4,211 nucleotides of DNA from a virus. Taxonomy: Duplodnaviria > Heunggongvirae > Uroviricota > Caudoviricetes. The notes beneath the pieces are model-generated. The model ran no database searches. It saw only the letters and a list, made by a program, of their open reading frames with translations, and was not told the DNA's origin. How positions within the stretch are numbered: position 1 is the stretch's first letter; each line of letters opens with the position of its first letter. Of the stretch, positions 1 to 4,211 are shown piece after piece. The position numbers and the translations under genes are program-made. The stretch is taken from IMG/VR virus record IMGVR_UViG_2636416140_000003; one strand, written 5' to 3'.

Positions 1-66
1 CATCATACACTAAATCAGTAAGTTGGCAGCATTACCCGGTTTCTGAACCCTGGATATGTTTATCTG

Positions 67-92
67 TCCCAGCCTGTTGAATCAGGCTGGGA
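67..92. other. Perfect inverted repeat / stem-loop (T-CCCAGCCTG-ttgaat-CAGGCTGGG-A), 9-10 bp stem with 6-nt loop, about 30 bp upstream of the plus-strand ORF at 122
   Basis: Read directly: 68-76 CCCAGCCTG is the exact reverse complement of 83-91 CAGGCTGGG, and T67/A92 extend the stem. No U-tract follows on either strand, so it is not a canonical intrinsic terminator; function unknown (operator, RNA processing or structure element). Confidence 0.4.
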
Positions 93-121
93 AAAGGTAA
101 AGACAATCAAGAGGATTATTT

Positions 122-394
122 ATGGACAATAACACCATTTCTCTACAGGAGTTGCTCGACTGCATTTCCAGGCTTCGGGATGATGTAAATGCCCTCACTG
201 TTGCATTTTCATCTCTGGCCTTATCAATTCCCAGAGAACAAATGCAACCAACACTGGCATCGCTCCTGCTTGAATCACGCAACCCCAAATGGTCCCAGGA
301 ACAACAAAATTCTTTCAAGTGGCTGGCGGCATTACTGGAAGAAAAATATGCTGGTAAAATTACCATTTCGGTGGAGTCTTCAGAGAATCAGTAA
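122..394 (+). CDS. Hypothetical 90-aa protein, predicted helical and Leu/Glu/Gln-rich; family not recognised
   Basis: ATG at 122 preceded by GAGG (111-114) with a 7-nt spacer, a good Shine-Dalgarno arrangement. The protein has ordinary soluble-protein composition, whereas the overlapping antisense frame (82..366) is Ser/Cys/Arg-rich and looks like antisense noise. The 3' end overlaps the convergent minus-strand gene 360..704 by 35 nt. Confidence 0.55.
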   Translation: MDNNTISLQELLDCISRLRDDVNALTVAFSSLALSIPREQMQPTLASLLLESRNPKWSQEQQNSFKWLAALLEEKYAGKITISVESSENQ

Positions 395-704
395 TTCTTC
401 CTGGTAGCTTTCCTTTGTAGGTTATCCACACATTCTGCGCCTCTAAAATTATGGGGCGCTTTTCCGGCGACTGCTCATCCCCTTCACATAACCCGGCAGC
501 AACATCCAGGAAGACCTGTCTGATGCTCATTCTGGCTGCTGCCTCATAAAACTCCAGCGCGGCACCTTCAACACGGTCCAGCGAGATGTCCAGGTCAAAA
601 ATTTCACCGTCAAAGCGTTTTTTGTCCCGTAACGCTAAAGTTACCGTAACTTTATTCTCAAAATTGCGGATCCCTTTCACAATCAGTTCATAGTTTTGAG
701 TCAT
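360..704 (-). CDS. YdfR-like (DUF1327 family) prophage protein, 114 aa, translationally coupled to the upstream holin
   Basis: ATG at 702-704 lies 4 nt after the holin stop (709-711), and the last holin codons contain GGGGAGAG, which serves as its Shine-Dalgarno. The N-terminus MTQNYELIVKGIRNFENKVTVT... resembles, as I recall it, E. coli Qin-prophage YdfR, which lies between holin essQ and lysozyme rrrQ. Family assignment is from memory and needs a search. Confidence 0.6.
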   Translation of the reverse strand: MTQNYELIVKGIRNFENKVTVTLALRDKKRFDGEIFDLDISLDRVEGAALEFYEAAARMSIRQVFLDVAAGLCEGDEQSPEKRPIILEAQNVWITYKGKLPGRITDSLKTPPKW

Positions 705-708
705 TGAA

Positions 709-924
709 TTACTCTCCCCGTGCAGCCTTACGACGGTCCTCTCTGATTTTGAAATACAGGTTAGTCAGATATGTCAGCAGCCCAAACAGCAGACTCCCCA
801 GCACGCCTATTGCCGCCCACTGAGACGGGGAAACCCTGTCCAGCAACTGCAGGAACCAGTAGCCCGTTCCCACCGCTGACGTGGTGTATGACACACCTGT
901 TGTGATTTTTTCCATCTGGTCCAT
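709..924 (-). CDS. S: Phage holin, S21 / EssD-EssQ-type class II pinholin, 71 aa, with dual-start motif (Met1 and Met4)
   Basis: Translation [71 protein letters not shown] closely matches phage 21 S and E. coli EssD/EssQ pinholins as I recall them: two TM segments and a charged C-terminal tail. ATG at 922-924 and a second in-frame ATG at 913-915; GGAG-containing Shine-Dalgarno about 9 nt upstream. The track ORF start at 1029 is taken to be a spurious N-terminal extension. Confidence 0.85.
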
Positions 925-954
925 ACCCCGTCTCCCGTTATCCGGAAGCTGACA

Positions 955-989
955 ACAATAAAAAAGCCACCAGTTAACTACTGATGGCT
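955..989 (-). terminator. Rho-independent terminator on the minus strand, between the DUF1737-like gene and the holin gene
   Basis: Minus-strand RNA reads AGCCAUCAG-uaguuaa-CUGGUGGCU (9-bp stem including one G.U pair, 7-nt loop) followed directly by UUUUUUAUUGUUG. Confidence 0.65.
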
Positions 990-1231
990 CTGATAACTCA
1001 TGCAAGCGTCTCAGACGACCCACTGACACTACCGGTGAGTTTAACGATACCTTCCATTTGACTGGCTCACTTTTTATGATGATGCCGGTGCATTTATCTC
1101 CAGCACCAGACTTTCTATCTCAACGCCATACGTTGCATTTTTGGTAATATCCGTCAGCGTCAGTGCATTTAGTCCCACTGCCAGACTGTCTTTTATGGCC
1201 TGGAATGCCGGGCCAGTACGATGACGTAGTA

Positions 1232-1420
1232 TCACTCCGGCTCAGTTGCACCACTGACCACCACATCACCTTCTGCTGCAATCGCCTGCATCAGGGTATA
1301 AGGGGTTATGGCCACCGGACTACCAAACGGCTGCCAGCCCTCTTTCAGTTTATGTGTCAGCTTTTCCGCAAGATCTGACGGCGGCGCCGCCCTGACAACA
1401 TCATAGTGTTTAAATGCCAT
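1232..1420 (-). CDS. Small conserved prophage protein, DUF1737-like, 62 aa from the second ATG
   Basis: The ATG at 1418-1420 is preceded by GGTGGAAAG about 6-8 nt upstream; the first in-frame ATG at 1435 lacks a Shine-Dalgarno. Sequence MAFKHYDVVRAAPPSDLAEKLTHKLKEGWQPFGSPVAITPYTLMQAIAAEGD... resembles small proteins I recall from just upstream of the holin in lambdoid/Stx prophages. Family name is from memory. Confidence 0.55.
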   Translation of the reverse strand: MAFKHYDVVRAAPPSDLAEKLTHKLKEGWQPFGSPVAITPYTLMQAIAAEGDVVVSGATEPE

Positions 1421-1679
1421 GGTTCTTTCCACCATCTGAAAAATAATTCTTTAAAATACCTGACATGTAATACAGAAAAAACACAAAACCATACCTTAAA
1501 TAAAAACCTGATTATCAAGCAGATATGCATGGATAAACTACAAGACGAGATATAAACCACCCTGCATTTAAATAAACAATAAACAACATCAGAAAAATAA
1601 TTCTGCTCTATGGTTTAATTCAAAAATATCATTTATACTTTTCAGAACATCACCAGCAAGGCATAAACAAGGAAACTAA
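1421..1679. promoter_or_regulatory. AT-rich intergenic region between divergent genes (minus 1232..1420 and plus 1680..2015); probable divergent promoter region
   Basis: About 260 bp of very AT-rich sequence with many TTGxxx / TAxxxT hexamers. No single -35/-10 pair could be assigned with confidence by eye. Confidence 0.3.
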
Positions 1680-2015
1680 ATGAAGTGGATTGTGATTGAT
1701 ACAGTTATCCAGCCATCATGCGGAATATCTTTTTCAGTCATATGGAGTAAAATAAAATTAATAATCTGGTATCAATCGGATGCTTTCTTACCTCCTGAAA
1801 GTATATTTACACTGACTCACACAGGCATCATGCTCAATAACAAAGTGCTACCTGTAACCATTTACAACGTAGTACCATTCAATAAAACATTCTGGAATTT
1901 AATCAAAAACAGCCAGGAATGCCCTACAAATACAGATAACGTATTGAATGAATGCTTTAATAACCGTTGCACTCTGCAAATATGTCCTTATGGACTAAAA
2001 CAACAAAGTCCATAA
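1680..2015 (+). CDS. Hypothetical AT-rich cargo protein, 111 aa, five Cys (four in the C-terminal 30 residues); no recognisable family
   Basis: ATG at 1680 preceded by AAGGAA (1669-1674) with a 5-nt spacer. An uninterrupted 111-codon frame in such AT-rich sequence is unlikely by chance because stop codons are AT-rich. Contains 6 ATA codons (residues 16, 21, 25, 28, 42, 102), the codon read by the adjacent phage tRNA-Ile2. Confidence 0.45.
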
Positions 2016-2035
2016 GGAGTTTACTCACATCTGAC

Positions 2036-2070
2036 AAAATCAATATAAACAGCCCCTCCGGAGAGGGGCT
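2036..2070 (-). terminator. Hairpin terminator, minus-strand orientation, possibly bidirectional, between the convergent cargo ORFs
   Basis: Plus strand 2051-2070 AGCCCCTC-cgga-GAGGGGCT forms an 8-bp GC-rich stem with a 4-nt loop. On the minus-strand RNA it is followed by GUUUAUAUUGAUUUU (U-rich); on the plus strand an A-rich tract precedes it but no U-tract follows. Confidence 0.45.
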
Positions 2071-2462
2071 GGAGAGTGGCGCTATGTGCCATTGCATGGT
2101 GCCGGGTGCCTCCCGGTGAATTCAGTACCAGCACCTGAATCCGCGATTATCCCATATACCTACTCGCTGATTGCCCCTCCGCACAGGGGGATTCACCATG
2201 CCAGTTTCTTTTAACAAACTCCCCGCAAACCAGACAACAGTCAACCGCCTGAATTGTGAAGTATTTAAAAATTTCTCCCGCTAACTGATACCCGGCTAAC
2301 AGTCTGGCGTTTTCTTTTTCAGCAACGGGAAAGCAACAACCACCACACCCGCCACCAGCACACCGTCAGCCGGCACTGACATTATCCGGCTGCTGCAATG
2401 CCATTCACAAAAACAGTAAGCAATCACTTTTTACCGTAACAGGTGATAATCCAGATATGTAT

Positions 2463-2816
2463 CTACCCCAGATGAGTAATCCGAAGTTCATCCATACCAC
2501 AGGTCCTGGCTATTCTGTTGTACTCCTGAACAAGAGCAAATAATTCTGAATTAGCAACCATGAACTCATCGCAAACCCTCTGTATAGCATCACTATTCAG
2601 AATAATAACGTCTCTTCCCGAAAGACGATCAGGAGTACAGAACAAAACTGTCAAACGGCTGAAGGCCTTTGCTCGTGCTGCATTGACTATATCAATACGC
2701 TGCCTAAGGATGAAACACCCCGACGCCTCATCAATATTCACTCTACCCACACCATATGAATGATAAATACTTAATGCTGAAAAAACCATTAGACCGTATA
2801 ACAAATACTCAATCAA
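2463..2816 (-). CDS. Hypothetical cargo protein, 117 aa from TTG at 2816 or 108 aa from ATG at 2789, with an N-terminal hydrophobic segment; no recognisable family
   Basis: Codon-by-codon reverse-complement translation confirms the frame, ending at TAG 2463-2465. The first start is TTG; the first ATG is at residue 10 (2787-2789). Contains 3 AGA, 3 AGG and 3 ATA codons (9 of 117), matching the two tRNAs immediately upstream. It lies directly downstream of Q, pR', tR' and the tRNAs, the slot that stx occupies in Stx phages. Confidence 0.5.
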   Translation of the reverse strand: MIEYLLYGLMVFSALSIYHSYGVGRVNIDEASGCFILRQRIDIVNAARAKAFSRLTVLFCTPDRLSGRDVIILNSDAIQRVCDEFMVANSELFALVQEYNRIARTCGMDELRITHLG

Positions 2817-2926
2817 TACTTAACAGAACTTTTATTTTTGACAAACATATAATATTTTCAACAATATCCTGAGCCAGGTATATTTCAGTATAAGGCTCTG
2901 CCGGAAGGAATCTGGAAGAATGAATA

Positions 2927-3003
2927 TGGCGCGCTGTACTGGATTCGAACCAGTGACCGATTGCTTAGAAGGCAATTGCTCTGTCCGGCTGAGCTAACAA
3001 CGC
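2927..3003 (-). tRNA. argN: tRNA-Arg, anticodon UCU (reads AGA/AGG), argN/argU-like, 77 nt with encoded CCA
   Basis: Reverse complement is GCGTTGTTAGCTCAGCCGGACAGAGCAATTGCCTTCTAAGCAATCGGTCACTGGTTCGAATCCAGTACAGCGCGCCA. It folds as a cloverleaf: acceptor GCGTTGT/ACAGCGC (one G.U), D-stem GCTC/GAGC, anticodon stem ATTGC/GCAAT with loop CTTCTAA (anticodon TCT), T-stem ACTGG/CCAGT with loop TTCGAAT, discriminator G, CCA. Confidence 0.85.
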
Positions 3004-3103
3004 TGAATACCGATAATGGACCGCCATCGGGGACCCGCCCCCGCACCAACAACCCTGTTATCGTGTCGTCTGCTCTTCCTGATAAGCTAATGGCGGTTTG
3101 TGA

Positions 3104-3179
3104 TGGTGGCCCTTGCTGGATTTGAACCAGCGACCTGGCGATTATGAGTCGCTCGCTCTCACCACTGAGCTAAAGGGCC
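3104..3179 (-). tRNA. ileZ: tRNA with CAU anticodon, most likely tRNA-Ile2 (lysidine-modified, reads AUA), ileX/ileZ-like, 76 nt with encoded CCA
   Basis: Reverse complement is GGCCCTTTAGCTCAGTGGTGAGAGCGAGCGACTCATAATCGCCAGGTCGCTGGTTCAAATCCAGCAAGGGCCACCA: acceptor GGCCCTT/AAGGGCC, anticodon loop CTCATAA (CAT), T-stem GCTGG/CCAGC. The framework closely resembles E. coli ileX as I recall it, and Stx phages carry ileZ-argN(-argO) at this position. The CAU anticodon alone cannot exclude tRNA-Met. Confidence 0.8.
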
Positions 3180-3214
3180 GGGAGCAGAATAATAACGGTC
3201 CGTAATTAATTTCG

Positions 3215-3242
3215 CAATAAAAAACCCGCTCAGCGGCGGGTT
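3215..3242 (-). terminator. Rho-independent terminator tR' downstream of the putative late promoter (Q-antiterminated terminator)
   Basis: Minus-strand RNA reads AACCCGC-cgcuga-GCGGGUU followed by UUUUAUUGCG: a GC-rich stem of 5 GC plus 2 AU pairs and a U-tract, about 65-70 nt downstream of the proposed start site. Confidence 0.7.
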
Positions 3243-3280
3243 GTAGAAACTCTTCTAACGTCAGGCATAAAACGCCCATC

Positions 3281-3317
3281 ATTATGACGAATTTACCACA
3301 GATTCCGGAAAAATCAA
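3281..3317 (-). promoter_or_regulatory. Candidate late promoter pR' (-35 TTGATT, 16-nt spacer, -10 TAAATT) with a -10-like CATAAT element in the initial transcribed region (candidate sigma-dependent pause / Q-loading site)
   Basis: On the minus strand, 5 nt after the Q stop codon: TTGATT (plus 3312-3317), 16-nt spacer, TAAATT (plus 3290-3295), then cgtCATAAT. Lambda pR' as I recall it also uses TAAATT as its -10. Placement immediately downstream of Q and upstream of tR' matches the lambdoid late operon. Confidence 0.5.
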
Positions 3318-3322
3318 CCTTG

Positions 3323-4144
3323 TTACCTAGTTACCTTTTTTAACTGCCGCTCAGCCCATGCTTCTTCAATATCAAACCGGGTCACCAGCGCATCATAAAA
3401 TTTCTTAACTGTTTTTTCCCATGACGCGCGTGTTATCTGGTTTGTCACCTCGCATATAGCATTAAATGCCTCCGTTGATGGTAGTCTTTCATAGCCACGA
3501 CCACCACAACGCTGGCAGTCTCTGATAACAGGCATACCACGTTTTACCGACTCTTCACGATGAATGGCGACACCACGCCCACGGCAATCCTTACAGGCGG
3601 TGGAAACCTCACCCTTTCCGCCACACTCCGGACAGGCAACTTTTACCACCTCCCTGACTTTTTTCCATTCTTCCCAGTAAGACGGATACACACCTTTCGT
3701 ACACTTTGCCCATACCGGCGGCTTACCATCCGGATACTGGATCTTATTTGTAAAAACTATGCTTTCAATAAATTTTTCCCCATAGCAACAAGGGCACTGC
3801 TTTTTACTCGCTGCGCTGCGGGCATAATCCTCAAAAGCGTACGAAGCCATAATGCGCATCACTACCGGTTTTATTTCTGCCGGAAGTTTTCTCAACGCCG
3901 CCACACGATCGCACCGACTGAGTGCATAATCTGCCAGTAATTCTGTTGCCCGCGCCCTGTCATTCATACTGATGCCCATTTTCCCCAGGAACGCAGAAAA
4001 ACCCATCTCAGCCCGATTCTGTGTCATGCCCTGCGCGGCCATCACATCAGTGATACTCAGCGCATCTTTTGACGTTGAGGCCGATGCATCGGTCAGGCCA
4101 GGGGATTTTGGGGAGTAGTATTTCGGTAAATCTTCCAGTTTCAT
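3323..4144 (-). CDS. Q: Late-gene antitermination protein Q, large (273 aa) Q82/QuuQ-like type, with a Cys-rich zinc-finger region
   Basis: ATG at 4142-4144, TAA at 3323-3325. The protein has a CPCC motif and three CxxCxGxG motifs (CPECGGKG, CKDCRGRG, CQRCGGRG) within residues 117-217. It sits immediately upstream of the pR'/tR'/tRNA/holin arrangement. Family assignment is from recollection of prophage Q proteins and gene context, not a search. Confidence 0.75.
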   Translation of the reverse strand: MKLEDLPKYYSPKSPGLTDASASTSKDALSITDVMAAQGMTQNRAEMGFSAFLGKMGISMNDRARATELLADYALSRCDRVAALRKLPAEIKPVVMRIMASYAFEDYARSAASKKQCPCCYGEKFIESIVFTNKIQYPDGKPPVWAKCTKGVYPSYWEEWKKVREVVKVACPECGGKGEVSTACKDCRGRGVAIHREESVKRGMPVIRDCQRCGGRGYERLPSTEAFNAICEVTNQITRASWEKTVKKFYDALVTRFDIEEAWAERQLKKVTR

Positions 4145-4211
4145 TTTTTGACCTGCTCTTAATGCATTATGAACCGCCCCGGGAATCCTGGAGACTAAAC
4201 TTCCTGAGAAA

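What the first reader, a model, noticed from the sequence alone, without database searches (positions are those of the whole stretch)
82..704. Atypical lysis cassette: pinholin then YdfR-like gene, with a convergent overlapping ORF where the endolysin is expected
S21-type pinholins normally precede a SAR endolysin (R21 type) and Rz/Rz1. Here the pinholin is translationally coupled to a YdfR/DUF1327-like gene. Directly downstream on the minus strand there is no lysozyme-like frame; the only long minus-strand frame (82..366) is Ser/Cys-rich and looks non-coding. Instead a plus-strand 90-aa ORF with a strong Shine-Dalgarno (122-394) runs in the opposite direction and overlaps the YdfR-like gene 3' end by 35 bp, which implies mutual transcriptional interference or antisense regulation. 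Either the endolysin lies beyond the window start, or the cassette has been interrupted, in which case the prophage may be lysis-defective.
Basis: partly seen in the sequence, partly recalled or inferred. Interest (0 to 1): 0.5.

Follow-up and report, generated by a model that had tools for sequence, protein, structure and literature searches.

The report
IS1-cut prophage lysis cassette with moron
This is a common E. coli/Shigella prophage lysis cassette (holin, YdfR, a small reverse-oriented passenger gene, then the endolysin) that an IS1 element has cut 20 bases before the endolysin start; it is ordinary, except that the passenger gene is a real, conserved gene of unknown function.

Summary
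An S21-type holin (709-924, -) sits 4 nt upstream of a YdfR/DUF1327 gene (360-704, -). A 90-aa plus-strand ORF (122-394) overlaps the ydfR 3' end by 35 nt, and no lysozyme frame lies in the window.

The arrangement is not atypical. The 37-400 segment is in 1,221 of 5,426 complete E. coli genomes and in three isolated phages. There the order is holin, YdfR, ORF90 (reverse), lysozyme, spanins, and the lysozyme ATG lies 20 nt beyond window base 37.

In this window, bases 1-36 are an IS1 terminus (35/36 to K-12 IS1A), inserted exactly at that point. Bases 4170-4211 are an IS3-family terminus. The window is therefore a 4.1-kb prophage remnant between two ISs, most likely from Shigella.

ORF90 is a genuine gene. 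Its dN/dS is 0.14-0.37, and it stays open at 66-72% nucleotide identity in non-phage contexts. It has distant 81-97-aa homologs and a confident three-helix-bundle model. It has no Pfam, PDB or defence-system match.

Family members lie in reverse orientation at other places in phage late operons, so ORF90 is best read as a moron. The 82-366 minus ORF is spurious. I could not establish antisense regulation or what lies beyond the IS1.

The parts
1..36 (-). Terminal inverted repeat of IS1, on the insA-proximal side. The body of the element lies beyond the window start, with insA reading leftward.
   Evidence: Bases 1-32 are 100% identical to L014 829-860, the end of the annotated IS1A (97-864) in K-12. 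The match is 35/36 over the full repeat. All prophage relatives lose homology exactly at base 36/37.
37..121 (.). Intergenic region between the missing endolysin start and ORF90. In relatives the endolysin ATG lies 20 nt to the left of base 37.
   Evidence: Alignment A2. In UTI89 the sequence ...AACCG is followed by ATAAATCCTGATAAATATCC and then ATGAACGCAAAAATC. In the window ...AACCG is followed by the IS1 repeat.
67..92 (.). 10-bp GC-rich hairpin with a 6-nt loop, no U-tract on either strand, role unknown.
   Evidence: Folding gives z=-3.7 on the plus strand and -4.3 on the minus strand. It is imperfectly conserved in UTI89 and phiSTEC1575-Stx2k. ISEc52 is inserted within it in strain WGS1363.
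109..115 (+). Shine-Dalgarno sequence AAGAGGA of ORF90, 6 nt before the ATG.
   Evidence: Read from the sequence. DNA homology with the stand-alone homologs begins at about window 105-109, so it includes this site.
122..394 (+). ORF90, a conserved 90-aa cytoplasmic three-helix protein (phrog_2411) of unknown function. It is a moron-like gene oriented against the late operon.
   Evidence: dN/dS is 0.14-0.37 with no stops in six sequences. It matches phrog_2411 at E=9.5e-56. Distant homologs exist. The AlphaFold2 model has pLDDT 81.5. Homologs occur in non-lysis contexts.
360..704 (-). ydfR-family gene (DUF1327), 114 aa. Residues 1-74 are shared with K-12 YdfR, and the C-terminal 40 residues are specific to the ORF90-bearing variant.
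   Evidence: Pfam PF07041 at E=1.3e-41. It is 80% identical to K-12 YdfR over residues 1-74 and unrelated after that.
709..924 (-). Class II (S21-type) holin, 71 aa, with Met1 and Met4 in the sequence MDQME.
   Evidence: Pfam PF04971 at E=9e-33. It matches the PHROG 'holin' families phrog_9876 and phrog_20.
82..366 (-). Spurious 94-aa ORF, the antisense frame of ORF90 that shares its third codon positions.
   Evidence: Intact in only 21/39 unique relatives and has internal stops in L095, L096, L097 and L098. No Pfam or PHROG match.
963..991 (-). Intrinsic-terminator-like hairpin with a T-run on the late strand, about 40 nt upstream of the holin start.
   Evidence: 12-pair stem followed by TTTATTGTTG. 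This is a consensus match only.
3323..4144 (-). Late antiterminator Q, 273 aa. It defines the late transcription unit that runs through the lysis genes.
   Evidence: Pfam PF03589 at E=6e-55, with a weak DnaJ CXXCXGXG match below the Pfam cutoff.
4170..4211 (+). Terminus of a multicopy IS3-family insertion sequence, inserted 26 nt upstream of the Q ATG. This is where rusA ends in relatives.
   Evidence: It is 100% identical to repeats in 3,247 of 5,426 E. coli genomes, with a median of 3 copies. The adjacent transposase is annotated as frameshifted and carries an AL1L pseudoknot. Relatives lose homology at 4171. In UTI89, rusA overlaps the Q start.

Best explanation
The region is the promoter-proximal part of a standard lambdoid late lysis operon of the phage 21 / Qin type. 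It lies on the minus strand in the order S21-type holin, YdfR, [ORF90 on the opposite strand], endolysin, Rz/Rz1.

ORF90 is an independent, genuinely protein-coding passenger gene, a moron. It encodes a small cytoplasmic three-helix protein of unknown biochemical function. In intact phages the Q-antiterminated late transcript must read through ORF90 in antisense to reach the endolysin. By analogy with other morons, ORF90 itself is presumably transcribed in the opposite direction from its own signals, in the lysogen.

In this window an IS1 element has inserted 20 nt upstream of the endolysin start codon. An IS3-family element has inserted 26 nt upstream of Q. The window is therefore a 4.1-kb IS-bounded prophage remnant, probably in Shigella, and its holin and YdfR genes are uncoupled from any endolysin. 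It is very likely lysis-defective.

Shown: the gene identities, the IS junctions, the arrangement in relatives, and that ORF90 is coding and conserved. Inferred: the moron mode of expression, the loss of lysis function, and anything about what ORF90 does.
For: Cassette identity: Pfam hits for the holin, YdfR and Q.

Same order with the endolysin present:
- UTI89, EC958 and the environmentally isolated phage Chlobot.
- The segment is in 1,221 of 5,426 complete E. coli genomes and in 3 phage records.
- The relatives' lysozyme is homologous to PDB 3HDE, 3HDF and 4ZPU (RrrD), and it has a Gly/Ala-rich N-terminus, MNAKIKYGLSAAVLALIGAGASAP.

IS1:
- 35/36 identity to the K-12 IS1A end.
- Exact position from alignment A2.
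- Draft contigs from more than 12 samples break at the same two points.

ORF90 is coding:
- dN/dS is 0.14-0.37 in all 15 pairs, against about 1-3 in the four off-frames.
- There are no stops in six sequences at 66-92% pairwise nucleotide identity.
- The rival antisense frame is broken in many relatives.
- HMMER finds 81-97-aa homologs that align without gaps across the three helices.
- The AlphaFold2 model has pLDDT 81.5.

Moron character:
- ORF90 is absent from K-12 Qin, where ydfR overlaps rrrQ directly.
- Family members are inserted against the late genes at other positions: between the gpM-like and gpL-like tail genes and beside the terminase region.
- Others are stand-alone, next to iha/IS5, on a plasmid, and in chromosomes.

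Decay of the locus:
- The nearest relatives have lysozyme pseudogenes or truncations and many ISs.
Against: - No sigma-70-like promoter or terminator for ORF90 was found by consensus scan, in the window or in an intact relative. Independent expression is therefore not shown.
- ORF90 is not compositionally distinct from its neighbours, at 44% GC against 45% for the region.
- DNA homology with the stand-alone copies starts only about 15 nt upstream of the ATG, so no conserved promoter travels with the gene.
- What lies beyond the IS1 is unknown. An intact endolysin may sit on the other side, as it does beyond ISEc52 in strain WGS1363. Q-modified polymerase might in principle read through an IS.
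- No function can be assigned to ORF90: no Pfam, PADLOC, PDB sequence or PDB fold match.
Confidence: 0.8

Rival explanations
1. ORF90 is a lysis-control element. Either its convergent transcript (antisense to the ydfR 3' end and the ydfR-R spacer) or its protein modulates expression or activity of the holin, YdfR or endolysin. It could act, for example, as a brake on leaky late transcription in lysogens.
For: - It sits inside the lysis cassette, convergent with ydfR and overlapping it by 35 nt.
- The arrangement is kept in over 1,100 genomes.
- It always co-occurs with a distinct YdfR C-terminus that K-12 lacks.
- The holin-YdfR-ORF90 block travels as a unit even when the endolysin module is swapped, as in phiSTEC1575-Stx2k.
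Against: - Family members occur with no lysis genes nearby: in the tail operon, between dinI and bssS, in an iha island, and on a plasmid.
- K-12 Qin-type cassettes lack it altogether.
- Selection acts on the protein sequence, not obviously on an RNA.
- No known RNA family matches this region.
- No promoter was detected.
Confidence: 0.12
2. ORF90 is not a gene. The open frame is a by-product of a conserved cis-acting sequence in the late transcript between ydfR and the endolysin.
For: - The segment is less variable (17.6% of sites) than ydfR (37%) among close relatives.
- Third-position periodicity alone cannot separate the plus frame from the antisense frame.
- There is no Pfam family and no literature.
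Against: - The frame stays open at 90 codons, with the same start, at 66-72% nucleotide identity in loci that have no late transcript.
- Homologs that diverge far more in protein sequence (profile E-values 2e-15 to 3e-5) exist in other genomes and other contexts.
- Off-frame dN/dS is about 1 or higher.
- A confident helical-bundle model was obtained.
Confidence: 0.03
3. The IS1 is a simple insertion. An intact endolysin and spanin genes lie immediately on its far side, so the cassette is only split, not deleted, and could still lyse the cell if late transcription reads through the IS.
For: - In strain WGS1363 another IS (ISEc52) sits in the same intergenic region with rrrQ continuing just beyond it.
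- The insertion point spares the endolysin ATG by 20 nt.
- From general knowledge, Q-modified RNA polymerase resists terminators.
Against: - The far side could not be recovered. The junction is absent from all three collections and from all closed genomes that carry the exact YdfR.
- The nearest relatives already have a stop codon or truncation in the lysozyme.
- Q itself is cut off from its upstream operon by the IS3-family insertion.
- From general knowledge, IS-mediated deletions are common in Shigella.
Confidence: 0.3

Closest known systems
E. coli K-12 cryptic prophage Qin lysis region (essQ-ydfR-rrrQ-rzpQ/rzoQ)
   Same: It has the same holin family and the same YdfR N-terminal 74 residues (80% identity). 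In intact relatives it also has the same lysozyme family and the same gene order on one strand.
   Different: In K-12, ydfR (103 aa) overlaps rrrQ by 4 nt. K-12 has no ORF90, no 330-bp spacer and no hairpin, and its YdfR has a different C-terminal tail. The window also lacks the endolysin, because of the IS1.
Phage 21 pinholin / SAR-endolysin cassette (S21-R21-Rz/Rz1)
   Same: The holin matches the Pfam family built on P21 holin S. The relatives' endolysin is homologous to PDB 3HDE/3HDF. From memory, those entries are R21.
   Different: From my knowledge, phage 21 has S directly followed by R. Here YdfR and a reverse-oriented gene intervene, and in this window no endolysin is present.
Morons of lambdoid phages, such as lambda bor, which lies next to the lysis genes and is transcribed against the late operon (general knowledge)
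   Same: It is a single small gene present in some related phages and absent from others. It is oriented against the late genes and is found at varied positions in late operons and outside phages.
   Different: No promoter or terminator was detected. It has no signal peptide or lipobox. Composition is not atypical. It lies inside the cassette, between ydfR and R, and overlaps ydfR rather than lying downstream of Rz. Its function is unknown.
IS-disrupted cryptic prophages of Shigella and E. coli
   Same: The prophage fragment is bounded by an IS1 end and an IS3-family end. Close relatives show further IS insertions and lysozyme pseudogenes.
   Different: Nothing unusual. The only notable detail is that the ydfR-R intergenic region has been hit independently by two different ISs, IS1 here and ISEc52 in WGS1363.

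Membership tests
S21-type (class II) holin / pinholin | Sequence membership in the P21 holin S family | tested here: met
   PF04971 at E=9e-33, 112.5 bits against a cutoff of 26, covering residues 5-67 of 71. It also matches PHROG holin families.
S21-type (class II) holin / pinholin | Two transmembrane domains and a dual-start motif (holin/antiholin) | tested here: inconclusive
   Met1 and Met4 (MDQME) and two hydrophobic stretches can be read in the translation. No topology prediction was run. Residue 2 is Asp, not the Lys that I recall in S21.
Pinholin/SAR-endolysin lysis cassette | An endolysin gene downstream of the holin on the same strand | tested here: not met
   No lysozyme frame lies in the window. 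The IS1 end occupies the position 20 nt before the expected ATG. The feature is met in relatives such as UTI89, EC958 and Chlobot.
Pinholin/SAR-endolysin lysis cassette | Rz/Rz1 spanin genes downstream | tested here: not met
   They are absent from the window. They are present in relatives, as 'lysis protein'/DUF2514 and an Rz1 lipoprotein.
YdfR / DUF1327 | Pfam PF07041 match above the gathering score | tested here: met
   141.2 bits against a cutoff of 25, covering residues 1-112. PGAP annotates orthologs as 'YdfR family protein'.
IS1 | Terminal inverted repeat identical or near-identical to IS1 | tested here: met
   35/36 to the K-12 IS1A end, with the first 32 bases exact.
IS1 | Transposase genes insA/insB and a target-site duplication of about 9 bp | not testable with these tools
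   The body and far end of the element lie outside the window. The junction was not found in any collection.
Phage moron | Present in some closely related phages and absent from others, inserted between conserved genes | tested here: met
   K-12 Qin lacks it. Homologs lie between tail genes, near the terminase, and outside phages.
Phage moron | Own promoter and terminator; expressed from the repressed prophage | tested here: inconclusive
   Consensus scans found no plus-strand promoter or terminator. No expression data are available. A strong SD is present.
Phage moron | Nucleotide composition different from neighbouring genes | tested here: not met
   ORF90 has 44.3% GC, against 45.3% for the prophage fragment and 46-47% for ydfR.
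PHROG 2411 (unknown function) | Full-length profile match | tested here: met
   E=9.5e-56, residues 1-90 against profile positions 1-90 of 90.

The most novel reading that the evidence does not exclude
The ORF90 family (phrog_2411 and its distant 81-97-aa relatives) is an uncharacterised small three-helix protein that prophages repeatedly acquire in reverse orientation inside late operons. In the lysis-cassette version it, or its convergent transcript, could act as a built-in safety or timing device for the pinholin-YdfR-endolysin system, or as a lysogenic-conversion factor acting on a host target. Its co-inheritance with a variant YdfR C-terminus could reflect a functional pairing.
Probability: 0.1. 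Interest if true: 0.55.

Novelty: new member of a known kind. Interest (0 to 1): 0.22.

Why it matters
It matters little for the window itself. This is a decayed, IS-bounded prophage fragment of a kind common in Shigella, and the 'missing endolysin' is explained by an IS1 insertion.

There are two modest points of value:
- A very widespread prophage gene, present in about one in five complete E. coli genomes including UPEC, ST131 and an Stx2k phage, is shown here to be a real, selected protein-coding gene with no Pfam family, no structural match and no literature.
- YdfR/DUF1327, which sits between the holin and the endolysin in thousands of cassettes, is also functionally unknown. The two variants of the cassette, with and without ORF90, offer a natural comparison for anyone studying lysis timing in pinholin systems.

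Tried and rejected
1. Codon-position periodicity as a test of the ORF90 frame. I rejected it because the plus frame (122...) and the minus frame (...366) share third positions and give the same 1:1:2 pattern. I used dN/dS together with stop-codon integrity instead.

2. Recovering the DNA beyond the IS1.
- The exact junction search found nothing in genome contigs, viral contigs or metagenome contigs.
- Exact-protein look-ups of ORF90 and YdfR returned every contig over 1 Mb that carries them, and none has the IS1.
- The window's own lineage appears only as about 4.1-kb draft contigs, L011-L013.

3. A conserved two-gene module, meaning ORF90 plus a convergent overlapping partner that became fused to YdfR. 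The overlapping partners in L100, L115 and L119 and the YdfR tail show no similarity (all E > 0.1), so I rejected it.

4. Functional assignment of ORF90. All searches were negative:
- Pfam and PADLOC.
- PDB by sequence profile, best E=0.55.
- Foldseek against PDB, best E=2.9.
- The afdb50 library was unavailable.

5. Literature. Searches for ydfR, DUF1327, Ybl58 and essQ/rrrQ returned nothing relevant.

6. Promoter and terminator scans for ORF90 found nothing above background.

7. An Rfam scan for a known antisense RNA or cis-element in 1-1100 found none.

Full report
**What is in the window**

All the main late genes lie on the minus strand:
- Q antiterminator, 3323-4144.
- Two tRNAs, at 3104-3179 and 2927-3003.
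- A DUF1737 remnant, 1232-1435.
- A class II holin of the phage 21 S family, 709-924 (PF04971, E=9e-33).
- A YdfR/DUF1327 gene, 360-704 (PF07041, E=1.3e-41).

The holin stop (711-709) and the ydfR start (704) are 4 nt apart. On the plus strand, a 90-aa ORF (122-394) with an AAGAGGA Shine-Dalgarno overlaps the ydfR 3' end by 35 nt.

**The window ends are insertion sequences**

Megablast against 5,426 complete E. coli genomes matches only window 37-4171.
- Bases 1-32 are identical to the insA-side terminus of K-12 IS1A, and 35 of 36 match over the full inverted repeat.
- Bases 4170-4211 are identical to the end of a multicopy IS. It is in 3,247 genomes with a median of three copies. Its transposase is annotated as frameshifted with the AL1L pseudoknot, so it is an IS3-family element.
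- Draft contigs of about 4.1 kb from more than a dozen samples are 99.98% identical to the window and break at window 41 and 4164-4167, a few bases inside the two IS junctions.
- The exact ORF90 protein is labelled by its sources as a Shigella protein.

The window is thus an IS-bounded prophage remnant, most likely from Shigella.

**Where the endolysin went**

Intact relatives have the order holin, YdfR, ORF90 (reverse), 177-aa lysozyme, then Rz/Rz1. Examples are UTI89, EC958 and the puddle-water phage Chlobot.

Alignment A2 shows that the relatives continue past ...GGGTTCAGAAACCG with ATAAATCCTGATAAATATCC and then ATG AAC GCA AAA, read in late-strand orientation. In the window the IS1 repeat follows ...AACCG directly. 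IS1 therefore sits exactly 20 nt upstream of the endolysin start.

The relatives' lysozyme is homologous to PDB 3HDE, 3HDF and 4ZPU (RrrD). It has a Gly/Ala-rich N-terminal segment typical of signal-anchor-release endolysins.

I could not read what lies beyond the IS1:
- The junction is absent from all three public collections.
- It is also absent from every closed genome that carries the exact YdfR or ORF90 protein.

In the nearest relatives the lysozyme already has an in-frame stop or matches the reference only to residue 167 of 177. In one E. coli strain a different IS (ISEc52) occupies the same intergenic region, with rrrQ continuing beyond it.

**The cassette is not atypical**

K-12 Qin has essQ-ydfR-rrrQ-rzpQ on one strand, so YdfR between holin and endolysin is normal for this lineage.

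The ORF90-bearing variant (window 37-400) is in 1,221 of 5,426 complete E. coli genomes and in three phage records. PGAP annotates the plus ORF almost everywhere.

Compared with K-12, the variant replaces the YdfR tail after residue 74 and adds about 330 bp holding ORF90 and a hairpin.

**ORF90 is a real gene**

Periodicity was uninformative, because the plus frame and the 82-366 minus frame share third positions. The following evidence is decisive instead:
- In 15 pairwise comparisons at 66-92% nucleotide identity, the plus frame gives dN/dS of 0.14-0.37. It has no stop in any of the six sequences. Four off-frames give about 1-3.
- The antisense frame gives similar ratios, as expected, but carries stops. 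The 82-366 ORF is intact in only 21 of 39 unique relatives and broken in all four divergent versions.
- Two of those divergent versions lie outside any phage. One is a 90-aa gene beside IS5 and iha on a chromosome. The other is an 84-aa gene on a plasmid.
- A profile search of 1.8 billion representatives finds only 20 proteins. They include 81-97-aa homologs that align without gaps across three predicted helices.
- AlphaFold2 gives a three-helix bundle with pLDDT 81.5 and a disordered tail at residues 80-90. That tail is the part that overlaps ydfR.

**What ORF90 is likely to be**

No function can be assigned. There is no Pfam, PADLOC, PDB sequence or PDB fold match, only PHROG 2411 'unknown function'.

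Context gives the best clue:
- One distant member lies between gpM-like and gpL-like tail genes, on the strand opposite the whole tail operon.
- Another lies beside the terminase region, again opposite the late genes.
- Others are plain chromosomal genes. One lies between dinI and bssS, and another sits in a non-phage neighbourhood.

This pattern defines a moron:
- It is a single gene.
- It has been inserted repeatedly against the direction of late operons at different places.
- It is absent from sibling phages.
- It also occurs outside phages.

Other moron criteria are not met or not shown. I found no promoter or terminator, composition is unremarkable, and there are no expression data. I also found no literature.

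**Antisense regulation**

The late transcript must cross ORF90 in antisense to reach the endolysin, so collisions are conceivable. Nothing here demonstrates regulation. Family members without any lysis genes nearby argue that the protein, not the overlap, is what is selected. I give this rival about 0.12.

A 10-bp GC-rich hairpin at 67-92 (z about -4) remains unexplained. If the ORF90 transcript started at about 67 (possible -10 TATGTT at 55-60), the -35 position would be exactly where IS1 inserted. This is inference only.

**Verdict**

- The 'atypical' cassette is a common variant whose endolysin has been displaced by IS1.
- The convergent ORF is a conserved, uncharacterised moron-like gene.
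- The locus is a decayed remnant and very likely lysis-defective.
- Interest is low, with a small residual value in the uncharacterised ORF90 and YdfR families.

Noticed in passing
window 2041-2230 (-): A strong match to the Rfam sRNA family STnc100 (132 bits against a gathering score of 47, full length). It lies in the Q-to-holin interval, between the IraM-like gene and the tRNAs.
   Followed up: no
window 1680-2015 (+): A 111-aa gene oriented against the late operon. It matches phrog_4407, has a PmrD-family Pfam hit in precomputed annotations, and is named 'anti-adapter protein IraM' by PGAP in relatives and in phiSTEC1575-Stx2k. It has low GC (34.5%) and looks like a second, more classical moron in the same late region.
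   Followed up: partly
window 1232-1435 (-): A 67-aa DUF1737 ORF. It appears to be the N-terminal remnant of the large DUF1737/SASA-family carbohydrate esterase that precedes the holin in EC958-type prophages (1.85 kb there). UTI89 annotates it as an incomplete pseudogene.
   Followed up: partly
window 4170-4211 and 3323-4144: An IS3-family element with an AL1L frameshift pseudoknot is inserted 26 nt upstream of the Q start codon, in what is the 3' end of rusA in relatives. Q is intact but cut off from the early operon.
   Followed up: partly
window 3104-3179 (-) and 2927-3003 (-): ARAGORN calls tRNA-Met(CAT) and tRNA-Arg(TCT). PGAP annotates the equivalent CAT-anticodon tRNA in UTI89 and PS1Thumoskin9 as tRNA-Ile, and those relatives carry three tRNAs (Arg, Arg, Ile) where the window has two.
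   Followed up: no
L098 (phiSTEC1575-Stx2k) 1370-3388: This inducible Stx2k phage has the S21-type holin, YdfR and ORF90, followed by a second, different lysis set of two holin-like genes and an M15 peptidase. The mosaic joint falls at the rrrQ start codon and is followed by a terminator-like GC hairpin with a T-run.
   Followed up: partly
L099 (E. coli WGS1363) 260-1429; equivalent to window ~92: An IS3-like ISEc52 is inserted in the same ydfR-R intergenic region, inside the 67-92 hairpin. Two different ISs have therefore hit this 85-bp spacer independently.
   Followed up: partly
L115 4001-4476, L119 821-1325, L100 4989-5436: Distant ORF90-family genes also end in short convergent overlaps (7-20 nt) with small ORFs that are unrelated to one another, echoing the 35-nt overlap with ydfR. 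The cause is unknown.
   Followed up: partly
window 963-991 (-): A terminator-like hairpin with a T-run on the late strand, about 40 nt upstream of the holin start. Q-modified polymerase would have to read through it.
   Followed up: no

Follow-up and report, generated by a model that had tools for sequence, protein, structure and literature searches.

The window, by which we mean the whole 4,211-nucleotide stretch of DNA analyzed here, carries a prophage late operon on its minus strand, running from Q (4144..3323) through tRNA-Ile(CAT) and tRNA-Arg(TCT) to the holin and DUF1327 genes, and on the opposite strand an AT-rich cassette that encodes the anti-adaptor gene iraL. The cassette, its gene and their neighbors are as follows.

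1232..1420, minus strand: DUF1737 ORF, a 5'-terminal remnant of a nanS-p-type sialate esterase gene, divergently oriented to iraL (Pfam DUF1737, 4e-17)
1422..2050, unstranded: AT-rich iraL cassette with promoter, 5'UTR, CDS and 35-nt tail (borders set against phage VT1-Sakai; GC about 32% vs 47.5%)
1680..2015, plus strand: iraL CDS, 111 aa, RssB anti-adaptor (100% nucleotide and amino acid identity to CFT073 iraL; NF007393; 8TWD)
2041..2230, minus strand: STnc100-family (PasD-related) prophage sRNA gene, convergent with iraL (Rfam RF02076)
2296..2427, minus strand: 43-aa DUF3927 ORF (phrog_1470, 'TciB-like inhibition of cell division or resistance to colicin', classed as moron)
2463..2816, minus strand: 117-aa ORF with a TTG start (phrog_2873, unknown function, from internal Met10, 231 bits)
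2927..3003, minus strand: tRNA-Arg(TCT), a prophage tRNA
3104..3179, minus strand: tRNA with anticodon CAT (called Met by ARAGORN; Rfam tRNA, 72.5 bits; tRNA-Ile, an ATA decoder, according to PGAP in CFT073 and JJ1886)

Identity of the gene and its prophage setting

The sequence data clearly indicate that the 111-aa ORF at 1680-2015(+) is iraL, a gene already known and characterized, and we have no counter-argument to this identification. The ORF is 100% identical to CFT073 iraL (WP_000871291.1, annotated in CFT073, JJ1886, E275a and others) in both nucleotides and amino acids, and it shares 59.5% of its amino acids and 68% of its nucleotides with K-12 iraM. For CFT073 IraL, which is encoded on the potB island and whose transcript start was mapped by 5'RACE, identities to K-12 iraM of 58.9% (protein) and 67% (DNA) have been published (PMC4045071). 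By the standard of that study, in which IraL is set apart from IraM by a coding region that is, along its full length, 95% or more identical to that of CFT073 iraL and by about 59% amino acid and 67% nucleotide identity to K-12 iraM, the coding region of the window is that of IraL. The identification came from NCBIfam and from a sequence search of the PDB: family NF007393 (IraM) matched residues 1-110 at 162 bits (cutoff, 121), and the IraM chain of PDB 8TWD matched residues 1-78 at an E value of 9e-32. A Pfam scan of IraL and IraM returned no match even at an E value of 10, though precomputed labels assign PF11183 to members of the family. Phmmer matches of IraL to Kti11/Dph3 were weak (E = 0.26 to 0.9) and lay in the barrel rather than the Cys tail, and they were disregarded.

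An earlier note, made from the sequence alone, had proposed that this ORF is a horizontally acquired cargo gene, pointing to its ribosome-binding site, its ATA codons and its C-terminal cysteines. These details proved accurate when checked directly in the sequence: AAGGAA at 1669-1674(+) is followed by a 5-nt spacer and the ATG at 1680, 6 of the 13 Ile codons are ATA (8 of 18 in K-12 iraM), and the five cysteines stand at positions 14, 81, 92, 97, and 102, four of them C-terminal. The proposal itself was borne out as well, and what the note had not recognized was that the gene is a known one, described in print as a prophage-borne 'horizontally acquired effector' (PMC4045071). The compositional contrast is likewise real, with a GC content of 34.5% in the ORF, 28.3% over 1436-1679 and 32.3% over 1421-2015, compared with 47.5% in the remaining window; the AT-rich region runs to 2050, however, and not to 2015 as had been thought.

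AT-rich DNA, a small protein and a cysteine cluster at the C terminus are also what one would expect of a chance ORF in spacer DNA or of a secreted disulfide-rich peptide, and we regard both of these readings as having a negligible probability. The earlier note had judged the open frame improbable by chance, and indeed an ORF of at least 111 aa arose in just 0.7% of 5,000 dinucleotide-preserving shuffles of the 629-bp AT-rich segment. The dN/dS ratio of iraL versus iraM is 0.155, and an exhaustive profile search recovered 93 cluster representatives at E <= 0.001 from several Enterobacteriaceae genera, with named IraL/IraM-family members in Citrobacter, Salmonella, Enterobacter, Kosakonia, Intestinirhabdus, Dryocola and Cronobacter. 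A signal peptide was rejected: in the solved homologue, residues 1-11 make up one strand of the barrel, and RssB, the known partner, resides in the cytoplasm.

The gene is widespread and intact. A megablast search with 1300-2200 found matches in 2,785 complete E. coli genomes, where the ORF is annotated 'anti-adapter protein IraM'; the iraL coding sequence is present in 1,446 of 5,426 complete E. coli genomes, with a maximum of 3 copies in one genome, and 1,157 genomes have it at no less than 99% identity. It also occurs, with unchanged gene order, in four phage records, and in PHROGs it is filed as phrog_4407, of 'unknown function'. Every one of the 8 copies that we compared (that of the window and 7 further loci) has an unbroken 111-codon frame; 7 encode the same protein and 1 a protein with two substitutions; frameshifts or stops in orthologous regions, which would have spoken against a functional gene, occur in none of them.

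Comparison with phage VT1-Sakai delimits the insert. Homology ends at 1421, the start of the nanS-p/DUF1737 gene, and restarts at 2051; these two breaks place iraL in a discrete 629-bp AT-rich cassette spanning 1422-2050. At the corresponding site VT1-Sakai has an unrelated 232-nt spacer, and the element that the two share lies about 230 nt downstream of stx1B. The iraL segment thus has the hallmarks of a moron cassette, being a discrete insert of deviant composition with its own promoter between conserved phage genes. We consider it nearly certain that the ORF is iraL, carried as a lysogenic-conversion ('moron') gene by a lambdoid prophage of the CFT073 potB-island/ST131 type, and that it encodes an RssB anti-adaptor.

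Downstream of the cassette, the hairpin at about 2051-2070 (9 pairs, -20.3 kcal/mol, z = -3.2) is real, as the earlier note had held, and has a T-run on the minus strand only. The note had taken it to be shared between iraL and the 117-aa ORF, which is wrong: the sRNA and the DUF3927 ORF separate it from the 117-aa ORF. The Rfam model RF02076 (STnc100) matches 2230..2041(-) over its full length (model positions 1-206) at 132.4 bits, against a gathering score of 47, and to judge from the sequence, the hairpin, at 2050-2071 in this setting, is the Rho-independent terminator of this STnc100-family sRNA. The 3' ends of iraL and the sRNA lie 25 nt apart. STnc100 is related to the PasD prophage sRNAs, and pasD lies directly upstream of the sialate esterase gene in an Stx-type phage (2026 preprint). 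A 'partial hypothetical protein' that PGAP places antisense to the sRNA, at about 2087-2212(+), is probably spurious. The 117-aa ORF itself has no Pfam or NCBIfam match and no PGAP annotation in CFT073 or JJ1886.

On the other side of the cassette, the DUF1737 gene, whose homologous start is 1420 and not 1435, is annotated by PGAP as a pseudogene that lacks its C terminus. A 53-aa ORF at 1074-1235(-) matches residues 582-632 of the 634-position profile phrog_143. It looks as though an internal deletion in a nanS-p-type sialate esterase gene left the DUF1737 ORF (1232-1420) as its N-terminal and this ORF as its C-terminal remnant. Full-length esterase genes adjoin iraL in other genomes. A second, strong terminator-like hairpin (963-991, 12 pairs, T-run on the minus strand) lies between the esterase remnants and the holin gene, in a slot from which PasA/PasC sRNAs have been described in related prophages.

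The remainder of the window is late-operon DNA upstream of the sRNA. The Q antiterminator (273 aa, 3323-4144(-)) has a match to a DnaJ-type CXXCXGXG zinc finger that falls below the Pfam cutoff. Between Q and the tRNAs, 3216-3322(-) has a sub-threshold Rfam Trp_leader match (26.7 bits) and, by eye, a GC hairpin with a T-run near 3222-3245(-); the late promoter, qut and tR' of the prophage are likely to lie in this interval. Between the two tRNAs listed above, CFT073 has one more (Arg); in the window, as in JJ1886, this stretch is strongly diverged at 3037-3075, and neither ARAGORN nor Rfam called a tRNA within 3004-3103 of the window. The CAT-anticodon tRNA lies 1.1 kb from the ATA-rich iraL gene, and a dependence of IraL translation on this prophage tRNA would be speculation.

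Promoter alleles and regulation of iraL

We placed the iraL promoter by homology to the RACE-mapped start of CFT073, which gives the following upstream features.

1569..1585, minus strand: PhoP-box-like direct repeat TGTTTAttgttTATTTA, 11/12, about 70 nt upstream of the putative iraL start and identical in CFT073
1614..1639, plus strand: iraL sigma-70 promoter region, with -35 remnant TTTA-AT (1614-1619) and -10 TATACT (1634-1639) (homology to the CFT073 5'RACE start; putative hexamer assignment)
1647..1679, plus strand: iraL 5'UTR including the Shine-Dalgarno sequence AAGGAA (1669-1674), with a start at 1647 predicted by homology

[quoted passage not shown] An iraL-type regulatory region would be one with the start, -10 and -35 of CFT073 and an upstream region at least 96% identical to it. 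Over 1421-1679 the window differs from CFT073 at 6 positions; the -10 element is identical, and a 1-bp deletion falls within the putative -35. The deletion, at 1617/1618, removes the C of TTTACA and leaves TTTA-A. Among the other changes are an A for G at -1 (1646) and, in the spacer that separates the Shine-Dalgarno sequence from the ATG, a T for C at 1677. We infer that TTTACA is the -35 hexamer of CFT073 iraL and that the promoter of the window allele may be weaker than that of CFT073 or differently regulated.

The deletion is common to the window, JJ1886 and E275a, and other genomes have further alleles of the -35 region, one with TTTACA followed by a different base and one with TTTATA. 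A census by 40-mer found the deletion allele in at least 166 complete genomes and the CFT073 allele in at least 285; these counts are lower bounds, because there are alleles beyond these two (TTTACAATC and TTTATATTC).

Within the cassette, a sigma-70 promoter belonging to iraL would drive its transcription antisense to the late operon, which depends on Q, an arrangement that suggests expression in the lysogen rather than in lytic growth. A canonical plus-strand terminator 3' of iraL was not found, the only downstream hairpin having its T-run on the minus strand, and in this one respect the cassette departs from a moron with a terminator of its own; iraL transcripts may consequently run antisense into the sRNA.

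Several leads bear on the regulation of this promoter. CFT073 iraL is expressed in log phase (PMC4045071), its expression is 1.6 log2 units higher at 37 C than at 23 C, and IraL levels rise in a fur mutant. The PhoP-box-like repeat should be read as a candidate only, since its score was reached by 20 of 1,000 mononucleotide shuffles and it was one of three motifs tried. In Fur-box and H-NS-motif scans of 1422-1700, the observed score was reached by 964 and 515 of 1,000 shuffles, respectively. The upstream regions of iraL and iraM cannot be aligned, so the PhoP regulation of iraM is not transferable to iraL by homology.

A different reading of these data is that the allele in the window is transcriptionally cryptic, kept off during ordinary growth by its -35 deletion and possibly also by H-NS coating of a cassette with 28 to 34% GC; any contribution to RpoS control would then be confined to specific signals or be absent altogether. 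This reading is compatible with the identification of the gene as an anti-adaptor, and we give it a clearly lesser but not trivial chance. In its favor, the 1-bp deletion lies within the putative -35 hexamer, and the authors who described IraL noted that a second JJ1886 copy has a -35 mutation and that its expression is unknown (PMC4045071). H-NS repression is reported for the paralogue iraM (Battesti 2012, as cited in later work), the 37 C response of CFT073 iraL is of a kind common for H-NS targets, and the DNA upstream of iraL has the PhoP-box-like site. The deletion allele has, however, been kept with an intact ORF in the 166 or more complete genomes of the census, the -10, putative start region and Shine-Dalgarno sequence are all intact, and the H-NS motif scan scored no better than about half of its shuffles. 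The earlier note had also likened the region to foreign DNA silenced by H-NS; the cassette is indeed AT-rich relative to the host, as such targets are, but the log-phase expression in CFT073 indicates that any silencing is at most partial.

RssB binding and the conserved cysteine tail

The protein divides into two parts, a predicted RssB-binding core and a cysteine-bearing tail.

1680..1913, plus strand: predicted PmrD-like beta-barrel core, residues 1-78, that would contact RssB (AF2, Foldseek, contact residues)
1920..1994, plus strand: Cys4 motif C81-P-x9-C92-x4-C97-x4-C102-P-Y-G105 (conservation among homologues)

[quoted passage not shown] By extension from these published results for the identical protein, the product of the window gene would bind the adaptor and response regulator RssB through its N-terminal receiver domain, RssB so bound would no longer deliver sigma-S (RpoS) to ClpXP, and the level and stability of RpoS would rise in exponential growth.

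Structure prediction, which the earlier note had proposed alongside homology searching, supports the same assignment. An AF2 model built on a 45-sequence alignment reached a mean pLDDT of 81.7, with about 86 to 96 in the core and about 50 to 63 in the C-terminal tail; with 16 close homologues the value had been 54.8, and the larger alignment mended the core, not the tail. Foldseek placed the model first on 8twd_A (TM 0.89, rmsd 1.2 A) and then on PmrD (2jso/4hn7/2rqx), and the core is an antiparallel PmrD-like beta-barrel with a flanking helix. The homologous IraM-RssB crystal structure predicts that residues 1-78 dock on the alpha4-beta5-alpha5 face of RssB. The IraM residues that touch the RssB N-terminal domain (cluster I) are identical in IraL at 5 of 5 positions, and those that touch the C-terminal domain and the linker at 3 of 5 and 2 of 4, respectively, a gradient that fits the reported binding of IraL to the N-terminal domain only.

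The shared fold also bears on the proposal that IraL is a PmrD-like connector for a response regulator other than RssB, which we consider very improbable. PmrD binds phospho-PmrA, and the PF11183 labels precomputed for family members point the same way. The identical protein nonetheless co-purifies with RssB and changes RpoS stability (PMC4045071), its identity to PmrD is only 13 to 20%, PmrD is without the Cys4 tail, and our own Pfam scan gave IraL no match.

In the structural work on IraM-RssB (8TWD), residues 79-107 were cut away because of their proteolytic instability, and the tail was described as flexible and less conserved. Our alignments indicate that its cysteines are robustly conserved. 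C14 varies, but all 16 close homologues retain C81, C92, C97, and C102, and these four are present in 43/43, 42/43, 43/43, and 42/43 full-length sequences, within a C-P-G-N...C...C...C-P-Y-G motif; this set comprises IraL and 42 representatives of other 50%-identity clusters that are 20 to 50% identical to it. Conservation of all four in at least 42 of 43 representatives also supports the view of the earlier note that the cysteines matter. The literature that we searched makes no mention of metal binding by the IraM/IraL tail. We tentatively raise the possibility, which we think has less than an even chance of being right, that the C-terminal 30 residues are a conserved Cys4 module that binds metal or senses redox and thereby sets the stability or activity of the anti-adaptor, and that the -35 alleles (TTTACA, TTTATA, TTTA-A) give strain-specific RpoS set points. 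Such a module, if real, would be an unrecognized input to RpoS proteolysis, and the tail would not be the dispensable, poorly conserved appendage that it has been taken for.

Significance and relation to known systems

IraL is a case of prophage rewiring of a core host stress circuit, the proteolysis of RpoS via RssB and ClpXP, and links of the gene to uropathogenic and Shigella lineages have been described. For the window itself, the value of this analysis lies in correct annotation, with the ORF assigned to iraL and the hairpin to an STnc100-family sRNA. Two leads emerge from it, namely, the natural -35 variation among iraL copies and the Cys4 conservation in a tail that structural work called poorly conserved.

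The closest known system is the CFT073 potB prophage, with which the window is collinear at 97.6% identity over 3,187 nt. CFT073 IraL (c1429) occupies the same slot, in the order Q, tRNAs, DUF3927, sRNA, iraL, DUF1737 remnant and holin, and its gene has the same -10, start region and Shine-Dalgarno sequence; CFT073 differs in having an IS200C insertion just downstream of Q and the middle tRNA-Arg, both of which the window lacks. JJ1886 resembles the window in its promoter deletion and in its tRNA layout.

K-12 IraM (YcgW/ElbA; PDB 8TWD) has in common with IraL the family NF007393, the length class, the beta-barrel core and the five Cys positions, and the two genes are alike in GC content (about 34%) and in their many ATA codons. 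IraM is, however, a PhoP-dependent anti-adaptor of Mg2+ starvation, a dependence not reported for iraL, and its gene lies at a different genomic site, next to e14. Binding by IraM involves both domains of RssB and binding by IraL just the N-terminal one (PMC4045071), and from IraM to IraL the contacts with the RssB C-terminal domain and linker differ by T13S, L75I, H63N, and I64V. RssC and other proteins called 'IraM' (Salmonella, Citrobacter, Enterobacter, Kosakonia, others) combine, like IraL, the core with a CPGN-x-C-x-C-x-CPYG tail; they are 20 to 50% identical to IraL, and W22, a contact with the RssB N-terminal domain, is not conserved in this wider family. PmrD (4HN7, 2JSO, 2RQX) has the same unusual beta-barrel and also binds a response-regulator receiver domain, but its partner is PmrA, and by sequence it is not a member of the family. 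Among lambdoid morons of the Q-to-lysis interval, stx1AB of VT1-Sakai is, like iraL, independently promoted cargo that lies by the same sRNA/terminator element and nanS-p. The stx genes are co-oriented with the late operon and encode a toxin, whereas iraL runs against the late operon and alters the stress regulation of the host.

Follow-up and report, generated by a model that had tools for sequence, protein, structure and literature searches.

An STnc100-family RNA gene and a probable tciB remnant at the 3' end of a lambdoid prophage cargo cassette

Positions 2036–2462 of the window, by which we mean the whole 4,211-nucleotide stretch of viral DNA that was analysed (Caudoviricetes; IMG/VR record IMGVR_UViG_2636416140_000003), very probably comprise an STnc100 small RNA (sRNA) gene with its terminator and a decayed copy of tciB, at the 3' end of a lambdoid moron cassette downstream of Q and two tRNA genes. 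A conserved, structured RNA gene ending in a terminator lies at the 3' edge of the cargo cassette. Because both components belong to described families (RF02076 and PF13064), the finding is already known. The original prediction, which had noticed a GC-rich structured block and offered a structured 3' UTR, an sRNA, a small-protein gene, or a decayed gene as explanations, observed something real, and its interpretation is partly supported: the sRNA option is right for 2041–2230, where Rfam matches STnc100, and the decayed-gene option is right for 2296–2456, where tciB (DUF3927) is missing its 5' half.

The window is part of a lambdoid prophage late-regulatory region read on the minus strand, in the order Q, a terminator, two tRNA genes, the cargo region, STnc100, and then a convergent gene (Table 1). 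Profile searches also found a DUF1737 stub, a P21-type holin, and a YdfR gene in the window. The DUF1737 ORF (67 aa; 1232–1435, minus strand) is the N-terminal stub of a nanS-p type sialate O-acetylesterase gene and is flagged by PGAP as a partial pseudogene; an intact gene of this type comes after STnc100 in loci L005–L010 and in Stx2 phages. Complete E. coli genomes align to 37–4171 only, at ~98.5–99% identity, and the edges of the window are insertion-sequence ends, with an IS1 terminal repeat at 1–36 and the left end of IS629 at 4170–4211; in pCP301 the latter sequence sits 13 nt before IS629 ORF1. The IS629 insertion point lies in the last bases of rusA, immediately upstream of Q, and Q may have been severed from its usual upstream transcription by this element. 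A weak Rfam match to Trp_leader at 3216–3322 on the minus strand (26.7 bits, compared to a threshold of 41) spans the Q–tRNA interval with the tR'-like terminator, and most likely reflects just this leader-plus-terminator shape.

Table 1. Features of the window in the order in which the minus strand is read, with the evidence for each.
Feature	Position	Strand	Evidence
Q antiterminator	4144–3323	−	Pfam Antiterm, 183.7 bits
tR'-like terminator	3242–3223	−	terminator scan
tRNA(CAT), tRNA-Ile/Met	3179–3104	−	
tRNA-Arg(UCU)	3003–2927	−	
117-aa ORF	2816–2463	−	TTG start; phrog_2873, E = 2e-69
block under study	2462–2036	−	
putative vestige of tciA 3' end and original tciB start	2405–2456	−	side-by-side comparison with intact L005, L006, L011
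43-aa ORF, GTG start 2427, same frame as the 28-aa small ORF (2296–2382)	2296–2427	−	PGAP 'DUF3927 family protein' WP_000562553.1
spacer, tciB stop to Rfam 5' boundary, 65 nt	2231–2295	−	same length in all intact tciB loci
STnc100-family sRNA gene, Rfam RF02076	2041–2230	−	full-length covariance-model match
P1 5' strand GCAUGGUG, pairs with 2094–2101 CACCAUGC and closes the core fold	2194–2201	−	in minimum-free-energy fold
P2 hairpin CCCCCUGUGCGGAGGGG	2174–2190	−	covariation, family members
P3 pseudoknot, P4 loop (GCUGGU) with AUCAGC	2127–2133 with 2165–2171	−	complementarity test
P4 hairpin GGAUUCAG-loop-CUGAAUUC	2118–2142	−	all four counted pairs covary
P5 hairpin CCGGGAGGCACCCGG	2102–2116	−	Rfam consensus positions 125–139
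intrinsic terminator, 9-bp G+C-rich stem 2071–2050, then UUUAUAUUG	2041–2071	−	terminator scan, fold, and Rfam 3' hairpin alignment
iraM homologue (RssB anti-adaptor)	1680–2015	+	NCBIfam NF007393, 162 bits; convergent on STnc100

The composition that first drew attention to the block is confirmed. Its GC fraction is 0.496, compared to ~0.32 in the AT-rich flanks, with values of 0.553 for the STnc100 portion (2041–2230) and 0.515 for 2296–2427; the flanking intervals measure 0.322 (1440–2035), 0.412 (2463–2816), and 0.318 (2817–2926). There is no long ORF, the longest that overlaps the block having at most 46 aa. The hairpins that had been described at 2102–2116 (CCGGG/CCCGG) and 2174–2190 are exact, and the terminal hairpin with a U-rich tail has a stem that extends to 9 bp at 2050–2071, followed by TTTATATTG on the minus strand; a terminator scan finds the same element. 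A further hairpin, CAGCCGG and CCGGCTG around a 12-nt loop, is present as claimed but one base away from the position given for it, at 2367–2392 rather than 2368–2393. This hairpin lies inside tciB coding sequence, contains a G-U pair in L005, is broken in L011, and shows no covariation, and we therefore treated it as incidental rather than regulatory.

The comparison with sRNA collections that had been proposed for the block was made as a search of all Rfam families (cmscan), which placed 2230–2041 of the minus strand in RF02076 with a score of 132.4 bits, compared to a gathering score of 47, and E = 4.6e-30 over model positions 1–206 of 206. The minimum-free-energy fold of 2258–2041 recovered P1, P2, P4, P5, and the terminator, with a modestly unusual energy of −83.2 kcal/mol (z = −1.9, equalled in 7 of 200 shuffles). 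Published qPCR primers for STnc100 match the window exactly. Within the spacer, ahead of the Rfam 5' boundary, there is a conserved CACAAT box (2253–2258), possibly a −10 element or the region of the 5' end of the RNA, and a stretch CACAATTCAG..TTGAC is common to the window and the Stx2-phage copy. A consensus promoter scan gave nothing significant upstream of STnc100 (7 sites, compared to 4.8 expected), and the sole match within the block (−35 at 2410–2405, −10 at 2386–2381) was rejected as a promoter of STnc100's own: it lies inside the tciB remnant, and its start would fall downstream of the ATG at 2382. STnc100 had seemed unannotated here solely because PGAP does not annotate this family. 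What PGAP does call in E. coli genomes at 2086–2211 of the plus strand is an 'incomplete hypothetical protein' pseudo-CDS, which runs antisense inside the STnc100 gene and is probably spurious.

The check by folding and covariation gave the same picture across the family. Scanning a single genome of each bacterial species for an exact pattern gave 120 loci from many genera of Enterobacteriaceae. The 5' anchor pattern for collecting family members was a relaxed one (a strict version recovered 20 of 137). Nearly all of the sampled copies that were checked pass the Rfam threshold, and lambdoid markers were found at 46 of the 120 loci. For 84 non-redundant cores from many genera, paired cells amounted to 97.3%, compared to 90.2% in shuffles, and double-change cells numbered 114, compared to 21.5 in shuffles. 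The covariation score of these cores was 0.239, compared to 0.094 for shuffled alignments (0 of 500 reached the observed score) and 0.02–0.09 for slid registers. Among the tested helices (P1, P2, P4, and P5), compensatory changes were present in 8 of 20 pairs. Three of the five pairs of P2 change in this way (CG 71, GC 9, UA 3, and similar) while 99.8% of its cells are paired, and the outer pair of P1 also covaries (GC 65, AU 11, and GU 5 in the 84 members). P5 and most of P1 are invariant in the set, partly by construction because the search pattern contained them, and support from covariation therefore rests on P2, P4, and the outer P1 pair.

The same alignment points to a pseudoknot, P3, that is absent from the consensus structure line in Rfam. 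Immediately after P2, 5–8 nt match the P4 loop by complementarity in nearly all copies, even though 68 distinct strands occur. Over 123 copies, the complementary run averaged 6.15 nt, compared to 4.41 nt when partners were permuted between sequences (z = 18; 0 of 10,000), and z was 15.6 for distinct strands only. This test was limited to the P4 loop, as duplex energies over a wide window were noisy. A terminator-like hairpin is missing in about half of the copies (63 of 131). Multiple copies of STnc100 occur together at L039 (6363–7007), L050, L035, L076, and L004 (3165–3822): some are tandem arrays of two or three, repeating every ~220–270 nt, for example in Superficieibacter and Enterobacter, and others are two copies ~470 nt apart (phage vB_EcoS-813R8, E. 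albertii).

Relatives of the window's RNA have been studied in other prophages. Tree et al. (2014) described convergent sRNA pairs in the gap that separates a cargo coding sequence from the following ORF of the phage. One of these RNAs, EcOnc27, the partner of AsxR in prophage Sp5, appeared as an Hfq-crosslinked peak and gave Northern bands of ~235 and 247 nt, of which the 247-nt form was destabilised in the absence of hfq (Tree et al., 2014). The EcOnc27 probe sequence falls inside the STnc100 match of the Stx2 locus L002, and both bands are longer than the 206-nt Rfam model. EcOnc27, called sRNA103 in EDL933, coincides in part with the annotated STnc100, and fimZ and espA transcripts rise when it is overexpressed; EDL933 has 11 transcribed STnc100 copies, one of them verified by Northern blotting. 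PasD1 and PasD2 of EPEC E2348/69, which are Hfq-dependent and have RIL-seq targets, are reported relatives of STnc100 (2026 preprint). The published functional evidence for STnc100 consists of overexpression and crosslinking of homologues, and STnc100 sequence variants beside stx2 have been linked statistically to severe disease.

The copy in the window shares its helices and a terminator with EcOnc27/sRNA103, and both follow the cargo coding sequence of a lambdoid prophage, with Q and tRNA genes further upstream. In the core, the segments GCAUGGUGAAUCCCCCUGUGCGGAGGGGC and CACCGGGAGGCACCCGGCACCAUGC hardly differ from those of the EcOnc27-type copy, a single base being changed in the P2 loop, whereas the central variable region and the sequence of the terminator differ from the Stx2-phage copy, to which overall identity is ~71% over 179 nt. 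The order in Stx2 phage F004 is Q, three tRNAs, stx2AB, STnc100 beginning 75 nt after stx2B, and then the convergent AsxR. In the window the upstream cargo is a tciB remnant instead of stx2AB, and the convergent partner is the iraM gene, which fills the slot that the anti-sRNA AsxR holds in Stx2 phages. The iraM homologue and STnc100 share the hairpin at 2050–2071. AsxR and AgvB (RF02703 and RF02702) are encoded in the same intergenic region, close to the cargo of lambdoid prophages, and are convergent with STnc100, but they are 51–60-nt RNAs on the opposite strand; in the window, no match to either family was found at E ≤ 1, whereas AsxR scores 88.1 bits in L002. The K-12 iraM locus was rejected as a source of STnc100: iraM alone matches (70.6% over 323 nt), and the sequence downstream is the e14/icd junction without STnc100. 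From the published description, PasD1 and PasD2 share structure and ancestry with STnc100, lie beside a PF03589-type Q gene as here, and reach ~240 nt; PasD is typically linked to lpxR, which the window lacks.

By analogy with these homologues, transcription would come from the direction of the cargo gene, the RNA arising at a promoter close to the CACAAT box or through processing of the cargo mRNA, and the transcript would end at 2050–2071 and accumulate as an RNA of ~200–250 nt. Hfq would bind the 3' part of this RNA, whose targets in trans may be mRNAs of the host or of the prophage. When the phage grows lytically, polymerase modified by Q would transcribe past the STnc100 terminator. A compact, pseudoknotted, conserved core in place of a single-stranded seed, together with the lack of a terminator in roughly half of the copies, fits a simple base-pairing sRNA less well.

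These last features bear on a different account, in which STnc100 is mainly cis-acting, either as a terminator or RNA-stability module at the 3' ends of prophage cargo or as an attenuator or leader for the genes that follow, and the detected sRNA is a by-product. STnc100 always comes directly after the cargo coding sequence, whichever cargo that is (stx2B or tciB), and its strongest conservation is in the multi-helix core and its junctions rather than in an open seed. In 21 of the 120 species-representative loci, a KdgM-type porin gene begins 82–224 nt downstream of the core on the same strand, with no phage markers near. The gene downstream of copies that lack the terminator-like hairpin is on the same strand in 38 of 53 callable cases, and over all copies the downstream gene is co-oriented in 72 of 114 (p = 0.006) while the upstream gene shows no such bias (59 of 116), but the gene calls behind these counts are crude, taking longest ORFs only. 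Homologues, moreover, are abundant, discrete, Hfq-stabilised RNAs with RIL-seq partners, overexpression of a homologue alters other transcripts, and the next same-strand gene in the window is not adjacent because the convergent iraM gene intervenes. Weighing both sides, we consider a mainly cis-acting role possible but unlikely.

The KdgM-linked loci come from Kosakonia, Klebsiella, Citrobacter, Raoultella, Enterobacter, and others (L017, L030, L033, L040, L042, L048, L078, L084, and 13 more). The distance from core to porin gene is 340 nt in one locus, and the interval between them sometimes includes a hairpin and a Shine-Dalgarno sequence, giving a leader-like look. A more specific proposal is that the STnc100 core (P1, P2, P4, P5, and the pseudoknot) is a compact cis-acting domain, a ligand- or protein-responsive attenuator or leader that stands before KdgM-type porin genes on the chromosomes of many Enterobacteriaceae, and that the prophage sRNA is a terminated leader captured by phages between cargo and late genes; we regard this proposal as speculative and rather improbable.

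The second component of the block, under the preferred reading, is what is left of tciB. A profile search gave a Pfam match of the 43-aa ORF to PF13064 (DUF3927) with 90.7 bits, compared to a cutoff of 25, and E = 5.6e-26, aligning residues 2–43 with profile positions 7–53; the same ORF matches PHROG 1470 ('TciB-like') at E = 2.6e-11. Intact tciB relatives encode 53–57 aa, reading MTVKMRLAVVALLLFLVVMVVMVDFSSRIMSVLADGVLVAGVVVVAFPLLKKK.., with two hydrophobic helices, although database copies vary in length. In these loci tciB follows tciA in a TerB(tciA)–DUF3927 pair whose stop and start codons overlap, in the same cargo slot and with STnc100 65 nt later, as in L005–L010. Intact tciB is under purifying selection across genera, and ratios of synonymous to non-synonymous codon differences are 14 to 10 (L005/L011) and 18 to 11 (L043/L120). 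The tciA–tciB genes of phage P1 are the same module: P1 TciA and the TerB protein of the prophage share 42% identity (E = 3e-33), and P1 TciB, whose function is annotated 'by homology' only, has 56% identity over 34 aa (E = 3e-6), with a homologous C-terminal helix and tail. A tblastn search of the phage collection with intact TciB (P0056) gave no match, probably as the low-complexity filter masks its hydrophobic repeats.

Compared to P1 TciB and DUF3927, the copy in the window has lost helix 1, the ancestral start, and its partner gene tciA. Nucleotide homology to the intact loci begins at 2395, and of the two-helix architecture the second helix alone is homologous, with the N-terminal sequence IAYCFCEWHC standing in place of the first; translational coupling to an upstream TerB/tciA gene is likewise missing. 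Upstream of this point, a vestige reads ..ATCACCTGTTACGGTAAAAAGTG.. in the window, compared to ..ATCATCTGTGACGGTAAAAATG.. in intact L005, L006, and L011. About 20 nt of the 3' end of tciA are left, the ancestral tciB start has changed from GTG to GTT at 2438–2440 (GTGA to GTTA), and a deletion of ~30 nt after the mutated start shifts the frame, which then reads TVKSDCLLFL to a TGA stop at 2405–2407 and forms the end of a 31-aa ORF (2405–2500). The corresponding steps would have been replacement of tciA, mutation of the tciB start, and destruction of helix 1 by deletion and frameshift. On these comparisons we concluded that 2456–2296 is a probable pseudogene remnant of tciB. A related phage has a copy truncated against a partial tRNA-Arg.

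This ancestry also bears on the relation of the block to the 117-aa ORF, which had been taken as the cargo gene whose 3' UTR the block would form. The ORF is unrelated to TerB/tciA, with sequence comparison showing no similarity that would make it a diverged copy; in both E. coli 042 and FDAARGOS_536 PGAP leaves it without an annotation; and a related phage that lacks it still keeps the tciB remnant, STnc100, and iraM. The idea that the block sits between this cargo ORF and its terminator also did not hold, as the sRNA and terminator were inherited with the tciAB cargo and keep the same spacing after the tciB stop in all intact loci. The block is thus the tail of a replaced tciAB cargo gene, or moron, and not a 3' UTR of the 117-aa ORF. 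The phrog_2873 match of this ORF starts at residue 10, and there was nothing significant in Pfam (one sub-threshold RHIM match) and nothing in NCBIfam. The end of the ORF (GGATTACTCATCTGGGGTAG) is repeated imperfectly, in direct orientation and ~20 nt away, in the tciA vestige (GGATTATCACCTGTTACGG), at 2437–2476 of the minus strand; the repeat may have been left behind when recombination exchanged the cargo gene.

The small ORF inside the remnant had been singled out for the general look of a type I toxin. Reading from the ATG at 2382 to the TAG at 2296, it encodes MSVPADGVLVAGVVVVAFPLLKKKTPDC as described, and its hydrophobic core and Lys-rich (KKK) tail are real; they are the second transmembrane helix and tail of the two-helix protein. 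If the 28- or 43-aa ORF encoded a small membrane protein that functions, perhaps as a type I toxin, under the control of the surrounding structured RNA, these properties would be expected, and the ORF does stay open in many genomes, where PGAP annotates it; contigs with the 28-aa form number at least 1000, and the gene call on the truncated tciB makes residual translation or function possible. Several observations nevertheless make such a protein very unlikely. The ORF corresponds to the C-terminal half of a protein with an N-terminal helix that different genera conserve, the ancestral start is mutated and the 5' half frameshifted, and the Shine-Dalgarno sequence, which the original prediction had called weak, is weak ahead of both candidate starts. 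Pfam and NCBIfam gave DUF3927 only and PHROG gave TciB only, with no homology to Hok, Ldr, Ibs, TisB, ShoB, Zor, or DinQ; Rfam gave no Sok, Sib, IstR, Rdl, or similar antitoxin RNA at E ≤ 1; and STnc100 lies on the same strand, downstream of the ORF, rather than antisense to it, although an antisense RNA of an undescribed kind may exist. Other database alleles are truncated, frameshifted, or altered by indels in the GVLVAG repeat (for example P0023, P0025, P0076, and P0086), as decay predicts. The 28/43-aa ORF is most likely a non-functional leftover, and the remnant is very common probably because it is physically linked to, and travels with, the sRNA.

That the block is merely GC-rich intergenic leftover with hairpins formed by chance can be dismissed, since the modestly unusual folding energy is set against the Rfam E value, the covariation over 84 sequences from many genera, and matches in 2860 of 5426 complete E. 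coli genomes.

What the window adds is a further copy of an already catalogued sRNA of prophages beside a pseudogene, and as such it matters little. There are two lessons for annotation: the 28–43-aa 'DUF3927 family protein' calls that E. coli and Shigella genomes carry by the thousands are probably 5'-truncated tciB remnants, and the PGAP pseudo-CDS at 2086–2211 on the opposite strand sits within an RNA gene. The STnc100 family adjoins stx2 in Shiga-toxin phages, and an improved model of its structure that takes in the pseudoknot has some value.

Follow-up and report, generated by a model that had tools for sequence, protein, structure and literature searches.

We consider it probable that positions 2741 to 2463 on the minus strand of the window (the whole 4,211-nucleotide stretch of phage DNA analysed here) are a real 92-amino-acid gene, which forms a single-gene 'moron' cassette in the late operon of a lambdoid E. 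coli prophage, in a cargo slot flanked by the pR'-tR'-tRNA module on one side and the lysis genes on the other. Our verdict is that it is an ordinary late-region moron that RefSeq has overlooked. The slot past pR' holds the most consequential cargo of lambdoid prophages, including Shiga toxins and anti-sRNAs. Of 5426 complete E. coli genomes, 1314, or about one in four, have this selected gene here but not in their RefSeq annotation, and adding it is a correction of use to work on pan-genomes and prophage cargo. The family keeps its place between Q and holin from genus to genus, which marks it out as a defined candidate for counter-defence, host-takeover and lysis-timing screens, and the corrected gene model (92 aa, predicted cytoplasmic) spares effort on a membrane or secretion hypothesis. 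As a cargo gene without assigned function it is, in itself, one more small phage protein.

Judged by its pattern of substitution, the 92-codon core is a real gene under purifying selection. Three variants of the 92 codons (those of the window, L003 and L005) have diverged by 24-28% at the DNA level with no indels and give a dN/dS of 0.26-0.27, the figure being drawn from some 80-90 substitutions per variant pair, and their differences are distributed 19/19/40 by codon position, an excess at the third. Across 84 near-identical copies, 10 of the 276 nt of the core vary, whereas the flank has 26 variable sites over 255 nt (p = 0.003); the core changes, six synonymous and five nonsynonymous, include no stops and no indels. 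The sequence-only reading had allowed that the frame might be disrupted in near-identical prophages; the 92-codon core is intact in 84 of the 84 copies examined. In the 36 near-identical copies listed, RefSeq leaves the gene uncalled throughout, while a sister variant (WP_001017777.1) is annotated by PGAP as a 92-aa protein. The window's GTG is preceded by a weak Shine-Dalgarno sequence (GGTGTGGG).

Protein-level relatives are spread across Enterobacterales. The sole family match is PHROG 2873, which is labelled as being of unknown function and whose HMM matches the window protein over its full length (117-aa form of the open reading frame: E 2.2e-69, profile positions 1-108; 92-aa form: E 5.6e-58, positions 17-108). 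When 1.84 billion representatives were searched exhaustively with a profile, only 24 representative relatives emerged, with no link to a characterised family. From the closest relative down to approximately 20% identity all are 89-113 aa, and only the weakest matches are longer (Providencia, 181-211 aa, E 5e-7 or worse); this uniform length rules out that the protein is a fragment of a larger gene, an outcome that had been named at the start. No hit above the curated cut-off was found in Pfam or NCBIfam for the 117-aa form, the 92-aa form or 12 relatives, and the PADLOC-DB defence HMMs did not match the window protein in either form and gave nothing above threshold for the relatives, one of which, carried on a plasmid, has a marginal, partial PADLOC match (HEC-06, E 0.0016). 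A profile search of all PDB sequences gave nothing significant, the best match being an unrelated SUMO chain (E 0.005). The initial impression that no family could be recognised therefore holds, in the sense that no characterised family emerged from Pfam, NCBIfam, PADLOC, PDB or fold searches. Likewise, we found no account of the 92-aa protein in the literature on DUF3927, phage mEp460, stx-negative prophage slots and late-operon morons.

The gene belongs to a late region whose order was given by the sequence-only reading as Q, a candidate pR', tR', tRNA-Ile2, tRNA-Arg(UCU) and the open reading frame, all on the minus strand, and this order is confirmed by Pfam, ARAGORN, Rfam, RefSeq and a terminator scan, with pR' identified by direct reading. 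Q (3323..4144) is a late-gene antiterminator of the zinc-finger type, 273 aa in length (Pfam PF03589 Antiterm, E 6.3e-55), and is called 'antitermination protein' in RefSeq. The candidate late promoter pR' (3290..3317) consists of a -35 element TTGATT at 3317-3312, a 16-nt spacer and an extended -10 element TGgTAAATT at 3298-3290; with 8 of 12 matches it falls under the promoter-scan threshold, and we infer its identity only from its site between the Q stop codon and tR', which fits the lambdoid layout. The intrinsic terminator tR' (3213..3242), found by the terminator scan, is a hairpin at 3242-3223 with a 7-bp stem containing five GC pairs, followed by a T-run. A match to the Rfam Trp_leader family over pR'-tR' was dropped, being weak and under the gathering score. 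Beyond tR' lie an ileZ-like tRNA-Ile2 with anticodon CAU (3104..3179; ARAGORN, Rfam tRNA 72.5 bits), which RefSeq names tRNA-Ile and which is ileZ in Stx phages, and an argN/argO-like tRNA-Arg with anticodon UCU (2927..3003; ARAGORN, Rfam 68 bits). A leader (2742..2926), taken as non-coding from its variant pattern, indels and stops and including a supposed N-terminal extension at 2816-2742, then precedes the cargo gene proper (2463..2741), which is delimited by dN/dS, relatives and the AF2 model as a GTG start, 92 codons in all, and a stop. The gene for a 43-aa DUF3927 protein (2296..2427; Pfam PF13064, E 5.6e-26; annotated in RefSeq) starts 36 nt past the cargo-gene stop, and an STnc100-family prophage sRNA (2041..2230; Rfam RF02076, 132 bits, E 4.6e-30) marks the right-hand conserved flank of the insertion slot. 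In total, about 1.4 kb containing DUF3927, STnc100, iraM and DUF1737 separate the cargo gene from the holin in the window.

In 933W-type Stx phages the toxin genes sit past Q, pR', tR' and the ileZ-argN-argO tRNAs, and are expressed by Q-dependent readthrough on induction. The tRNA cassette of the window is 88-92% identical to the ileZ region of phiP27 and of Stx2a phages. Homology extends over 3219-2914 to the Stx2e phage phiP27 and over 3219-2919 to phage Stx2a_WGPS8, returning in the latter at 2259. The left-hand break is 8-13 nt past the end of the tRNA-Arg in both cases, and in both phages stxA is annotated 91-92 nt after the last tRNA. The earlier placement of the open reading frame in the slot occupied by stx is borne out, since homology to the Stx phages stops by the tRNA-Arg, where they carry stxA. 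By this alignment, window positions 2918-2260 are positionally allelic to argO-stx2AB of Stx2a_WGPS8, and the cargo gene and the DUF3927 gene, which is the second gene of this stx-replacing segment, together fill exactly the segment that bears stx in the phiP27 and Stx2a phages.

The slot is also variable across related phages, a point for which the sequence-only reading had suggested a synteny comparison. Phage 813R8 matches the window at 98-99% identity to the left and right but is missing the stretch from 2961 to about 2396, and Stx2a_WGPS8 has argO-stx2AB where the window has 2918-2260. Of the 5426 E. coli genomes, 3218 match some part of a 1021-bp query around the slot, but only the 1314 carry the open reading frame. 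The cargo gene shares with the stx1 and stx2 operons (933W, phiP27, Stx2a_WGPS8) its strand and its position past Q, pR', tR' and ileZ-argN-type tRNAs, and both lie upstream of an STnc100/nanS-p/lysis region, the right flank being common to the Stx2a phage. The products differ: the stx operons encode an AB5 toxin, the window gene a protein of 92 aa predicted to be a cytoplasmic helical hairpin, with no signal peptide by hydropathy and no similarity to toxin families. A 'moron insertion site at PR'' has been described, at which the moron coding sequence is followed by convergent sRNAs (PMC4104026, 2014), and the arrangement of STnc100 in the window agrees with this layout.

Like the morons of lambdoid phages (PMC4104026), the window gene is present or absent between conserved flanks, is followed by an sRNA region and has a lower GC content than its neighbours (0.34-0.42 over 2500-2900, against 0.43-0.55 in Q and 0.47-0.53 at 2000-2500), and its relatives have terminators of their own and in some cases promoter-like sites. 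It differs from these morons in that no terminator of its own follows the window copy directly, before DUF3927, the next strong hairpin being at the end of STnc100, and in that a promoter of its own is only putative. Because the gene occupies the stx position, the same transcription logic, Q-dependent read-through, is to be expected. After induction, Q-modified RNA polymerase starting from pR' would pass tR', the tRNA genes and any local terminators, and the cargo gene would thus be co-expressed with the late genes, by analogy with stx; position and strand make such induction-coupled expression a reasonable expectation. Basal expression in the lysogen may come in addition from a weak promoter within the leader of 85-145 nt. 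As several relatives have terminators on either side and perhaps promoters of their own, expression in the lysogen is possible.

This consideration leads to the most serious alternative, which we regard as possible but distinctly less probable, namely that the gene is a lysogenic-conversion moron whose own promoter would drive most of its expression while the lysogen is uninduced, to the benefit of the host (stress tolerance, colonisation, phage exclusion) rather than of the lytic cycle. Sigma70-like sites are found approximately 85-100 nt upstream of the start in the window (TTGAAA-16-AAAAAT at 2861-2834, 9 of 12 matches) and in L003 (TAGACA-18-TATCAT at 3887-3916, 10 of 12 matches). Terminators lie downstream of the gene in L003 (4328-4345), L097 (6306-6323) and L099 (6372-6393), and upstream of it too in the last two; in the Serratia and Morganella relatives one terminator insulates the gene upstream and another closes it downstream, L003 has the downstream one only, and both layouts are those of a classical moron. 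In the same direction point the retention of one relative on IncF ETEC plasmids, outside any lytic operon, and the neighbouring cargo, iraM and STnc100, which affects host physiology. Against it, the promoter hits are near shuffle expectation, at chance frequency (in the window 5 where 1.9 are expected, in L003 2 where 2.3 are), the consensus scan found no site in the Morganella leader, and the orientation of the family gene is always that of the late operon. The two modes of expression are not exclusive, as a lysogenic-conversion role is compatible with read-through on induction.

The plasmid segment that carries this relative is a remnant of a phage late region. Its context raised the idea of a fimbrial regulator of the PapI/FaeA type, for which the criterion was a divergent position about 400 bp from papB. 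This was rejected: there is no Pfam FaeA/PapI match, and the plasmid gene is approximately 1.2 kb from a PapB-like gene with a phage-derived tRNA-Thr remnant between them.

The product of the ordinary late-region moron favoured here is predicted to be soluble, two antiparallel helices forming a hairpin that has a small beta-hairpin at its tip. The AF2 model (pLDDT 90.2, pTM 0.76) places helices at residues 3-35 and 50-81 and strands at 39-41 and 44-46; the 92-aa protein has a pI of 5.7 and its second helix is strongly amphipathic. By hydropathy the 92-aa core contains no signal peptide or transmembrane segment (highest 19-residue Kyte-Doolittle mean 0.94). The succession of long helix, short beta-hairpin and long helix is also seen in the prefoldin beta subunit (1fxk/2zdi), TraM (2q0o) and Rop (Foldseek TM approximately 0.66-0.70), but these proteins have no sequence similarity to the window protein, the Foldseek E-values are all >0.05, and fold searches with the AF2 model gave no functional match. 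The model is a coiled-coil hairpin with no catalytic motifs, which makes protein binding, by dimerisation or with a partner, the most likely mode of action, and our best guess is that the protein would inhibit or modulate a factor of the host or of a competing phage, to the benefit of the phage in lytic growth. A broader and speculative proposal, which we put forward as rather unlikely, is that PHROG 2873 and its relatives constitute a conserved induction-expressed effector of Enterobacterales lambdoid prophages that moves with the late-region tRNA cassette, could have an undescribed lytic function (such as the neutralisation of a defence or stress factor of the host, or the adjustment of lysis) and has been co-opted onto ETEC fimbrial plasmids.

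By comparison of loci, the family keeps its position between Q and the holin across Enterobacterales. The order Q, family gene, holin recurs in Morganella, Serratia and Salmonella, and tRNAs lie upstream of the family gene in Serratia, Salmonella, one Morganella locus and the plasmid copy. The gene is directly upstream of the holin in Morganella, is separated from the lysozyme gene by two small open reading frames in Serratia, and directly follows Rz in Buttiauxella. This proximity, which persists over different holin and endolysin families, would suit a cytoplasmic regulator of the lysis cassette, a small helical protein tuning holin timing in the manner of an antiholin helper. We think such a role improbable, since about 1.4 kb separate gene and holin in the window, near-identical phages with the same lysis genes do without the gene, the plasmid copies have no lysis genes nearby, and known lysis regulators give no sequence match or specific fold match.

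The predicted protein comprises 92 aa from the GTG at 2741, and comparison with relatives indicates that neither the upstream TTG (2816) nor the ATG (2789) is its start. A 117-codon open reading frame is present as the sequence-only reading reported, from TTG 2816 to TAG 2463 on the minus strand, and that reading took the product to be a 117-aa (or 108-aa) protein with an N-terminal anchor or signal, and thus an induction-coupled exported or membrane cargo. Several observations agree with this: the window and most near-identical copies keep the longer frame open, P0014 and P0015 retain the extension in frame, the ATG at 2789 is invariant within the window-type lineage, and public gene callers often give 117/118-aa or 108-aa versions. 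Moreover, the 108 positions of the PHROG 2873 profile match the ATG-started 108-aa version end to end, which explains why some annotators use the longer form. Nonetheless, the long forms are very unlikely, because the upstream frame is broken in relatives and the extension is absent from distant homologs. L003 and L005 have in-frame stops upstream of the GTG within these 75 nt, and the leader carries indels that are not multiples of three: a 4-nt difference between L005 and L090, 2-nt gaps relative to the window, and a 1-nt deletion in L013 that shifts the frame. Variants in the extension number five nonsynonymous to one synonymous in addition to this frameshift, and variant density in the leader is 9-12%, the intergenic level, as against approximately 4% in the core. 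The position equivalent to the GTG is where all of twelve relatives start, the most distant at 21% identity, and the 25-codon extension was not found in any distant homolog. The proposed membrane anchor or signal sequence accordingly fails with it: these 25 codons show no coding constraint and are only mildly hydrophobic, with a highest 19-residue Kyte-Doolittle mean of 1.28, below the usual transmembrane threshold of ~1.6. The same comparisons indicate that the 16 N-terminal positions of the PHROG 2873 profile, which are read here as leader, correspond to untranslated sequence.

Least credible of all is a chance open frame in AT-rich intergenic DNA, which could appeal to PGAP being blank here in all near-identical copies listed, to the weak ribosome-binding site and to the GTG start codon, but which the evolutionary evidence effectively refutes through a dN/dS of 0.26 without indels, the third-position excess and protein-level relatives of 20-63% identity in at least seven genera, the PGAP annotation of the sister variant and the confident AF2 model also speaking against it. 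Two minor features of the core were set aside. A terminator-like site within the open reading frame, at 2627-2609, is taken as chance. Coupling of rare codons to the adjacent tRNAs was considered, as AGA/AGG make up five of the ten arginine codons of the core and ATA three of the nine isoleucine codons, and was judged not to be specific because other genes of the window are similarly enriched.

The minus strand of the window is a lambdoid late region. The sequence-only reading had placed on it Q, a candidate pR', tR', two tRNA genes and an ORF, and this order is correct as stated: the Q antiterminator gene (4144-3323; Pfam Antiterm, E 6e-55) is followed by a pR' candidate read from the sequence (TTGATT 3317-3312, 16 nt, TGgTAAATT 3298-3290), a predicted intrinsic terminator, tR' (3242-3223), tRNA(CAT) (3179-3104), tRNA-Arg(UCU) (3003-2927) and the 117-codon ORF (2816-2463). 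Further along the same strand lie a 43-aa DUF3927 gene (2427-2296), an STnc100-family sRNA (2230-2041; Rfam RF02076, 132 bits, E 4.6e-30), DUF1737 (1435-1232), a phage-21-type holin (within 1029-709) and a DUF1327/YdfR gene (704-360), with iraM (1680-2015) on the opposite, plus strand. Just ~60-70 nt separate the pR' candidate from tR' (3213-3295, minus), so a constitutive transcript from pR' would be very short, comparable to the StxS sRNA that PMC7547250 describes as made by early termination in Stx phages. A second -10-like hexamer beside the pR' candidate, CATAAT (3286-3281, minus), may act as an alternative -10 or as a sigma70 pause element.

Comparison of alleles shows that the ORF is coding, as a 92-aa gene under selection. 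Among 84 near-identical copies, mostly from IMG/VR, the core (2741-2463) contains no stops or indels, and variable sites number 10 over its 276 nt but 26 over 255 nt of the flanks (Fisher p = 0.003); of the changes in the core, 6 are synonymous and 5 nonsynonymous (binomial test against neutral expectation, p = 0.02). The 279 nt of the three chromosomal variants (the window and the diverged variants L003 and L005) show 78-91 pairwise substitutions but no indels, at a dN/dS of 0.26-0.27 and with differences by codon position of 19/19/40, 24/23/44 and 24/18/40. L003 is annotated (WP_001017777.1, 92 aa) and L005 is unannotated; both, and the relative on an IncF ETEC plasmid (WP_000662184.1, 91 aa), align from window GTG 2741 on. 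RefSeq carries no annotation at the ORF among the near-identical copies listed, and in ~1200 complete E. coli genomes the window-type allele is systematically missed as a gene. PGAP annotates the 63%-identical sister allele WP_001017777.1 (92 aa), not the window allele (window 2463-2741; 4006-4359 in the window-type copy L001).

The starts first proposed, TTG 2816 (117 aa) and ATG 2789 (108 aa), do not survive this comparison, as the upstream frame is not conserved and is without counterpart in aligned relatives. Those relatives (Citrobacter, Buttiauxella, Providencia and unattributed metagenome or read-assembly sequences), down to 21% identity, start at the GTG-equivalent position in 12 of 12 cases and are 91-106 aa long, except for one partial frameshifted record of 122 aa. 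In-frame stops lie directly upstream of the GTG in L003 and L005. Within the 75-nt extension (2816-2742), a 4-nt indel separates L005 from L090, a copy of the same variant, so that just one of the two has the extension in frame; 2-nt gaps set the window apart from both, and another copy (L013) has a 1-nt deletion. Changes in this stretch are 5 nonsynonymous to 1 synonymous, at the variant density of intergenic DNA. Against the GTG start, the Shine-Dalgarno sequence before it is weak in the window, although L003 has AGGAG, and the PHROG 2873 profile is built on the 108-aa form. On the alignments, the gene model should nevertheless be 92 aa, from GTG 2741. The suggestion that a hydrophobic N-terminus serves as membrane anchor or signal peptide is thereby left unsupported, because the extension is unconserved, absent in relatives and only mildly hydrophobic (KD19 maximum 1.28). 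The holin at 709-1029 (minus) is another case of the longest ORF overstating a gene: a mechanical ORF list gives 106 aa from a GTG, the Pfam match spans residues 40-102 only, and the RefSeq version is a 71-aa class II holin.

The placement of the ORF in the stx position holds, since the tRNA cassette and junctions are shared with Stx phages, the cassette at 88-92% identity. In phiP27, ileZ is followed by a ~100-nt spacer, argO and, 91 nt further on, stxA2e, and homology covers window 3219-2914. In Stx2a_WGPS8, ileZ-argN-argO precede stx2A; homology covers 3219-2919 and resumes at 2259 (~70% identity), a break that on alignment makes 2918-2260 (ORF and DUF3927) positionally allelic to argO-stx2AB. 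Phage vB_EcoS-813R8 (L088) is 98-99% identical to the window on both sides of a missing segment, 2961 to about 2396. On the left the break (window 2962; L088 3859) falls inside tRNA-Arg, and homology resumes in a diverged DUF3927 gene; what this phage has of tRNA-Arg is therefore a truncated remnant, at the place where the cargo gene was either lost or never acquired. The slot also proved variable: 3218 of 5426 complete E. coli genomes match a 1021-bp query around it, a match to any part being counted, and 1314 hold the ORF. The late regions of L003 and L005 are phiP27-like, with Q, a DNA methylase and then the cargo gene, again at the stx position; in L005 nanS-p comes after it. PMC4104026 already describes this location as a 'moron insertion site' on the 3' side of pR', with convergent sRNAs after it.

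Outside E. coli, the cargo gene lies between Q and holin on the late strand in Morganella (L097, L098), Serratia (L099, L100) and Salmonella (L101), and directly after Rz in Buttiauxella (L096); the Q, holin and endolysin families differ among these phages. Intrinsic terminators close the cargo unit in L003, L097 and L099, with further terminators 130-145 nt upstream of the gene in L097 and L099, and the analysis shows the cargo gene to be a single-gene unit. Upstream tRNA genes are found in Serratia, Salmonella, one Morganella locus and the plasmid (L091), where the gene is tRNA-Thr(UGU). Judged by similarity, the plasmid copy is a remnant of a phage late region, because its tRNA-Thr stretch and the tRNA-Thr/Gly cassette of the Salmonella prophage share 72% identity (L091 4264-5276; L101 5174-6288). 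It adjoins a PapB-regulated K88-like chaperone-usher fimbrial operon, and the plasmid homolog is always ~1.2 kb divergent from the PapB-like regulator and K88-like operon.

That no family was recognised stands: Pfam, NCBIfam and PADLOC scans and a sequence-profile search of the PDB gave nothing significant, and PHROG 2873 (unknown function) is the sole significant family match. Profile searches recovered 24 relatives (exhaustive, 1.84 billion representatives) and 54 (5.8-billion-cluster collection), the latter all labelled hypothetical and, where named, all Enterobacterales (Escherichia, Shigella, Salmonella, Citrobacter, Buttiauxella, Serratia, Morganella, Providencia and Xenorhabdus). Weak profile matches of about double length (P0097-P0103, Providencia, 181-211 aa, E 5e-7 to 6e-4) suggest that the hairpin module may also exist fused to another domain. 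A moron in the pR'-proximal slot is a well-known kind of feature, and the family already has a PHROG entry, with sister variants on record as hypothetical proteins. The new points are modest: RefSeq systematically leaves the window-type allele unannotated, although ~24% of complete E. coli genomes hold it; the gene model should be corrected to 92 aa; and the family's position is conserved across Enterobacterales prophages.

The protein is predicted to be a soluble helical hairpin. AlphaFold2 with a 12-sequence alignment (pLDDT 90.2, pTM 0.76) gives a helix (3-35), a beta-hairpin (39-46), a second, strongly amphipathic helix (50-81) and a short tail, and a model from 6 sequences agrees; the protein is acidic (pI 5.7). 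Because the predicted fold has no catalytic motif, we loosely favour action by protein binding, probably benefiting the phage in lytic growth; a role in the lysogen or in lysis timing is the alternative. Q-modified polymerase from pR' reads through terminators, and stx2 expression depends on this read-through. Since lambdoid read-through is established, induction would bring expression of the cargo gene together with the late genes; a weak promoter belonging to the gene itself may contribute a basal level. Of the promoter-like matches in the region, the best (TTGACA-16-AACAAT, 10/12, 2838-2865, plus strand) is antisense to the cargo-gene leader and directed at tRNA-Arg, and may be a chance match in AT-rich DNA.

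IraM is an anti-adaptor that blocks RssB and so stabilises RpoS. Its gene lies in the late region on the opposite strand, within an AT-rich island (GC 0.29-0.35), and is a second, independent host-directed cargo in the Q-to-holin interval. The STnc100 sRNA (2041-2230, minus) ends at a GC-rich hairpin (~2075-2045) facing the 3' end of convergent iraM, an arrangement that agrees with the 'convergent sRNAs after the moron CDS' of PMC4104026 as well as with the PasD/STnc100 family of a 2026 preprint.

Follow-up and report, generated by a model that had tools for sequence, protein, structure and literature searches.

The window, that is the whole stretch of 4,211 nucleotides analysed here (IMG/VR record IMGVR_UViG_2636416140_000003, Caudoviricetes), is 98.5% identical over its full length to prophage regions of many E. 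coli chromosomes. Its positions 1–36 form the terminal stretch of an IS1 element, with 35/36 positions matching IS1A, and the part between 2400 and 3330 is 99% identical to phage mEp460_ev081. The gene of the Q antiterminator, labelled 'antitermination protein' by PGAP in the closest genome, a terminator, the tRNA genes, a small open reading frame called ORF92 hereafter, and the genes of a DUF3927 protein and of a holin all lie on the minus strand (Table 1). Pfam also identified on this strand a DUF1737 gene and a YdfR/DUF1327 gene, and assigned the holin to the P21 type.

Table 1. Features of the window, listed by position, with the evidence for each
Feature	Positions	Strand	Evidence
iraM homologue, anti-adaptor family	1680–2015	+	NCBIfam NF007393, 162 bits (cutoff 121); PGAP 'anti-adapter protein IraM'
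STnc100 sRNA match	2041–2230	−	Rfam, 132 bits
DUF3927 small protein gene	2296–2427	−	Pfam PF13064, E 6e-26; phrog_1470; PGAP
ORF92 (cargo gene), 92 aa, GTG start	2463–2741	−	Starts of homologues; dN/dS; phrog_2873, E 2e-69
Upstream extension of the mechanical 117-codon ORF	2742–2816	−	Outside the predicted coding sequence
tRNA-Arg(UCU), argO, CCA encoded	2927–3003	−	ARAGORN; Rfam tRNA, 68 bits
Decayed argN (tRNA-Arg UCG) remnant	3017–3096	−	Alignment with intact three-tRNA cassettes
tRNA(CAU), ileZ, CCA encoded	3104–3179	−	ARAGORN; Rfam tRNA, 72.5 bits
Promoter-like site, TTGCGA, 17 nt, TATTAT	3189–3217	−	Promoter scan; function putative
tR′-like intrinsic terminator in the Q/tRNA interval	3223–3242	−	Terminator scan: 7-bp GC-rich stem and T run
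pR′-like late promoter, TTGATT, 16 nt, TAAATT	3290–3317	−	Read from the sequence; candidate
Q antiterminator, 273 aa	3323–4144	−	Pfam PF03589 (Antiterm), E 6e-55

The candidate late promoter next to Q was assigned by its −10 hexamer, which we take to be that of lambda pR′. The site scores 8/12, under the threshold of the promoter scan, and is absent from the scan output. A weak match of the Rfam Trp_leader model at 3216–3322 is due to the tR′-like hairpin. The promoter-like site found by the scan ends 9 nt before ileZ and coincides with the left edge of the common cassette described below. Another terminator-like hairpin, at 2609–2627 within the ORF, is weak (three GC pairs) and was taken as a chance occurrence.

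ORF92 is located downstream of Q on the same strand and could therefore be read by the late transcript. An earlier reading of this DNA, made from sequence only, had also counted the plus-strand ORF at 1680–2015 among the late and cargo genes. As this ORF is a homologue of iraM encoded on the other strand, it is not a gene of the late operon.

The ileZ–argO cassette and its third slot

The sequence-only reading had proposed that a tRNA-Arg(UCU) and a tRNA-Ile2-like tRNA with a CAU anticodon precede the cargo ORF, and had pointed to the ileZ/argN/argO arrangement of stx-carrying phages. ARAGORN, Rfam and alignments with ileX and argO indicated that both tRNA genes are intact and cognate to the codons in question, and this arrangement is indeed the cassette present here. 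The ileZ copy matches the gene annotated as ileZ in Stx2a phage F403 (AP012529) at 76/76 positions and K-12 ileX at 68/76, the differences from ileX being mostly compensated in the stems. It retains the acceptor pairs C4-G69 and C5-G68 (GGCCC...GGGCC), as in ileX, and its anticodon loop, CUCAUAA, is also that of ileX. Reportedly, these two pairs are the determinants by which TilS separates tRNA-Ile2 from tRNA-Met. The ileX-type acceptor pairs and anticodon loop thus point to a tRNA of the Ile2 type, which would read AUA after lysidine modification. PGAP labels the gene tRNA-Ile, and the 'Met' call of ARAGORN reflects the anticodon alone. Similarly, the argO copy folds into a clean cloverleaf and matches argO of Stx2a F403 at 75/77 positions (97%). 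Its anticodon loop is identical to that of K-12 argU while ~20/77 positions differ otherwise, and it is predicted to decode AGA, and AGG less well.

The two tRNA genes had been described as adjacent. Two intact genes are present, as claimed, but a third slot between them had been overlooked. The first 22 nt and the last ~27 nt of the 100-nt interval between ileZ and argO match argN, the central ~40 nt being replaced. Neither Rfam (E<0.1) nor ARAGORN (thresholds of 85% and 70%) detected a tRNA in the slot at 3017–3096; a hidden weak tRNA was also considered and discarded, ARAGORN at relaxed thresholds giving only spurious antisense calls. argN is intact in the cassettes of E. coli AH19E004 and of a Stx2a phage; the loci with an intact copy include L006 and L007. 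L006 is a sister prophage which carries the same Q, ORF, DUF3927 and iraM genes and has all three tRNAs. The interval is a decayed argN and not a spacer, which gives the cassette three tRNA slots instead of two.

Comparison with Stx2 prophages delimits the cassette. Homology to them begins ~50 nt before ileZ, includes both promoter-like hexamers and gives way to unrelated sequence further upstream. On the other side, homology to Stx2 phages stops ~10 nt past argO, and the flanking genes differ on both sides. With homology bounded in this way, the cassette is a self-contained module set before varied cargoes. It was found in 3061 of 5426 complete E. coli genomes, with up to 13 copies per genome.

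ORF92, a small gene behind the tRNAs

The cargo gene had been taken as a 117-codon ORF (2463–2816), which proved to be a mechanical over-extension. Full-length homologues of its product encoded by other prophages of E. coli are 56–63% identical to it, and those from Citrobacter, Salmonella and E. coli plasmids 33–43%. All of them are 91–95 aa long and start at a position aligned to residue 26 of the mechanical ORF, that is at the GTG at 2741, as seen in a family alignment of 12 sequences (33–63% identity, common start). The gene therefore comprises 92 codons, not 117. Starts giving products of 117 aa (TTG) and 108 aa (ATG, as in PHROG) were rejected, conservation beginning only at residue 26–27. 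The GTG is preceded by a weak Shine-Dalgarno (GGTG/GGG purine stretch).

We then compared the ORF with a 56%-identical homologue (L002; 65% nucleotide identity, one codon indel). The dN/dS ratio was 0.34 overall, 0.70 in codons 1–32 and 0.25 from codon 33, and the differences by codon position numbered 35/33/55, the third position changing most. ORF92 was found in 1185 of 5426 complete E. coli genomes (~22%). Nevertheless, PGAP provides no annotation at its site in any full-length RefSeq record among the matches listed, probably owing to the atypical codon usage and the GTG start, and RAST did not call it in phage mEp460_ev081; a variant annotated by NCBI (P0012) is 77% identical to the ORF product. 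Searches with the product gave no match above threshold in Pfam, NCBIfam, PADLOC or the PDB sequences, and the sole family match was PHROG 2873, of 'unknown function'. The AlphaFold model, built with the 12 sequences, has a pLDDT of 91 and consists of two long helices with a beta-hairpin between them. Foldseek against PDB and BFVD returned nothing at E≤0.001 for this model (best E 0.04), its non-significant matches being coiled-coil and prefoldin-like structures. Judged by its conservation, ORF92 is a genuine gene, an uncharacterised small accessory ('moron') gene.

Members of the ORF92 family are located directly downstream of different tRNA cassettes: Ile/Arg here, Thr/Gly in a Salmonella prophage and Thr in Citrobacter, and one member on an E. 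coli fimbrial plasmid follows a decayed Thr/Gly cassette. The model resembles the prefoldin beta subunit, which has the same coiled-coil hairpin of helix, beta-hairpin and helix (TM-score ~0.7), but sequence identity is 8–16% and the match is not significant. Such a modelled fold is too simple for inferring function or ancestry. The differing cassettes and the prefoldin-like shape suggest that the family could have a functional connection with tRNA cassettes beyond mere linkage, its products acting on tRNAs, their processing or translation during induction; we regard this as a long shot.

Rare codons against host, composition and cassette-free regions

The codon counts and positions given by the sequence-only reading were exact on recount. 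The 117-codon ORF contains AGA at codons 25, 68 and 101, AGG at 38, 80 and 104 and ATA at 43, 78 and 102, with a cluster AGA-ATA-GCC-AGG at codons 101–104. Eight of the nine fall within the 92 codons of ORF92 (2 AGA, 3 AGG and 3 ATA). Q carries 10 such codons in 273 (3 AGA, 3 AGG and 4 ATA), and the iraM homologue carries 6 ATA. The reading had assumed these codons to be rare in the host, and the host-usage check bore this out: in 41 annotated core genes of the closest genome (14,625 codons), the frequencies of AGA, AGG and ATA are 1.4, 1.0 and 3.1 per 1000, summed 5.5. The density in the ORF is 77 per 1000 over 117 codons, 14-fold over host core (P = 2e-8), and 87 over 92 codons (P = 5e-8).

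The picture differs when the ORF, with a GC content of 41%, is compared with its own base composition, which predicts 5.3–6.0 such codons against 9 observed (shuffle P = 0.125 for 117 codons and P = 0.089 for the 92-codon version). Both other genes are below the expectation from composition, Q with 10 against 14–18 and the plus-strand ORF with 6 against 7–9. Thus the excess depends on the null: it is beyond chance relative to host core but not relative to the ORF's own composition. Since the ORF is at composition level and Q and the iraM homologue are below it, the signal reflects missing host avoidance and not positive enrichment. A third expectation, combining the amino acids of the ORF with prophage codon usage, gave 4.6 against 9, with a nominal P of ~0.03, uncorrected for ~26 genes. 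Only one of the nine rare-codon sites is kept in the 56%-identical homologue.

We also examined the neighbouring genes and other prophages. Across the 25 genes annotated in this prophage the mean density is 28 per 1000, 5-fold over host core. Upstream of Q, densities rise to 65, 67 and 85 per 1000 in single genes, on the opposite strand (ylcI, ybcV and iraM) to 54–62, and several early-region and opposite-strand genes together span 53–85; the large late structural genes have only 12–29. Within the prophage the ORF is no clear outlier. For Stx2 Q together with stxAB the density is 51 per 1000. Another E. coli prophage (L014), with the same Q type and an ORF92 homologue but no tRNA gene in the stretch from Q to the holin, shows 38 per 1000 there against 44 here. 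In K-12, which is not known to carry any such cassette, DLP12 carries no tRNA gene and has 43 per 1000, with appY at 96, ybcK at 75 and ybcM at 72.

Other prophages in the genomes of the cassette-free comparators may supply such tRNAs in trans; this reservation does not extend to DLP12 of K-12, the region itself having none. The host has its own cognate tRNAs: the argU and ileX loci are present in K-12, where each gene is single copy, and ileY is also a minor tRNA-Ile gene. The host's own supply of these tRNAs is small.

Within the ORF92 family, the copy beside ileZ/argO is the richest, with 87 per 1000 against 11–54 in five homologues elsewhere (n = 6, with differing amino-acid contents). The direction agrees with the sequence-only reading, as a hint only. 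In a homologue that lacks tRNA genes over the 4 kb upstream, in the interval from Q to the homologue, the density is nevertheless 54 per 1000. Homologues beside tRNA-Thr(UGU)/tRNA-Gly(UCC) contain 0–2 of the cognate ACA/GGA codons per gene, too few to be informative. Rare-codon richness does not track the presence of the cassette.

The proposal that the cargo ORF is specially loaded with the codons of its tRNAs, or paired with them, is accordingly not borne out by the composition null, by the single conserved site or by the equally rich cassette-free regions, and the cassette stands before varied cargoes. The broader proposal, that the phage supplies its own decoding capacity, fared better in one respect, the codons being commoner in the prophage than in the host core (28 against 5.5 per 1000), although the cassette-free comparators are just as rich in them.

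Role of the cassette and comparison with known systems

We consider it likely that the cassette acts generically for all poorly adapted prophage genes, ORF92 being one beneficiary among many and not a matched cargo. The segment itself is the standard ileZ-(argN)-argO cassette known from lambdoid (Stx-type) prophages of E. coli, with a small accessory gene behind it. Its tRNAs could be made both from the promoter-like site of the cassette itself and by Q-dependent read-through. If expressed, modified and rate-limiting, they would provide extra tRNA-Ile2(CAU) for AUA and tRNA-Arg(UCU) for AGA and, weakly, for AGG. Translation of the three scarce codons would then be eased across AT-rich prophage genes, especially during late Q-driven expression. 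The high AGA/AGG/ATA content of the ORF arises because avoidance of these codons is lacking in such AT-rich DNA, which moves horizontally; prophage accessory genes have this property in common, with or without a cassette.

A closer relation, in which the ORF needs the adjacent phage tRNAs and its codon content was shaped or tolerated through them, seems unlikely to us, though several observations agree with it. Cognate tRNA genes are found 186 nt upstream of the ORF and in the same orientation, no other family member compared is as dense in rare codons as this copy, and its count is nominally above the prophage average. ORF and tRNAs also occur together in 1147 of ~1185 genomes (97%), as one block of at least 95% identity. 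Such co-occurrence is, however, expected from simple linkage within a nearly clonal prophage segment, and the same cassette precedes unrelated cargo in ~1900 further genomes. Besides, the composition null is not rejected, the rare-codon positions are not conserved, and both the tRNA-less homologue and the cassette-free prophage regions remain rich in these codons. The same positional and compositional results speak against a timing gate, in which cargo is translated only once Q read-through raises the phage tRNAs, hence in induced cells. The location of the tRNAs behind a Q-controlled terminator and the cluster at codons 101–104 would suit such a gate, but a conserved promoter-like site separates the terminator from ileZ, which suggests that expression need not depend on Q, and argU and ileX are already encoded by the host; we regard it as the least probable of the explanations considered.

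Hardly more probable is that the ORF is a chance open frame in an AT-rich spacer, its codon usage being meaningless. Its omission by PGAP (full-length RefSeq matches listed) and RAST, a weak Shine-Dalgarno with a non-ATG start and the lack of a Pfam, NCBIfam or PADLOC family could be understood in this way. Against it stand homologues from E. coli, Citrobacter and Salmonella, which share 33–63% identity, a length of 91–95 aa and the conserved start, as well as the dN/dS ratio, the third-position bias, the confident AlphaFold model and the existence of a PHROG family. Alternatively, the tRNAs could be counter-defence spares, replacing host tRNA-Arg and tRNA-Ile cut by anticodon nucleases or colicins at induction. 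Phage tRNAs evading tRNA-cleaving defences are documented in other phages, a circumstantial precedent, and some neighbours belong to families labelled for colicin or tellurite resistance (phrog_1470 for DUF3927, and TerB-like neighbours). The anticodon loops nevertheless do not differ from the loops of ileX and argU in the host and therefore show no sign of nuclease-escape changes. Furthermore, argN, whose specificity is CGA, was allowed to decay, and AUA, AGA/AGG and CGA are among the rarest codons of the host, which fits compensation better; we hold the counter-defence role to be quite improbable.

The finding is thus largely ordinary, a known Stx-type tRNA cassette before an AT-rich accessory gene, and general codon compensation, already an established idea, remains a plausible option. 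Both the cassette and the idea of compensation are textbook matter for Stx phages, and the tRNA question is little changed by our analysis. The one fresh item is a conserved 92-aa gene, carried by about a fifth of complete E. coli genomes, which is missing from RefSeq annotation among the matches listed. For practice, anyone who infers a link to tRNAs from the rare codons of AT-rich prophage cargo should first compare the counts with those expected from composition and with those of prophages lacking a cassette.

The closest known system is the cassette of Stx phages 933W, VT2-Sakai and Stx2a_F403, upstream of stx. It has the same order and strand and the same site between the Q region and the moron/lysis genes, it shares the ~50-nt upstream block, and the genes are 100% (ileZ) and 97% (argO) identical. 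Several features differ: argN is intact in Stx2a and a dead remnant here; the cargo is stxAB there, and here the 92-aa protein with DUF3927; Q is of a different type here (273 aa, PF03589); and directly upstream of the cassette lies a methylase gene in Stx phages, a terminator here. The proposal itself is old and reportedly dates from the 933W genome paper (Plunkett et al. 1999): these tRNAs would read AUA and AGA/AGG, codons rare in E. coli and common in phage and virulence genes. A literature search on ileZ/argN/argO and Stx rare codons yielded no usable primary paper.

Compared with the minor tRNA genes of the host, ileX/ileY and argU, the cassette genes have the same anticodons and loops and differ at 8/76 (Ile) and ~20/77 (Arg) positions, mostly compensated; they are prophage-borne and multicopy in some genomes. 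Extra copies of these tRNAs are the classic laboratory remedy for genes rich in AGA/AGG/AUA in E. coli.

More generally, codon-compensating phage tRNAs are presented as an established idea in a passage of PMC7946995, which cites Bailly-Bechet et al. 2007. The likeness here lies in the cognate codons, which are 5-fold (prophage) to 14-fold (ORF) over host core. The difference lies in the weak link found in lambdoid coliphages: as a group these are poorly codon-adapted, and six with 2–3 tRNA genes were no different from the others (P = 0.93; PMC4631060). In another study, the evidence that phage genes are matched to phage tRNAs was judged 'equivocal' (PMC2266997). The matched comparisons made here agree with this weak link.

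Coordinates of the features in the window and in related loci
Feature	Position	Strand	Remark
IS1 end, terminal 36 nt	1-36		35/36 identical to K-12 IS1A
DUF1737 gene	1074-1435	-	appears split into two abutting ORFs, 1232-1435 and 1074-1235
iraM homologue, full-length	1680-2015	+	within the prophage Q-to-holin region, opposite strand
STnc100 sRNA family match (RF02076)	2041-2230	-	Rfam, strong
argN remnant, decayed (tRNA-Arg UCG)	3017-3096	-	between the two live tRNAs
Promoter-like TTGCGA-17-TATTAT	3189-3217	-	ends 9 nt ahead of ileZ
ORF92-family gene region	L010-L012 3264-4276		E. coli plasmid contigs
ORF92-family gene region	L013 3177-4288		Salmonella prophage
AraC/HTH_18 regulator gene, followed by the ORF92 homologue	L002 164-889; L014 3142-3870		

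argN decay and a putative cassette promoter

The argN remnant retained its two ends, with about 40 nt in the centre replaced by other sequence. As in the window, only two tRNAs were counted in H1 and mEp460: decayed argN is the usual form within this lineage. The promoter-like site ahead of ileZ was common to the window and Stx2 phages, and its conservation despite unrelated upstream flanks suggests a putative promoter of the cassette's own, independent of Q.

Neighbouring genes and lysis functions

With 132 bits, the STnc100 match far exceeds the family's gathering score of 47, and it is closed by a 9-bp terminator hairpin; on the other strand of this stretch, PGAP annotates a 'hypothetical protein' marked as pseudo. 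The iraM family consists of anti-adaptors blocking RssB-mediated RpoS turnover, and the homologue found here (35% GC) is a stress-regulation gene copy carried by the prophage. The DUF1737 gene appears to be split in two, its PGAP equivalent being an incomplete pseudogene and a 53-aa hypothetical protein.

The start of the endolysin gene lies 21 nt past window position 37 in the closest genome. The IS1 therefore parts endolysin from holin and YdfR, and the prophage is probably lysis-defective.

The ORF92 family in other contexts

In other E. coli prophages (L002 and L014), a gene for an AraC/HTH_18 regulator (~241 aa, 41% GC, 14 AGA/AGG/ATA codons) is directly followed by a homologue of ORF92, the 92-aa cargo gene, and the two may form a regulator/small-protein pair. 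In L002 an STnc100 element likewise lies 3' of the ORF92 homologue.

The ORF92-family gene and the tRNA block appear to move jointly. In the Salmonella prophage, a tRNA-Thr(UGU)/tRNA-Gly(UCC) cassette precedes the family member by 0.6-0.7 kb; on a fimbrial (PapB/usher) Rep3 plasmid, the family member lies downstream of a decayed copy of a Thr/Gly tRNA cassette, 72% identical to that of the Salmonella prophage.
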